Source of the DNA: a virus
Reading direction: 5' to 3' (one strand)
IMG/VR virus record: IMGVR_UViG_3300050144_000109
Span: 64,001-128,000 of that record
Length of the DNA: 64,000 nucleotides
This document shows positions 1-64,000 of this stretch, piece by piece. Both the position numbers and the translations under genes were made by a program. The notes under the pieces were generated by a model. The model searched no databases. It saw only the letters and a list, made by a program, of their open reading frames with translations, and was not told the origin of the DNA. Within the stretch, counting starts at the first letter, position 1, and every line of letters begins with the position of its first letter.

Positions 1-727
1 GCCTCAGCTTTTTGTCGTGTGGGTGGAAGATGGTGGAGTCCCCAAAGACTTGCAGGAATAGCTCGTTGAACGGAATACGCATGCTCTCTTTGTGATCGGA
101 GAACTTGGTATACCAAAGCGCTTTGGACTTCAGCACGCCTGTGTGGGACTCTAGCAAGTCCAGGCTCTTGAAATCCCTGCTACTGAGCAAGTCATACGCA
201 TAATGCGTCAGAACCAATCCACGAATCCTTTTGTCTGGATGAATCAGTCCAGAGAAATGTTTCATGGTCTCGGTGACCGGTCTACCTTCATAGAACTTGG
301 TCAGCACTTTACCAATCAGCTTGGTCGTGCGCATCTGCAATTCAGTGTTGTCTGTCCTGAACCGAGCGTGCTTGTACTTGTGTTTGATGTCGTACACACT
401 GGTATAGAAGACTATCTTGAGGCCAGCATCCCAAACCCTGAAGACATCCCGAAGAATGTCGACTTCTTCTTCCAGTACAGCAGTCCATTCTTCCACCTTG
501 ATCTGGTCTAACGTATTCCTTTCTACAGAACCATACAGATTCCTGAACAGTGTCAGCACATTGATCCAGACCTCATCGTAGTTCTTCAAATCAATCCCAC
601 CAGGAATGACCCGGTCGGGATCAAACACAGGCTTAGGACCCACTGCAATAGACTCCAGCGCAAGCGCAGTGCCAATCGACAATGAGTAAGAGCTCATCGC
701 TCTGTTTGACAAAGCGCTCACTATCAT
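1..727 (-). CDS. Conserved chimallivirus core hypothetical protein (phiKZ gp66/67-like), truncated by the window edge
   Basis: Absent from the ORF track because it is open at the edge. ATG at 727 follows the SbcD stop. My translation reads MIVSALSNRAMSSYSLSIGTALALESI...WINVLTLFRNLYGS...LLESHTGVLK. Position downstream of SbcD matches phiKZ-like phages. Confidence 0.75.
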   Translation of the reverse strand, partial: MIVSALSNRAMSSYSLSIGTALALESIAVGPKPVFDPDRVIPGGIDLKNYDEVWINVLTLFRNLYGSVERNTLDQIKVEEWTAVLEEEVDILRDVFRVWDAGLKIVFYTSVYDIKHKYKHARFRTDNTELQMRTTKLIGKVLTKFYEGRPVTETMKHFSGLIHPDKRIRGLVLTHYAYDLLSSRDFKSLDLLESHTGVLKSKALWYTKFSDHKESMRIPFNELFLQVFGDSTIFHPHDKKLR

Positions 728-728
728 T

Positions 729-1922
729 TCAAATGACCTCCTCAAGTCTCAGCATGGCAGATTCGTACACATCTTTCTCAGCACCAGCGCCCAGCAGCCG
801 TTCACTGACCAGTTGCATGATCGTGTTCCTGTTGATGATGATGGGTGTGTACGTACTCTTCTCAGTGATGATGGGGCTTGCTTTGACACTGAGTTCTTTG
901 AACAAAAACCCCCAGTGGATGAAGCTGTTGATTTCCCGAAGTGCCTGTTCAGCACGACTGAGCGCATTCGTTTTCTCAGTCAGAATTCTGACATAGCTGT
1001 CCGCAGGAAGCTTCTTGATTTTGTTAGCCAAGTACAACAAGTTCTGTTCTAGATCCTCACCAAAACAGGTCAGTGTCACATACTTCTTGGCATTCTTATT
1101 TTCAATGAAGTTGCATTGGTAGCTATCGTCCCGGCGCACAATGGCTTTCAAGTAACCCTTGGCTACTTCATCACCATGACACAATCTGTCAAATGAACCT
1201 TGTGCATAAATCCTCTCGAAGTTAGAGTACATGTGTACATGACCAATGAAGATCAGCTGTTTTACAATGCGCATGTAGTCCTGCTCATTGTGCTTGAACC
1301 GGGTATTACTGACTTCAGGTACTTGGTACTGGAACATGCCATGCATGAAGGCGTGGTCGACTTGCGTCAACCCTCTCGCCTCCATCAGCCCCATTACTTC
1401 AGCAAATGTGTCTGCACTGTCATGGTGCCACTCGTCAGGCACATAGAGCACGTCAATGTTCAAAGCCTCGATGTGTTCGATGCTCAGATCAGCCACGTAC
1501 TTCATGTCCAAACCAGGGTAGTCCAAAGACCGCACTGTTTCAAACACCATGCTTTGTTTGCGGTCATGGCTAGGGGTTCCCTCTAGGACCCGCACCACCA
1601 CACCCAACTCCAAACACAGCTTCAGTGTACGCCAAACCCAGCGAATCACCAGATCCACATCCGCATCATGCGCCTGCATGGCATCATCAAACACGTCGCC
1701 TGCAAACACCAAGAGATCCACATCCATCAGTGCTTGCTTATTGGTGAGCACTTCATCCAAGTGTTCGATGATTTCATTCGTCTTTGTCCTTGGGTGGTGC
1801 AAGTGAATGTCACTCACCACCACCATGACATACTCACCAGTCGAATTCAGACTCTTCTTGTACATGCACAGCATCCTTGCTTTGCTGACCAGACCCAATG
1901 AGTGGCTTCTTGTAGTGTGCAA
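729..1922 (-). CDS. sbcD: SbcD/Mre11-like metallophosphoesterase nuclease (true start probably ~1830, MVVVSDIH)
   Basis: Calcineurin-like motifs SDIH, AGDVFD, GTPSHD, MHG and GHVH; syntenic in the phiKZ-like core block. Confidence 0.85.
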   Translation of the reverse strand: MHTTRSHSLGLVSKARMLCMYKKSLNSTGEYVMVVVSDIHLHHPRTKTNEIIEHLDEVLTNKQALMDVDLLVFAGDVFDDAMQAHDADVDLVIRWVWRTLKLCLELGVVVRVLEGTPSHDRKQSMVFETVRSLDYPGLDMKYVADLSIEHIEALNIDVLYVPDEWHHDSADTFAEVMGLMEARGLTQVDHAFMHGMFQYQVPEVSNTRFKHNEQDYMRIVKQLIFIGHVHMYSNFERIYAQGSFDRLCHGDEVAKGYLKAIVRRDDSYQCNFIENKNAKKYVTLTCFGEDLEQNLLYLANKIKKLPADSYVRILTEKTNALSRAEQALREINSFIHWGFLFKELSVKASPIITEKSTYTPIIINRNTIMQLVSERLLGAGAEKDVYESAMLRLEEVI

Positions 1923-2403
1923 ACACCTTGTTCCAAGCTTTGCATGCCTCTTCCGTGGTCGAACCCTGTGTCATGAGTCCGACTTTCTTGTTCAAGTCTT
2001 CTTGGATCATACGCTCACCCAGCGTATGGTGAATGGTCATGCGCTCTTGTGCCAAGCGAATCGTGTAAGCAGTCAAAGACTCCCGGTCCACAATCGGCTT
2101 GAACACACTTGCATCACAGATCCCAGGTACCACCACCACGACAGTGCCCTTCTGATCCACCACGTTCACCTCGCCCCAATTGGTGCCAGCAATGGTGAAC
2201 CAGTTGGAGAGCTTGGTGCGGGTATCCTGCACACTGAGCTTTTCCTCACCACAAAAGAAAGGCAAAAAGTTCTCGACAAACAAATACTCCGGAATGGTTC
2301 GGGTCAGCACACCCCCCATCTTTGCAAAGTCCCGACGACTCTCGTTGATCTTCTTTTGCAACTCGGCTCGGTTGTTCAGTGTGATTGCGTCCATTTCAGC
2401 CAT
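1834..2403 (-). CDS. Conserved jumbo phage hypothetical protein
   Basis: 189-aa ORF with IPEYLFVENFLPFF motif, in an operon with SbcD. Confidence 0.75.
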   Translation of the reverse strand: MAEMDAITLNNRAELQKKINESRRDFAKMGGVLTRTIPEYLFVENFLPFFCGEEKLSVQDTRTKLSNWFTIAGTNWGEVNVVDQKGTVVVVVPGICDASVFKPIVDRESLTAYTIRLAQERMTIHHTLGERMIQEDLNKKVGLMTQGSTTEEACKAWNKVFAHYKKPLIGSGQQSKDAVHVQEESEFDW

Positions 2404-2511
2404 GGCTTATTCTTCCCAAATTGAAATATGCAGGACATAAGAGGCTCCCCCAATAGAAGCCATCCACTTGTGTCGGCACAGATGATGAATGGCTTTGATC
2501 AATTCTCACAG

Positions 2512-2919
2512 TCACCCGTTGTTCTGGCGGATCACCTCATCAATCTTACCCTCAGAAGTCACTACAATGTCACCAGCCACCCTGTATTTGCCAGCATCAT
2601 TCACCCCTACCACAATCTTCAAAGAAGCTGTCGTAGCGCTTATGTCACTCGCGCTCACCACACTCACCTCCACGTTCACTTTGTCAAAATGCTTGCCCAA
2701 GTAAAGGTGTAAAGCCTCCTCAATCTTAGGAGCCGCCATACTGGCCTTATTACCTACTAGCTGTAAGATCCTAGGCAAACTCACAATTTGCTCAGCATAC
2801 AAGTCAGATTGTTTGTAGTCACTGTAATAGAAGTAACTCAGTAACCTATCCAACTTGTTAGGAACATCCTTCACCCATCCCATCGAATCCATCGTAGGGA
2901 CCACAATCATCACAGTCAT
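2512..2919 (-). CDS. Conserved jumbo phage hypothetical (possible baseplate wedge-like virion protein)
   Basis: 135-aa ORF with GGAG RBS and VPTMDSMGWV...SDYKQS motif typical of a phiKZ-like core gene; function inferred. Confidence 0.65.
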   Translation of the reverse strand: MTVMIVVPTMDSMGWVKDVPNKLDRLLSYFYYSDYKQSDLYAEQIVSLPRILQLVGNKASMAAPKIEEALHLYLGKHFDKVNVEVSVVSASDISATTASLKIVVGVNDAGKYRVAGDIVVTSEGKIDEVIRQNNG

Positions 2920-3002
2920 TTACCATACTCCAGAAAAGAAAATACATAAAGCCAGTAGAGCCCCATGCAAAAGGGCTCTACTGTGCTTTACTGGTACTTC
3001 AA

Positions 3003-3620
3003 TTACAACATGCCACCAGCAGGATCAGTAGGATCTTCATCCAGTCGAGCCATGATGGTATCCAGACAATGCCAGGACGCCAGAATGTCACGCTGCTCAC
3101 GAATACCCAACTCACGGTCATCCTCAGGAATCATTTCACTGATCTGAGTCAACACATGCCCACCATCCTCGTCTTCAATCAAGACTTCATTCACCACACG
3201 GCGGTAGTCATAGTGTTCCATACCAATCTTCTCCGGTTCATTGTCAATGTAAGTGCTACTCCAACCGTCGCAGCGTTGTTCGTTGCGTAGCTTGCGCAGC
3301 ACAGGGTTTGACATCATCCAACGTTGCATGGCCATACTGGCATTCTGGAAGTCATCACAGAAGTACAGGCCAATCACTTGGCCTGTGTCAATGTGCGTCT
3401 GTGCAAAGCTGTTCGCTGCAATCTGACGTGCATACTCCAGCGCAGCATCAGAAGTGTTGATCTGAAACTGTGTTTGTGCTTGTTCGTAAAACGCTGCTTT
3501 CCGAGCGTCTAGCATGGGTCCCATCTGCTGAAACTGACTCTGCAAATAGGCAATGCTACTGTCGCTTTTTGGTGGGTATAGGAGCGCATCAAAAGCACTC
3601 CTGGCGTTTGCTTGAAACAT
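3003..3620 (-). CDS. Conserved jumbo phage hypothetical protein (phiKZ gp59-like)
   Basis: 205 aa with MQRWMMSNP...HYDYRRV...DPTDP motifs; AAGGA RBS; lies downstream of the nvRNAP beta' gene. Confidence 0.7.
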   Translation of the reverse strand: MFQANARSAFDALLYPPKSDSSIAYLQSQFQQMGPMLDARKAAFYEQAQTQFQINTSDAALEYARQIAANSFAQTHIDTGQVIGLYFCDDFQNASMAMQRWMMSNPVLRKLRNEQRCDGWSSTYIDNEPEKIGMEHYDYRRVVNEVLIEDEDGGHVLTQISEMIPEDDRELGIREQRDILASWHCLDTIMARLDEDPTDPAGGML

Positions 3621-3651
3621 CCTTTTCTTCCTTTTCTTCTTTACTTACTTT

Positions 3652-5553
3652 TCAAGTCAGACTCATCAAGAAATCAATGTTCTCCTGTGTCACGGGTTGA
3701 GTGCGAACAGTACCGTACCACGTCAGCACGGTACTTACCAAGGGCCTAGGTAGGCTGGCAGCATCGCTGAGTTGCCTAGGGTCATTATCAGAGAAGAAGT
3801 TCATGTGGGGTGCCAGGGGCTTCATGGCGTCTGCCATGTAGTTATCCGTGGCAATGAACAAATTCATGGCGTCACCGTCAAAATCAGCATTGAACGTCTT
3901 GACGTCCAGAATAGACATTGTGATCGTGTGATCGTCTGGGTCATCCTTGATGACTGTGATTCGGACCAGTTGACAAGATGCTTTTGTTAAGTTGGGGTTT
4001 CTCTTATTGTCCGATTGTGGTGGTGAATCACAACCCGGTGTGCTTAGACACCCGCCAACACTTTCATGCTGGAACAGACCATCTCATACTCCTTCCTCAG
4101 ACCTGAGGTTAGGAGCCCTTCTGTTTCGCCTGATTAACCAATCAAGCTACGCTACTGGCTTCCATGCAGAACTTCTCTGCACGTGCTGTCGCTGGCCGTT
4201 GAACTCGCACCATGGATCTTATTCAGACCTGTAGGTGATCAGCTGCGTGGTTACCCAATCCATCATCTTTGTTACCGTACCTGAGTAGTTACTTCAGCCA
4301 CCAATGTCTTTCGAATCACTGGTTTGGTAGATGAGGCCCTATAGGGCTTTCCCGTCAATTAAGAAGGTTTTGCACTGGCTATCTCTAACCAGGGGAACTA
4401 ATCATTAATTCCAGTATCCCCAAAGACACTTGTCGCGTGACTCAGCAAGCAACTCATCAAACACTTCGCGAATCAACTTGTGCCAGCTCACAAGTAGTGG
4501 ATTGTCAGGAGAAGGTTTATACACCACCGCCTGCGTGATCTGTTCAATGTCGTTGATGGTGTAGCCACGCCGCATCAACTTGTTGGCAATGTGCAGCTTC
4601 AAACACGTTACTGCTGCTGCCCAGGGCAGGTGTAACTCGTCGTACTGGTGGCGCTTCGTGTTGGAGGTGATCACAGCACGGATAGAGAACCCATTTCTAG
4701 ATCCAAACACATGCTTGCGGAAAGCTCCTCCCTTACTGGCCAGGAATTCTCCGTAGAAGTCTTCATAGAAACGAAAGCATTGGAAGAGTACCTTGGCTGT
4801 TCGGTTCTCTTTTTGCCTGAGGCTCAAGCCAGACAGCGGGGTATCGATGGATCGCATCGCTTTGATGGCATCAATCATGCCGGCGATATTCCTGTCCACA
4901 TAGACTGCACTTTTGCTTTGCTCCACAATCAGCAGTGCTTTGTTGGGCAGCGGAATGTAGTCAGAGAACAGGTACTGTTTGTTTTTCTGGATGAGTTCAC
5001 GAACTGAGTTACTATCGTTGTTCTTATCCTTGAAGATTTTACAATTAAAGAGAATGTCCATGTACTTGTCAAAGTTATTGACAAAGTTGTTGTAACCTCT
5101 TTGGATGCCTGCATCTGCTAGCAACCCCAAGTCACGTACACGGGTTCCTTTCATGTCGTTGTAGCTGGGATTGCAAATCCATTCCAGGTAGTTGAACTTA
5201 CTCTTGGTGAAGTAAGCGGAGATCATCCCAAGTAAGTCAGGATTGATGAGCTTGGCAACTCCTTCTGGTCGCCTGAACCAAACCAGTGGCTTGAGCTCTT
5301 CGATGATGCCATCGACTACTGGGGTCCTGCAATTTGGACAGATGACACCGATATTGTATTCTCTTGTAGTTTGTCCGCATTCACACGAAGGCTCGATGTT
5401 CATGACATCACCTTCATGCAAGCTGAATGTCATTCTATCGACGCTTCTCTTCTCTTCTTCAGTAACCCCCGGAAGATCGTTGAGGGTGATGGGGTCCTTT
5501 GCCATTGAGTGAAATAACAGATCATGACCAATGTTTTCTTTGTAGGTACCCAT
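3652..5553 (-). CDS. Non-virion RNA polymerase beta' N-terminal subunit (phiKZ gp55-56.1-like), spliced: exon1 5553-4408, exon2 4002-3652, 498 aa
   Basis: Exon1 has the Zn-binding CECG...CPNC and GGAFRKHVFGSR. Exon2 has catalytic NADFDGD. The in-frame join gives WN|RNPNL, restoring the conserved beta' NRxP motif. Confidence 0.93.
4003..4407 (-). mobile_element. Group I intron (405 nt, no ORF) in nvRNAP beta' gene
   Basis: 5' exon ends in U and the intron ends in G. P1: GGAAU|UAAU pairs with AUUAGUUCC. Core: P AAUUGACGGGAAA, Q AACCACGCAGC, R GUUCAACGGCCA, S GAGAUGGUC; P7 GGCCA/UGGUC. Confidence 0.92.
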
Positions 5554-5701
5554 TGGGAGTGCTTCCTTTTTCTTCAGTGGTTGGAGAGACTAGGATAGAG
5601 GCGTCATAGTAGCAAGTAGATGGAAGACAAACTCCATCTACTTGCTAGAAGACGAACCCCAATGAACACGGCAGGTACATCCTATTCCTGGTATTCACTA
5701 A

Positions 5702-5729
5702 GATGATATACGGTTGTGATTTTTTGCAA
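5702..5729 (-). promoter_or_regulatory. Putative phage (early) promoter motif upstream of nvRNAP beta'
   Basis: TTGCAAAAAATCACAACCGTATATCATC, one of 8 copies of the motif. Confidence 0.65.
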
Positions 5730-5763
5730 TCATAAAGTCCCAGGATCCGGACAAAAAAGAAGC

Positions 5764-5807
5764 CGTGTCGTTCTAAGCCAGGCATGACCCCAGCTTAGAA
5801 CGACACG
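5764..5807 (-). terminator. Terminator downstream of chimallin
   Basis: 15-bp perfect stem followed on the minus strand by a T-rich tail (TTCTTTTTTGTCC). Confidence 0.75.
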
Positions 5808-5845
5808 AGCAACTAGACTTACTTGTTACTGAACAGAGTCAGCGA

Positions 5846-7687
5846 TCAGTACTGAGCACCACCGAACTGGTTGCGGTAAGGAGCATTGCCCTGACCAGCA
5901 CCACCGATGTTGAACGGGTTGGAGCCCGCTTGGTTCTGCGAGTACAGCAGCGACTGCAGACCGTCGAACTGGACACGACCACCGACATTGTCAGCGAACG
6001 GGTTCTGCGACTGCAGGCTGATGGCCACGCCCATCGATTGCACAGCGCCCAGAAGTGCACGCAGGAAGTCAGGCATCAGGTTGACCATGCGGTCCACGCC
6101 AGTGAAGGTCACCGGGAAGTGGAACTTGTCTTGGATCAGTCGACGCTGTTCTTCCAGACGCACGTGCACTGGCTTGGACGTCGAGTAGGTGCGCGCATTG
6201 CTCCAGCGTGCCAGAGCGCTCGGGTCCTGGATGCCAGCCACGTTGGCCATGGCCAGATAGTCGAAGTCATGGACACTGCGCTTTTGGCCTTCGGTATCGA
6301 TGTAGAAACCAGCCAGCATGCAATCCTGCAGGGTGCCAGTGCTGTCTGCCGTCATCTGCACCGGGTTGGCAGTGCTGTTGTACATGCGCGAGAAGTTGCC
6401 GCCCGTCAGGATGTCAGCGCCAGCCAGAATCTCCTGGATTGCGTTGGCGTCACCGCGAGCTGCTTCTGCCCAGACTGCATTGCCCCAACCTTCAGCCGTG
6501 TGGCGACCGATGACCATGGAGATTGCGATCTCCTGACGGATGAGGCTGCTCATGAACATGTCAGCATCTGCCACGGACCATCCAGCGCCAGTGTCGATCG
6601 GAGCACCGTAGCCGCCTTGCTCGTAGCCAGGCACATTGGGCAGGTTGCCTTCGATGTTCAGCGCACCGATGTTGCGCATGTCGATGCGGCGAGCACCCAT
6701 CTGCGGACGCGGAAGCAGCGCCACACGCCACAGTGACGAACTCTGCAGCGCCAGAACACCAACGATGTTCATGAGCATTGCCGGGATGTCAGTGGCGTAG
6801 TAGTTGTCCATGCTGGTCATGATGAAGCGACCAGTGAACTTGCGGGTGTCTTGCGGCACCATACCGAACCCCATCTGACCGAACTGCTGCTGGGGGGTAG
6901 CGGGACTGTAGATCAGGTCCATGTAGCCAGTGGCACGGGCCAGACGGAACGAATCGCCTTCATTCATGCCGGTCTTGTTGGTGCCTTGCTGGCGCTTCAC
7001 GATCGACGTGTCGACGATGATGTCCGAGCGGAACGGGTGACCATCAGCACCGGTCAGCGAGTCTTGGCCGAAGGTCAGCGACATGTTGATCGCTTCTTCC
7101 GAGACCAGCTGGCTCAGGTTGATCGGCACGTAGTCCGAGCGACCTTGGATGATCGGCGAGTGCATGGCTTGCAGCATGCTGGTCAGCAGCGTGTAGCAGG
7201 CGGCCTCGTCCTTGAAGTTGAAGTCGCGCGGGGCCACCATCGGGTTGATGCCGACCGTGGTGATGCCGTCGTCCAGAATCGACAGCTTCGACTCGACAAA
7301 CCGGTCCACTTTCATCTGGAAGGTGGCGTCGATTGCATCCGCCGGACCACGGGGGACTTCGATCGGGCGGTTGTTGAACTGGATCATCAGCGGCGTCTTG
7401 GGTTCTGCAGAACCTTCGATCAGCAGGACACCACTGGTGCGGATCTTGCTGTTCAGCGAGGCCGGGCTGATGTCAGTGCCCATGAAGACCAGCGCCGAGT
7501 AGGCGACACCGTGCTGCATGTGGTCAAACACCCAGCAGTCGATCTTGATGTCACCAGCGTTGGCGTTGGCTTTGATGATGGCCTGTGCTGCGTCGAACGC
7601 CTCCTGGGTCTGTGCCGACAGGCGGCTGCGGCTCAGAACGTTGGTGGAGCCGTGCGACAGGAAAGACAGATTCTTTGCGAAAGACAT
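5846..7687 (-). CDS. chmA: Chimallin, major phage nuclear shell protein (phiKZ gp54-like)
   Basis: 613 aa with AAGGA RBS. Lies between the DNA polymerase/gp52-like gene and nvRNAP beta', the conserved ChmA position. Strong high-expression codon bias, Q/G-rich loop, GHPFRSDI motif and G/Q/N-rich C-terminal tail. Confidence 0.85.
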   Translation of the reverse strand: MSFAKNLSFLSHGSTNVLSRSRLSAQTQEAFDAAQAIIKANANAGDIKIDCWVFDHMQHGVAYSALVFMGTDISPASLNSKIRTSGVLLIEGSAEPKTPLMIQFNNRPIEVPRGPADAIDATFQMKVDRFVESKLSILDDGITTVGINPMVAPRDFNFKDEAACYTLLTSMLQAMHSPIIQGRSDYVPINLSQLVSEEAINMSLTFGQDSLTGADGHPFRSDIIVDTSIVKRQQGTNKTGMNEGDSFRLARATGYMDLIYSPATPQQQFGQMGFGMVPQDTRKFTGRFIMTSMDNYYATDIPAMLMNIVGVLALQSSSLWRVALLPRPQMGARRIDMRNIGALNIEGNLPNVPGYEQGGYGAPIDTGAGWSVADADMFMSSLIRQEIAISMVIGRHTAEGWGNAVWAEAARGDANAIQEILAGADILTGGNFSRMYNSTANPVQMTADSTGTLQDCMLAGFYIDTEGQKRSVHDFDYLAMANVAGIQDPSALARWSNARTYSTSKPVHVRLEEQRRLIQDKFHFPVTFTGVDRMVNLMPDFLRALLGAVQSMGVAISLQSQNPFADNVGGRVQFDGLQSLLYSQNQAGSNPFNIGGAGQGNAPYRNQFGGAQY

Positions 7688-7800
7688 GGTAAGGTTCCTT
7701 GTGGGACTGTGCCCGTGGTTGGAAAAGAGAGTTCAGGTGAAACAAGAACAACCAGTGTTTCCACTGATTGGGGAGACGATTACGTTGGTAGTCTCTAAAG

Positions 7801-7828
7801 AATGATATCGGATCATAAATTTTTGCAA
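7801..7828 (-). promoter_or_regulatory. Putative phage (early) promoter motif upstream of chmA
   Basis: TTGCAAAAATTTATGATCCGATATCATT. Confidence 0.65.
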
Positions 7829-8016
7829 TCCGATTTTTATACCCATTGAACAAAAGTGGATATCATAACTCTTGTGCACCCAGGCCAACATGTGCCATGG
7901 GTGGACGATCATTCCTTGCAGAATTTCTCATCACAGTATATGTGGTAAATCAATTGAGTGCTGTTACTGGCACAAAAAACATCCAACTGACTTTTTCACC
8001 CATAGGGCCACCCACC

Positions 8017-9132
8017 ATGTCTTTCGCTTTGTTCAGGTCTATTCCTGACATCACAGCCAATGTGCTCATTCCACCACAGTGGAACTACGTCAAAGAGAAC
8101 TTCAACTTAAACATTGACAAGGCGATCAGCTACTACCAGTTTGCACAACTTCCGCTGAAGGCAGGGCACATCTTGGCTCGTCTGATGACCACCATCAATA
8201 TCCCTAAAGGAATGCCCCTAGAGCGCTACTATGACAACGTAGAAGCCATCGCTATTGAGCAGGCTTCTATTCTAGGGTATGCAACCCCGTTTCAGTTTGG
8301 TAGACTTTTCAGTGGCATGTTCTACGACGTAGAATCCCCTGAATACATCATTGCAGTAGATGACTTCTTCAACATTGAAGAGACTACTAGGAACTGGAGG
8401 CAAGCTAGACCGCTTTATCCCATCCTACATCCAAAGTCTGATTTGAACATTCAGTTCTGCAATGCCAAGCATTATTCGAATGAAACAGGGTTGTCTGTAC
8501 TGGTGTTGAATGTACCGATGCTCATGGTGCAATACAGGGCTTATTTAAAAGAAGTCTATGCCAAGAACTACATGGGTATGCGTGGAAACATGTACAACTT
8601 CCTAGGGGGGTTTGTCATTCCGAACATGATGAGACAGCACATGGATTTGTGTTTGTTCAATCGACTCATTCTAAGACACGATGCGCCAGAGGTAGAACCA
8701 GAGAACAAACCCCTACTGAAGCATGCGTTCAACTTGCCCAATATGAATGAATTTGTAGACACCAACATTGATGTCATTCTCAAGAACTTGAAACAGGTCC
8801 CTGGACGCTTTGAATTCTTATTGAATGCCATTCCTAGCTTCAGCAGTGAAAGCGTCTATAAAAGCCTATTGGTGCCCGATGTGATGCCTACGAAACAGAT
8901 TGAGTGGCTCATGTCTTGCTCCAGACTCAAGTACCTAGACTTTCTAATGAGATTATCTGGAACACACGTAGAAGCAAAGAACCAAGTCACGATCAACCAG
9001 TGCGCTAGAACACTCAGACTCTACGACACATTGCTAGAGATCAGAGACCATCTGCCCGGCACGCTCTACGGTGAAATGCATGCCTATATTCAGAACCTTG
9101 ATAGTCACACTACAATTAGCCTAGAGGTATAA
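8017..9132 (+). CDS. Conserved chimallivirus protein (phiKZ gp52-like)
   Basis: Long ORF (track 7846..9132; likely start ATG 8017, MSFALF), divergent from chmA and convergent with the DNA polymerase, as in phiKZ-like phages. Confidence 0.7.
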   Translation: MSFALFRSIPDITANVLIPPQWNYVKENFNLNIDKAISYYQFAQLPLKAGHILARLMTTINIPKGMPLERYYDNVEAIAIEQASILGYATPFQFGRLFSGMFYDVESPEYIIAVDDFFNIEETTRNWRQARPLYPILHPKSDLNIQFCNAKHYSNETGLSVLVLNVPMLMVQYRAYLKEVYAKNYMGMRGNMYNFLGGFVIPNMMRQHMDLCLFNRLILRHDAPEVEPENKPLLKHAFNLPNMNEFVDTNIDVILKNLKQVPGRFEFLLNAIPSFSSESVYKSLLVPDVMPTKQIEWLMSCSRLKYLDFLMRLSGTHVEAKNQVTINQCARTLRLYDTLLEIRDHLPGTLYGEMHAYIQNLDSHTTISLEV

Positions 9133-9141
9133 AAAGCCTTT

Positions 9142-9190
9142 CTCACCCACACTACTTTAGCGCATTCAACGCTAAAGTAGTGTGGGTGAG
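9142..9190. terminator. Perfect 21-bp hairpin between convergent genes
   Basis: ctcacccacactactttagcg-7nt-cgctaaagtagtgtgggtgag. Confidence 0.75.
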
Positions 9191-9211
9191 TCTGGCAGTC
9201 TTGCGTCTTAT

Positions 9212-11344
9212 TTACGAATAGTAGTCGGACACGAGTCGTTTGATCTTATCGTCGTTGGTATAGAATCCCAGTGTTTCAAGCACCAAGTAAAAACTCTTGC
9301 ACAGCTCACTGACTAACTTGCGAAAGTCAATGACTTGCTTTACCTCTTCAGGGATGCCCACAGCTTGAAGAATGGGTGCTGGCAGATGGAACGTCGAGAT
9401 AAACATCTTCTCATTCTTGACCATGTACCGTGACAGTCTTTCAGCAAGCTCCCTGTCTTTAAAAGACTCAATCCAAGCGCGAGTCTTTCTAGTGTTGTCA
9501 GTTGTGAGCGAGATTTTCACAGTCCCATAAGGGGGAGGCGCGACTTCTCCGTAGGATTGTGACCAGACTTCCATCCAGAAGTTGTGGTTCTGGTAAGGAC
9601 TTTCCTCTTCTTCTTTGGTGTAACTTTCTTTTTCTTTAATAGAACCAAAGCGAATGTACTTAGATTCTCCTCTGAGCAAACTATCCATGATCTCACGCTC
9701 AATCTCAGCGACAATCTTGAGATACTTCATGATAGAAATCTTCTTACCTGCCTTGACAGTATCCATGATGTCAACCATCATGTCTTTAGATCTAGAGATG
9801 ATTTCCTTATTGATGTTGGAGTTCTTTAAATGCACCCCTTTGATTTCAAGATCGGATGGATCCAATATATTCCCTTCTTGACAACCAATGCCAGCATAGT
9901 AATGTTTACCCAGCTGCGTAGGAACAAACACATCAAAACGAAATTCACTTTTCATGGCAATTCTAAACATGTACTCTTTGTCTACGCCCATGTTGGCGGA
10001 CATGGTAGCCAGGATGTGTACAATGGCTGAAGATGCAATGAACGTCATAGTGGCTTGCATAGCGATGGCACGCTCTGAGAAATTCAACTCCCCTTCATAC
10101 CAAATCACCCAGTCTTGTACTGTGAAGATGGTAGAGTCAGTATCACTCAGGACAGCAGCTCTTCGAATACTTTCAGGGAAATACCCTACGCTGGCTGGGA
10201 TGTTGTCACTGACCATGATGACTTTGATAAAGTCAGCATATTCCTGAACTGTTTGTTGTGCATTTAAGATGGTCAGCGCCAGTGTGTCAATGTCTTCCGG
10301 CTTTCTGACTTTGGAATAATCCTTACCAATGCCTCTAGCTTCTTCTTCACAGATCTGGTGCGCAAGGTTTACATAGGCATCAGGAGCATTTTCAATCACC
10401 TTTTGTGCACTTGGACATACTCCTTTAATTTTATTGCTCAAACGCGTGATAAAGGCACGCATAAAGGATTCATTGAGTAGCAAGACTTGGTACAGATCTC
10501 CCGTATAAACAAATGCCGCTCTTTGGAAACCATTGAGTTTTTCGATGGTGGAACGGATCTTCTGTATCCACAAGTCATTTCTGAAATACAAATCAGTAGA
10601 GTATTTCACACAAGCCAGCGCCTGTTCGATACTGGGGATTACCAAATTGTACTTTTGAATAACGCCAATCAGTGCATCGTAGTCTGTGTGTCCAACAATT
10701 GAAATGATGTTGTTGTTTACAGTGCGCCAATCTCGATAGTGTCTATTCCCACTGAGCAGTTTTTCATTGTCGGCGTTTCCATAACCACTGGTGCTCCTGC
10801 ATACACTGGTGAGCGTGGAGTGTGCTGTCTTATTGAACAGTGGTGTACTGGGGGTGACATGGGCCCCACTCACCGCATTGTTTTTGAGCTTACGATTGGT
10901 TTGTTCAGATTTCTTGAACGTGTACAATTGCGCATCTTTATTAGCCTTTGCAACAAACATCGCTTTCTTAGCTTTATTTCGAAGCGCGATATTGCCATCA
11001 ATGTACTTTGCCAACAGTGATTTCTTTTTCTTGGTATTGATGTACGTTGTGAACGTGGGCGCTATGATGTCACCAGCAGCAATAGACTCATCGATGTACT
11101 GCTTGAGTGTACCTTCTTTCAGTTCACGATCACCAAACTCATTTCTCTCCAAGTACTCTACCTTGGGATCTTTGAACTCAAACACACCGCCTGGACGAAG
11201 TGCTTTTGAGATAAATCCCCTGACCTCTTCTTCGCTGGCACCCGTCATCAACTCCAAATACAACCTACAATCGTGCACGTAGTCGCCCAATGGATTCAAC
11301 TTACGAACATATTCGTCTACTGGCTTAACAAATGGATCTTGCAT
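9212..11344 (-). CDS. Family-B-like DNA polymerase, polymerase-domain subunit (phiKZ gp50-like)
   Basis: Motifs KLKNNAVSG, SDTDSTIF and EIKGVHLK. Likely start at ATG 11344 (MQDPF) after an AAGGA RBS; the ORF track extends to 11428. Confidence 0.88.
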   Translation of the reverse strand: MQDPFVKPVDEYVRKLNPLGDYVHDCRLYLELMTGASEEEVRGFISKALRPGGVFEFKDPKVEYLERNEFGDRELKEGTLKQYIDESIAAGDIIAPTFTTYINTKKKKSLLAKYIDGNIALRNKAKKAMFVAKANKDAQLYTFKKSEQTNRKLKNNAVSGAHVTPSTPLFNKTAHSTLTSVCRSTSGYGNADNEKLLSGNRHYRDWRTVNNNIISIVGHTDYDALIGVIQKYNLVIPSIEQALACVKYSTDLYFRNDLWIQKIRSTIEKLNGFQRAAFVYTGDLYQVLLLNESFMRAFITRLSNKIKGVCPSAQKVIENAPDAYVNLAHQICEEEARGIGKDYSKVRKPEDIDTLALTILNAQQTVQEYADFIKVIMVSDNIPASVGYFPESIRRAAVLSDTDSTIFTVQDWVIWYEGELNFSERAIAMQATMTFIASSAIVHILATMSANMGVDKEYMFRIAMKSEFRFDVFVPTQLGKHYYAGIGCQEGNILDPSDLEIKGVHLKNSNINKEIISRSKDMMVDIMDTVKAGKKISIMKYLKIVAEIEREIMDSLLRGESKYIRFGSIKEKESYTKEEEESPYQNHNFWMEVWSQSYGEVAPPPYGTVKISLTTDNTRKTRAWIESFKDRELAERLSRYMVKNEKMFISTFHLPAPILQAVGIPEEVKQVIDFRKLVSELCKSFYLVLETLGFYTNDDKIKRLVSDYYS

Positions 11345-11430
11345 GAATAATTCCTTGTTATAGTGAAGCGTATTCTTTCTCGTTAGATATTGGTACATGG
11401 TGCTTTTATACAGAAAATCAAACAGCATAA

Positions 11431-11476
11431 GTGGGGTCGTAGCGCACCGGCAACCGCCAATACGCTACGACCCCAC
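11431..11476 (-). terminator. Hairpin followed by TTATG, 3' of the candidate ncRNA
   Basis: 14-bp perfect stem gtggggtcgtagcg/cgctacgaccccac. Confidence 0.65.
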
Positions 11477-12040
11477 CGGGTGTATAACCAGACAACAATG
11501 ACAGAGAAAAGTCGATATACCGTAAGTGGTCGGATCCACCACCAAGAAGACTACACTCTTCCGAAGGCAATTGACTTCTATTTGCTTTGCCAACGATCCA
11601 AGCTCAAACAAGGGTCTACATTGAGAGGGGTGCCGACGCCTTGGAACCAGTGAATCAAACAACAAGACAGTGTAGAAAATCGATTACCGTCTTCAGAACA
11701 TCTCAGTGTTCAAAATGGATCCGACCACACGACAAGTCGCAAGCAGATAAACCCACCTGCGACAAAAAAAGAAGAGCGTTCGCCTTCCTTGAATGAGAGA
11801 CCAACTGAAAAGAGTAGCAGATGAACAAGCAGAATTCCACCACTGTTGCGGCCTGAAAGACTCGGGAAATCCCACCAAGGGATGAGTCTAGGCTGCTGAC
11901 ATGTGAAAGGTGGACTGCGTTCATGTCCTCAAACCAATTGAAATCTCACTCAAGGAAGGGTACTTACTTTTTTCCAACCACAGGAGCAGCAAATGCCACT
12001 TGCCAAGAAATAGCTTCAATGACCAGTGTGTTTGCATACT
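11477..12040 (-). ncRNA. Candidate large structured non-coding RNA
   Basis: No credible CDS. Nested long-range helices (11783-11798 with 11944-11959; 11526-11538 with 11716-11728; hairpin 11736-11763). Many mismatches become G-U pairs only on the minus strand. Confidence 0.6.
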
Positions 12041-12051
12041 ATATGTATATT

Positions 12052-12462
12052 TTAAGTGCTTGTCATGATGGAAAGATCGAAGTTATTGAAACCACTCCGA
12101 ATCAAGAGGTCTCGAATACTGTTCATGTCAGAAGAAGAAACGCCGTGAATAATCAAGCGCACGGTCTGCGAGTTGACCAGTGTAGGTTGTGTAGCAATCC
12201 ATTCGTGCGCAATGATCCGGTAGTCACCACTACTGGTCTTGATGCGAATGTAGGTGAGGTCCCTGGCATCTCTGGAGATGCCGGTGCCTAGTGTTGGGAA
12301 TACGGTTGCATGGGTCGCTGCAAGGTCGCCTTGAAACTTGACAGCATCGTTGTACATGAGAATGCTGGTGACAGTTGCATTCTCATAACCAATGCCTAAA
12401 ATAGCCACTGCTTTTAAAGTGATATTGTAGGTCTGGTTCAGTTCAATATTGAACAGTCTCAT
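12052..12462 (-). CDS. Conserved jumbo phage small beta-barrel protein (phiKZ gp49-like)
   Basis: Likely start MRLFNIE at 12462 overlaps the upstream stop (ATGA); 136 aa. Confidence 0.65.
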   Translation of the reverse strand: MRLFNIELNQTYNITLKAVAILGIGYENATVTSILMYNDAVKFQGDLAATHATVFPTLGTGISRDARDLTYIRIKTSSGDYRIIAHEWIATQPTLVNSQTVRLIIHGVSSSDMNSIRDLLIRSGFNNFDLSIMTST

Positions 12463-12899
12463 GGTGGATATTGTCCTGTACGTAGCGGATGTGGGGTAGA
12501 ACTGGTGAGATGGATATGCCCGTAGATGACACAGTCGTAAACATACGGGCAATACTTCTCACCGTTCGCTGGGTTGATGGTCATAGGAATGTTTTCCTTT
12601 TGAAACAGTGACAGCAATCTCAGCGCTAGCAAGTTGTACTGGATGATGCGGTTGGAGAAATTGCTTGTCCATTCACCAGAATCACTGAGCATGCTCTCGG
12701 AGCTCAATCTGGGTATCTCGAACTGAACACCAAAGAAACTATTTACTTCCACTTTGTTCGAGACGGATTCATAATCAGACAAAGCTTTCTGTACTGCTTT
12801 TCTAATTAGCTCTTCTACGTCTTTAAAGTCCGGTACTTTAAGACAGGTCAACATCTCGTCCAACATCTCTTCTGTGCGCAGCACAATGATCTTACTCAT
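12459..12899 (-). CDS. Hypothetical protein
   Basis: 146-aa ORF in a tightly packed, coupled operon. Confidence 0.7.
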   Translation of the reverse strand: MSKIIVLRTEEMLDEMLTCLKVPDFKDVEELIRKAVQKALSDYESVSNKVEVNSFFGVQFEIPRLSSESMLSDSGEWTSNFSNRIIQYNLLALRLLSLFQKENIPMTINPANGEKYCPYVYDCVIYGHIHLTSSTPHPLRTGQYPP

Positions 12900-12902
12900 C
12901 TC

Positions 12903-13298
12903 TTAATCATTCCTTTTGAATACCAGACAACCATTAGAAATCCCAATGAGGGTCAATTGAAGTTTGTAGTTCAGGTAATGTCCGCTGGCTTCTAGTTTAT
13001 CCATGCAGATCAAGGCACATGTCGTTAAGTAGTTTACTAAAAGTTCAAACTCATAGCCAAACATTTCAATGGTATTCAGTCGGACATAGAGTTCAGTATA
13101 GGCTGATAGTTTTTCTTGAGACGTTCTTTTGCGGAGAACGGTACTCAAGAAACTGAATAATTTAAGATCATCAAGCAGACCAGTCTCCCAATTCAAGTCT
13201 GCTTCTAAGACTTCCACAGAAGCCTCAGGGATCTTTACAATCACAAGCTTCCAAGGAAACTCATAGGTATCGCTCGAAGTTGAACACGACGGATTCAT
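12903..13298 (-). CDS. Hypothetical protein
   Basis: 131-aa ORF, operon packing. Confidence 0.65.
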   Translation of the reverse strand: MNPSCSTSSDTYEFPWKLVIVKIPEASVEVLEADLNWETGLLDDLKLFSFLSTVLRKRTSQEKLSAYTELYVRLNTIEMFGYEFELLVNYLTTCALICMDKLEASGHYLNYKLQLTLIGISNGCLVFKRND

Positions 13299-13665
13299 TT
13301 TTGCTTATTCCACGGTAAAAGATACCTACGTTATTGTCTTCCACCCTCCATTCAGGCGTCAGTACCGCATACAGCGCTTGCCGCATGCTTTCTATTACAT
13401 AGACGAAATGTTTCAGAATAAGATCTGCGACAAACCCATTGTCACCAGGACCAGAGTAGATGATGTTGTAATCAATCAGGTAGTCCACAATGTCCTCATT
13501 ACAGATCCCACTGTTGCCAAATAATAAGTCTAAAATAACGCTGAGTACAGCGTCTACGTCCATGGTAGGCAAATTCAAGTCTTGCGTGAGTTCTTCGAGG
13601 TGAGGCATAGCGTCATGAATAGGGACCATGAAACCAGCTTTCCCTACTATTTTAGGATAATGCAT
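13261..13665 (-). CDS. Hypothetical protein
   Basis: 134-aa ORF, operon packing. Confidence 0.65.
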   Translation of the reverse strand: MHYPKIVGKAGFMVPIHDAMPHLEELTQDLNLPTMDVDAVLSVILDLLFGNSGICNEDIVDYLIDYNIIYSGPGDNGFVADLILKHFVYVIESMRQALYAVLTPEWRVEDNNVGIFYRGISKNESVVFNFERYL

Positions 13666-14083
13666 AGTAAACCACTTGGTTGTAGCTTTGAAACAATGTG
13701 TGTTTCAAGCTGTTTGGTAGAATTTCTGTTGCGGGAACACCTCTTTGCCTCAGAGTCTGGTAGAGTAAGTCCAGACTCTGGTAAAGGAAGCTTGCAAATT
13801 CAGGAGACCAGATTTGATTTGTCAGCGCAGATTCAATTTCGTAGGACCTAGTCCTGGAGATGAACTGGCGTGTATCGTATTCAAATTTGTCAAAGAGTGC
13901 ATCACTTATCTCCTCCAAGCTCATGTGGCCTCTTGTGTACGCTGCGTAGTACAGCACACCTTCATAAATGAGTTTGTACACCCCATCAGGTTCACAATGT
14001 GCAACGACACTGTATTCTCTTTCAAATACTTCACTGAGGTGGTCAAAATCATCCATGCCAATGATGACCAATTGTTTATTCAT
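13652..14083 (-). CDS. Hypothetical protein
   Basis: 143-aa ORF with ATGA overlap. Confidence 0.7.
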   Translation of the reverse strand: MNKQLVIIGMDDFDHLSEVFEREYSVVAHCEPDGVYKLIYEGVLYYAAYTRGHMSLEEISDALFDKFEYDTRQFISRTRSYEIESALTNQIWSPEFASFLYQSLDLLYQTLRQRGVPATEILPNSLKHTLFQSYNQVVYYALS

Positions 14084-14460
14084 CTTAGTTCCTTGAATCT
14101 TTCGTAATTCATCTGGATGTGTGCTGTGTGTGTATTATTGAATTTTACTTTGCCCCACTCCAAACCAATGCTTCTAGAGTAGAGGCACTGGTTTGGGAAA
14201 GCGAGTTGTATGCTGTACTTGATCTCCTCTGTGACCATGGTTGCAAGATGAGAGTAGACAAAGCCACTCCCATAGTTTTCTTCTAGAAGCCGCAAGCAAA
14301 GCTTTTCACTCTCGATATCCAAGCTGTTCGGACACAAGAAGCAGCGCACAAGCAACTCCAAAACTCTTTGTGTATTGGGAGAAGGTAGATTTGCTTGCGC
14401 TTTAGCTTTGTTTCTCTCTAGAAGATTCTTTGCATTCTCGAAACTAATCAAGACAATCAT
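14080..14460 (-). CDS. Hypothetical protein
   Basis: 126-aa ORF with ATGA overlap. Confidence 0.7.
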   Translation of the reverse strand: MIVLISFENAKNLLERNKAKAQANLPSPNTQRVLELLVRCFLCPNSLDIESEKLCLRLLEENYGSGFVYSHLATMVTEEIKYSIQLAFPNQCLYSRSIGLEWGKVKFNNTHTAHIQMNYERFKELR

Positions 14461-14834
14461 GATTCCATTTTGAAAATGTAGGAGCCTGTGAGTTGATCCA
14501 TCCCAACCAGCGTTGCAGAGGTCACGTCCGTAAACCCCACAATGTTAGAATGCATTTTGTTGAGGATGAGGGTGGTGAGGAGATCATCCAGTTTGGCAGT
14601 TTCTCGTTGATCCACCATCGCGTTCGAACATAGAACACCCAGAATGTCCCTCCTCATCTGTGCAGAACGATTGTCAAAGATGGAGCGGAGGTAGTCTTCA
14701 AAACAATCATGAAGCTCCTCCATGGTCTCACCATCCTCGCTCAAGTCGCTGGTGTCGATCTCATCGTGCAATGCGTACAGTAAAGCACACATTTCATCAT
14801 GGAAGCTGATGATGAATACCCGTTCCAGTTTCAT
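14457..14834 (-). CDS. Hypothetical acidic protein
   Basis: 125-aa ORF with GAGG RBS. Confidence 0.7.
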   Translation of the reverse strand: MKLERVFIISFHDEMCALLYALHDEIDTSDLSEDGETMEELHDCFEDYLRSIFDNRSAQMRRDILGVLCSNAMVDQRETAKLDDLLTTLILNKMHSNIVGFTDVTSATLVGMDQLTGSYIFKMES

Positions 14835-14835
14835 T

Positions 14836-15672
14836 TCATCCTCTTATTTCATTCATGTATTTCCACGGCATTCCGGGTGCAGGTTGGTTTAGTTCTTTGC
14901 GTTCTTGTTCCACCATCCACAGGTAAGCTCTTTGGTCCACAGACATCTCTACCGTGAGCCGACTTGCAGTGATGCTGACGAAAAACAGATGCCACTCAAA
15001 CCTGGCCATGAATTTCTTCAAGTCCTCCTGCAGTTGCTCTGTGATGCTCTCAATGAACAACACCAAAGGATCCAGATTGGAGTGGTAATCTCCCGTCAGG
15101 TACTCTGGTTTGAAATGGTCAAAGATGTAATCTACAGGCTCTTTGTTACTTCTTGGATAGTTGACTTTCTTGCTGATCAAATCTTCTACGATGGATTCGA
15201 TGATCTTGATACCGCGGTAAGGGAGCATCGGAACACTGGAGAGGAACTTACTCTTACGGTCCACAAAGAACTTAGGTACTGCCACTTCAAGAAGTGGTTG
15301 CCCAGGGATGCGATCGTGAATCCAAGACTGCCTGCCCTTATCGCGATAAACTTTTACCGAGAACACATCCCCTCCACCCAATTCATTCAACTCGGAGACA
15401 CGGACTTCTTGAATAATTCCTGTGGTTTGATCTAACTTCCTCATAAAGTATTCACCATCTTCTTTCATTACTGGCTCTAAGCTAGCAGCTGAGAAAATTC
15501 CCTTTGGTGGCTCCTTCAGGTACTCTCCTACAAACTGCTCGATGGAGCATGCCATGGCTTCAATGTCCATGTGGTACACCTTGCAGATGTCGAGTTGAAT
15601 CTTAGATTTATCACTCACGTGAAAGTCCTTTGGTAGTAGACCTAATGAAGATTTACAGTAGGGAGTAATCAA
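14836..15672 (-). CDS. Conserved jumbo phage hypothetical protein
   Basis: 278-aa ORF with GGAG RBS; no tubulin signature. Confidence 0.7.
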   Translation of the reverse strand: MITPYCKSSLGLLPKDFHVSDKSKIQLDICKVYHMDIEAMACSIEQFVGEYLKEPPKGIFSAASLEPVMKEDGEYFMRKLDQTTGIIQEVRVSELNELGGGDVFSVKVYRDKGRQSWIHDRIPGQPLLEVAVPKFFVDRKSKFLSSVPMLPYRGIKIIESIVEDLISKKVNYPRSNKEPVDYIFDHFKPEYLTGDYHSNLDPLVLFIESITEQLQEDLKKFMARFEWHLFFVSITASRLTVEMSVDQRAYLWMVEQERKELNQPAPGMPWKYMNEIRG

Positions 15673-15711
15673 ACTTCATAAACTCCCTACTGTTCCAAAT
15701 CATTAAGCGTA

Positions 15712-16260
15712 CTAGTTATTTTTTACTAGTCTCATCTCCACAACGACATTGCTCTTGAGCTTGATCCCCTTGATCTGGAGGATTGGAGCGTGCGTACAGA
15801 CTGCGAAATTAGGCTGGTGCGTCCCGATGTACTGCGCGAAGAAATCAGGGCCTTCAGAGCCCATGCTGAACCAGAGACGGTCACTGTAGTACCAGTCTTG
15901 CTTGGAGTCAATCTTCGTCAACTCTTTGAACTCCATGATTTCCTTAGAGTTCAAAATGACAGGATCAATGTGTGACCAGAACGCGTACAAGTCGTAAAAC
16001 GAACCCAACTCAGTCTTGGTGACATCTGCCATGAACACCAGTTCTTGCTTAAAGGCACGTGCACTGGTATCGCCACTTTTTTGTAGCTCGCTGAGTAGAC
16101 TTGATTTCTCACTCAAGTCTATTTTGAGGAGTTGCAGCGTTTCCAGCAAACAAAGGTTACCGAACACAGCACCGAACGGTGTTCCACCAAGCGGAGGAGC
16201 ATCGTTGAACATGTCCATGGTGGTCAAGCCCGTAGAAGTAGAACCAACGTAGTTTAACAT
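15712..16260 (-). CDS. Hypothetical protein
   Basis: 182-aa ORF with AAGGA RBS. Confidence 0.7.
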   Translation of the reverse strand: MLNYVGSTSTGLTTMDMFNDAPPLGGTPFGAVFGNLCLLETLQLLKIDLSEKSSLLSELQKSGDTSARAFKQELVFMADVTKTELGSFYDLYAFWSHIDPVILNSKEIMEFKELTKIDSKQDWYYSDRLWFSMGSEGPDFFAQYIGTHQPNFAVCTHAPILQIKGIKLKSNVVVEMRLVKNN

Positions 16261-16396
16261 TTCAAGCTTCCTTCAGGTCAGTTAAAGGGATGGTGGGGAA
16301 ATGATTTGACTCTAGCGTCATTCCCTAAAGAATGATTCGCTATGCCTATTCGTTTTTATAATGTGTGTTTGTGAAATTTTGGAGAACGTATTTATC

Positions 16397-17230
16397 ATGG
16401 ATGCCATACAGAAAGCCATCAGTGATGTCAAGTTCAAAATCCCAAGGGCTGTACTGGAGAAGACCTTCATCAATCGGATCTCTAACTTTGGAGCAATCAA
16501 CCAGTTCAACTTGGACTCGCAGATTCTAGACTTGGTGGTGAAGCCCAGAGTCTTGACGGATTGCAACATCCTTGGAGGGACTCAGGTCCTCATCTCGATT
16601 GGAGATCTTCCCTACGATCGTCCCGATAACTCTACCACTGTGGTCCGCATTCCAAAGAGCAGGACCGGCGGCAAGAGCATCATCACTGCATTGCATGTCT
16701 CGTTCCTAAGTCCTACACAAGTGGGTGCATGGGGTAGCATGATGGGGGTTGGCACTGGTGTGGGTGGTGGGAACTACGCAGACAACTCTGCGCTAATGAC
16801 CTCTGCTTCAGCCGTCATGGCAGCAGTGGATAAGATTCCTGTCACATCTTCAGCACGGGTCTCCTTGATTGCAGAGAACACCATTGCTGTCAAAGACGTG
16901 ATGAACCTACCTTTAAATTCTTATCTGCGCTGCGTCGTCGGCAATGATGAAAATCTCAACAACATTCAAATCAAATCTCATCTGGCTTTCTCTAAGTTAG
17001 TTGAGCTTGCTGTCAAGTCCTATGTCTACAACACGCTCATCATTGAGATTGACATGGCGGAGCTTCAAGGCGGCTACAACCTAGGCGTCTTCAAGTCCAT
17101 CATTGAGGGCTACTCAGAGGCCGAGCAAAACTACCAAGATTACTTGAAAGACCAATGGCAAGCCATTGCGTTCATGAACGACAATGAAACTTATCGCCGG
17201 TATGTCAAGATGATGATCTCAAACCGTTAA
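16397..17230 (+). CDS. Conserved chimallivirus (putative virion) protein
   Basis: Start MDAIQKAISDVKFKIP after a GGAG RBS; C-terminal KLVELAVKSYVYN...Y(S)EAEQNY motif; heads the terminase operon. Confidence 0.75.
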   Translation: MDAIQKAISDVKFKIPRAVLEKTFINRISNFGAINQFNLDSQILDLVVKPRVLTDCNILGGTQVLISIGDLPYDRPDNSTTVVRIPKSRTGGKSIITALHVSFLSPTQVGAWGSMMGVGTGVGGGNYADNSALMTSASAVMAAVDKIPVTSSARVSLIAENTIAVKDVMNLPLNSYLRCVVGNDENLNNIQIKSHLAFSKLVELAVKSYVYNTLIIEIDMAELQGGYNLGVFKSIIEGYSEAEQNYQDYLKDQWQAIAFMNDNETYRRYVKMMISNR

Positions 17231-17283
17231 GAGTCCCCCCCCTTCTTTTTTTTTTCTTTGTCTCACCCAACTCAGGAGTATTT

Positions 17284-17745
17284 ATGTCGACAGAACAAGA
17301 GCAAAAACAAACACCCATCATCGATCTCAGCGAAGGTAAAATGCTGGTGGTGGATGGGTCCCTCAGTTTGAAGTGCACCCAGGCTCTCATGGAGGTCTAC
17401 AAGAAAGAGACTTCTGATGAGGTTGGGTTTGCACTGGAGTCCCAGGCAGAAGACTTGGTCAACCAAGTCGGCATGTGGCAGGCGCTGGCAGTATCCAACA
17501 ACCAACCCAAGGATGCCGACATCGGTATCTTCTATGCCACCAAAGGCAGTGAAACAGGTGTCAGTGATGTGGTCCGAATGCTAGACGCTACACAGGACAT
17601 GAGTCCTGAACAGAAAGCAATTTCTGCCTTGATGATCGACCGGTCTGAAGGCACCAATTACTGGGCCAGTGCACTGGAGAAATTTGCGCTGTCCAAAGAT
17701 ATTCAAGTCATCGGGTCTGTTAAAGACTACTGCGTCGCACTGTAA
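17284..17745 (+). CDS. Hypothetical protein
   Basis: 153 aa with AGGAG RBS. Confidence 0.75.
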   Translation: MSTEQEQKQTPIIDLSEGKMLVVDGSLSLKCTQALMEVYKKETSDEVGFALESQAEDLVNQVGMWQALAVSNNQPKDADIGIFYATKGSETGVSDVVRMLDATQDMSPEQKAISALMIDRSEGTNYWASALEKFALSKDIQVIGSVKDYCVAL

Positions 17746-17757
17746 GGAGCCTGTACC

Positions 17758-18987
17758 ATGCACACGGGCATCCGAGACATTTTTAATGAGGAGTGTGCAC
17801 ACGTTGTTTTTGACAAAGCACTCCTGAAGAAAATCTGTGAGATTGAAGCTGCGTTTGTCAACAAGAAACAAGAACACATCGAGTTCTTTGGTGGCAATAC
17901 CACAGGCGTTCAGGTGGTTCGTTTCACAGACCAAGACCGAGACCGGCTGTTCATCGATCTTTTAGAGGTCGATGAGAAAACACTAGAAGACAGAATCCAT
18001 GATCTTCCAGACATCAATCCAGAGTACAAGGTGTCTAGCAACATCTTCAACATCGCCTGTGTATGGGCCATGTATGGGTTTGAGAACTCTAAACATTTAG
18101 ACAAAGATCAAAAAGAAGAAGGCAAGATCCGAGTCGCACTGTATCTGAATTATAAAGTACTGACCTCAATCCTGTTTCGGTTTTTCAAATACCCAGCGAA
18201 TCCAGAGACTGCACAAGCTACCTATGCACAGCTCTCTTATAGATTCCTACTCAAAGCCAAAGGCTCCTGGTCAGCTACCCTGAGAAGCCGATCAGAAGAC
18301 ATTGTCAAGGCCGAATCAATCTGGTACCATGTCATCAAGAAACTGGATGATGACTATGAAGTAGTCAAGATGCTCAACGACATTCAGGGTCGCATCAAAG
18401 ACATCATTAAAAACATCTATTCTGTGTTCATCAAAGTACATGAGCAGGGCAATAAGATTTCAATGAGTTCTTCTCAAGTAGAAACAGACGGTGAACTCAT
18501 CCTGAAAGACCACACCCGTGGCAAAGGACTTTACCTCAGGTACATCAAAACCATCATCCCTGACAAGAACTCTTTTTTCAAACTAGAGTTGTTCGAGGTG
18601 ATCTGCTCCGTAGTACCCACCTCTCCAGAACACATGCTCAAGAACTCTTTGGCTTGGATGAGTGGGAACTATGCCCACGTCAAAGACAGTTGGCTAGAAG
18701 AGACGGTAGAAGACATCATGGAGCATGCATTGCAATACCTGGCTGAGAACAGAACGCTGCTCAAACACAAAGAAGACATCGGCTCTATCCTTCTGAAGCT
18801 CAGAGGGACTTACACCAGCTCACGGGCCAGTGATGAGAAGCTGATGGTCATCAAGGAGCATGTAGAGAAGATTGTCAAGCTGGCCACCAACAGCAAGAAC
18901 GATTCTGTCGTCGCTGCTGTGAGGACTGCATTTTGCTTGTATATCTTGCTCAGAACGTTCACCATGACTTACTACCAAAACAAATAA
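17758..18987 (+). CDS. Conserved virion structural protein (phiKZ gp32-like)
   Basis: 409 aa with HIEFFGG motif; AAGGAG RBS; synteny upstream of terminase. Confidence 0.7.
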   Translation: MHTGIRDIFNEECAHVVFDKALLKKICEIEAAFVNKKQEHIEFFGGNTTGVQVVRFTDQDRDRLFIDLLEVDEKTLEDRIHDLPDINPEYKVSSNIFNIACVWAMYGFENSKHLDKDQKEEGKIRVALYLNYKVLTSILFRFFKYPANPETAQATYAQLSYRFLLKAKGSWSATLRSRSEDIVKAESIWYHVIKKLDDDYEVVKMLNDIQGRIKDIIKNIYSVFIKVHEQGNKISMSSSQVETDGELILKDHTRGKGLYLRYIKTIIPDKNSFFKLELFEVICSVVPTSPEHMLKNSLAWMSGNYAHVKDSWLEETVEDIMEHALQYLAENRTLLKHKEDIGSILLKLRGTYTSSRASDEKLMVIKEHVEKIVKLATNSKNDSVVAAVRTAFCLYILLRTFTMTYYQNK

Positions 18988-19002
18988 GGAATTACCTTCA
19001 TC

Positions 19003-19401
19003 ATGGCTGACCTGACAGACCTCATTGAACTAGGATTGAGTTCCTTGTTCGAATGGATTGAAAAATCCAAAACGACCCGCACCATTGTTCGCCAGCTTGA
19101 TGCTGACAAAACAAGGTATGAAGTCACAACAAATGCGGGCTATGGATTCTTCATCTACTGTGAAGAGCACCGCTTTGCTTATTGGAACGGTAGATCAATG
19201 CGCTCTACTTCCCCAAAGAGCATCTTCCGTGTCTACTGTCATTGCGATGAAAATACACCTGACGTCATTAGAAATAGATTGTCCAAGGTATTGGATTTAC
19301 CATGTCTTGTATCTAACTTTACATCGGTAGATTTCAAGAAAAAAGCAGCCATCAAGGCTTACTTGGATTTGATCCTGTCCGAAATGAAGAACGAACTCTG
19401 A
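19003..19401 (+). CDS. Hypothetical protein
   Basis: 132 aa with AAGGA RBS. Confidence 0.7.
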   Translation: MADLTDLIELGLSSLFEWIEKSKTTRTIVRQLDADKTRYEVTTNAGYGFFIYCEEHRFAYWNGRSMRSTSPKSIFRVYCHCDENTPDVIRNRLSKVLDLPCLVSNFTSVDFKKKAAIKAYLDLILSEMKNEL

Positions 19402-19414
19402 ACATCATGTAGCT

Positions 19415-19463
19415 CCTCTGTACTCACGTTTAAGCATTAGACGCTTAAACGTGAGTACAGAGG
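19415..19463. terminator. 21-bp perfect hairpin followed by TTATG, upstream of terminase
   Basis: cctctgtactcacgtttaagc-7nt-gcttaaacgtgagtacagagg. Confidence 0.65.
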
Positions 19464-19512
19464 CTCTTATGCATTCTTTTATTTTCAACCAAACTAGTCA
19501 AGAGAAGCAACT

Positions 19513-21657
19513 ATGTCACTGATTCTATTTCAAGAAGATTGGCAACGCTACCCAAATGCCATCATTGACACTGAGACAAAGAACAGAAGCTGGATAGAGA
19601 AAGCCTACATGTTGAAAGACATGGGGGTTAAGAACCACGCGTTTCCATTGGCACTTCACAATCCAGCGCTTCTAGGCGTGGATCCCCACAGCGATTCGTT
19701 GTCACTCAAGATGATGGCCATGATTGCCGTGGAGTGCAGACAGAACTTCTGGTACACGGTCAGAAACGTCTGGAGGGCTCCAGCCAAGGCAGGTAACAAT
19801 ACCTCCCCCATTGAGGCCAACCGTGCCAACTTGTCGATGTGGTGGTGCTTCTTCAACCACATTACGTACATACTGACGCAACCTCGTCAGACAGGCAAGT
19901 CCTTCTGCACTGACATCCTGATGAATTCTCTCATGAACTTTACTTGTGAAAATACACAGATCAACTTGCTGACCAAAGATGAAACCCTTCGAAATGAAAA
20001 CGTCAAACGCATCAAAGAGATCTATGAGGAACTCCCAGAGTACCTGAACTTCAAGACAAGGAACGATGCCAACAACACAGAAACTGTCACAGTCAACCGG
20101 TTCAACAATACCTACCTCACACACGTCGCACAGGCGTCCTCCAAGCGTGCCAGAAACACCATGCGGGGTCAGACCTCTCCAATTGTGCACATCGACGAAG
20201 CACCCTTCCAAGTCAACATTGATCTATCGTTGGGTGCAGCACTCCCAGCCATGGGCGCAGTCTGTGAGAAAGCAGAACTCAACGGAGAGCCATACGGCGT
20301 CATCTTCACAACAACCTCGGGAAAGAAAGATGAACCCAGTGGCAAGTACATGTACAACTACATCACGGATTCGGCCGTGTGGTCAGAGCGGTTCTACGAT
20401 GCAAAGAATCGGCAAGAGCTTGAAGAGATGGTCAGAAAGAATTCTAGAAAAGGTGCATTGAAAATCTATGGCTGCTTCAATCATAGGCAGCTGGGTAAGA
20501 GTGACGAATGGGTGAAAGCACAGATTGAGCGTTCTGGACAAACACCAGACGAAGCCAATCGCGATTACTTCTGTATTTGGACAGCCGGTACAGAGTCTTC
20601 ACCGCTGAGCTTAGACATTCTAGAAAAGCTCGTCAAGTATAAAACTCCAGAATGCTTCCAACAGATCCATCCAATTGGAAGTTACATTCTGCGTTGGTAC
20701 TTGATTGAAAGTGTGATCAAGAAGTACATGAGCGAAACACCCATTGTGGTGGGTATTGACACTAGTGATGCCTCTGGTGGGGATGATATCTCTATTGTTG
20801 GCACAGACGCTACCAATGGCGCAGTGGTGTTCACAGGCACCTACAATGAAACCAACCTCATCACATTCTCGCAGTGGTTGGTGCACTTGCTGGAGAAGTA
20901 TCCCAACATCACCATGAACATTGAGCGTAGAAGCTCAGGCATCACAATCCTAGACTATCTGTTATTGTTCTTACCCCAAAAGGGAATTGATCCTTTTGCA
21001 CGACTGTTCAACTGGGTCATCAATGACCCCATGGAACACAAAGCGCTCTATGATGAAGTCAGACTGCCTATGCGCAGGCGCAGCGAAGACCTGTACGTCA
21101 GAGCAAAGAAGTATTTCGGATTTGCTACTTCGGGTGGCGGTCAGACGAACCGTGCGGATTTGTATTCAAAGACGCTAGTGAATGCATGCAGGCGTTGTGC
21201 GCACTTGGTGAGAGACCAATACCTGATTGATCAGATCACTGGACTGGTTATTAAGAATGGTCGTGTTGACCATGAGGACGGTAAACATGATGACTTGGTG
21301 ATTGGATTCTTGCTTTGTCACTGGCTGCTCACCATGGGGAAGAATTTAAACTACTACGGTATTTCACCTGCTGAAGTGTTGGTAGAGCACCGCACGCAAG
21401 CTGCAATCAGTGCTGAGAAAGCTTACTCACATTACGAACAGCAAATGATCAGAGAGCGTATGCAGCGTGTCTATGAAGACATGAGTGCAGAGTCTGATGA
21501 AACAATTCTTTACAAGCTAGAGTCTGAGTTGAGGTTTTTGGATTCTAGAAGAGTCATGGAAGACGGGGAAGACTTCTCTGTTGACTCTGCTTTGGAAGAA
21601 CTAAAAAAGAAAAAGAAAACAGCAAAGTCCCAATACGGGTACTACAACTTTAATTAA
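19513..21657 (+). CDS. terL: Terminase large subunit (phiKZ gp25-like)
   Basis: Walker A PRQTGKS, Walker B IVHIDE, coupling motif TTT, RNase H-like GIDTS and HDDLVI. Confidence 0.92.
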   Translation: MSLILFQEDWQRYPNAIIDTETKNRSWIEKAYMLKDMGVKNHAFPLALHNPALLGVDPHSDSLSLKMMAMIAVECRQNFWYTVRNVWRAPAKAGNNTSPIEANRANLSMWWCFFNHITYILTQPRQTGKSFCTDILMNSLMNFTCENTQINLLTKDETLRNENVKRIKEIYEELPEYLNFKTRNDANNTETVTVNRFNNTYLTHVAQASSKRARNTMRGQTSPIVHIDEAPFQVNIDLSLGAALPAMGAVCEKAELNGEPYGVIFTTTSGKKDEPSGKYMYNYITDSAVWSERFYDAKNRQELEEMVRKNSRKGALKIYGCFNHRQLGKSDEWVKAQIERSGQTPDEANRDYFCIWTAGTESSPLSLDILEKLVKYKTPECFQQIHPIGSYILRWYLIESVIKKYMSETPIVVGIDTSDASGGDDISIVGTDATNGAVVFTGTYNETNLITFSQWLVHLLEKYPNITMNIERRSSGITILDYLLLFLPQKGIDPFARLFNWVINDPMEHKALYDEVRLPMRRRSEDLYVRAKKYFGFATSGGGQTNRADLYSKTLVNACRRCAHLVRDQYLIDQITGLVIKNGRVDHEDGKHDDLVIGFLLCHWLLTMGKNLNYYGISPAEVLVEHRTQAAISAEKAYSHYEQQMIRERMQRVYEDMSAESDETILYKLESELRFLDSRRVMEDGEDFSVDSALEELKKKKKTAKSQYGYYNFN

Positions 21658-21671
21658 AAACTAAGCATAGT

Positions 21672-21709
21672 GAGGAGTAGACGGCGCGTTTCTGCGCCGT
21701 CTACTCCTC
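21672..21709. terminator. 16-bp perfect hairpin between convergent genes
   Basis: gaggagtagacggcgc-6nt-gcgccgtctactcctc. Confidence 0.7.
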
Positions 21710-21728
21710 CAATCACTGTGACAAAATC

Positions 21729-22301
21729 TTAACTATCAAATCCAAACACAAAACGGATTTCACCATGCGTTTCTTTGAGCCGCTTAACCTCATCAAAGAA
21801 GTATTTGACTCCTTCTTTTAGATTTTCAACCCATTCAATATGAACATCTGTGTAGTCTGGAAACATCTCTTTTTCTACAGCACTATCGTTGATCACTCTG
21901 ATGCCAGGCCCACTGCGACTATAACAATAGTCATCAGGGGGTGTTTTTCCATCCCATGCAATGTAAGCTTTTCTGGAAATAATCCCACACCGCCCGACAG
22001 TAATTTCAGGGCCGTTATACCAGTCCAGCATTTCTTTATCACTTAACCAAGAAAATGAATGATCCCCAAAATCACACATCTCTTCCATTTCCATGATTCT
22101 TTTTTCTTTAGGGAGTCCTTTTGGCTCTGAGATTGGAACTACTGCATCACCAGTGGGTATTCCTGCGAAACCATATCCGTTTCGAACATCTGCCAAAATG
22201 GCAAATAACTGGTAGTGTCGGTTAAATTCAAATTCAGTTTCAACAGTTTCCCACTTGTTATCGATCTTTGCTTGGAAAACGCCATGAATGTCGGTACCCA
22301 T
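21729..22301 (-). CDS. Widespread phage hypothetical protein (MGTDIH...FGFDS family), stand-alone insertion
   Basis: Motifs RHYQLFAILADVRNG and GDHSFSWL; AAGGAG RBS; has its own promoter motif. Confidence 0.8.
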   Translation of the reverse strand: MGTDIHGVFQAKIDNKWETVETEFEFNRHYQLFAILADVRNGYGFAGIPTGDAVVPISEPKGLPKEKRIMEMEEMCDFGDHSFSWLSDKEMLDWYNGPEITVGRCGIISRKAYIAWDGKTPPDDYCYSRSGPGIRVINDSAVEKEMFPDYTDVHIEWVENLKEGVKYFFDEVKRLKETHGEIRFVFGFDS

Positions 22302-22354
22302 TTAACTACTCCTTTGTGCTTTTGCACGTGGTTGATAAAGCCATACTTCAGATT

Positions 22355-22382
22355 AGTGATATGTGACTATGATTTTTTGCAA
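22355..22382 (-). promoter_or_regulatory. Putative phage early promoter motif
   Basis: TTGCAAAAAATCATAGTCACATATCACT. Confidence 0.7.
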
Positions 22383-22460
22383 TCTGGTTTGAGATAAAGG
22401 ACATAAAGGACACAGAGCTTCCAGCAACGGAAAGCTCTGTGTCCTTCTGCCGTCTAAAGT

Positions 22461-24179
22461 TTAAACAATCACATTTCCTGACACGTCCACGTAGTAGACT
22501 GGCATGCCTGCAATCGAGAGCTGCAAGTCTTGTGTCGGTGTTCTCTTGATGAACTGTACAAACACAGTCGATGAGTTCGCTACATTCGCACTGATGGTCA
22601 AGTTGTCTGACCATTGTGCAATTGAGTATTCAGTTCTAACACTTCCCACCATCACTACAAAATGTGTAGGTGTCAGCGGACCAGTTTCTGTCGTTGGGTT
22701 GTACAAAGGCTGTGTCTTCAGATAAACCTTGTTCAACCAATCGTTCAAATTAGTTTGCTTGTTTGCTAAATTCAAGCGATACGTGTTTGAGCCGATGAAG
22801 TATGCAGCAGCGTAAGTGTCTTGACCATAACGTGGAGACTGGTCAGGACTGAACCCAATCAGCCAATTGGTCAGTCTTTCAGTACCCTGCCTTGCAATGA
22901 CCACGTCCACAGTTTGTGTGTGGATATAGCTCTTGTAGATGCCGTTGACATCCTTCAAGTTCACCGACACACTCAAGTGTTGCAGCACACCGTAAGCGAT
23001 CGGGTCATACGGCGTGACTGCAGTATTGATGACCACATTCGTTGTCACATCGTAGAAGATATCTCGACTCAGGTTATACATGTACCACTTCAGACGGTAG
23101 CCTGAGACAGAATCAACCCAAACTGGGTACGGGAACAACTTGACTCCGTACGTACCGTCTGCACTGAGCGTCACAGCCTCATAAGCTGCTGAGATGTGTG
23201 TATCTGCGCCAGCAATGGCTGAGTAGTTGTACTCATTTGGAGCCAAAGAATACTTCAGCACCAATTTGATTCTTTGACCAATCACCGTAGCCACATATTG
23301 ATCCAAGCCAAACAACGTGAACTTGGTGCCGTCGACTGGATACTCTTTGACTTCACCATTGGAGTAAGTCACGACTCCAATCAAGTTCAAGCTGTTCAGA
23401 GGAACATTGATCGGATACTGAATCAGCCTAGCGTTGGTGGATGCGATGAAAGGTGACCTCAGCGAGATACCGATGATGTACTTCATGTCCGCATCCGCTG
23501 AGCGAATGTAGGCAGTGTTCTCGACCAGCAATTGCCTCTTAGAGACGACAAAACCAGCCGCATCATAGAAGATTGCTGTAACAAGTTCTCCGTCGTCTAG
23601 GGGGGCTGTGGTATAGGCTGGTGCGACTGTCTTGATGGTCTTGTTGTCCAGCAGTTGAGTCGCTGCAAGCTCCAGCGCAATGTTTTCACTGACCAACTGA
23701 CCACTCGTGTCATACACACGAGAGATCACATTGCCTGTATCTGAAGAAACATCAGAGCCCCTGAAGATCTTACAATAGTTACACATGCTGCCAGCCACCT
23801 TCAGCCTAGCATCCACACTCATGCGGTAAGGGCTTACAGACTGGTCCACATACACCCGGTACGTGTCCGACTGCTGGCCAGGACCCACCCCAATCAAGAC
23901 GTCATCTGGAGTGAAGTATGCATTGGGGGAGTTTACCTCCTCTGCCAAGAACACAGGCACCATGGTACTGGGGTTGATGTCCTTGACAATGAACTTGGCA
24001 ATGTGAACGCCAGTGATCTCAATGACAAGATCCCCGATCTTTGGAACGTATTTGTTTTCTGCAACGTGACCTAAGTAAATTTCACTCATATTCCAGATTT
24101 GCCACTTAGCATCTGGATTGTAAATCGGAGAGATGTTGTCAATGCCGACAACGCCCCCTACGTTCAAAGGAGTTGGCAT
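22461..24179 (-). CDS. Virion structural (baseplate) protein, phiKZ gp26-like
   Basis: 572 aa, beta-rich, YVPKIGDLV motif; synteny. Confidence 0.75.
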   Translation of the reverse strand: MPTPLNVGGVVGIDNISPIYNPDAKWQIWNMSEIYLGHVAENKYVPKIGDLVIEITGVHIAKFIVKDINPSTMVPVFLAEEVNSPNAYFTPDDVLIGVGPGQQSDTYRVYVDQSVSPYRMSVDARLKVAGSMCNYCKIFRGSDVSSDTGNVISRVYDTSGQLVSENIALELAATQLLDNKTIKTVAPAYTTAPLDDGELVTAIFYDAAGFVVSKRQLLVENTAYIRSADADMKYIIGISLRSPFIASTNARLIQYPINVPLNSLNLIGVVTYSNGEVKEYPVDGTKFTLFGLDQYVATVIGQRIKLVLKYSLAPNEYNYSAIAGADTHISAAYEAVTLSADGTYGVKLFPYPVWVDSVSGYRLKWYMYNLSRDIFYDVTTNVVINTAVTPYDPIAYGVLQHLSVSVNLKDVNGIYKSYIHTQTVDVVIARQGTERLTNWLIGFSPDQSPRYGQDTYAAAYFIGSNTYRLNLANKQTNLNDWLNKVYLKTQPLYNPTTETGPLTPTHFVVMVGSVRTEYSIAQWSDNLTISANVANSSTVFVQFIKRTPTQDLQLSIAGMPVYYVDVSGNVIV

Positions 24180-24215
24180 GGTGTTTGGTCCTAAAGAAGA
24201 AAACAGTTATTCTAA

Positions 24216-26792
24216 TCAAACAATTTTAGCATAGTTGGACAGTTCTGTCAAACCCTTGGCATAAATCAGGATGACTCTGTTCATGAAAGCATACTGTTGA
24301 ATCGTGAGATTGACTTCTGTAGAAAAACAATGTGGGTGAATGATCACGTATTGCTGGTCAGGCAGATTGTCTGCAATGATGGGGTCAAATGACAGGAGGT
24401 AAGTGTATTCTTTCAAGCAATCACTGACTTGTGCGTTCGAATATTGCTTGTTTAAGAAGTCAGGCACTAGGACACCCAACTTCAAATCCATCATGACCTT
24501 GCAAATGAAAGGGGAATAGACTTTGTAGTAATTGACAATCGGCGATAAACCCGTTGGATTGACTGTGCCTAGCTTAGCAGTCATGTAGTTGCCGATGACC
24601 GTATCAATGTCCCTAGAACGTTCTCTGATGGCGTACGAATCTTCTCCAGTGATGTCTTTCAAAGGAACAATCACGTCCTTGATCAGGTATGGTTTACCGT
24701 TGAGTGCGTTCAGTGTAGAGAAGGTACCGGCATCCTCATTGAAAACCAAATCTTCTTTGACTCTGATGCCACCATTGACTTGAATCTTGATGACTTTGTC
24801 ATCACGGATGTCATATTGGTGGTCCACAGAAAGTACACCCCCCATGACAAACCCAAACTCATTGGCATCTGTCAGTTCTAGGGTGCTCTTACAGAGTCCT
24901 TTGAACCGAACAACCACGGTTTGCTTGCCCGTACTTCGAATGTATTCCTTGTTGGTGATGATGACTGCTGGGTACTTGACAAAGTAGTCCAAGTTCTGAA
25001 TCAGGAGTCTACCATTCAGGAAAATATCCAACTCCCCCATGGGGACTTCGAGCACACGCATGGTGTTGACGCCATTGATCAAGCGCCTGCTATACAGGTT
25101 GAACTCCATGAGGCCATCTACCAAGTCAAACTCTTGGGTATAGAGCAGTGCTGCCTTGTTGGTGCGCACTAAAGTCTGACTCATCGAGTTGACAGCCCAG
25201 GTGGCTACACCGTCTACAATGGAGTACTTGCTAAAATCATTGGTAACGTCTGTCCAAGTCTGAGCCTGGGCATTTGAAGTCTTCGGACAGGTATAAAAAC
25301 GGTAATCATAACGATCGTCAATGATGATAGTTCTCACATTGAGGTAGTCATCTAGAATTTCTTTGCATTCGCCACGAATAAACTCCACGTACTTGGCACC
25401 AGGGTTCACACAGTTGTAATAGCTGCCAGCCACATGGTAGCTCCATCCCAAAAGCAGCCCATTCACATCGTATTCAAACCCAGTACAGTCTGTTTGATAG
25501 GCAAATGGCTGTTTGGTGACGACCTGGCCACTGAAAACATACGTCTTCAGAACAGGTTCAGCCACTAGTTTTGCAATAGCATTGTATCCATAAGCACCAG
25601 TCACTAAACTCTTGCTGACATTGAAGTAATTCGACCCCATGAGTCCCACATAAGGACTGGCTTCAAGTGTAGAAGCTTTCCACATGGGTACGGTAGAGTC
25701 AACGCCCAGCATGGCTGACTGGATATTGGTGTCTGCAAGCTTATAGAGTTCTTTGATTCTCAGATTCTCGTCAATAAGAGCACGAGAAAATCCAGAGTTT
25801 CTGAACTTCAACTGAATCACTGCGTTCTGTACCGTCAGTACCGCAGGGTTTGCTTCAATGATGGCTCTGACTTGACTCACTGGGGTCGAGTAGTCACGAT
25901 GTGTGACATTCCTGAGTGTCAGTGGATTGTTCTTGTGGTAATAAACGCCTTCGTTCGTATTCTTATCGATAATGAAGCAGTCAATGTCGTCTTGAAAATC
26001 AATTGTGCCGACATCAGCACCTGGATAATGCAGAAGGTACTTCCCAACGGAATGCACCGATGAGTTGAATGTATTCAAATCCGACACAGTGTAGCGCACG
26101 GTCTTGTACACTGAGGTATCACGCACCATCTCTACAACATCACCTGGCTTGCAAGTCACCAAAGATAGCGTATTGATTTTATAGCCATTCCTGTAGACTG
26201 TTACATCCCCAAGCAAAGCGACTTTCTGGTTATAATCCACCTGCATTGACAGTATGTCTGCAGTCGCTGCAGTCACCATGCCGCGAATATAGATTTCTTG
26301 CGCAGCAGCGTTGCTTCGCACACTGTTAAAGTATGCGTTTCTATATACCCGCATATACACAGGCACTCTGCCAAACTCAATTGTAGAAGCCGTCGTGTTA
26401 TACTTCCCAATCTGACGCAATTCCTTGATTGCAACAATGATGTTTCTCTCTTCTGTCACCATGTAGTACGCTTGTGACAAAGGAAAGCAAACCCCAGTGC
26501 TGGTGTAGAGCTGACACACGACACTCACACGCATGCAAGCGTCACTGAGCTTAGTCCAAGTATACATGCGTGGAAACAAATCCACAATGGCAGGATGCAC
26601 TTGCCCAATTTGAAACAAATGGAACCGGACACCGGGCTCAGGTACCACAAATGAAGTCATCAAAGCCTTCCAGCTTCTAGACACTCCGGAGTACCCGGTG
26701 AGCCTAGCCAACTGGAAGATGATCTGGTTGTCTTGATCAGGCACACACCACACATTCTTCAGTGCATGGTCAACCAAATAGTCTTGACTCAT
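24216..26792 (-). CDS. Virion structural (baseplate) protein, phiKZ gp27-like
   Basis: 858 aa with N-terminal YLVDHALKNVWCVPDQD; synteny. Confidence 0.8.
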   Translation of the reverse strand: MSQDYLVDHALKNVWCVPDQDNQIIFQLARLTGYSGVSRSWKALMTSFVVPEPGVRFHLFQIGQVHPAIVDLFPRMYTWTKLSDACMRVSVVCQLYTSTGVCFPLSQAYYMVTEERNIIVAIKELRQIGKYNTTASTIEFGRVPVYMRVYRNAYFNSVRSNAAAQEIYIRGMVTAATADILSMQVDYNQKVALLGDVTVYRNGYKINTLSLVTCKPGDVVEMVRDTSVYKTVRYTVSDLNTFNSSVHSVGKYLLHYPGADVGTIDFQDDIDCFIIDKNTNEGVYYHKNNPLTLRNVTHRDYSTPVSQVRAIIEANPAVLTVQNAVIQLKFRNSGFSRALIDENLRIKELYKLADTNIQSAMLGVDSTVPMWKASTLEASPYVGLMGSNYFNVSKSLVTGAYGYNAIAKLVAEPVLKTYVFSGQVVTKQPFAYQTDCTGFEYDVNGLLLGWSYHVAGSYYNCVNPGAKYVEFIRGECKEILDDYLNVRTIIIDDRYDYRFYTCPKTSNAQAQTWTDVTNDFSKYSIVDGVATWAVNSMSQTLVRTNKAALLYTQEFDLVDGLMEFNLYSRRLINGVNTMRVLEVPMGELDIFLNGRLLIQNLDYFVKYPAVIITNKEYIRSTGKQTVVVRFKGLCKSTLELTDANEFGFVMGGVLSVDHQYDIRDDKVIKIQVNGGIRVKEDLVFNEDAGTFSTLNALNGKPYLIKDVIVPLKDITGEDSYAIRERSRDIDTVIGNYMTAKLGTVNPTGLSPIVNYYKVYSPFICKVMMDLKLGVLVPDFLNKQYSNAQVSDCLKEYTYLLSFDPIIADNLPDQQYVIIHPHCFSTEVNLTIQQYAFMNRVILIYAKGLTELSNYAKIV

Positions 26793-26798
26793 AGCGGC

Positions 26799-27788
26799 TT
26801 ACCTCACGTGTTGGGAAGGGTCAAACTCTTGCAGCACACGCTTGGCATCCAGAAGAGACTCCACGCTGCGTGCAAAGGACAGACCAGTACCCCCCTTGGC
26901 ATACCGATCTACCAGCTTGGCAATGATAGATTTCTTGAATGTGGCTTCTGTGATTGATGCATAACAAATCATCAGCCATGTAGGGATGTGTTCTAGTCCC
27001 ACGGAGAGGATTTCCCGTGCATTGGTACCATACCAGTTACCACCCACAATCGCCAGCAGCACGCCATGGTTAAAGTCCTGCAAGCGAACAGATCCAGTGG
27101 CTTGTTTGATGACTTCACAGAAGTGCGTCAAACCTGTGATGACAGGAAGTGCTTCCAGAATGTCCACCACCTTGTTAGCAGGCGCACGTGTCATCTGTGC
27201 GATCTTACCAGCAATCTTCAACTGATGGTCCTTGTCAAACTCCACCTCATCAGTGAACAAGCAGTAGTAGAAATAGATCGATACCATCATAATGATCAGC
27301 TGCTCACCAGGATCAAGTGCATACTTCCTGGAGATAGCTTCACTCATCAAGGACCCATAGACTTGGGCCGGCATTGTGCTCAAGTCCTTGAACAGATCAG
27401 CGCGCTCTGTGATCCATAAATGGTTGAGCACAGACCTCAATACAGCCCAGTTGTACTCTGGGTAGTTTCTCACTACAAAAACGTTTTGAGGAAGAACCAC
27501 TTTGCCATAGTTGCGCACATCAATGTAAGTCGTGACAACACCGTGCGCCCCAGCTTCATCATGTTTCATGAAGACAGGATGGCCAAAGTAAGGAATAGAG
27601 TCTGCAGTATGACTGCCGCCTTCAACAGAAGACACACCGACCGCATAACCGTAGTTCTTGATATCGAAGACATGTTGGTGCAAAGCACCTGTGATCTTGG
27701 CAGCCTTGAGCTTGTCCTCAACTGAGCGCAAGCCAGACTGGTAAGGAGAACCTGCCAGCGTATCGTAAGCGGTATAGAAAATAGTCAC
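26799..27788 (-). CDS. Conserved virion-associated protein, phiKZ gp28-like
   Basis: Likely GTG start at 27788 after a GAGGGG RBS; IPYFGHP and LEHIPTW motifs; synteny. Confidence 0.7.
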   Translation of the reverse strand: MTIFYTAYDTLAGSPYQSGLRSVEDKLKAAKITGALHQHVFDIKNYGYAVGVSSVEGGSHTADSIPYFGHPVFMKHDEAGAHGVVTTYIDVRNYGKVVLPQNVFVVRNYPEYNWAVLRSVLNHLWITERADLFKDLSTMPAQVYGSLMSEAISRKYALDPGEQLIIMMVSIYFYYCLFTDEVEFDKDHQLKIAGKIAQMTRAPANKVVDILEALPVITGLTHFCEVIKQATGSVRLQDFNHGVLLAIVGGNWYGTNAREILSVGLEHIPTWLMICYASITEATFKKSIIAKLVDRYAKGGTGLSFARSVESLLDAKRVLQEFDPSQHVR

Positions 27789-27886
27789 GACAAAAATCCC
27801 CTCAAAAGGAAAGAAACAAAAAAATAAAGAGAAGCTTAGAGGGTGGATGAGCATCGTGCTCATCCACCCTACAGAAGTGCTGTTGT

Positions 27887-28243
27887 TTAGTTCAGAATTT
27901 CCCCAAGCTGCCGGTTCACACTGTACGTAAGTTCAAGCTTGCAAAAATTCCGGACTTTTCGATTTGGAAAAATAGGACGACCTTTCGCCATTCCACTTTT
28001 CTTTGAACGACTTGAGAATTCCAGGAGCCAATCATGGAGCTCCATCAGCTTACCGTGACACGGGTCCGCGATTGAGAAATTAGCTATCATTTCGCTTACA
28101 GCGACTGCAGCCATTTTACCACTTACCGTAAATCCGTATGCCATCATGCGGAATTTCACTTGCTTAGCGCGACGAATCATTTCGATGTTTCCTATTGACT
28201 TGGTTGAGGATTTGATTTGAATTGGACTCAAAGAGATAAGCAC
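27887..28243 (-). CDS. Small basic hypothetical protein (start uncertain)
   Basis: ORF directly downstream of a promoter-motif copy (28254-28281). Confidence 0.5.
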   Translation of the reverse strand: MLISLSPIQIKSSTKSIGNIEMIRRAKQVKFRMMAYGFTVSGKMAAVAVSEMIANFSIADPCHGKLMELHDWLLEFSSRSKKSGMAKGRPIFPNRKVRNFCKLELTYSVNRQLGEILN

Positions 28244-28253
28244 AATCCAAATC

Positions 28254-28281
28254 AGTGATATACGACCATATTAAATTGCAT
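28254..28281 (-). promoter_or_regulatory. Putative phage early promoter motif
   Basis: ATGCAATTTAATATGGTCGTATATCACT. Confidence 0.55.
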
Positions 28282-28555
28282 TCTTATTCTGTACTTTTAC
28301 CTCCTTCACAATCGTATGCATAACACCTGCTGGCCTTAAAAAAGCCAGCAGGTGTGACGAGTATACTGGGTGTGTAAAAAAAGATTGTGCAATCAGGTAC
28401 TTTGTATATTCTGAGCATAGTAATCTTTTTTTTACTTATTGTGTTTGGCTTGTGACTTCAGCAACGCTGAGCAGTCAATGAAACTGTACTTTTCTCCAAG
28501 TTCACGTGTAAGTAATATTTGATTTTTCATTTCTCTTTTTCTTGAGGACTTTAAC

Positions 28556-30658
28556 ATGGCATCGACCACGATTTTAAATGCCGCGCCAATGACCATCATG
28601 CGCGGTGTTCAGGACCTGTCTGCCCGTACGCTGAATGCGGACACGGACCAGATCCCGACCCACCTTCCGAAGGTGTACATCTACGCGGAAAAGGGACCTA
28701 CCTCCCCCCAGCTCGTGGCAGGTTCGTCGCGCACCAACATCTACGGCAGCAACACGTTTGATCTGCGCAAGCCCTATGCAAACCACCAGACCGTTCTCTC
28801 GAACGTGCTGGCTGGTGCTGGAAATGCTCAAATGATTGAGCGGATCCTACCCGGTGACGTGGGTCCTCGCTCCAATCTGTTGTTGTCGTTGGATGTGCTG
28901 CCGACTGAGATTGTTCAGTATGAACGCAATGCCAATGGTTCGATCCAGAAGGATCCTGTCACCGGTCTTCCAGTGCCTGTGGTGCCTGCAGCCACCATGC
29001 CCGGTTACAGTGTGAAGTGGGTCATCACGAACATCACGGACATTGCCGATGAAGAAAACTTCGGTAACGCGCAAGTGGGTCCTGGCGACCGTACGACTAC
29101 GGGTGTCGATCCGACGCAATCAACTCGCTACCCGATCCTTGAGCTGCAAGCTTCTAGCTACGGTCAAGCGTTCGACAACAGCGGTATTCGCCTGTCTGCT
29201 CCTACGGAAACTTCAGCTGTCCCGCTGAACGTGCATGCCATGGCTGGCACCACGACGTACCCGTTCCGTCTGAGCGTGATTCGCCGTGCTACTGCCAGCG
29301 ACACGCCGCGTCCGGTGGAAACCCAATTCGCAGAACAGTACATCGACTTCACGTTCAAGCCGGGCACCATCAACCCGATCACGGATGCTCGTTTCACGCT
29401 GTCGGACATCTTCCTCAAGAGCTATCAAAACATCGAAAACAATGGTTATCCGATTGACTTCGGTGACTTTGGCGCCATCAAGGTTTATGAGGACAACATC
29501 GGCGAACTGCTGCAAAGCTTCTACCTGTCAGAGTCCCTGGCTGGAGGAATGAACACTGACTTCTTGGGCGGTGCTGACGAGCAATGGCTGTTCAACTTTG
29601 TTAGTGGTATCTCGTCCAAGGGCGAGCCGTACTACACCTATGAGATCGACACTTCGTCGGAAGATTCAGTTCGTCTGACCGAGTCCACCAACCTGTTCGC
29701 CAAGGGTGGTTTTGATGGCACGATGACCGATGCTGACTTCGCTTCTGCTGTGGCGCAATCGGTGGCCGAATACGCCAACCCGAACAGTCCGCTGCTGAAC
29801 TCGGCTGTCAACGTTGAATCGATCATCTACGACACCGGCTTCCCGCTGGCCACCAAGCGTGAACTGTGCAAGTTCATCTCGGAGCGCAAGGACACCTTTG
29901 TGGTGCTGTCGACCTATGACGTCAACGGTGGCGACATGTCTGCTGCTGATGAGCACTCTGTGGCCATCGCACTGAAGACGTACCTGCAGATGTTCCCGGA
30001 ATCGGACTACTTCGGCACATCGACGATGCGTGGTCTCATCATGGGTCGTTATGGTTCGATGACCAGCTCACAGTACCAGAAGAAGCTTCCCCTGACAATC
30101 GAGCTGGCCTACAAGGCTGCCAAGATGATGGGTTCAAGCGACGGCAAGTGGCGTGAAGGTGCGGTGTTTGACCGTGCTCCGAACAATGAAATCTCGTTGT
30201 TCGAAAAGGTCAACGTCACTTACACTCCGGCTGCTGTGCGCAACAAGGACTGGACGCTGGGCCTGAACTGGGTGCAAGCCTTCAGTCGCTCGGAGCTGTT
30301 CTTCCCGGCTCTGAAGACCGTCTATGACGAGGACACTTCGGTTCTGAACAGCTTCTTTGTGGCTATGTGCTGTGTCGAGCTGCAAAAGGTGGGTGAGCGT
30401 GTCTGGCGTGAATACACGGGTTCAGTTCGTCTGACGAATGCTCAGCTCGTGGACCGGGTGAATAGCTCTGTGCAATCCAAGACCATTGGTCGCTTCTGCG
30501 ACATGTTCAAGGTGGTGCCTGCTGCTTACTTCACGGCTGCTGACACGCTGCGTGGCTACTCGTGGACGCTGCCGATCAAGCTGTACGCCAACAACATGGA
30601 AACGGTCATGACGCTGGATATCCAGACGTATCGCATGGCTGACTTCAATCGCACGTAA
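28556..30658 (+). CDS. Tail sheath protein (phiKZ gp29-like)
   Basis: 700 aa with PTHLP and YDTGFPL motifs; high-expression codon bias; directly precedes the tube gene. Confidence 0.88.
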   Translation: MASTTILNAAPMTIMRGVQDLSARTLNADTDQIPTHLPKVYIYAEKGPTSPQLVAGSSRTNIYGSNTFDLRKPYANHQTVLSNVLAGAGNAQMIERILPGDVGPRSNLLLSLDVLPTEIVQYERNANGSIQKDPVTGLPVPVVPAATMPGYSVKWVITNITDIADEENFGNAQVGPGDRTTTGVDPTQSTRYPILELQASSYGQAFDNSGIRLSAPTETSAVPLNVHAMAGTTTYPFRLSVIRRATASDTPRPVETQFAEQYIDFTFKPGTINPITDARFTLSDIFLKSYQNIENNGYPIDFGDFGAIKVYEDNIGELLQSFYLSESLAGGMNTDFLGGADEQWLFNFVSGISSKGEPYYTYEIDTSSEDSVRLTESTNLFAKGGFDGTMTDADFASAVAQSVAEYANPNSPLLNSAVNVESIIYDTGFPLATKRELCKFISERKDTFVVLSTYDVNGGDMSAADEHSVAIALKTYLQMFPESDYFGTSTMRGLIMGRYGSMTSSQYQKKLPLTIELAYKAAKMMGSSDGKWREGAVFDRAPNNEISLFEKVNVTYTPAAVRNKDWTLGLNWVQAFSRSELFFPALKTVYDEDTSVLNSFFVAMCCVELQKVGERVWREYTGSVRLTNAQLVDRVNSSVQSKTIGRFCDMFKVVPAAYFTAADTLRGYSWTLPIKLYANNMETVMTLDIQTYRMADFNRT

Positions 30659-30748
30659 GACAAAGAAGGGGTTAGAGGAGATAGTCTATTTCTCTAACCC
30701 TTTACTCTTGAATCAGTTTTTCTTCTTTTCGTTTTAAGGATTTTTAAA

Positions 30749-31621
30749 ATGCCTCGTCTTACTGATGCGTTACTGACTGGCCAGGCGCAAAGCCGTGGTC
30801 GTCAAGTGCCGTTGATTGACATCCAGTATGGTGGTCAGAACGGTTATGCGCCGAACATGGGTGAGTGGGCCAGTACCACCCACTACGTCCGTCGCAACTT
30901 GGTGTGTCTGCTGCTGGAAGCCCCCAAGGGTTTCAAGGACATGCCGGATCCCACCTTCTGGGTGTCGGCTCTGAAGTCCATGGTGGAAGTGCACGCCAAG
31001 TCGTGGGATGGTTTCACGTCCGGCCTGACGGTGGATGTCGGTGCTGAAACGGCTGTGGGTGGTGGTGGTGAGAAGTTCCATGACTTCACCAACGTGACCC
31101 GTGCACAGACTGTTCCTGTGGCAACCTTCACGGATTTGTATGGTCGCCCGATTCAGCAATTCCTGCATGACTGGATCACGTACCTGATCGCTGATCCGGA
31201 CACCAAGGTGCCAATGCTTTCGACGGTCTCTGGTAAGGCTCCTACGGACCTGCTGGCGGACATGTACTCGGCAACGATGCTGTTCTATGAGCCGGACCCC
31301 ACCCACACCAAGGTGGCCAAGGCTTGGCTGACCACCAACATGTACCCGAAGACGACCGGTGACATTCTGGGTAAGCGCGACCTGACGGCCGCTGGTGAAG
31401 CGCTGGAGCTGTCGGTGGAGTGGACTGGTCTGACCCAAACGGGCATGGGTGTGGTCAACTTCGCTCAGCAACTGGTGGACAACATCATCCTGACGAATGC
31501 CAATCCGAACCTGCGTCAAGCGTTCATGCAAGCCATTGACTCGGATGTGGACGGTAACTTCGCTGCTGCTTACCACGGTGGCGTGACCACCATTGGTGCT
31601 GAAGCTGTCCAGCCGAGCTGA
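30749..31621 (+). CDS. Tail tube protein (phiKZ gp30-like)
   Basis: 290 aa with GGQNG, LLEAPKGF and EPDPT motifs; follows the sheath gene. Confidence 0.85.
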   Translation: MPRLTDALLTGQAQSRGRQVPLIDIQYGGQNGYAPNMGEWASTTHYVRRNLVCLLLEAPKGFKDMPDPTFWVSALKSMVEVHAKSWDGFTSGLTVDVGAETAVGGGGEKFHDFTNVTRAQTVPVATFTDLYGRPIQQFLHDWITYLIADPDTKVPMLSTVSGKAPTDLLADMYSATMLFYEPDPTHTKVAKAWLTTNMYPKTTGDILGKRDLTAAGEALELSVEWTGLTQTGMGVVNFAQQLVDNIILTNANPNLRQAFMQAIDSDVDGNFAAAYHGGVTTIGAEAVQPS

Positions 31622-31643
31622 CCTTTGACTTAACGTCATAACT

Positions 31644-31691
31644 CTCCATCTACTCCTCAAGGGTTTAAAAGCCCTGAAGGAGTAGATGGAG
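31644..31691. terminator. Hairpin after the tail tube gene, flanked by CATA/TATG
   Basis: ctccatctactcc...ggagtagatggag followed by tctttatg. Confidence 0.7.
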
Positions 31692-31914
31692 TCTTTATGA
31701 AGTAAAAAAGAAAGCGGTTACTTTCTTTTGACCATCTGGCCCAGTCGTTCACATAAGTGACCGTAGCTGAGAATGCTGAGTGCAATCCAGTTGACGATGA
31801 CTATTGTGATTTTTTGAGATCGGGAAAGTTGGCACATTTGTTTTGTTCATGTTTGGGTGCAGCTTGCGAATTCCTTTTAAAGTTACTCGCAAGCTGCACT
31901 CATCAAAACAACGT

Positions 31915-32463
31915 TCAGCTGTTGTCCTTGAGGAAGGTTTCTTCTGCCAGCTTGGCCAGGAACTGGTGCGTCGGTGTCATCACACTGGTCGCACCTTTCA
32001 TGCCAGTGTTCACCATCTTGATGGTGGTGTATCCGTTCTTCACGATGTCCTTGCCACCGTCCTTGATGGCGGGGAACGTGCGCTGACGCTCGAAGGTGGC
32101 CTCCACATGACCGCCGATCAGGGATGCTTTCATGAAGGCGTCCTTGGTGCCCGGTTCACTGGCCAGGTACTCGAATGCCAACATACCTACGGCACGGGTG
32201 CTGGCAGACGCAAAGTCGTTGCCGTAGTTGATCGCGGCCTTGTAGGACTCTGGTGTCACATCGTCCGGCATGTTCTTGGTGAACACTTCCTTGTGGATGT
32301 TGAACTGGTTGCCGTCCTGGATGACGTCCGGCTTGATCTTCTCTGCCAGAGAGACGATGCTCTCCAGGCGCAACAGGTGCTTGGCCTTGGTGGCGGAAGC
32401 TTGTTCGACAGCGCTCTTTTGAGCGATTTCAGCTGCAGCAGGGTTGTTGTTGCTCGTGGTCAT
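31915..32463 (-). CDS. Hypothetical protein, probably highly expressed
   Basis: 182 aa, AGGAG RBS, codon bias like chmA. Confidence 0.8.
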   Translation of the reverse strand: MTTSNNNPAAAEIAQKSAVEQASATKAKHLLRLESIVSLAEKIKPDVIQDGNQFNIHKEVFTKNMPDDVTPESYKAAINYGNDFASASTRAVGMLAFEYLASEPGTKDAFMKASLIGGHVEATFERQRTFPAIKDGGKDIVKNGYTTIKMVNTGMKGATSVMTPTHQFLAKLAEETFLKDNS

Positions 32464-32499
32464 TTGTTCACTCCTAGTGGTTGTGGTTCGTGGATTTGG

Positions 32500-32838
32500 T
32501 CAGTACCGACGACCGTTGAACCCGCGGTCTTGGCTGTAGCTGTTGTAACCATTCGGCTGGTACTGCCTGGGTGCTTGCTGCACCTCTTCGATCACTTCGC
32601 ACTTCTTGAGGAGATGCTTTGTGATCACACGCACCTTGACATTGACGGCATCAGGCATGATGCTGCCAACGAGCAGGTACTTCTTTCCAGCAAACTCGTA
32701 CGCCACCTTGGTGATGACATCTGGGACTGCTAGACTGGTGTCGAGTTCACCCACACTGACAAGGGCTTCAAACCCTTGTCGGGACTGGTTGATGATGGTT
32801 TGGCTTTCGTAATTCTTGCCATTGAAAACGAGGATCAA
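32500..32838 (-). CDS. Hypothetical protein
   Basis: 112 aa, TTG start after AGGAG; first gene after a promoter motif. Confidence 0.7.
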   Translation of the reverse strand: MILVFNGKNYESQTIINQSRQGFEALVSVGELDTSLAVPDVITKVAYEFAGKKYLLVGSIMPDAVNVKVRVITKHLLKKCEVIEEVQQAPRQYQPNGYNSYSQDRGFNGRRY

Positions 32839-32867
32839 TTCGAGTACTCCTGTAGGTGATACACATT

Positions 32868-32895
32868 GATGATCTATGACTATAAAAATTTGGAA
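32868..32895 (-). promoter_or_regulatory. Putative phage early promoter motif
   Basis: TTCCAAATTTTTATAGTCATAGATCATC. Confidence 0.7.
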
Positions 32896-32900
32896 TGAGA

Positions 32901-33284
32901 TTACCGCAAACGCGCCAGTACAGATTCCAAACCTTTGAGACTATGTTGCTGGTCTTTGATTTGACTTGTGGTTTCCAGGATGAGTTTGTTGATGACAGAT
33001 TTGATGGTCTGTGCAATGTCTACGTAAAGATCCTGTTGCCTGCCGTACTGAATGTAAAAACGCAGAGGGTTTGTACCTTGTACGTCAATCTGAAGAGGTG
33101 CACTCAAGTTCATTTCTTTGATGAACTCTAGAAAGATCAAACTTCTAGTGTCGTCATCTTTTCGATTCCCTACAATTTGTAGATCAACCACACCAGATAT
33201 TTTAACAGCATCTACGCGGTCTGGTGTGAACAACAGCGCGGCAGCACTGGTGACAATGGTTTCTAAATCACAATACGAACTCAT
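32901..33284 (-). CDS. Hypothetical protein
   Basis: 127-aa ORF. Confidence 0.65.
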   Translation of the reverse strand: MSSYCDLETIVTSAAALLFTPDRVDAVKISGVVDLQIVGNRKDDDTRSLIFLEFIKEMNLSAPLQIDVQGTNPLRFYIQYGRQQDLYVDIAQTIKSVINKLILETTSQIKDQQHSLKGLESVLARLR

Positions 33285-33383
33285 GGAAATCTACCCTAAA
33301 CAAAAAAAAAGAATGAAAGACTAGACCATGAGCAAAAAAGAAGGGACTCTGCCGAATCCCCTCTCTTTCATTCCCCTACTAGC

Positions 33384-33632
33384 TCAAGCATTCAGGGAGG
33401 CAATGGCTGTGCGCGCTGTCTCCCAGCGAAACTGTTCCAGCTCTTCCGGGTTAGAGAAGCTGAAGTGGTGTTGCTCGCCTTGCTTGGTGAATACGGTCGC
33501 TACGTTAGGAGCGTAACGAATCTGTTCGATCTCGACGAAGTGGACGGACTTGGATTGCACCAGCCCAGTGCCCCACTTCATCTTGGATGGATGCAATTCC
33601 ACCTCGACGTTTCCTGCTGTGACTGTTTTCAT
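33384..33632 (-). CDS. Hypothetical protein
   Basis: 82 aa, GGAGG RBS, ATGA overlap. Confidence 0.7.
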   Translation of the reverse strand: MKTVTAGNVEVELHPSKMKWGTGLVQSKSVHFVEIEQIRYAPNVATVFTKQGEQHHFSFSNPEELEQFRWETARTAIASLNA

Positions 33633-34072
33633 TTCTGTTCCTCCGAGAACCTGCGACAGAAAGCGATGACCTTTTCCGATTTGGTGGTCATCGGACGAAG
33701 CCTACACATCTCGTCAATTTGTGTTTTCTGAATATGTGCAAGCCAAAACTTTTTCAGATCTTCCTCTTCAGTGAAAGGCATGTGCGGAATCGCACTGACC
33801 TTGAAGGCCATTGTAATACTTCTTCTACCAAGAATATCACTACTCCTGGTGACTCTGATCCCAAGCATCTCCTTGGAGAACTCGGCGATCATATCCAGTT
33901 TCAACTGGACGTCGTGGTCTTCATCTGTCTGGCGGATGATGGCATTTGCGAACCTGCCATCATCCGCAATCGAGACGATGAGGTCTGCCTCACCTCTCTT
34001 GAAGACTCTGGCAGAAATCCAGCGCAAGCACTGGATTTCATTGTAGTTCTTGATTTCTTTCTTTTCACTCAT
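33629..34072 (-). CDS. Hypothetical protein
   Basis: Likely start MSEKKE at 34072 after GGAGG. Confidence 0.7.
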   Translation of the reverse strand: MSEKKEIKNYNEIQCLRWISARVFKRGEADLIVSIADDGRFANAIIRQTDEDHDVQLKLDMIAEFSKEMLGIRVTRSSDILGRRSITMAFKVSAIPHMPFTEEEDLKKFWLAHIQKTQIDEMCRLRPMTTKSEKVIAFCRRFSEEQK

Positions 34073-34073
34073 T

Positions 34074-34475
34074 TCAAACCCTCCCAATCAGTGACGAGAT
34101 GTCTTCGAGTTCGTCTGAGGTCTCGCCAATGTGCCGTTGAAGGTTGGTGATCTTTGCCGTTCGCGCCATGATGGAGTTACGTATTGCGGCGTTGATGAGT
34201 GCGTCAACATCCTTCACTTCCGAAGAGCTCTTCCAGTCGGTAACACCCACTACGATTTTCTCATTCTCATGGATGATGAAGGCGTTTGCCACGAGGTTCA
34301 TCATCTCGACCCAAATAATCTTGATCGGTTTGAATGCTACACTGTGTTCAACTACTACCTCGAACATGTATTTAAACACAGACCCTTCGGGGTTTTCGAC
34401 TTCTTTGACTTCAGCACTAAAGCCTTTCATGAGGCGCTCGGTCCCTTGGACCAGGAGTTCTTGTTGCTTGTTCAT
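34074..34475 (-). CDS. Hypothetical protein
   Basis: 133 aa with AAGGA RBS. Confidence 0.7.
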   Translation of the reverse strand: MNKQQELLVQGTERLMKGFSAEVKEVENPEGSVFKYMFEVVVEHSVAFKPIKIIWVEMMNLVANAFIIHENEKIVVGVTDWKSSSEVKDVDALINAAIRNSIMARTAKITNLQRHIGETSDELEDISSLIGRV

Positions 34476-34539
34476 TTTGGTTCCTTCTTACTGGTTGCGC
34501 AAACAAAGAGTACTGAGAATTCAATACTCCATTCGTTAT

Positions 34540-34567
34540 TGTGATATGTGACTATAAAAAAATGCAA
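34540..34567 (-). promoter_or_regulatory. Putative phage early promoter motif
   Basis: TTGCATTTTTTTATAGTCACATATCACA. Confidence 0.7.
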
Positions 34568-34629
34568 GTAGATTTATAAGTAAGGGTGAGAAGACTGGAT
34601 CCACCCACCCTTACCTTGTCTGAATTACT

Positions 34630-35268
34630 TCAAGATGCCGCTAGGTTCAAAGCGTTGATCAACTTACCCATTGCGATGCTGGCACTGCGATTGGTCGAGT
34701 AGAACACTAAAATGAATGTAGGCTGACAGCCGTCAGTCACTATGCGCACATTGATGCTTCTGCCCAGGAGCCAGAAGTCAGTGACATCTTTGGCCTTGAA
34801 GTAGTGCGCCTTGCGGTCTTCCATCAGACCGTTCGGATAGCCTTCCAGTTTCACAAACCCAATGCAGTGGTTCTCGCCCGGTTTACCTTTAACCAATGAA
34901 ATAGGCGCCTCTTCTTTGACAGCCGGTTCTTCCTTTGCTGGGCGTTCGGGGGTATCTTCTCGGAACCGGATGTACATTCCGCTAGGGTACCCTCTGAGTG
35001 TGAGGTCGCCAATATAACGACTATCATTTAGCTTCATCCGAAGTTGTTCAGCAGGTCGCCCGGTGTCAGCGTTGTACTGGATCGAGTATTCAATTGCCGA
35101 GTAGTTGTTCGCATCCTTGATCCGAGCAATGTGAATCAGCGACGAGCCACTTAGAGTCTGGGTCAGTATCTCGTTGATTTCTTTGAACACTGGTCCATTG
35201 AGTTTGTCATTGTTCAGGAGGTCAGCGATGCTGGCACCAGTGAGAATCGGTTCGATTTCTTTAGACAT
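34630..35268 (-). CDS. Hypothetical two-domain protein
   Basis: 212 aa with its own promoter motif. Confidence 0.7.
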   Translation of the reverse strand: MSKEIEPILTGASIADLLNNDKLNGPVFKEINEILTQTLSGSSLIHIARIKDANNYSAIEYSIQYNADTGRPAEQLRMKLNDSRYIGDLTLRGYPSGMYIRFREDTPERPAKEEPAVKEEAPISLVKGKPGENHCIGFVKLEGYPNGLMEDRKAHYFKAKDVTDFWLLGRSINVRIVTDGCQPTFILVFYSTNRSASIAMGKLINALNLAAS

Positions 35269-35337
35269 GGTTCTTCTTTCTTATTTACTATTTAACTGTG
35301 CTTGCTTTGTAACAGGATATTGTTAGACATCCTAATC

Positions 35338-35365
35338 AATGATCTGTGACTATAATTTTTTGCAA
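35338..35365 (-). promoter_or_regulatory. Putative phage early promoter motif
   Basis: TTGCAAAAAATTATAGTCACAGATCATT. Confidence 0.7.
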
Positions 35366-35445
35366 TTAGAGCACTGACGGCATAAGACCCTGTTGCAATG
35401 GCCTCTTAAAGCCACGCAACAGGGTCTTAGACGAGTTTAAACGTC

Positions 35446-36075
35446 TCAGTAGGGGATAGCTTCCAGCAAGTCGAAGTAAGCCGCTTCAGCAGCGTTACGC
35501 GTCTTGTAGTAAAGCGAGATCTTCTTCTCGCCATAGTCGAAGTCAATCTGGGCAGGCACCAGCGGAGTCGCGCCATTGCTCTGAGCAAAGCAGTCGATGA
35601 AGACGATGTTGTCGATGAATGAGCGGCGCAGGTTGTACACCTTGCCGACGACATGTCCTGCGCCAACAACGTCGCCTACATTGGCGGTCTTCGGAATGGC
35701 TTCTTGACGAAGCTCAATCCACTGGTTGTAGCTAACGTCATGGTCATCTTGCGCCCGGATGTCTTCAGCAGCCTGGGTCAGCTCGCGCTTGCTGACGCCC
35801 ATGGTGATCCAAACGAAGCCTGGCGTGTAGTACGACACAGCTGTCATACTGTTGGCCAGGAACTGGTCCAGGCGAACCTTTGCGTCTAGGCCAATATCCT
35901 TCAGGCGAATGCGGTGCACGATGAAGTCGCCAGACGCCCAAACGCAAAGCTTAGTGGATTGATGGAAGGTGATGGCAATCTGCTTGGCGACAGCCAGATC
36001 AGCAGCGGGAGCGATCGAAAGTACGGTGGCTGCGAGATTGCCCGAGGTGGTCGGATACTTGATGTACGTGGTCAT
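35446..36075 (-). CDS. Hypothetical protein
   Basis: 209 aa with AAGGA RBS. Confidence 0.75.
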   Translation of the reverse strand: MTTYIKYPTTSGNLAATVLSIAPAADLAVAKQIAITFHQSTKLCVWASGDFIVHRIRLKDIGLDAKVRLDQFLANSMTAVSYYTPGFVWITMGVSKRELTQAAEDIRAQDDHDVSYNQWIELRQEAIPKTANVGDVVGAGHVVGKVYNLRRSFIDNIVFIDCFAQSNGATPLVPAQIDFDYGEKKISLYYKTRNAAEAAYFDLLEAIPY

Positions 36076-36165
36076 GTGAGATTCGAGTCCTTGTTTGGGA
36101 GAGAAGGTGAGTAGTGCGAGAAATGCTTTTGGTCTTGAAAACCGCTCACACTATTTGACGATGGT

Positions 36166-37020
36166 TCAAATCGTCTTTGTACTAACGTACTTCTTGCAGA
36201 TCCGGTTGAGTGTATTCTTTGCTTTTTGAAGACTACTGAAACTCAACTCAAATTCCTTGCTAAGCTGCTCGCTGAAGATGAGCAGCTGTATTCCAGCAGT
36301 TGTGGTATTTTCAATCCTGATGTTTGTTAAGGTGAGAAGTACCTCTTCTGGGAATACCGAGACTTCTCCGGTGTCAGACTGAATCTTGACAAACTTTGGT
36401 TTGTCTGAAAGAGTCTCTGTTTTAGGGATAGAGGCAGAGAACGGTTGGATAGAAAAGTCGCGACTGTGCCCAACGACATTGTTAAACGCATCGTCATTTG
36501 CCTGCGTTGTACTGTCTTCTAATTGTAGCGTAATCTTAACAGATTCAGATGATCCAGCGGATTCTGACAGATTAAAAATATACTTATCCGCACGAAGCTT
36601 TTCTACAACCTCTTCATAAGTCACGCCGTTCTTACCAGGGACACCCATCATTCCCATAGAGCCTGGAATGCAAATAACATCCGTCTGCGATATTTCAAAT
36701 GTGGTCCTGAGTTCATGGTTGCCAGAATAATTGGTCATGGCAATCTGAACATTCTGATTTTTCTTCAGGGTTTCTTCCCTGAGGAGAGCCACACTGTTAT
36801 GTGAGCCGGAGTCGTACGCGACCTCGTAGGTTCGGGTCCCTCCATTGAGGTCTGTTCGAACCTTGATAGAGTGTCCAGCAATGAATATCCTTTTAAGTTC
36901 GGAGATGAAACTAATCTCGCCATCAGACACTCCTAGGTTTTGAAATGCATTGACGCAAGATGCCAGGGTGCTGATAGAAAATGTCTGAAGCATTGTTGTG
37001 TATTTTTGTTCGGAAGACAT
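36166..37020 (-). CDS. Hypothetical protein
   Basis: 284-aa ORF. Confidence 0.7.
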   Translation of the reverse strand: MSSEQKYTTMLQTFSISTLASCVNAFQNLGVSDGEISFISELKRIFIAGHSIKVRTDLNGGTRTYEVAYDSGSHNSVALLREETLKKNQNVQIAMTNYSGNHELRTTFEISQTDVICIPGSMGMMGVPGKNGVTYEEVVEKLRADKYIFNLSESAGSSESVKITLQLEDSTTQANDDAFNNVVGHSRDFSIQPFSASIPKTETLSDKPKFVKIQSDTGEVSVFPEEVLLTLTNIRIENTTTAGIQLLIFSEQLSKEFELSFSSLQKAKNTLNRICKKYVSTKTI

Positions 37021-37061
37021 GAGAGAGAAGATCCCGGTGCTGTGGCTGATGAAGAGAGATG

Positions 37062-38009
37062 TTAGACCAAATGGTCTTTGAGGAAACGATTGATTCGTTT
37101 GTATGTTTTTAATTTAATCTCCGGGTCTTCAATATTAAACTCGATTGCATCTTTATTCTTCCTGTGAATCCAGATGCTATTCTCGCGCATTTCTACTATT
37201 TCAATGTCTTGGGCCATTGATTTAGTGAGTACGACTCTTTCCGAGTTCTGCTTAAGGTTTTTAACTATCTCGATGATTGAGGGGACCCTCCTTTTGCGTG
37301 CTATTTTTTTAGGAGCTTCTAAATCATCGATTACTTTTTGACTTTCAGCAGGAAGTAACATTAATTCTTTCTTGTTAATGACCAGGGTCTGTGAATCAGG
37401 ATAGACCACAGCGTGAACATCAGTGTCATCAAGCGCATCAAAGAACGATTTCAAATTTGAGATCTCTTGACCAGTGCCCTTGACTGTGAACGTGAGATTT
37501 GATCCAGTGCTGGATTTTTCACAAGTCACTTGAGTAGCTTCTGTGCAAAGCGCAAGCAGTATCTTGGCTGTGGACTTTGTCCAAGCATCACACTGGTCAG
37601 TAGACTGTGCGATTGTTTTTAGAATAGACATGGTCATGTTGTAATCTTGAGCTTTAGGGGCAGTGTCTTTCTTTGGATTTGGGATTATCTTTGAAAATGA
37701 AAACTGGTTACCGCCGAACACCAATGTCCAAGAAACGTACTCATACCGAGCGTAAATCTCCAATATGTCTTTGTATAGATATCCATTTAGATTCTTAAAC
37801 TTAAACGTAATTTCTTGGTAGTCATGGTTAACATCTTCCTGAGTGATTTCAACAACTCGTTCTTCAGGAGCCCCAAGGTGCTCTTGGTCTAAATATAAAA
37901 CAAACTCTGTTATGACGTTAACTAAACTTTTGTCATACGGAATATTACTCACCATGAAGTTGAGTAGGTTGCCGCGCATCAGCGTGATCGAAGTATGCGG
38001 TTTGGTCAT
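37062..38009 (-). CDS. Hypothetical protein
   Basis: 315-aa ORF with ATGA overlap. Confidence 0.7.
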   Translation of the reverse strand: MTKPHTSITLMRGNLLNFMVSNIPYDKSLVNVITEFVLYLDQEHLGAPEERVVEITQEDVNHDYQEITFKFKNLNGYLYKDILEIYARYEYVSWTLVFGGNQFSFSKIIPNPKKDTAPKAQDYNMTMSILKTIAQSTDQCDAWTKSTAKILLALCTEATQVTCEKSSTGSNLTFTVKGTGQEISNLKSFFDALDDTDVHAVVYPDSQTLVINKKELMLLPAESQKVIDDLEAPKKIARKRRVPSIIEIVKNLKQNSERVVLTKSMAQDIEIVEMRENSIWIHRKNKDAIEFNIEDPEIKLKTYKRINRFLKDHLV

Positions 38010-38245
38010 TTCATGGCTTCCAGTTGTGAGAGTATGGTCATCAGTTGTTCTTTCATCATTTCTGTTTTTCCAGCATAGTGACAGATTCCTTTCCGATCGT
38101 TTATGTTCCCCGGTGTAATGACAGCTTCACTGATCAATCCGATTTTAATTCCAAGATTAGTGATATCTTGTAAATTCTGCGCTAGTTCTACTGCGCATCT
38201 TTCTTGATCAGAAGACGCATCATCAACAAAGTAGGTTAATGCCAT
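38006..38245 (-). CDS. Hypothetical protein
   Basis: 79-aa ORF. Confidence 0.55.
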   Translation of the reverse strand: MALTYFVDDASSDQERCAVELAQNLQDITNLGIKIGLISEAVITPGNINDRKGICHYAGKTEMMKEQLMTILSQLEAMK

Positions 38246-38582
38246 TTTGCATTACGCTAAACAACACAGCGTGTGTTTAAAGCCCGACTTTGTTTACTGA
38301 AATAGACAATGCGCAATACCACCTAAGCATTTCTTCATGGCTAATCCCTTTTGACTAATGTGGCTATATGTGTGGATAATAAACAAAAAAGTGTTTCCTC
38401 TATCAATCTAATATTGAGAAGTTTTAAATTTATTTAACTATTGACGTCAGAAAAAAAGAAAGTACGTTCTGAACTATAATGGAGTTACCCACTACAAACA
38501 GAACGTACTTTCTTTAAACAATAGAGCGCAGCATAGAAAACACTAGCTCAAATACTTACAATAGTTCTTTAGAAGCCATGTT

Positions 38583-40322
38583 TTAATAAACTCTAGAAGT
38601 TGCCCCAATTGTCACAGACACGGTTCCATTTTGGTTGATGGTACATCTCGTAATCGGACCACTGGTAAGAAACTCGATCATGGTGTTCCATGTGTCAGCG
38701 TCTGATTGCGTGAAGAAATCGACCCCATTGTCAAAGCCATACCAGACAATTCCAGCATGGTAAGGATCCCCTAACAGAAGTGTGATGACTGAACGCTGCA
38801 TGTAAGCTAAGCGAGTAGGTGTGGCCAGAGAAGCATAATTCGGATTCTCTGAGGTCATCTCAGTCATGTACAGTGGTTTTGTAGGAAATCCCAATTGCGT
38901 CAAGATAGATCGTAAATTACGAGTGAAGCCGTAGGCTGCCAATGGACTAGGCAAAGCATTGCCGATATTGATTGGATAGGTATGGTACCCAATATAATCC
39001 ACCGCGTTGATCATTGCGTTCGAGTTGGCGCTCAAGCAAGCACGCACATAATCCGCACCCGCAGCACTGCCTCGATTTATCACATTAATGAAAGAAGGGC
39101 CTATGATTTTTGCTGAGGAATCTACAGACCGAATAGCTTCGGCAGCCTGAACGACCATCTGAGACAACTCGGCCGGGGTTCCTGTGAAACCGATGAATGT
39201 AGTGCGTGCACTGGCATAGTTCACAAAAGGCCCAGTGCCTACAGTTGGATAAGGTTCGTTGTAAATTTCATAGTGAATTCCTTGCCCAGCGTAACGCAGA
39301 GCGATTTCTCGGCACGCAATATACCAGCTACCCGTTGTGTTATTTGCCAAATCAACCGGCGGTGTGTTGATGGCGCCTACTGCTGAGTGGAGTCCTGATT
39401 GTCCATACAAAGGAATTATCATTCGCTTACCAGCATGTCTAGCTACAAAGTAGTCTAAGACGGACCAGTCCCCTGCAGTGCTCTGACGTTGAGCACTTGT
39501 GAGCGGTAACCAATTCGTCTTCTCAATGAAGTGCATCATTGCAGCTAGATTATTGCCGGTGGGACCATCATAGTTCAGAGAACGTACAGCCCCATAGTTC
39601 ACTCCTAAGGGAACAGTAGCTGTCGTAGCAGGCTGCGGCCAACGATGCCAGTGTGCCCCGAACATGGCACTGGTCAGTGTACGTGGGGCTGTTGAGTTTA
39701 CCAAAGTGGTAGAGGTTCCTGGAACAACTTCTAACGATGAAGAAACAACCTTCATAATCTTGCCAGCAACATAAGTATTTTCCCAAGAAAAGAATACTAC
39801 GACGCGTAAGCCATTGGTGGAATACTGGTCGTACCAGTGATTGAGAGCTTGTGCACTTTGTAAGTACTCACTTTGTGCAGCATACATCGCAGATATGCGG
39901 ACGTCATTGCCCCCACTACCAGCTACCGCAGCAAGCGTTACTGAGAACTGCCCGCCTATAGAAGTCGCATATTCAGCAGGTGCCGCTACTGCAATCGTAT
40001 TACTGGGGTTGGTTGGATCAGATCCGTCAATCGTGCCAATACGTACATTGAATCGGCGTTCTAGGTTCGTGGTGGCCGTTGGCTTGTCATCAGGAGTTAC
40101 TCCGCCGTAGGTGCCCGACTCATAGAGCGCAGTGAATCGAGCACGCCAATCGGTGGTAAGACCACTGAGGGGCCCTGGTGGGATATCCACATGCCCCATA
40201 TATTGCAGCGCACTATCCGTAGCAGCAATGCCCGTGCTAATTCTCGAATATAGATTGTTATTGGTTACCGAATACCCTTGGGCGACTTGCGGGGATTGTG
40301 TGGCAAGTAGAGAATGAAACAT
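38583..40322 (-). CDS. Putative virion glycoside hydrolase (clan GH-A TIM barrel, GH39/GH5-like) with a beta-rich N-terminal domain
   Basis: FGAHWH, acid/base YEIYNEP, DYIGYHTY, nucleophile PLYMTE and WYG motifs. Confidence 0.75.
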   Translation of the reverse strand: MFHSLLATQSPQVAQGYSVTNNNLYSRISTGIAATDSALQYMGHVDIPPGPLSGLTTDWRARFTALYESGTYGGVTPDDKPTATTNLERRFNVRIGTIDGSDPTNPSNTIAVAAPAEYATSIGGQFSVTLAAVAGSGGNDVRISAMYAAQSEYLQSAQALNHWYDQYSTNGLRVVVFFSWENTYVAGKIMKVVSSSLEVVPGTSTTLVNSTAPRTLTSAMFGAHWHRWPQPATTATVPLGVNYGAVRSLNYDGPTGNNLAAMMHFIEKTNWLPLTSAQRQSTAGDWSVLDYFVARHAGKRMIIPLYGQSGLHSAVGAINTPPVDLANNTTGSWYIACREIALRYAGQGIHYEIYNEPYPTVGTGPFVNYASARTTFIGFTGTPAELSQMVVQAAEAIRSVDSSAKIIGPSFINVINRGSAAGADYVRACLSANSNAMINAVDYIGYHTYPINIGNALPSPLAAYGFTRNLRSILTQLGFPTKPLYMTEMTSENPNYASLATPTRLAYMQRSVITLLLGDPYHAGIVWYGFDNGVDFFTQSDADTWNTMIEFLTSGPITRCTINQNGTVSVTIGATSRVY

Positions 40323-40340
40323 GATTTATTTATCTTTCTA

Positions 40341-40916
40341 TTAAGCAACGGTGCGAAGAGGTCTATTGATGACGGCGCCAATTGCATTTCTAGTTACAGC
40401 AGATTGAGTAACTGTCTTTGTGCCGTTTGGTCCTACATAAGTTACCGTATACGCATCTGTTGATCCTGGGAACAAGTCGCTGGCGAGCGTCATACTGTAA
40501 GATCCTGCGCTGCCGTCAGGCCATTGTACCGCATAAGAAATCATGTTGCCATTGGCATCGTAAAGAATGGGGCCGGCCACCATATTGCTCGGATCTCCAG
40601 ACCATGCAATGAGGTAACTATCTCCACCCACACTAGAAGCCCCGGTAAGACCTGCTGGTCCTTGAGGACCTGTGTCACCCTTGACACCAGTAAGACCTTG
40701 AGGGCCGGTTGCACCTACTGCACCATTGGTGCCGTTAGTTCCTGCAGGGCCTGTAAGGCCCTGTGCGCCTTGAGGTCCAGTTAAACCAGTAGGGCCCTGA
40801 GGTCCTTGTGCGCCTTGAGGGCCTGTAGGTCCGGGTGTTCCTACAAGAGTCCCAGTGACAGGGTCTACTGATAAATTGAAATTAGTGACTTCCACTAATT
40901 GAATTGTGTTTGGCAT
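40341..40916 (-). CDS. Collagen-like (Gly-X-Y) fibre/adaptor protein
   Basis: About 23 GXY triplets; C-terminal WPDG...[15 protein letters not shown] domain of a type seen in phage minor tail proteins; likely start MPNTIQ at 40916. Confidence 0.8.
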
Positions 40917-41064
40917 ATGGGAATCCCTTGTGGAAATGGTAGAGAATATTTGATCACAAAATAACAACTTGAATATTAACGTCAGAAAAGAAATAGTTAA
41001 TTGACTTGTATGGCGCTAAAAACGTGTATACGAGTCAATTAACTGCAGATCGAATATCAATCTT

Positions 41065-41433
41065 TTACCAATGACCACCACCACCAATTCGAATACCCAA
41101 CCACATCATCCAAGCTTTCCACTTAGGAACCCCTTCTTCCACACACGCTTTGTAGAAGATGTCGTCTGCCAAGGCTCTGTATGCAACTGGATGCTTGCCA
41201 TTCTTATCAACAGTATAGAGCCAATCGTGCAACGTGGCAGGAGGTCTTGCCATGTCACCAAAGAAAAGCCAAATGAAAGGCAGCCTAGGAACAGAAGCAA
41301 AATCAGTCACGAACCCAACGGGGACTGTGTATTTTTCATAATGCAAATGTGCTTTGAGTTTCCAAGAGCCTCTGTCAGAATTGGAAGTATCGCTGATGTC
41401 TTCAACAATGAGGGGTGAGAACTTAGACGACAT
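41065..41433 (-). CDS. DUF1353-family protein
   Basis: VPVGFVTDFASVP...HDWLY...AD.IF...W.GIRIGG signature. Confidence 0.85.
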   Translation of the reverse strand: MSSKFSPLIVEDISDTSNSDRGSWKLKAHLHYEKYTVPVGFVTDFASVPRLPFIWLFFGDMARPPATLHDWLYTVDKNGKHPVAYRALADDIFYKACVEEGVPKWKAWMMWLGIRIGGGGHW

Positions 41434-41695
41434 GATTAGTCACTTCTGCAGATGCTGTTGGTTTCTTAGAGAAGATACCCAACATATTGAATAAACTAAC
41501 GCCAGTAGAAATAACGCCGTCAATAGCCCCTACGGTTGGGTTAAGAACACTCACGACAGTCATTGCAGCTTTGAGTTTGTCAACGCTACTCATCTTAACG
41601 GGCGACTGCGAAGAAATGTTCTCTACGAACTGTACAGCCGTCACTGCGGCTGAAAGCTTGTCAGAAGCCAGATTGAGTTTGTCTAGGAACGACAT
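41423..41695 (-). CDS. Small amphipathic, holin-like protein
   Basis: 90 aa, AGGAG RBS, amphipathic helices ending VSLFNMLGIFSK; function inferred. Confidence 0.5.
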   Translation of the reverse strand: MSFLDKLNLASDKLSAAVTAVQFVENISSQSPVKMSSVDKLKAAMTVVSVLNPTVGAIDGVISTGVSLFNMLGIFSKKPTASAEVTNHVV

Positions 41696-41806
41696 GAAAC
41701 TTACTCCTACTTAGTTAAAGGATGGGGTAAAATAAATATTCATAGCATAAATATCAACAGGATTTGACGCCTGTTGATATTTATGTGGTTGTTGGTTTAA
41801 TCTTTA

Positions 41807-43041
41807 TTAACTGGGAGATTTGATATACTTGCTCGGTTTGACTCTCCATGACCAATCTAAATACTGCGCCATATATGCTGCAATAGCTGTCTTTGCTGCG
41901 CCAACGTAGTGCGTGCCATCGCCCATGATGGCACCGTACAGATCTTTACCCGTAGCTGGATCCGTTACAACCGTAGCAATGTCAGCCACCTGTGTTCCGT
42001 ACGTAGCGATTAACCATGTGTTGTATTGTTTTCTTAGCGCTTCTTTGACTGCATCAGTAGATGCTACACTAAATGGAGTAATGGTTGTGTAGTAGCGATA
42101 GGTGAACCCATCTGCAATTGCTTTTGCAGTCATGCTTTGTGTGCTAGCGCACATCTGCGCAAAGGTTCTTCCTTGACCAATGTCATTAATGCCGCCCTGA
42201 ATGATTACAGCGTTACATCTTGGCTTCAAAGTTGTGATGTCCGTAGACCAACGGGTATCCATATCAGCAAGCGTCTGCCCACCAATCGCCCGATTGAATA
42301 AGCTCAGTGAGAGTTCTGAGCCAAGAACTGTCGTAATTTCTCTGTTAGCAACAACGTTGAAATCGTACATTCGATCATTAAAACCACTGGAACCAGCGAA
42401 AGTGGAGTCCCCAATGACTGCTACACCATCTAAGTAATTGGAGTTAACCGGCTCAACCATGAACCCTCCAATGTACGGTGCAGAGCCAGTGGCCATAATA
42501 CCACCCCAATTATTATTGGTACTAATTAGGGGCAGACCACCGCCATTCGTAGTGCCTGGCGCAGTTGCCGGGGTTGTACCAACATCTAGAGTTGTAGTAG
42601 AAAAAGCGGTTGCCAAATACCAAACTCTAGTTAACTCACCAGCCTTGCACCAAATAGCACCATGTCCATTAGAGGCCGCAGCAGGGCAAGATTTCTGATT
42701 CCACCAAAAGTCAACGGGGGACCAAACATAAAGACTGACCAAATATTTTTTACCAACAACATAGGGTGTTAAACCTGATGCAGTGATGTTTGTTGTGATC
42801 CCACCATAGACAGAACTGAAAGATACTTCGCTGAGTGTAATAATCCGTCCATCTACAAACGCTTGTTTTGTAAGGCCCGTTTTGTACTGCCAATAGCAGC
42901 AATGTAATAAGCCCATGCCAAGTCTTCTGAATGAACTGCAATGTTCATTGAAACTGGAAGGGTTGTTCTAACTAAAGAGATACCTTGATTTGCTACTTGA
43001 GCCTGGTATAACGTAGAAAGATCATTCGTTGGGAGTCCCAT
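41807..43041 (-). pseudogene. SGNH/GDSL esterase with N-terminal carbohydrate-binding-like domain; apparent -1 frameshift near 42880
   Basis: IGDS, GGINDI and DGTH catalytic blocks in the 41807..42916 frame. The N-terminus (MGLPTND...NIAVHSEDLAW) lies in the overlapping 42853..43041 frame, which has the RBS. Confidence 0.7.
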
Positions 43042-43044
43042 GAT

Positions 43045-43674
43045 TTATCCTTGATATTGTGCTTGCGGATACAGATCCCAACACCACACAGGAGCAGCAA
43101 CTCCAGTAGGTTGGAACCAGCGAACTTTAGCGCCAGCGTTGATACCGTTCGATAAATATCGAACCTCTCCAACTAAGACGCCTTGAATTGAATTGCTTAT
43201 CGCCTGCGAATCAGTGATGGTGTCTGAGATCAGCCCTGATTGAAAGGTGGCCTTTTCAATAACAGTACCTGAAGTGAATGCAGTTTGCATTCCAGCGAGT
43301 GTTGCAAGAGCATTCGTACCGTTAGTCCCTACAGGACCGGTAGCCCCAGTATCGCCCTTAGGACCGGTAGCGCCAGTAGCGCCTACTGCACCAGGGGTGC
43401 CATTCGTGCCTGCTGGCCCTGGTGCACCTGTATCGCCTTTGAGTCCTTGAATGCCTTGGGGTCCCGTGGGTCCTACAGGTCCTTGAATGCCTTGGGGTCC
43501 TTGAGGACCCGTGCCTCCGACACCAGTCAAGCCTGTGATCTGAGACGCTGGCAAGCGCAGGTCAGAGAGCTTGAGCAAGTAAGGAGGCTTGCCAGTACGG
43601 ACAGCGTAAATCTTATCCGGTTGGATCAGACTAACTCGGCCCCGGTGGGCTCCGGGGGGGGGGGGGGTTGCCAC
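43045..43674 (-). CDS. Collagen-like fibre/adaptor protein with an N-terminal C14 tract
   Basis: GTG start after AAGGA; N-terminal peptide shared with 48160..49827; about 22 GXY triplets. Confidence 0.8.
43654..43667 (-). repeat. C14 homopolymer (G14 on + strand) within codons 3-7
   Basis: Direct count: 14 G at 43654-43667. Confidence 0.9.
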
Positions 43675-43732
43675 TGATGAAAAGTCCTTTAAATGAAGTT
43701 ATGTATTGTGTCAAACAATATAAAAACATAAA

Positions 43733-43785
43733 ACCCTCTCTGTACACCACTCCTGATATTCACGGGAGTGGTGTACAGAGAGGGT
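43733..43785. terminator. 21-bp perfect hairpin with a TTTTATG tail on the minus strand
   Basis: accctctctgtacaccactcc-11nt-ggagtggtgtacagagagggt. Confidence 0.7.
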
Positions 43786-43817
43786 AAATTCGAATTAACT
43801 TTTCTTCACAACATGAT

Positions 43818-44240
43818 TCATGTATGATCGATTATTTTCCATTTCTTTCCACAAGGGGCGAGTCCTTCTTCATCAATGATGAAGTCTAGCCAAGGCGCAT
43901 TGTCGTCGGCTTGCCTGACATAACACCAGCCTTTCATGTAACTTTCTGTGCAAATGCCAAGCACACCATCGACTTCGACGATGTCACCCACTTGAGGGCA
44001 TCGAATAGGTTTACTTAACCCAAACGTTTTCCTGAGTAAAGCGATTGTTTCTTCATCTTGAGTTTGCTTGCACTTTTCATCGAGACCTGAGCTCCTTTCG
44101 ATAATGGGGACGTCTCTCCATTCTTCAGAATGATCATCAAAATTCTTACGAATGTGCCAGAGCTGTTGTAGAACTATTTTGTTACTCGCATGAACTTGTC
44201 TGAGTTGATTTGTCAAAGTCTCTTCATTTGCCATGTACAT
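43818..44240 (-). CDS. Hypothetical protein
   Basis: 140 aa with AGGA RBS. Confidence 0.7.
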   Translation of the reverse strand: MYMANEETLTNQLRQVHASNKIVLQQLWHIRKNFDDHSEEWRDVPIIERSSGLDEKCKQTQDEETIALLRKTFGLSKPIRCPQVGDIVEVDGVLGICTESYMKGWCYVRQADDNAPWLDFIIDEEGLAPCGKKWKIIDHT

Positions 44241-44256
44241 GATAATTCCTAACGAC

Positions 44257-44571
44257 TTAAAAAGAGACTGATTTCTTCAGGTCTTCACGTGTCTCAGCCG
44301 CCAAGAGCTTCATCTGCGCATGCATGAGTTTCTTAGCTTGCCTTCTTTCTGTACACCAAACAACATCGTCTTCACAGGAATACCAGTGCGACTTCATCTG
44401 TCGTGCAGCGTTGATACTTGAAACCTCAGAAACGACTGCATACTGAGACTGCATAACTGTGTTCAACAAGCGCACCACACTGACACGTTTACGAAGAATG
44501 TACTTGACACCTCCAGGTCGGATTTCATCAAAGTTCACTTGAAGAGTGTGGAGGCGTTTATTATTTTTCAT
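44257..44571 (-). CDS. Hypothetical basic protein
   Basis: 104 aa with ATGA overlap. Confidence 0.65.
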   Translation of the reverse strand: MKNNKRLHTLQVNFDEIRPGGVKYILRKRVSVVRLLNTVMQSQYAVVSEVSSINAARQMKSHWYSCEDDVVWCTERRQAKKLMHAQMKLLAAETREDLKKSVSF

Positions 44572-44867
44572 TTTGTTTGGTCTTTCTTATAAGCAGCCAA
44601 AGAATCCTTGTAGATCTTATTGAGTAGCTTCTGTGCAATACGTTTAGCAACTCGTTTGTCTGAGAATCCGTGGGGGTGTACTTCCGGCCCAAACTCATTC
44701 CACCTGCTACTCATTTTCTTTTTGATGTTGTAGGAGCGCATCCCTTTTTCTATGTAGTAATACCCATCGTCGTTTGACATTACTCGGACACGTACAAAGA
44801 TGTTGTACGGGAAGTCCGGCACTGCAATACTCAGGTATTGCTTTTGAAACGTATGAATGTTTTTCAC
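44568..44867 (-). CDS. Hypothetical basic protein
   Basis: 99 aa, GTG start after GGAG. Confidence 0.65.
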   Translation of the reverse strand: MKNIHTFQKQYLSIAVPDFPYNIFVRVRVMSNDDGYYYIEKGMRSYNIKKKMSSRWNEFGPEVHPHGFSDKRVAKRIAQKLLNKIYKDSLAAYKKDQTK

Positions 44868-44930
44868 TTAGTTACTCCAAAGAAGAAAAAAAGAAACCGG
44901 GTGAGGGTTTCTTTCTCGACCATTGATCCC

Positions 44931-45029
44931 TTAGAATCCCAGGCCGATGATAACACCGATGAGTCCAAAGACTACGACGATGAGTAAGACTTCCCAACGC
45001 TTGGGCTGATGATTGAGGAACGAATTCAT
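44931..45029 (-). CDS. 32-aa single-pass membrane peptide (below the ORF-track cutoff)
   Basis: MNSFLNHQPKRWEVLLIVVVFGLIGVIIGLGF; strong TAAGGAG RBS. Confidence 0.65.
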   Translation of the reverse strand: MNSFLNHQPKRWEVLLIVVVFGLIGVIIGLGF

Positions 45030-45039
45030 TTGTGACTCC

Positions 45040-45354
45040 TTACTTAAGAACTTGCCGAGCTGTGGCTCGATCCGAAAAGTAACCAGCTACTCTATTGGCA
45101 AATGTGAGACGTGCAATTGCTTCATCGCGCTCGCGTGAGGTGAACGTAAATTTGGGGCCGCCGAGAATCTCTTCGCTCAACTTCTGAATCGAGCAAGGGT
45201 CAGCAAAATCCCACTCTTCAGCAGCATCATACATCTCCTCCGGCAGCTTATCTGCTTCGAGTTCAGGAGAATGGGCGAGCCATTCTTCGACATGACTTTG
45301 ATGATCGTGGTTTACACAATTGATATGTGCCGGGATACGTGCGTCCATTTTCAT
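45040..45354 (-). CDS. Hypothetical protein
   Basis: 104 aa with AAGGA RBS. Confidence 0.7.
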   Translation of the reverse strand: MKMDARIPAHINCVNHDHQSHVEEWLAHSPELEADKLPEEMYDAAEEWDFADPCSIQKLSEEILGGPKFTFTSRERDEAIARLTFANRVAGYFSDRATARQVLK

Positions 45355-45443
45355 TTCCTTCTGCTCTTTTGAGCGCTGATTAAATCAAAGTACCGACGAC
45401 TACCCACTGCTTGGCTGGCAATGGGTAGAGGGTCGAGACTCTT

Positions 45444-45731
45444 TTACTCAGCTGGGAAGACGTCCTTCTCTCCGTTCAGGATGCGCAGAGCTAGTGTTTT
45501 GGCCTTCTCCAATTGGACTGGGTCCTGGTGATCGGCGTCTGCCACCGATCCTTTTTTGGGGATCCAGTAGCTACCGTCTTCGATCACAGAGATTCTCCCC
45601 CAAGGTCCGGAGAAAGAGATTCCTATGAGAGTTCCTCCTTCAAGTTTACCGACTTGGTAGTACGCGTGCTTCTTGGCCGATTGAACCAGTTGTTGATTCG
45701 TCTTCATGATAAAGCTCCTTGTGCTTTGCAC
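45444..45731 (-). CDS. Hypothetical protein (likely start MKTNQQ, ~45707)
   Basis: AAGGAG RBS before the internal ATG; first gene after a promoter motif. Confidence 0.7.
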   Translation of the reverse strand: MQSTRSFIMKTNQQLVQSAKKHAYYQVGKLEGGTLIGISFSGPWGRISVIEDGSYWIPKKGSVADADHQDPVQLEKAKTLALRILNGEKDVFPAE

Positions 45732-45780
45732 AGTGGTTGAAAAGAGGTTTAGAAACTTGATGCAGTTTCCTATTCACATT

Positions 45781-45808
45781 GGTTATATGTGACTGTAGAA
45801 ATTTGGAA
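45781..45808 (-). promoter_or_regulatory. Putative phage early promoter motif
   Basis: TTCCAAATTTCTACAGTCACATATAACC. Confidence 0.65.
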
Positions 45809-45930
45809 TGTGATTTATTAGTTTCTCATACTAGTTTGTTACTTTTATAAATTAATGGAGGTCAAGGTCTAACGCCAGAAAAGAGCTGTACTCCTTTGAT
45901 GCTTTTATAGCCCAAAGGAGTACAGACTGC

Positions 45931-46119
45931 TCACTTAATTCCCAAAGCTTCTCTCAATTCCTTCAATACTTCTTGGATAGTACTCTCTGCCAAACAGAGC
46001 TCCGCTGTCGTATTGTCAAACTTGAGCTGGTCCTGTACATATGGGAGAACATCATCTTCCAACTGTCCTACCAACTTTTTAGCAAGGTCAGTGGAAATGG
46101 CTGTTTTACCTTTAAACAT
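45931..46119 (-). CDS. Small helical hypothetical protein
   Basis: 62-aa ORF followed by a hairpin. Confidence 0.5.
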   Translation of the reverse strand: MFKGKTAISTDLAKKLVGQLEDDVLPYVQDQLKFDNTTAELCLAESTIQEVLKELREALGIK

Positions 46120-46139
46120 ACTGTATCGATCTTGTAGAC

Positions 46140-47132
46140 TTACTTCACGTTCACAACTTCAGTGGTCTCTTGTGTAGAGATTTGCAGAGTGACTCTGCGG
46201 TTACGGGTGCGACCTTCAGCAGTTGCATTCGTGTCCGCAGGCTTGTGGTAGCCAGACCCCTTCACATTTCCTACACCGAACCCAAGACTTTTGAGCTCAG
46301 CCGCCACCTCATTAGCGCGCCGCAGTGACAATTCCATGTTGTACTTGTCACTGCCTCGGTTGTCCGTGTGTCCCTCTACAGAGCTCACGCTATCCTTGGT
46401 CTTGCCAAACTTTGACATAGCGTCCATTAGTGCAACGCGACCAGTTCCAGTGAGTGCATGTTTCCCAGTAGAGAAGAAGACATCAGAAGCCAAATCCACA
46501 GACTTGGTAGTCGTCTTTGTTTCCTTGTCTTTTCCAGGAACCACCACTTCTCTGACCGGGCCAGGTACTTCTACTTTCTTTTCTACCGTTTTCACTTCTG
46601 TAGGAGGCACTGTTTTTGATTCAGCACATTCCTTATAGGTCAGGTCTTTGAAGTTTGCATTGAGATACTGTTCATACGTCATAGAAGCACCCTCAGGCGC
46701 TCTGTACGCATCTTCAGGCTTGATCTTGTATGTGTCAGAAACAAACTTGTCTAATAGACGTTTGACTGTGTTGTACTGGCACAGTGCAGCAAAGCGGTCT
46801 ATCGTCTTTTGGAGCGCACATTCCTTATTGAAGTCATGCACTGGCTTGCTCCAGGAGATGAAGTTCCAACCTCCTGCGTAAGACTCAGTACCATGTAGAA
46901 TACAATTGCTCTCAGAAGACAAACCTGCTTGTACGGTGGGAGGGAAAAGAACGCTGATTTGTTTGGAGTTGCTGGTATTGCCGCCAGCATTAAGCGCTAC
47001 ACCTTGGTTACTGGCGTCAGACGTAGAGGTCTGGTCTACAGTGGCGGCTGCTCCACTCGGGGTAGCAGTCTGTGCTTGTACAGAGATTACGAACGTGAAT
47101 GCAGTGATGAAAGAAAATATTTTGATTTTCAT
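46140..47132 (-). CDS. Secreted protein with a Cys-containing N-domain and a C-terminal OmpA-like peptidoglycan-binding domain
   Basis: Signal peptide MKIKIFSFITAFTFVISVQA; OmpA_C signature FSTGK..VEGHTDNRGS..YNMELSLRRA..RNRRV; AGGAG RBS. Confidence 0.88.
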   Translation of the reverse strand: MKIKIFSFITAFTFVISVQAQTATPSGAAATVDQTSTSDASNQGVALNAGGNTSNSKQISVLFPPTVQAGLSSESNCILHGTESYAGGWNFISWSKPVHDFNKECALQKTIDRFAALCQYNTVKRLLDKFVSDTYKIKPEDAYRAPEGASMTYEQYLNANFKDLTYKECAESKTVPPTEVKTVEKKVEVPGPVREVVVPGKDKETKTTTKSVDLASDVFFSTGKHALTGTGRVALMDAMSKFGKTKDSVSSVEGHTDNRGSDKYNMELSLRRANEVAAELKSLGFGVGNVKGSGYHKPADTNATAEGRTRNRRVTLQISTQETTEVVNVK

Positions 47133-47166
47133 GATTCATAGCTCCTGGTATTTCTTGGGTGTTACT

Positions 47167-47900
47167 TCAGCGAGGATCAGAACCATCAAACCAGATGGAG
47201 GTTGTGTTACTTGTACTCGTGCTAGCTTTGACGCCGTCCACGCTCATGGGTATAGCCGGAGTTGCACTGTTGAAGAGTGCTTGCACAGACGACCAAGACC
47301 TGGACGTGTTCTCAGTAACGGTGGCTTTGAGATTGCTGTTGAAGTACTCTGACGAATTGGTAGTTGACCAAACACGGTCTACCGTAGCGAACCCTTTGGC
47401 AATGGAAGTGTTCCCAATGTTGATTCCTACGCCTGTGTTGATAGGTGTAAAGATGTTGGCGTACATACCGCTGTTCTTGTCGAACATTCCGCCATCAATG
47501 TTGCCACCACCATTGAGAACTTGCCCTGGCCCTGTATAGTTGTTTCCACCTTGTGTGCCGTAAGTACCTTTGACAGTGTTGGAAGCCCAACCAGTGGCTG
47601 CTCCTGTGGAGGTATTCCAAGCTTGTGCCATGTAGTTAGAACCTCCACTCATGTCGATGTTGAGCTTACCCGCTAAGGGTGTGTTCGTGAATGTAAAATT
47701 GACATCATTCACATTAGCGAATACATTTCCTTTTCCTGAGGAGAAAGACTCTGCAATACCAATCCCAATGTCTTGGCAGAGGTGGAGGCGTCTGATTTGA
47801 TGTAGACTGTGTTACCTGTAAGACCCAGGTAACCTGACTGTTGCGCCATGACGTTGGTGGAGATAATAACAGCGAGTAAAAGTGTAGAACGGTAATGCAT
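47167..47900 (-). pseudogene. Secreted G/N/S/T-rich beta protein, apparently split by a -1 frameshift near 47770 (track ORFs 47709..47900 + 47167..47712)
   Basis: Signal peptide in the first ORF. The second frame is open back to ~47811 and reads IGIGIAESFSSGKGNVFANVNDV, continuing SDASTSAKT naturally. Confidence 0.6.
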
Positions 47901-48159
47901 GGATGAAAACTTCCTCTTTGGTTTAGTTAGAAAATGCCAACATTCATGAAAGTCAATTAAATTGTTAGCAAATAGATTGGTTGTTTTTATTACATTTAAC
48001 TTTAGGCATCAGAAGGAGCAGGGGAATGTTCCCCTGCTCCTATGACATTTCTTTTTTATTTTAGATCACAGTTCTACAGCACGATTCAATTGCCACAAAT
48101 TAAAACACCTGAGCTAGCTCTAACGCTGTCATGGAATTTCAATACTTACTGGCAGAAGA

Positions 48160-49827
48160 TCAGTAAATTATGGCAGCGGCCAGCATCGCAGCAGTCGGCA
48201 CCGCGACCCTGCTCGCATCCGCCCCGGTGTCGTTCAGGTGAATGCCGTCACCCGTGTACCCGGCTTTCCAATATCCGCCCGTGCCCGCCGTCTGTTGACC
48301 AGAGACGAGGATCAGCGGTGTTTCGTTGCTATTGACTTCAGATTGAATGCATGGGTCCGACAGAAAAACTTTCACTCCTCGGCAGAATGTGGATACCCAT
48401 GCGGTCAAGTCCGTCGCGCGCAGCCAGTTATTGATTGCCACGCGCGTCGTTTCCCAGGAACGAACCGTCTGGGCTGAAGCAGAAGTCCACGCTCCGGTGG
48501 TGCGAGGAAGGATCGTGGCTACGGAAAAATTCCGACATGCCGACATCCGTATAATCCACTTCTTCAGCTCGTCTTGATACCCGGCAAGCGTCGTAATGGT
48601 GAGAGCCTCCAAGTCGTTTGTCGCGACGTGCAGAAAAATACCATCGACGTATCGCGCCACGATTCCGCAGTACACGTCATAACGGTTTGTGTTGAAGAGG
48701 GCAGATCCGTCGATTCCATTTACAGAATACCCACACCCTCCCGCAGTATCGAGGGCGCGAGCAATATACCCGACGAGGCCAGTAGTTCCATAGCCGTTTG
48801 AGATACTATCGCCCATGATCCCAAAAACAGGAGTTGGGTTACGCATGATTCCGGTGATTAGTGATGGACCATAGCACCGAGCGCCCCCAGTGTTTGCACC
48901 AAGCGTATCCGAAAGTGTCGTTGTGGCGTCTGCGCCGGTCGTCACTGTGGTGCCGGTGACAAGGTCTGTAGTTTTTCCATTGCTCGGGAACGTATATGTG
49001 TACGGCCATTTGTTACCGCTGGCCGCAGCCTTATGAACTCTCAAAAAATATGTTGTTCCCGCAAGTAGAGGATTAGATTGCGGCAACGACTCGATATAGC
49101 CGAATTCTCGAAGAACTGTCCCGCTCTTCGTCGAACCAGTAATTGGGTTCTCGGTGTACGACGGAAAACTGACCTGATTGAGTTGGCTCGAAGCTTCCAA
49201 CGCAGCTCGGATCTTCAAATCTCCGGCAACACCTGGGAAGCCGGACGATACAATGGTACCGTTGACAAATACATACGAGATGTCGCTGCAGTCAGCAAAC
49301 ACGGTAAATCCAATTCGGTCGGTGCTGCTGACTTGAGTCGTGCCGTTTGACTGCGCTCCACCCTGAGGGCGGAAGCCACCGAGGCTTGAGACAATGCGAC
49401 GGCGAGGTATAGTCCCTGCCACGCTCGATTGAAAAGCAACTTGTTGAGCAGCCGTGCCGGCAGCGAAAGCTGCCTGCATTGTCGACAGGTCACTGGGTCC
49501 TGTAGGTCCCACAGGTCCAGCAACACCCTGGATGCCTTGGACGCCCGCAGGACCAGTGAGGCCGATCGGACCTTGGGGACCTGTGGGACCCGTTGCACCA
49601 CCGGCACCCTGAGCACCTGTGGCTCCCGTAGGGCCTTGTGGTCCAGCAGGTCCTACAGGGCCCTGCACGCCTTGCGGTCCTTGAGGACCGGTACCACTGA
49701 CCCCAGTCAATCCGGTGATCTGTGACGCAGGCAAGCGCAGATCACTGAGCTTCAGCAAGTAGGGTGGCTTGCCTGTCCTGACGGCATAAATCTTGTCCGG
49801 TTGAATGATAGGGAGAGTCGTTGCCAT
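48160..49827 (-). CDS. Fibre-like protein: shared N-terminal peptide + collagen stalk + SGNH esterase domain
   Basis: Start [11 protein letters not shown] after AAGGA; GXY repeats; MGDSI, ATNDL and GDGIH SGNH blocks. Confidence 0.85.
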
Positions 49828-49883
49828 GATAATAATTCCTTGAATAAAGAGAGAAATAAGAATACCCAAAAGATTGTTAAATC

Positions 49884-50639
49884 TTATTTCCACTTACTGA
49901 AGTGCGGCGCATTGTCCTGTGTGATTCTCCAACCCAATGACTGGAACAGCTCCAAACCAAAACCTTTGCTGGACTCAGTCGCCACATTGTTCACCAAAGG
50001 CTTCACCGTACTCATGAAGTGTGATTTCTCAAACTCCATGTCCACGTAAGATTCCAGTCCAGGTGCTCGGTACTTGCGTGCCACTGCCAAGCCAGACTCA
50101 ATCACTGCATCAAACGTCACAATCGTTCTCAGAATGCGCTGCTTGGTACCACCTGTCCAAGAATCCTCAGTGAACGCACGAATAGAAAAACAAGTATTGT
50201 CTTTCGGGTTGTTGAACGAGTCCTCCAGAGCAGGACCAAACGGACCAGTCGGCCTCACTTTGGCCATGATCGCAATGATGGGCTTGCCACTCTCATCCTT
50301 GATGGAAGTCGCATCCAACCAAATCTCAGACAAGTGTGCTGCCACATTCTGCTCTTCAATGGTCATGACGCGGTTGGCATACTGCTCTTGTGTCATGCCA
50401 GGCAAAGGCTTCGGGTGCCCCATCTCGCTTTTCAAGACACCGGCTTTGACACGCCGCATGAACGTAGAAGAAGATTCAAACAAATCCTTGGCACCTTCAT
50501 ACGTGTAGTATTCACCAGACGAGTTGAACACATTCAAAGCACCCACAGGGAACTCACGGTAGCCGTTTTCGTCCTTAGGGAGAATGCCTTGCTTACCACC
50601 TTTCAGTGCGGTACAAGAGAATCGAACTTGGTTTTGCAT
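49884..50639 (-). CDS. Prohead (head maturation) protease, phiKZ gp175-like
   Basis: EMGHP and CFSIR catalytic-type motifs, IVTFDAV; synteny. Confidence 0.85.
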
Positions 50640-50710
50640 GACTGCGACTCACAAAAAGTAAATGATAATAAATCAAACGGAAATACAGGTCATTTGATTA
50701 GTTTTCACGG

Positions 50711-50752
50711 CATATACCCTCCTAGAGTGTAGAAACTCTAGGAGGGTATATG
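50711..50752. terminator. 18-bp perfect hairpin whose stem ends are CATA/TATG
   Basis: catataccctcctagagt-6nt-actctaggagggtatatg. Confidence 0.65.
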
Positions 50753-50762
50753 TTCTTCATAT

Positions 50763-51491
50763 TTACTTTCTGAGCAATGACTCAATACGTTCAGTTCGAT
50801 CTGACGGGTTGTTCAAAGCCGCTACAATGCCAGTGGACATGTAACTACCACCCATGCGGTTGGTCGTATTGGTAGGAGCAAACGTCACGTCTCTGAGTGA
50901 AATATAAGCAGGTGGTCTTGTCTTGACATCACTGGCTGACTTCACAGTCGAGCGATAGTACTTGGTCTTGTCTTTGGCGTCTCTGGCCACAATTGAAGCA
51001 ATGAGTTCTGTGACTTCATTGTTGCTGCCGATGTTGGCACCAGCATAGTCTTTCGACGTATCAAAGATAAAAGCCAAGTCATCATAACTGAAATACCAAG
51101 GCACATTTCCCTTAGAGAAGACTTCGTCATAAATCTTAGAGACGAGGGAGTCTGTCTTCACAATAGACGTTGACTTCATTACCGTCGATCCAGCAGGGAA
51201 GATGAACTCGAAGTAATCGTCTTGATTGATCTTGACTCTCACTGTTTCAGTCGGGTCAATGTTCAACATGGCGTTCACCATGCTGATGGCATACTGAGCA
51301 TCTCCCACAATGATGGCATAGAGTCCTACGATGTAGTTGTCCACACCAATGTTGGCCAAGCCACGCTCAGCAAAGCGACAAGGCAGGTGAATCTTACAGC
51401 CTGTCTTGGTTACCACACGACCATCCGGTAGTGTCACCAGCGTCTGAATGACCGCTTGTGGGTCTCTTTTGAGAGATGCAATATTGATCAT
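50763..51491 (-). CDS. phiKZ gp176-like protein (probable small virion RNAP subunit)
   Basis: 242 aa with GNVPWYFSYDDL and GSYM motifs; synteny between the protease and the gp177-like gene. Confidence 0.65.
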   Translation of the reverse strand: MINIASLKRDPQAVIQTLVTLPDGRVVTKTGCKIHLPCRFAERGLANIGVDNYIVGLYAIIVGDAQYAISMVNAMLNIDPTETVRVKINQDDYFEFIFPAGSTVMKSTSIVKTDSLVSKIYDEVFSKGNVPWYFSYDDLAFIFDTSKDYAGANIGSNNEVTELIASIVARDAKDKTKYYRSTVKSASDVKTRPPAYISLRDVTFAPTNTTNRMGGSYMSTGIVAALNNPSDRTERIESLLRK

Positions 51492-51509
51492 TGTTTACTT
51501 AACCTTTTT

Positions 51510-52970
51510 TCAAAGTGACTTCACAGTCAATTGGTCTCGAACATAATCAGTGACGTACTCGATCAGTGAGAGCAGGGCTGCTTCTTTCACGTCCAGATCA
51601 GGATTCTTCGCACAAGCATCATCGATACCCTTCAGAATCTTACCAGCGTCCGTGTAGTAGAATACGCAGTCACACACCAATGTCGTTGAGAGTTCCCACA
51701 GATTGTCAAACGCTTTGTCTGAGATGTTCATGCAAACATCCACAATGCGTTTCTTGAACTCAGTGTACTCTGGCAGATTCTCATCCACTTCAGCACAGTC
51801 TTTCACTGTAGCGTAGCACCCCTTGAAGTTCTCAGCCACCAAGCGTCTAGTCCGGTTGATAGCAATCTCTCGGCAGTAGCTGTACTTCTTGTTGGCCAGC
51901 GTCGTCTGCAGCATAGCGGTGTACGCGTTCCAGCGACGCTCCAATGCAGGACGATTCTCCTGGATCAAAGGCACGTGCAGAATCGGCGTAGGCATCAGTG
52001 TAGACGCCAGCACCATGGCATTGTTGCCACCATTCTCCACCCAAGAACGGTAGACTTCACCGATGACTGTGATCTGTGTGGGGTTGTACGTCTTGATGAG
52101 AAGCTGTGTCTTGACAAAAGACTCGTACTCTTCAATGGCAAACACCAGTCGCGCTGCTGCTTCTGACTTCAAAGCAAATAGATTTTGGTTGAAGTTACCG
52201 CGAGAGATTTGACTGCCAGCATCCGGCGTATCGTGCAGCTTTTCACACAGCAAGAACACGGCCAAACACACATCCAAACCATCTGCACCCAGCTTCAGAG
52301 ATTGGAAATCACTTCCATTGGGCTGACCAGTAAAACAAGAAGTCCACACCAGTTGCAGGAAAGCATCCCCCTTGGTAGCATACCAGTTGGTAAGTTCTTT
52401 ATCCAAACCAAACTGTGAAACCGTCATGAGTTCTTTGAGCTCAGTGGGTGACTTATCACCAAACCCACACTGCACGTACCTGACGGTCGTGACCGGCTTG
52501 TTCTTATAAGCTTGCAGCTCTTCACGCAGACCAGCGTCTGTCAAAGGAACAGGCAGATCGTACGTGACAATCTTGGTGTCTTTGTAGGGATCCAGTTGAA
52601 TAGAAGAGACGTCCTTCTTGATTTCTTCAGCCAGCTCTTCAATCAGAGGGCGCACCACGTTCTTGGCAAACGAGATGTGTTGACGAACATACTTGGCGAT
52701 GCTCATCTTCAGAGCATCCAGCTTCTCAGTATGTGGAACAACTTCACCGCGGCTACTACCACCAAAGTTGTTGGAAGCTCCCACGATCAAATTCACAGAA
52801 GGATCATACTGCTTGGCTGCGCCAGAAACAGACTGCTCTCCCAGCTTCAAGAAGTTGCAAGCAACCAGCTCTCCCACAGGCGTGCCAGCTTGTGCACCCA
52901 CTTGCAGGCCACGTGCATCAAACTCTTGTGTCAGTAAAATAGCTGCAGTGACAGCGGTGTCATGAATCAT
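51510..52970 (-). CDS. phiKZ gp177-like virion/head protein
   Basis: 486 aa with FAKNVVRP motif; synteny. Confidence 0.65.
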   Translation of the reverse strand: MIHDTAVTAAILLTQEFDARGLQVGAQAGTPVGELVACNFLKLGEQSVSGAAKQYDPSVNLIVGASNNFGGSSRGEVVPHTEKLDALKMSIAKYVRQHISFAKNVVRPLIEELAEEIKKDVSSIQLDPYKDTKIVTYDLPVPLTDAGLREELQAYKNKPVTTVRYVQCGFGDKSPTELKELMTVSQFGLDKELTNWYATKGDAFLQLVWTSCFTGQPNGSDFQSLKLGADGLDVCLAVFLLCEKLHDTPDAGSQISRGNFNQNLFALKSEAAARLVFAIEEYESFVKTQLLIKTYNPTQITVIGEVYRSWVENGGNNAMVLASTLMPTPILHVPLIQENRPALERRWNAYTAMLQTTLANKKYSYCREIAINRTRRLVAENFKGCYATVKDCAEVDENLPEYTEFKKRIVDVCMNISDKAFDNLWELSTTLVCDCVFYYTDAGKILKGIDDACAKNPDLDVKEAALLSLIEYVTDYVRDQLTVKSL

Positions 52971-53007
52971 GATCAGTACTCTTTTCTTTTGGTTGATTTA
53001 AAAGGGA

Positions 53008-53211
53008 TTACTGCTTAGCAGACTGGCTAAGGTAAGTGGAGAAGTTGCGTGCCAGACGCGATGACACAATATTGTCCATGCTCGCACGACTCACCACGGA
53101 GCCGTTGAGCATGTCAGAGACTTCATTGCCAGCGACTTCACTGATGATTTCTGTGGCCAGCTCGATGGCATTGGCCAGCGCCATGACTGTGTTTTCACTT
53201 TGAGGAGACAT
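53008..53211 (-). CDS. Small conserved hypothetical protein
   Basis: Likely start MSPQSE at 53211; lies between the gp177-like and vRNAP beta genes. Confidence 0.6.
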   Translation of the reverse strand: MSPQSENTVMALANAIELATEIISEVAGNEVSDMLNGSVVSRASMDNIVSSRLARNFSTYLSQSAKQ

Positions 53212-53302
53212 GGTAGTCGACTTTCTTGGATTGGAAAAAAGAGAAGATAGTTTGCCTGTAAAGCAGCTCAAAGAATGAACGCCTATATAAAAGACATAAA
53301 AG

Positions 53303-53353
53303 AAGTACTCCATGCTACCAGCCGCTTACACGGTTTGGTAGCATGGAGTACTT
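53303..53353 (-). terminator. 18-bp hairpin after vRNAP beta with a CTTTTATGTC tail
   Basis: aagtactccatgctacca/tggtagcatggagtactt. Confidence 0.7.
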
Positions 53354-53365
53354 TAAGTCAGTTTG

Positions 53366-56300
53366 TTATTTGTTGTAGATTTCAATCGCTCGCTTGGCAA
53401 TCACTTCCAATAAGGTATTGGTCGTGCCAATCAGCGCAGGGGAGTTCACAATCCGGTCGTCCACTGAACGAGCTCCGAAGATGGCATCGATGGTAGAGCC
53501 TTCTTCTGTGATGTAGTCACCTTCCATTACTTCAGAGAACACCGTCTTCAACTGGTTTGCAAACACACCTTTATCACCCACACCAGCACTCACGTTGGAG
53601 GTGATGTAAACCTTGATGCACACGCAGTCCAATCCAAGAGGAGTGCCGTCGATTCTGAATCCACCGTCTACACTCCCGGTGAATGCTTTCCTGTTCAAAG
53701 ACTTGGCTTTGTCTCTGAATTGCTTGTCACTGGCAGTACAGAGCGTCTGCAATGATTCACTCATGTCTTCTTTGTCACCATGGTAGTAGACTTCAATTCT
53801 CTCGATGATCCCCTTCACGCCTGCTTTTGGAGTTTGTGATCCCACCACCTTGAGGGTATCTAACGTGGCTTCGTCAAACACTTTGGCATTGGCTGTGATG
53901 CTGTCCTGAACGATGCAAAGAATAGAATCATAGTCTACTCGGTCACCAGGCTTCATGATTCTAGAAACAGTTTGTTCGAAATCCACCACGATCTGTTTGA
54001 CTTTGGTGGTTTTGGTCTTGAGCTTTTCTGCAATTCTGGGAGAGATGCAAGAAGCGTCTTCTAGCGTCTGGGTAGACTCCCAAAGTGCTGTCTTGACGTT
54101 GACTGCATTCTTCCAGATCACTCGCTTGTTGTTGAAAGCATCAGGTTCAAAGAAACCTGTGTTGTAGAGAATAGCATCCCCTACTGCAATCTTGTCTCCT
54201 GCTTTTAAAGGGGAGTGGATCTCATGTGGAATGACCAAGCCTGCTGCGTTGCCGTAGCGCCTACCTAATTCATACCCTTTGACTTCCTTGTCATCGTATT
54301 CAACAATGATGCCCTTGTCTGTGATGGACTGCACCACACCTGGCTTCTTGGCAGTGATGGCAAACACGTCTTCACTGCGGTCAGCCACGATGTTCTCGTA
54401 CCCCGTGCGCAGTGTAGGCTGATGGTACCCATCACAAGCAATCGAATGCGATTGCTGAATGGCCACAAAGTTGACTCGTTTTCCCGTGGTGTTCAGCCGT
54501 GTTCGCTAGACACGACCCGTGCGTTTAAGCACCGCTCATGGGTTTCCCATGAGACCAGACTATCTCTTCTTCCTTTTGTTCAAGGGAGCTTCCTGTTTCC
54601 TCGCCGCTTGGCAAGTACGGGGTGATAAATCCCCTAGTCGTTGAACTCGCACCATAGACTTGTAGTCCTTAGGTGATCAGCTGCTGATTGCCCAATCTCG
54701 GTGATTTTCAAACCTTGGCTTTGTCTTTCGACTCGCAGTGGTTCACCAGAGCTCTACAGGACTTCCCAGCAATTAAGGAAGATTCACTGTACCTTCTCAA
54801 GTACAGCGGACTAATGTTAATCATCACGATCTGAAAATGGCGCCAGCAGTGCTGAGGTAGATACCAAGGAAGTGGCACCGTCCTTGGCCATGTCAAAGTC
54901 AGTAGACGTCCCTAACAATGAATTAAACTTAGGGTTTGCAGACAGGTACACATTGATGGCCACGTCAGATGAGTCTACAGTAGACTCCGACACCGTACCC
55001 ATGTCGTTTCTATGGTAAGCGCGTGTATGTTTGACCATGCTGACTTTACTGCGGCCACCCACACCTGCATACGTCACTGCTTCGACTTCTTTCAAAGCTT
55101 CAATTGGATTAATCTCGTTGGTCTGTGATTTAGAAGGATCTTCTACAATCTTCTTCCAGACTGCGTACGGGTTCATCTCAATCTTCTTATTAGACTTGCC
55201 CAATGATCCATTGTGTTGTCTGAGCGACTGGATGATCTCTGAGTACACAGCACCAGAGATTCTCTCATAACCCTTGATTCTCATCTCACGAGGATCCAGT
55301 TCATCAGGATGTTTGTCATCCAGCAGCATCTCGCAAGCTTTCAACAACAGGCCTTGGAATGTCTCTGGTAATTTCAATTGCTCCAAGAGTTGCTTGGTGA
55401 TGGGATCAATGAACATCTGGTTCATCAAGTCCATCTCTCTCAAGTACCGTGCTGAAAGCTTATTCGATTCCAGCAAGTTCAAGTAAATCGCACGTTTGTC
55501 AAAACTGTACACTGAGAACAAACGAATGACTCTGTGGTAGTCTAAGAAGCCACCCAACACCATGGCAGCAATTCTGTCGTCTCTAGAGAACACCAAAGTC
55601 TCATCGGAGAACACCAGTGCATACTCACTAGGTTCCAGTGACACTCGCTTACCTGCTTCTACCCGTCTAGGGGTTACACGCAAAGACTTCATGAGTTCTG
55701 TGAAACCCATGTAGTATGCCAACACCACGCCTACAGGAACATCCTTACCAAACACACCCACTTCAGCAAACTCAACAGGTGAGAAATCAGTAGGAATATT
55801 CAGAAACGATTCCAGTGTCCCAGCAGGCGTCATGGCTTCACCTACCAAAGTGTAGAGTGCGCCCATGCTGTCTAGTACCAAGTAAGCACCTTTCAAGTTC
55901 ATGCCTACCAGCAAGTTGCCTTGCTTGATGGTTTTCTCATAGAGCACAGGGTCTGCCAACTTTTGCATGGTCTCTTGTTCAAAGTAAAGCGTGTACCCCT
56001 TTGTAACAATGGACTTGAAACTGGTCGAGATGGCAGTGTAAGCTCTGGGTGCTTTGAGAGAAGGATCAAACACATCTGCAGGTGTGACTTGTGACAAGTC
56101 CTTGTCTTCTTGAGACAAAGCTTTGGTCATGATCTTGGCATTGAGCCAAGCACCGTAGTCATGTGTCTTCTTTCTTCCTCTGGTCACAAACGTCTTGCCA
56201 AAGTAACTTGTCATGGCTACTCGGTTAGGCGCTAGTTTTCTTAAGGGGAGCATCCCTTACAATGGACCATATCACCACCCTCTCAAAATCTTTGAGTTAG

Positions 56301-58471
56301 GGTGCCTACCGTTTCGGCTGTTGAGTTTCATCAACAGAATCATTGCTGATTACGCATATCGAGATGCGCCCTACTCTACTCGCTTTAATCGCTTCATTCA
56401 AGCAACCACCTGACTTTATACAGATGTGATTATCCAGCACCAAAAAGCACCAGAATAGCTTTCGATGGCCTCTGAGCACACTCCGTATACCACAAGGATA
56501 CCTTAGGAGCTTCGCTGCGGATCATGTCTTTTAACAACGTTTTAACCAAGCCTGATTGGATCATTACCCGACAGGTATTGCACTACGTTTCCATGTGCAA
56601 GTGGTAGCTGTTAAAATTTTAAGACGTTTTCCCGCACTTAGGTAGGTTTTCTTTTACCGTATTTCTACGAGTAAGGGGACCATGCTTGGCTTTTAATCCC
56701 CGCGCTGTTTACGCATCCGGTACTTCGTACCAGAAGCTTCGAAGGTACCGTCCTCTTGAATCTTAGGAATCTTGAACTTGATCGTACTGGGAGCACCCTC
56801 CACAGGAATCAGCTTCACCGTGTGGTCCTCATAAGAGCCCATGATGTCTTCAGTCAGCTCAATCTGATAGTCTGCAACAGCCACCCCAGCTTTTTGAATC
56901 TGAGTGACCATGGATGCAGTATGTCTAGGCAGAATCTCTTTGATGTACTGCTTGTCAAACCCCACCAGTGTACTGGACAACATGGTCTTGTCCACCACTG
57001 TTTTCTCATCCAAGAAGCTCTGGGTCTTCTTCAGAATCAATTGCTCAGGACTCACCTGAATCTGCTCACCCAAAGTCCCTTCACCATAAGGGTTCTTGAT
57101 GTTCTTATAAGCCCCAGCCAAAGCAGTGAAGCGCTTGTACTCACCAGCCGTCAGTAAGCCGTCATCAGCCAATCTTTCACATACATCCAACACCCCCTTC
57201 TCCAAAGGGGCGTCCTTGACTGCCATGATGGTTCTAAAGTCCACACCGGAAGACTCCACTTCTAAGTCAGACTTGTGGGCAATCTCGTTGAGCGCAGCAA
57301 GTTCCTCATCGAGAATTCGTTCTTCCTCAACCATCCTCGCTTTCTTCTGCTCAGGCGTTTCGTCTTCTTCCTCTTTGTCTAACTCTTCCACTGATTTGAG
57401 TTGTACATCAAACGCAGTATTGAGCTGCTTCTTACCCAAGATAGAGTTACTGTCTTCATCAACGGCAGGAAAGTCAAACTCTCCATTGTCCATTGCATCA
57501 GTCTCCATGTCAGACTTGTTCTGCAAGACGCCTGCGACTCCTTTGGCGTCCTGAGCGTCAGAGGTGTTCGCAGTCGCAGTGCGCGCTTCCATGACCCGCA
57601 TCAGAAAACGAAGAAAGCGTTTCTGTACTTGCTCAGCCCCTACAGCACCGGGCAATACCACTTGAGCTGTATTCTCAGGCGTGTTCTCTTTGTTCTCATC
57701 TAGCGCATTCAGTCTGAAAGCATCCAGATACCCTAGATTGATCAACGTCCACTTGCCAGTTTCTTGGTGCACCAAGTTGATCAGGTGAAGTTTGTTCCGA
57801 GGAATCTTAGAGAACAGACTCGTCTCACGGTCAGGACCTAACCACTTCCAAAGCTCCAATACCATCCAAGAGTTGACATCGTTGAAAATCTTCAGCAAAG
57901 GCTGAGATATGTTCTTGCTGGCAGCGTCTAGCTGAGCGATGCTAGGAAGGATCTTAGGAATGCCGCAGAGCAGGTACTGGTTCGATTCTACCAATGAAGC
58001 TACATTCGCCATCTCACGTGTGATCGCAGCGAATGTGTTGTGCCACTTGTAATACTCCGTGAAGACAGCCCGCACGTAGCGGTAGTTCTTTGCAATGAGA
58101 CAGTAGTTGTAGCAGATGAGAGTCTGCTGGTCTTTGGCTGTAGACTCTAGTGCACGCAACTGTCGCAGTCTGCGGTTCTTGTTGAGAAGCTCTCTCAGGA
58201 GTGTGCCTTCTGAGATGACTAGTTTTCTAGGAGGGCCTAACTCATCACCAACTTCATTGACGTTGTGCAGGAAGATGGATTTGGTCTGCCCGTTGAAGAT
58301 GAACTCGTCTGGTTCAGGACCCAGTGCAATTCCGTCGTAAGTGACATGGTGGTAGAGACTTCTGAGGGGCAAGCTCAAGTCTTTCAGGTCGTGCAAGATA
58401 GGTGTCATCAACAGTGAGAGCGTGCGGACACCGTACTTTCTAAAGTAGATGGCTTGATTCAGAGTGGTCAT
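53366..58471 (-). CDS. Virion RNA polymerase beta subunit (phiKZ gp178-like), spliced: 58471-56696, 56250-54820, 54484-53366; 1441 aa
   Basis: Joins give RKQRGD|LPLRK and DRDD|GKRVNFVAIQ (beta conserved region). EDA and GDKG motifs in exon3. Confidence 0.93.
54485..54819 (-). mobile_element. Group I intron (335 nt, no ORF) in vRNAP beta
   Basis: P1: GAU|UAA pairs with UUAGUC. P AAUUGCUGGGAA, Q AAUCAGCAGC, R GUUCAACGACUA, S AAGAGAUAGUC; terminal G. Confidence 0.93.
56251..56695 (-). mobile_element. Group I intron (445 nt, no ORF) in vRNAP beta
   Basis: P1: GGGGAU pairs with GUCCCC. P AAGUGCGGGAAA, Q GAUCCGCAGC, R CUCAGAGGCCA, S GAUAUGGUC; P3 CCUACC/GGUAGG; terminal G. Confidence 0.92.
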
Positions 58472-58472
58472 T

Positions 58473-60095
58473 TCATTCTCCTGTCAGGTTGTGTAAAACA
58501 TAAGTGATCGTATCTGTGGACAAGTCTGATGTGAACTGTCCATTTGATCCTACGTAAAAAGACTTCTTTTTCAGCAGTTCATCGACCTCTTTGATGCTGT
58601 CTTCTGAGTACAAAATGATGCCACTGCTCGTGTCCCCGTCAAAATCAGCCTTCAACTTACTTAACCGACACGGGTGCGGCGATTGTGAATCAAAGGTACT
58701 GGAGCCCTTCATTGGGAATTGGTACGCTGTATGTGTGTCTCCAATGGGTTTCCAGTCCATCCCCAACTCCTTCCTGATCTCCGCCTTGATGGTACTCTTC
58801 AGATACACTTTCGAAGGATACGTACTGCGATCAGATTCAATCGGGTAGCGTGTCACCAGCATGGGGTACCGTGAAGACGTCTGGTACACACTCGCATAAA
58901 AGAACTCTGTGAACGTCGTCGGTGTGCAGTGCTCAGCACTCCTACCCTCAGGCAAGTCAGAAATACCATGGATCAACTTGAACGTACCGTCTGGTCCCCG
59001 GTAGGTCAATCCTAAGTAATACCCATAAATCACAATGGGCTCATCCCGCACAGAAGGCTCACGGTAAATGTTGATGAGCTTTTCAATGCCTTCGTTGGTC
59101 ATCCATCTGTCAAAGATGTCATAACTCAAATGCACACGCTCTGACTCCAGTGTCTTTTTGTTCACCAAGAGTGCAGGTGCTGAAGGTGAGGAGAATACTT
59201 CAGAGAGGAATCCGTTTCTCAGCAAGGTGCGTGCTACAGGAAGAATGCCTTTGAGGTATTGGAAGATACCGATCGCTGTATCGTTGATGCCAATGTTGCC
59301 AGGCGCTCCCACCACAGAGACAGTGGTGTCCATGGCTGTGATCACGTTTCTGGTGGTATTGAAGATCTTTCTAGACGCCCACTTGCCCATGAACAGATTG
59401 GATTTACCTTCTACGAGTTTGAGGAACGCATCGTAGATCTGGTTGAAGGTGTTTTGCATGCCCATGCGCTGGCCATTGTAGGCTTCTGGAGCAGCTTTGA
59501 GTGCACCTTCATTGATGGTATTGGCTGTGGCCAGGAGTTTATAGTAAAGAGAATTGACTTCATCCGAAGACTCTCTACCATTGTCATCAATTTCTATGTC
59601 ACGGTAGCCTGCTGGGATGACATAGATCTTGTCCAGTAAAGCTTTGTCTTGATACGTTTTGATGAGTTTGATGTTTTCTTGTCGTTGCTGAGAAGGCGTA
59701 GTTTGATATTGGATTTCTTTGAAATGGTCAATGAAGAATTGATAGCCTGTTTGACCTTCTAGTGCATTGGACTTGACGAAGTCTTTGGTTTGCTTATCGA
59801 AGACTGCAAACTCTCTACCGGAGAGGATGTCCAGGTAGAGGGATTTGATCTGTCCTAAAGCTTTGAAGATGATTGGATGGATGATGGATACCTTGATGTT
59901 GATCCAAGAGTATTTGATGTAGCGCGCATCGGTACCGACGACTCCGTAGATTTCTGTGGAGTAGAGACCGTCTTTGTGGAAGTTTTTGGTCGCACCGTCG
60001 TAGATGTCGAGACTGGTGGTGGGTCTGACCATCTTGAGCACGTCTGGTGGGATGACGAGCAGATCAATGTTGAATGGGATGTCGCTGGACTTCAT
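58473..60095 (-). CDS. Virion RNA polymerase beta' subunit (phiKZ gp180-like)
   Basis: FHKDGLYSTEIYG, TRYP and catalytic ADFDGD motifs. Confidence 0.92.
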   Translation of the reverse strand: MKSSDIPFNIDLLVIPPDVLKMVRPTTSLDIYDGATKNFHKDGLYSTEIYGVVGTDARYIKYSWINIKVSIIHPIIFKALGQIKSLYLDILSGREFAVFDKQTKDFVKSNALEGQTGYQFFIDHFKEIQYQTTPSQQRQENIKLIKTYQDKALLDKIYVIPAGYRDIEIDDNGRESSDEVNSLYYKLLATANTINEGALKAAPEAYNGQRMGMQNTFNQIYDAFLKLVEGKSNLFMGKWASRKIFNTTRNVITAMDTTVSVVGAPGNIGINDTAIGIFQYLKGILPVARTLLRNGFLSEVFSSPSAPALLVNKKTLESERVHLSYDIFDRWMTNEGIEKLINIYREPSVRDEPIVIYGYYLGLTYRGPDGTFKLIHGISDLPEGRSAEHCTPTTFTEFFYASVYQTSSRYPMLVTRYPIESDRSTYPSKVYLKSTIKAEIRKELGMDWKPIGDTHTAYQFPMKGSSTFDSQSPHPCRLSKLKADFDGDTSSGIILYSEDSIKEVDELLKKKSFYVGSNGQFTSDLSTDTITYVLHNLTGE

Positions 60096-60249
60096 GGCTG
60101 TGGAAGGGGGAAAGGGGGGTTGGGCGGAGGATAGTGGTGGTGCTACCCGACCATGAGTTGATCAGCACTCCGAAGATCAGCCTGCTACATTGGCGATCTT
60201 TTGGTAGAGTGCTTTAACTGTTTTTACTAGCTGGTAAGGAGCGCGAGCA

Positions 60250-63200
60250 ATGTTTGGATTTGGAAAGAAAGCCAGAGTAGAGAATGAGTCGATTGACAGT
60301 GAGTTCAATCTGGATGACGGCTTGGACATGGGGGGGTTTGATTTTGATGCTGACCCCATGAAAGACGACAGAAAGCCAGTGACGAAGGTGCTGGATGGTG
60401 CACTGACTGGTTTCAAGGCTGGGGTGTCGGATACCAGCTTTTTAAAGAAGACCGTCAAGGACATCTTGCCTGAAGGGTATGGCAAGACGTTAGATCTGCA
60501 TGACAAAGTCAATGGCAGCATTCGTGACCTATACGATGAAACCGCCAAGGAAGTCAAACCAGCGATCAAAGAGTTCAAGAAAATCAGTGCAAGACTGATT
60601 CCTTCTGACTCTAAATTCATCCCGACTCCTGTGCAAGACTTGCTGCAGAAGTGGAGAGATGAGAAAGAAGAGGAGAAGCGGGACTCTTCTTTGGATGAGA
60701 ATACACAAAAAGAACAGTTCTTGTCTGTGCAGATGGCAGACATCTTTCAAGCGCAGTCAGAAGACAAGCAAAGCGAGAAGAAAGAGAAAGACGCCAAAGA
60801 CAACATCCAACAAGGCATAGACTTAGAGCGTCACCGGGACTTGCTGGGCATTGTTTCTAACATGGATCAATCCGTCTCTCGGATTGACCAGTATGGCCGC
60901 TCAGTGGGTTTGAACTACCAGAAGAAGACGTTGGAGTTGATGTACCGTCAGCTCTTTGCTTTGCAAGACTTGGTGAAGCTGGGTGAGAAGGGGTTTGGCG
61001 TGATGGCCAACGAACTCCCTGCCATCAAGAAGAACACTGCATTGCCTGAGTTTGTCAAGCAAACCAATACCGAGTTCTTGAAAGAATACAACAAGAAGAA
61101 ACTGGTCGAGACGATTGGTCGTAACTTGTTTGGCACGGGTGCTGAGTATCTGGACAAAGTGCTTGGGAACTTCAATAAGAATCTGAAAGCCAAGTTCAAG
61201 GAAGGCATTGGTCAGTTCAAAGACACGCTCACCCAAGCTGGCGAGATGCACGACAGCATGAAAGACATGGGGGACATGCCTGGCATGGACAAAGCCACCA
61301 TGGGTGGCAGCATGGTTGGTGACGCTGCTGCCAAAGGCATTGGCGGCAAGGCTGCGAAGTGGGTACAGAGCAACGTACTGAACAAGAGCGAGCGCGTCAA
61401 CAAGCTGGGCTCTAAGTTACTCAACGCCAGTGTGGATGCGCCACGCGCCATCAATGAATTCAGAGAGAAGAATGCAAACAGCTATTCAGATACTCTTTGG
61501 GGAAAAGCAAAGTCTGCTGCAGCCAGTCTGATCAGTCCGTTTGAGGAGAGCAAAAGCATTGAAGGGCAAGATGCTACCAAGCTAGGAAGTCCTGGTGTAT
61601 TCTCCAAGAGAACAGACAGGTCCATCAATGAAGTCATTCCTGGATTCCTGGCTAGAATCTTGAGAGAGGTTCAAGTCTTCAGAACTGGAGATGAAAGCAT
61701 TGAACTGCAAGCCTTTGACCATGTGAAGAACACTTTCACAGACAAGGGCAAGCTAGAGAAAAGAATTCAAGACTCTGTGATTGATTCTGGCGCTAAAGAG
61801 AACATGCACGGGCAGCTTGATGAGATGATCAAGCATACCGAAGGGCAGGATCTCTCTCCAGAAGCCAAGAAAGCACTGAAGAAACGCTTGACCATGACCA
61901 GCGCTTCTGGCAAGCGCATGAGTCAGGAGAACTTTGATCAAGAAGACCACTACGAAGGTGAGGGTGCTGCAGAAGCTGCAGCACACATGAAGAAGTACTT
62001 TGAAAAGAACAAAGACAACCAGGCGCACCAAACTGCAATCAAGCGCAGGCACGACAACCTAGGTTCTTACGTCACCAACACCATGGGACAAGTAGAGACC
62101 AACGCTGAGCTTGGCTACACTGAGGAGTTGCAAAAGGCTGGCTTCTTGGAGAAAGACGGTAGAACAATTTCCAGAGACAAGATTCTGGAACATTACTTAA
62201 ACCGCGAAGAGAAGAAAAAAGAAAATGGTGAGGGTGGATCTGATCCGTCAAATGAGCCAGGCAATCCCCCTGGTCCTGTGCCGCCTGGTCCAACGCCTCC
62301 GATTCCAGGAGCTGTTCCCCCGATCAATCCACATGGTGGTCCTGGTCCAGGAGGCCCCACACCGCCTCCGAACGTTGACTCTGGCTTAGGCGGTGGAGCT
62401 CCCAACCCTGTATCGGATACTTCAGCCGCTGGTGGCGCAGATCCGACGGTTGGACCACCAAAGCCAAAGACCAAGCTCCAACGTCTGGCGGGTTCTATTT
62501 CAACAGACATCGGTAACTTGCTAGAAGGTGCTTATAACAAAGGCTCGGATGCTGTCAAGGGAACCATCGAAGTTTTGGACAGCAAAGACCCAAAAGAAAA
62601 ACTCATTGAAAAGCTAGTCCCTAAGAAGTACAGAAGACTCTACAAAGACGGTTTACTTGATCGACACATGGTCGTTCAAGAACTGAAGAACGCGGCTAAG
62701 AAAGGTGGCCGTGATCTACAAGTCAAGATTGATGAAATCAAACAGCTCAACAAGGACGGTGCCCTCAACATTGAGAATCTGGCACTGATCGCGCAAGGTA
62801 AGTCAGTCAAATCTGATTCAACACAGCCTGCTGAGCAGAATACTGAAACAGCTTCGATTGATGCTGGTGCTGACAAACCCAAAGCCTTCGCTAAAGGTGG
62901 CGTGTTTTCCAACTCCGTGCTGAACAAGCCGACTCCGTTTAGCTTTGAGCAAGGCGGCAAACCACACGCTGCAGTCGCTGGTGAAGCTGGCCCTGAAGCG
63001 GTCATGCCACTCACTGCACAAGGTGTGCGTGCAGTCGATGAGAAAGGGAACGTACAAGCACACTTGCCACTGACGAGAGATAAGAACGGTATCCTTTCAG
63101 TTGAGCATGCCAACTCTATCAAGGATACTGGAAAGAAAGTTCTAGACGCTGTGGGTGGCTTCTTCACCAACACACGCGAAGCACTCCAGGACATCATTGC

Positions 63201-64000
63201 GGATAAAGCACACGAGCTGAAGAGTAAGCCTGTAGAGGCCAAGTCTTCTGCTAAGCCTTCTGCGCTGCCTGCAACTCCAAAGCCAGCCATGCGCAAGGAC
63301 ATGTCGGACAACGACAAGCTACTGTCCAAGTTGGATGAGTTGATCGATACAGTCAAGAGTGCTTGGTCGGGTTCCTCTGTTGGCTCTACGGTAGGCAGTG
63401 TCGCACAGTCCGCAACTGCTTTGGCTGGAAGAGCCAGGAATGCTGCAACTGAGTTCATGGGGAGTCCGAAAGCGCAAGTGATGAAGACCCGTGCAACCGA
63501 AGGCTTCTCTGTAGCACAAAAGAAAGTAGAAGAACTCAAAGCATCACCTAAGCTGACTGCGTTACAGACAGCCGCTACCAAGAAGTTAGAGCAAGCTAAG
63601 AAAGTAGTCTCACAAACGAAGCTCCCCAGCATGGAGGAGATGGGTGCGCATGTAAGCAGTGCAAAGAAGAGCGCCACTGGCTTTGCAGAGCAGTTGAAGA
63701 CGCACGCTATTCTAGGCGCTGGGAAGCTTCAACAGCATTTGGAGAATATCCAGAAGACTCCTTCTGACCCTACTACACCAGTCAGTGTATTGGACCAGCT
63801 TAAAGCACATGCAAGTTCTGGCGTTCAAGCAGTACAACAAAAGATCCAACAGAGTCAAGGCAATCTGGATCCAAAGACCAAAGAAAAGATCAGCGGTCTG
63901 CTGTCTGGAGCTGCTTCCAAAGCCAGCGCCGTAAAGAAGCAGCTGCATGCAGCTACGACTAAAGTCAAAGAACAAACACAAGGGTTCTTAGAGCAGCAGC
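60250..64000 (+). CDS. Tape-measure/tail-associated giant protein (phiKZ gp181-like), truncated by the window edge
   Basis: ATG 60250 after TAAGGA; MFGFGKK...DDRKPV N-terminus; SINEVIPGFLARI motif; divergent from vRNAP beta' as in phiKZ. The frame was spot-checked at 62881 and appears open to the edge. Confidence 0.85.
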   Translation, partial: MFGFGKKARVENESIDSEFNLDDGLDMGGFDFDADPMKDDRKPVTKVLDGALTGFKAGVSDTSFLKKTVKDILPEGYGKTLDLHDKVNGSIRDLYDETAKEVKPAIKEFKKISARLIPSDSKFIPTPVQDLLQKWRDEKEEEKRDSSLDENTQKEQFLSVQMADIFQAQSEDKQSEKKEKDAKDNIQQGIDLERHRDLLGIVSNMDQSVSRIDQYGRSVGLNYQKKTLELMYRQLFALQDLVKLGEKGFGVMANELPAIKKNTALPEFVKQTNTEFLKEYNKKKLVETIGRNLFGTGAEYLDKVLGNFNKNLKAKFKEGIGQFKDTLTQAGEMHDSMKDMGDMPGMDKATMGGSMVGDAAAKGIGGKAAKWVQSNVLNKSERVNKLGSKLLNASVDAPRAINEFREKNANSYSDTLWGKAKSAAASLISPFEESKSIEGQDATKLGSPGVFSKRTDRSINEVIPGFLARILREVQVFRTGDESIELQAFDHVKNTFTDKGKLEKRIQDSVIDSGAKENMHGQLDEMIKHTEGQDLSPEAKKALKKRLTMTSASGKRMSQENFDQEDHYEGEGAAEAAAHMKKYFEKNKDNQAHQTAIKRRHDNLGSYVTNTMGQVETNAELGYTEELQKAGFLEKDGRTISRDKILEHYLNREEKKKENGEGGSDPSNEPGNPPGPVPPGPTPPIPGAVPPINPHGGPGPGGPTPPPNVDSGLGGGAPNPVSDTSAAGGADPTVGPPKPKTKLQRLAGSISTDIGNLLEGAYNKGSDAVKGTIEVLDSKDPKEKLIEKLVPKKYRRLYKDGLLDRHMVVQELKNAAKKGGRDLQVKIDEIKQLNKDGALNIENLALIAQGKSVKSDSTQPAEQNTETASIDAGADKPKAFAKGGVFSNSVLNKPTPFSFEQGGKPHAAVAGEAGPEAVMPLTAQGVRAVDEKGNVQAHLPLTRDKNGILSVEHANSIKDTGKKVLDAVGGFFTNTREALQDIIADKAHELKSKPVEAKSSAKPSALPATPKPAMRKDMSDNDKLLSKLDELIDTVKSAWSGSSVGSTVGSVAQSATALAGRARNAATEFMGSPKAQVMKTRATEGFSVAQKKVEELKASPKLTALQTAATKKLEQAKKVVSQTKLPSMEEMGAHVSSAKKSATGFAEQLKTHAILGAGKLQQHLENIQKTPSDPTTPVSVLDQLKAHASSGVQAVQQKIQQSQGNLDPKTKEKISGLLSGAASKASAVKKQLHAATTKVKEQTQGFLEQQ

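Follow-up and report, generated by a model that had tools for sequence, protein, structure and literature searches.

A candidate two-rod non-coding RNA gene between the SH3DP and DNA polymerase genes of a nucleus-forming phage

Jumbo phages that form a nucleus keep transcription apart from translation, and the control of their RNAs is poorly understood. RsaE/RoxS and S. aureus RNAIII are base-pairing RNAs whose C/U-rich loops occlude Shine-Dalgarno sites. Of another kind are the rod-shaped protein-binding RNAs, adenovirus VA RNA I, the EBV EBERs and bacterial 6S, which are imperfect duplexes of ~160-200 nt and separate units. GOLLD and ROOL are phage-borne ncRNAs of several hundred nt with a multi-domain, ornate fold. 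Closest in source to the case described here are short intergenic or 5′UTR-derived ncRNAs of phiKZ and 201phi2-1, less than 250 nt in length, that were mapped by ONT-cappable-seq and Grad-seq (PMC10914365, PMC11512511, PMC8545117). The article texts of the phiKZ and 201phi2-1 transcript maps make no mention of the gp49-gp50 junction.

The junction considered here is in a 148-kb IMG/VR contig (G000, estimated 55% complete) of a chimallivirus; the window, i.e. the whole stretch of DNA analysed, is 64,000 nt of it, and positions are those of the window unless the contig is named. An SH3DP (gp49-like) gene and a gene for a divDNApol-type family B polymerase flank a non-coding gap, all on the minus strand. 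The earlier note had rightly seen 11431-12040 as gene-free, but the true limits are 11345-12051 (707 nt), with the polymerase starting at ATG 11344 (MQDPFVKP, AAGGA just before it) and not at 11428. This start follows from the alignment of the relative L014, which begins at MQDPFVKP, and from the ~710 aa length of the polymerases in relatives. The mechanical ORF starts (9212-11428; 12052-12552) are too far upstream; SH3DP begins at ATG 12462, and the ‘ATG’ at 11428 is part of a TATG promoter motif. The SH3DP-polymerase order, on the same strand, is common to L003, L004, L014, L015, L017-L020, L025 and L026. The features of the locus are as follows.

12052-12462, minus strand: gene for the SH3DP protein, 136 aa (Pfam PF20287, matched on ORF 12052-12552)
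Just upstream of the box at 12035..12043, minus strand: AAAATATAC element, resembling the phiKZ middle-promoter motif
12035..12043, minus strand: promoter-like box TATAGTATG (TAT-N2-TATG), from motif comparison, G at 12035 being the presumed +1
11989..12035, minus strand: 5′ hairpin with a basal helix GCAAA/UUUGC from the presumed +1 (z -2.1)
11958..11991, minus strand: invariant 34-nt stretch UGCUGCUCCUGUGGUUGGAAAAAAGUAAGUACCC, 100% identical in L014
11765..11973 (core 11959-11783), minus strand: rod 1, a 209-nt irregular hairpin of ~76-77 bp in the MFE structure
11764..11770, minus strand: U7 run right after rod 1, read from the sequence and conserved in L014
11736..11763, minus strand: hairpin of 11-12 bp (z -5.6 on the minus versus -3.0 on the plus strand)
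11519..11733, minus strand: rod 2, closed by a 13-bp helix (11728-11716/11538-11526), with a diverged interior
11431..11478, minus strand: terminator hairpin of 20-21 bp, an intrinsic terminator by definition and the presumed end of the RNA unit
11426..11429, minus strand: TATG directly after the hairpin, the presumed polymerase promoter from the hairpin-TATG pattern in relatives; punctuation, not RNA
9212-11344, minus strand: gene for the divDNApol-type polymerase, 710 aa (PF20286, phrog_2927)

The explanation preferred here, and considered probable from the sequence, is that the gap holds a minus-strand ncRNA gene, an independent transcription unit between the SH3DP and polymerase genes. We strongly infer a stand-alone RNA, its transcription being deduced from sequence features. 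The phage RNA polymerase would start at the G (12035) of the TAT-N2-TATG box and generate an RNA of ~607 nt ending at the hairpin 11478-11431, though a form of ~272 nt may stop at U7. The order in the RNA would be the 5′ hairpin, an invariant single-stranded CUCCUGUGG linker, the 209-nt rod, the small hairpin and a second rod of ~215 nt, in which closing helix, rod shape and C/U-rich apical loop would be what is kept.

The unit as predicted is like the mapped chimallivirus ncRNAs in coming from the same family and would share with them a phage promoter, an ORF-less folded RNA and a hairpin terminator before the next promoter; a 100-170-nt TATG-to-hairpin unit is present in phiKZ and PhiPA3 at the same gp49-gp50 junction. 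It is unlike them in its ~607 nt, its two rods of ~210 nt and the lack of detectable shared sequence. With VA RNA I, the EBERs and 6S it has in common a long imperfect duplex (here a predicted fold) and being non-coding; however, rod 1 differs from 6S in having only small internal loops, no large central bubble and no Rfam match at E up to 10. The size and phage origin of GOLLD and ROOL are comparable, but two simple rods contrast with their ornate fold and neither window 10500-13000 nor 14 related loci yielded a match to them in Rfam. More generally, cmscan of 10500-13000 against Rfam 15 (E up to 10) gave just two matches, both at chance level and well below threshold, one of asX6 to the terminator hairpin and the other of a snoRNA model to sequence beyond the gap, and the 14 related loci gave 0 matches at the gathering threshold. 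That there is no group I core and no recognisable known family, as the earlier note had it, is in keeping with this, group I introns being included in the search. ARAGORN found no tRNA or tmRNA in the window.

Helices that had been placed by eye stood up well to a repeat search combined with RNAfold. The rod arms, the 13-bp helix and the 11763-11736 hairpin were all recovered where they had been drawn, the inverted repeats found being 11783-11807/11935-11959, a perfect 13-nt one at 11526-11538/11716-11728, and the terminator arms 11431-11451/11456-11476. The base of rod 1 consists of an A6/U7 helix plus CCCUUCCUUGA paired with UCAAGGAAGG, and its apex is a UUGGU loop. In contrast, the MFE structure lacks the three-stem multibranch interior proposed for the domain inside the 13-bp helix; in its place is another long rod capped by a single apical loop, ACCCCUCUCA at ~11632-11621.

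With RNAfold against shuffled sequence, 11431-12040 gives strongly negative values on each strand, an MFE of -245.7 kcal/mol and z of about -7.75 for the minus and -205.3 kcal/mol and z -9.99 for the plus, and the z-score of the whole region does not tell the strands apart. By part, the minus-strand z is -6.7 for rod 1 (11973-11765), -5.6 for the hairpin 11763-11736, -4.8 for the domain 11733-11519 and -8.9 for the terminator. None of the other ORF-poor contig gaps, in a comparison of 20, reaches so low an energy per base (-0.399 kcal/mol/nt) or so extreme a z on either strand. Other ORF-poor gaps are also strongly folded, with z of -5.5 to -7.7 (10 shuffles), at contig G000 4824-5602 and 57824-58387 and at window 5554-5845; they are mostly several perfect hairpins, and 57824-58387 probably contains a small gene.

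Discrimination between strands comes from comparison with the only DNA-alignable relative, Logan contig L014 (SRR29299489), whose polymerase is 80% identical and which was reached via polymerase protein homologues. In the polymerase gene, window and L014 are 35% identical at 4-fold sites, 49% at third codon positions and 89% at second, i.e. its silent sites are saturated. In the gap, 12048-11721 (the 5′ ~330 nt) is ~87% identical and 11991-11958 is 100% identical; conservation of the 5′ half is close to that seen at second codon positions in the polymerase gene. The 5′ part of the invariant stretch, CUCCUGUGGUUGG, is predicted to be single-stranded and its 3′ part is the rod 1 base.

For rod 1, 75 of the 77 MFE pairs of the window are canonical in L014, against a mean of 67.9 when L014 residues were reshuffled among columns with the same window base, and only 5 of 20000 such permutations reach 75. 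The pairs comprise 67 that are unchanged, three double compensations, five one-sided changes and two that are broken. All five one-sided changes leave a G-U pair on the minus strand and no pair on the plus, which is favoured by none of the changes. The claim of the earlier note that G-U pairs point to the minus strand only thus holds for the substitutions seen in L014 but not for the rod in the window sequence itself, where G-U pairs number five on the minus versus four on the plus strand (MFE -82.5 versus -78.8). When 5′ hairpin, linker and rod 1 are taken together, 0 of 20000 permutations reach the observed pair count; the 5′ hairpin, whose first base is the same G at 12035 as the presumed +1, contributes two compensatory pairs (RNAalifold). 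Downstream, the hairpin 11763-11736 keeps 11 of 11 pairs in L014, one by double change, and the 13-bp closing helix of rod 2 has two double and several one-sided compensations.

The gap element is under selection on both pairing and sequence, and in a strand-specific manner. Compensations, G-U changes tolerated on the minus strand only and the 5 in 20000 of the permutation test, with covariation coming from one relative, bear out the earlier suggestion of selection as a folded minus-strand molecule. The interior of rod 2 behaves differently. It is only 27-53% identical in L014, its sequence is unalignable, and the permutation test against L014 found no conservation of its pairs; this being the sole alignable relative, covariation checks neither the rod nor the multibranch fold. 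Even so, the predicted fold of rod 2 is in both genomes a single long rod whose apical loop is rich in C and U, the probability of being unpaired being 1.00 for CCCCUCUC in the window and 0.87 for CCUCCUUCC in L014.

Searches for further alignable relatives were consistently negative. There were none by blastn versus INPHARED; conserved 20-22-mers, searched for as exact matches in three scans of IMG/VR, turned up a single chance match, in an unrelated coding region (L022); nhmmer with a window/L014 profile versus all syntenic loci gathered gave no further relative; and a related-locus search of viral and metagenome contigs gave only polymerases at 43-49% identity. No second copy of the element is present in the contig. 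In L020, L025 and L026 the base helix of the rod appears compensated by eye, CCUCUCUUUGU/ACAAAGAGAGG versus CCUCUCUGCGU/ACGCAGAGAGG, with an alignment too noisy for counts.

Another reading is a cis element without trans function, either a 3′ UTR or terminator array of the SH3DP operon (as insulator or exonuclease block) or an attenuating leader of the polymerase mRNA. This is rather unlikely, though several features speak for it. The stretch from the SH3DP stop (12052) to the box lacks a terminator hairpin, and the RNA could also be the 3′ end of the upstream operon. Rod 1 with its U7 is shaped like an oversized intrinsic terminator, the succession of rod and U-run recurs in L018, L020 and L003, and long-stem terminators have been reported for 201phi2-1 (PMC11512511). 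The more distant phages phiKZ, PhiPA3, RSF1 and LucasX manage with gaps of ~120-270 nt, still with a small TATG-to-hairpin unit. From its sequence, the U7 after rod 1 is a possible intrinsic stop that would yield the short form of ~272 nt.

However, the combination of rod 1 and U7 falls outside the intrinsic terminator definition, being 209 nt long and having stems 92% identical in L014 versus 70% for the terminator 11478-11431. The latter, with -43.9 kcal/mol in a 52-nt window, is 30% diverged in L014 and has five compensatory pairs, a pair count that 0 of 20000 permutations reach. Within the same genome pair the paired columns of rod 1 are 8.4% diverged versus 26% for its unpaired ones. Divergence of 8% in rod stems versus 30% in the real terminator indicates that the sequence of rod 1 is constrained and not only its stability. 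Neither the 34-nt invariant, partly single-stranded stretch nor the promoter-like box makes sense for a terminator. As for a leader, the polymerase has its own presumed promoter, the TATG after the -43.9 kcal/mol hairpin, downstream of the fold. The option of a ‘giant leader controlling the DNA polymerase’, offered in the earlier note, is argued against by this hairpin and by a second conserved TTATG, which in every relative examined stand 61-85 nt ahead of the polymerase start.

The punctuation on which an independent RNA unit would depend recurs in relatives, and both the start at a conserved TATG box and the end at a hairpin that had been proposed earlier have counterparts in their gaps. 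The proposed start had the right motif but was one base off, its coordinates being 12038-12035 (G at 12035) rather than 12039-12036. A TAT-N2-TATG box occurs no more than 40 nt from the SH3DP stop in 8 of 10 gaps compared, plus L026; carriers include the window, L014, L015, L018, L019, L020 and L003, in which G-Y-R-A-A-A-like bases follow, and L025 has a box variant, TATAATGTG. The gaps sharing the box are otherwise unalignable. In phiKZ, experiments have defined TATG, its G being +1, as the late promoter of the nvRNAP (non-virion RNA polymerase) (PMC4666361; PMC7598289; PMC12809450). TAT-N2-TATG as a general promoter motif of the phage was rejected, with only two matches in the 64-kb window. 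A host sigma-70 promoter was also set aside: ATGACA-17-TATAGT scores 10/12, purely as a match to the consensus, and these phages have been described as not depending on the host RNA polymerase (PMC4666361).

At the other end, 10 of 10 relatives' gaps examined have a strong hairpin and then a TTATGC(C/T)G-like sequence, 61-85 nt upstream of the polymerase start. Contig-wide, 30 of 632 TATG (4.75%) follow a strong hairpin (-23 kcal/mol or stronger), versus 0.07-1.5% for ten control tetramers. From the sequence, the hairpin-then-TATG arrangement looks like terminator-promoter punctuation used genome-wide. A strong perfect hairpin followed by (T)TATG(A/C)(C/T)G recurs ~30 times in the contig, often without a U-tract, examples in the window being at 5608, 11429, 21669, 31640/31696, 35384 and 43730. 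In another variation, L020 (2140-2160) and the matching place in L025 and L026 have a second conserved box, TAC(T/C)ATTATATG, after the U-run of the first rod, and these gaps may carry two consecutive RNA units.

A quite unlikely possibility is that the element acts at the level of DNA or replication, as an origin with extruding palindromes or through a transcript priming via an R-loop. ColE1 RNA II and T4 oriF/oriG are analogues of such priming. The element adjoins replication genes in all relatives, its long imperfect palindromes have a strong z on both strands, and G-T wobbles would be tolerated in a minus-strand DNA hairpin. Against this, there is no switch of GC skew or gene orientation at contig 75.4-76.0 kb, the cumulative minimum being ~46 kb away; iteron-like direct repeats are absent, with only weak two-copy ones present, and at 47% G+C the region is like the genome. 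All five one-sided substitutions keep their pairing on a single strand, a restriction not required of a double-stranded cruciform, and the promoter box and terminator punctuation agree with an RNA unit.

The gap does not code for protein. It contains ORFs of 38-87 aa on both strands without start context, but in L014 the 73-aa ORF 11703..11924 is cut short at 23 aa and a 38-aa ORF changes frame; there is a 1-nt indel versus L014 inside rod 1, and window-L014 similarity extends to all six frames. None of the gap ORFs had a PHROGs match, and there was no protein-level similarity among the syntenic gaps. With ORFs cut or frame-shifted in L014, the earlier reading of the region as non-coding, 11703..11924 included, is sustained. 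One or more small proteins (e.g. from the 73-aa ORF 11703..11924), or a decayed gene or mobile-element remnant, are hardly credible despite those ORFs on both strands and a 107-aa sense ORF in the syntenic gap of 201phi2-1, given that the ORFs are cut or shifted at ~87% nucleotide identity, with six-frame similarity and neither start context nor a PHROGs match, and that a remnant, here without a second contig copy, would not by decay leave conservation above that of synonymous sites.

The ncRNA gene that is preferred here would not be confined to this phage. ORF-free SH3DP-polymerase gaps of 401-728 nt are present in L014, L015, L017-L020, L025, L026, L003 and Burkholderia phage FLC9, and in the eight folded versus shuffles (L014, L015, L017-L020, L003, FLC9) the sense-strand z is -3.9 to -8.6. 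The FLC9 gap is 536 nt long and has the UUCCUU loop. A plan of 5′ hairpin, long rod and U-run is common to L018, L020 and L003. Phage 201phi2-1 was dropped as a further example, as its gap holds a plausible 107-aa sense ORF. This unannotated ORF (L008:2135-2458, between gp81 and gp83) has a hydrophobic N-terminal segment and a charged tail, and the annotated gp82, on the opposite strand over it, may be a mis-call. Among the polymerase genes, that of a JGI contig (L019:2338-4438) is called in two pieces of 61 aa and 645 aa, which may reflect a frameshift, an error of assembly or a gene that is truly split.

In the gaps of 10 relatives, the sense strand has a hairpin loop GUUUCUUCCUUUGA, versus five matches in ~290 kb elsewhere (counted by regex with background, since MAFFT set its stems in different registers). 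The loop, of 13-16 nt, is conserved on unrelated stems that differ between lineages, and its sequence is complementary to ribosome-binding sites of the AAAGGAAG type. It is a candidate for the defining motif of a wider RNA family. In RP31 and FLC1-1B the GUUUCUUCCUUUGA hairpin is one gene further upstream than the pre-polymerase gap. The GUUUCUUCCUUUGA hairpins, all on the sense strand, are:

L018:1396-1431, sense strand: GUUUCUUCCUUUGA hairpin
L019:2015-2053, sense strand: GUUUCUUCCUUUGA hairpin
L020:2222-2255, sense strand: GUUUCUUCCUUUGA hairpin
L025:1717-1748, sense strand: GUUUCUUCCUUUGA hairpin
L026:1773-1806, sense strand: GUUUCUUCCUUUGA hairpin
L003:3744-3780, sense strand: GUUUCUUCCUUUGA hairpin
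L005:2177-2213, sense strand: GUUUCUUCCUUUGA hairpin
L006:1930-1962, sense strand: GUUUCUUCCUUUGA hairpin
L004:2620-2658, sense strand: GUUUCUUCCUUUGA hairpin
L011 near 220, sense strand: GUUUCUUCCUUUGA hairpin

The canonical UUCCUUU loop motif is absent from the gap of the window, which has instead CUUCCUUGA buried in the rod 1 base, CUCCU in the invariant linker and the C/U-rich rod 2 apical loop. The ribosome-binding consensus derived for this phage is AAGGA(A/G). A hypothesis for function is that a trans-acting RNA would display pyrimidine-rich, anti-Shine-Dalgarno-like single strands on rigid rods, that the targets of these strands would be purine-rich ribosome-binding regions of mRNAs or else an RNA-binding protein, and that rod 1 would serve as a sequence-specific protein-binding or stabilising scaffold; this is our best guess at the mechanism. 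The parallel to RsaE/RoxS and RNAIII is in pyrimidine-rich strands on stems, with apical CCCCUCUC and linker CUCCU in the window, CCUCCUU in L014 and, in relatives, UUCUUCCUUU, the complement of the consensus AAGGAA. However, the present RNA would be several times larger, most of its conserved sequence is double-stranded, and its complementarity to ribosome-binding sites is no better than that of permuted loops.

Specifically, the apical loop compared with the 175 ribosome-binding windows of the phage was no better than permuted loops (p 0.43 for mean energy, 0.17 for the fraction of strong duplexes). The invariant linker was marginal in the same windows versus shuffled linkers (p 0.05 for the mean, 0.11 for the best match). 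The idea of ribosome-binding-site targeting is not supported by pairing tests in this genome. Three genes that have CACAGGAG or (A)UCACAGGAG(C) at their ribosome-binding sites are complementary over 10-12 bases to linker GCUCCUGUGGUU; they are at contig G000 30693-31001, 141994-142407 and 143593-144270, the latter two beyond the window (which ends at contig 128000). The match of UCACAGGAG to the linker is only a lead, p 0.11 for the best match not being significant.

An extension of the ncRNA gene reading, which is tentative and on balance doubtful, is that it represents an undescribed class of 0.4-0.7 kb two-rod trans-acting RNAs, fixed in the replication block (SH3DP, RNA, polymerase) of a large environmental clade of nucleus-forming phages. 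Members would either mimic the mRNA-docking sequence of the ribosome to time translation or serve, in a sequence-specific manner, as scaffold or decoy for a protein of the phage or its host. If that is so, the two-rod class would be a bacterial-virus counterpart of viral RNAs of the VA/EBER type.

For annotation, the polymerase start needs correction and large ‘empty’ gaps in these genomes are not to be filled with spurious ORFs. If expressed, the RNA would be much the largest ncRNA tied so far to this virus family, and its constant position within the replication block of many uncultured relatives makes it a concrete target in cultured ones, e.g. FLC9.
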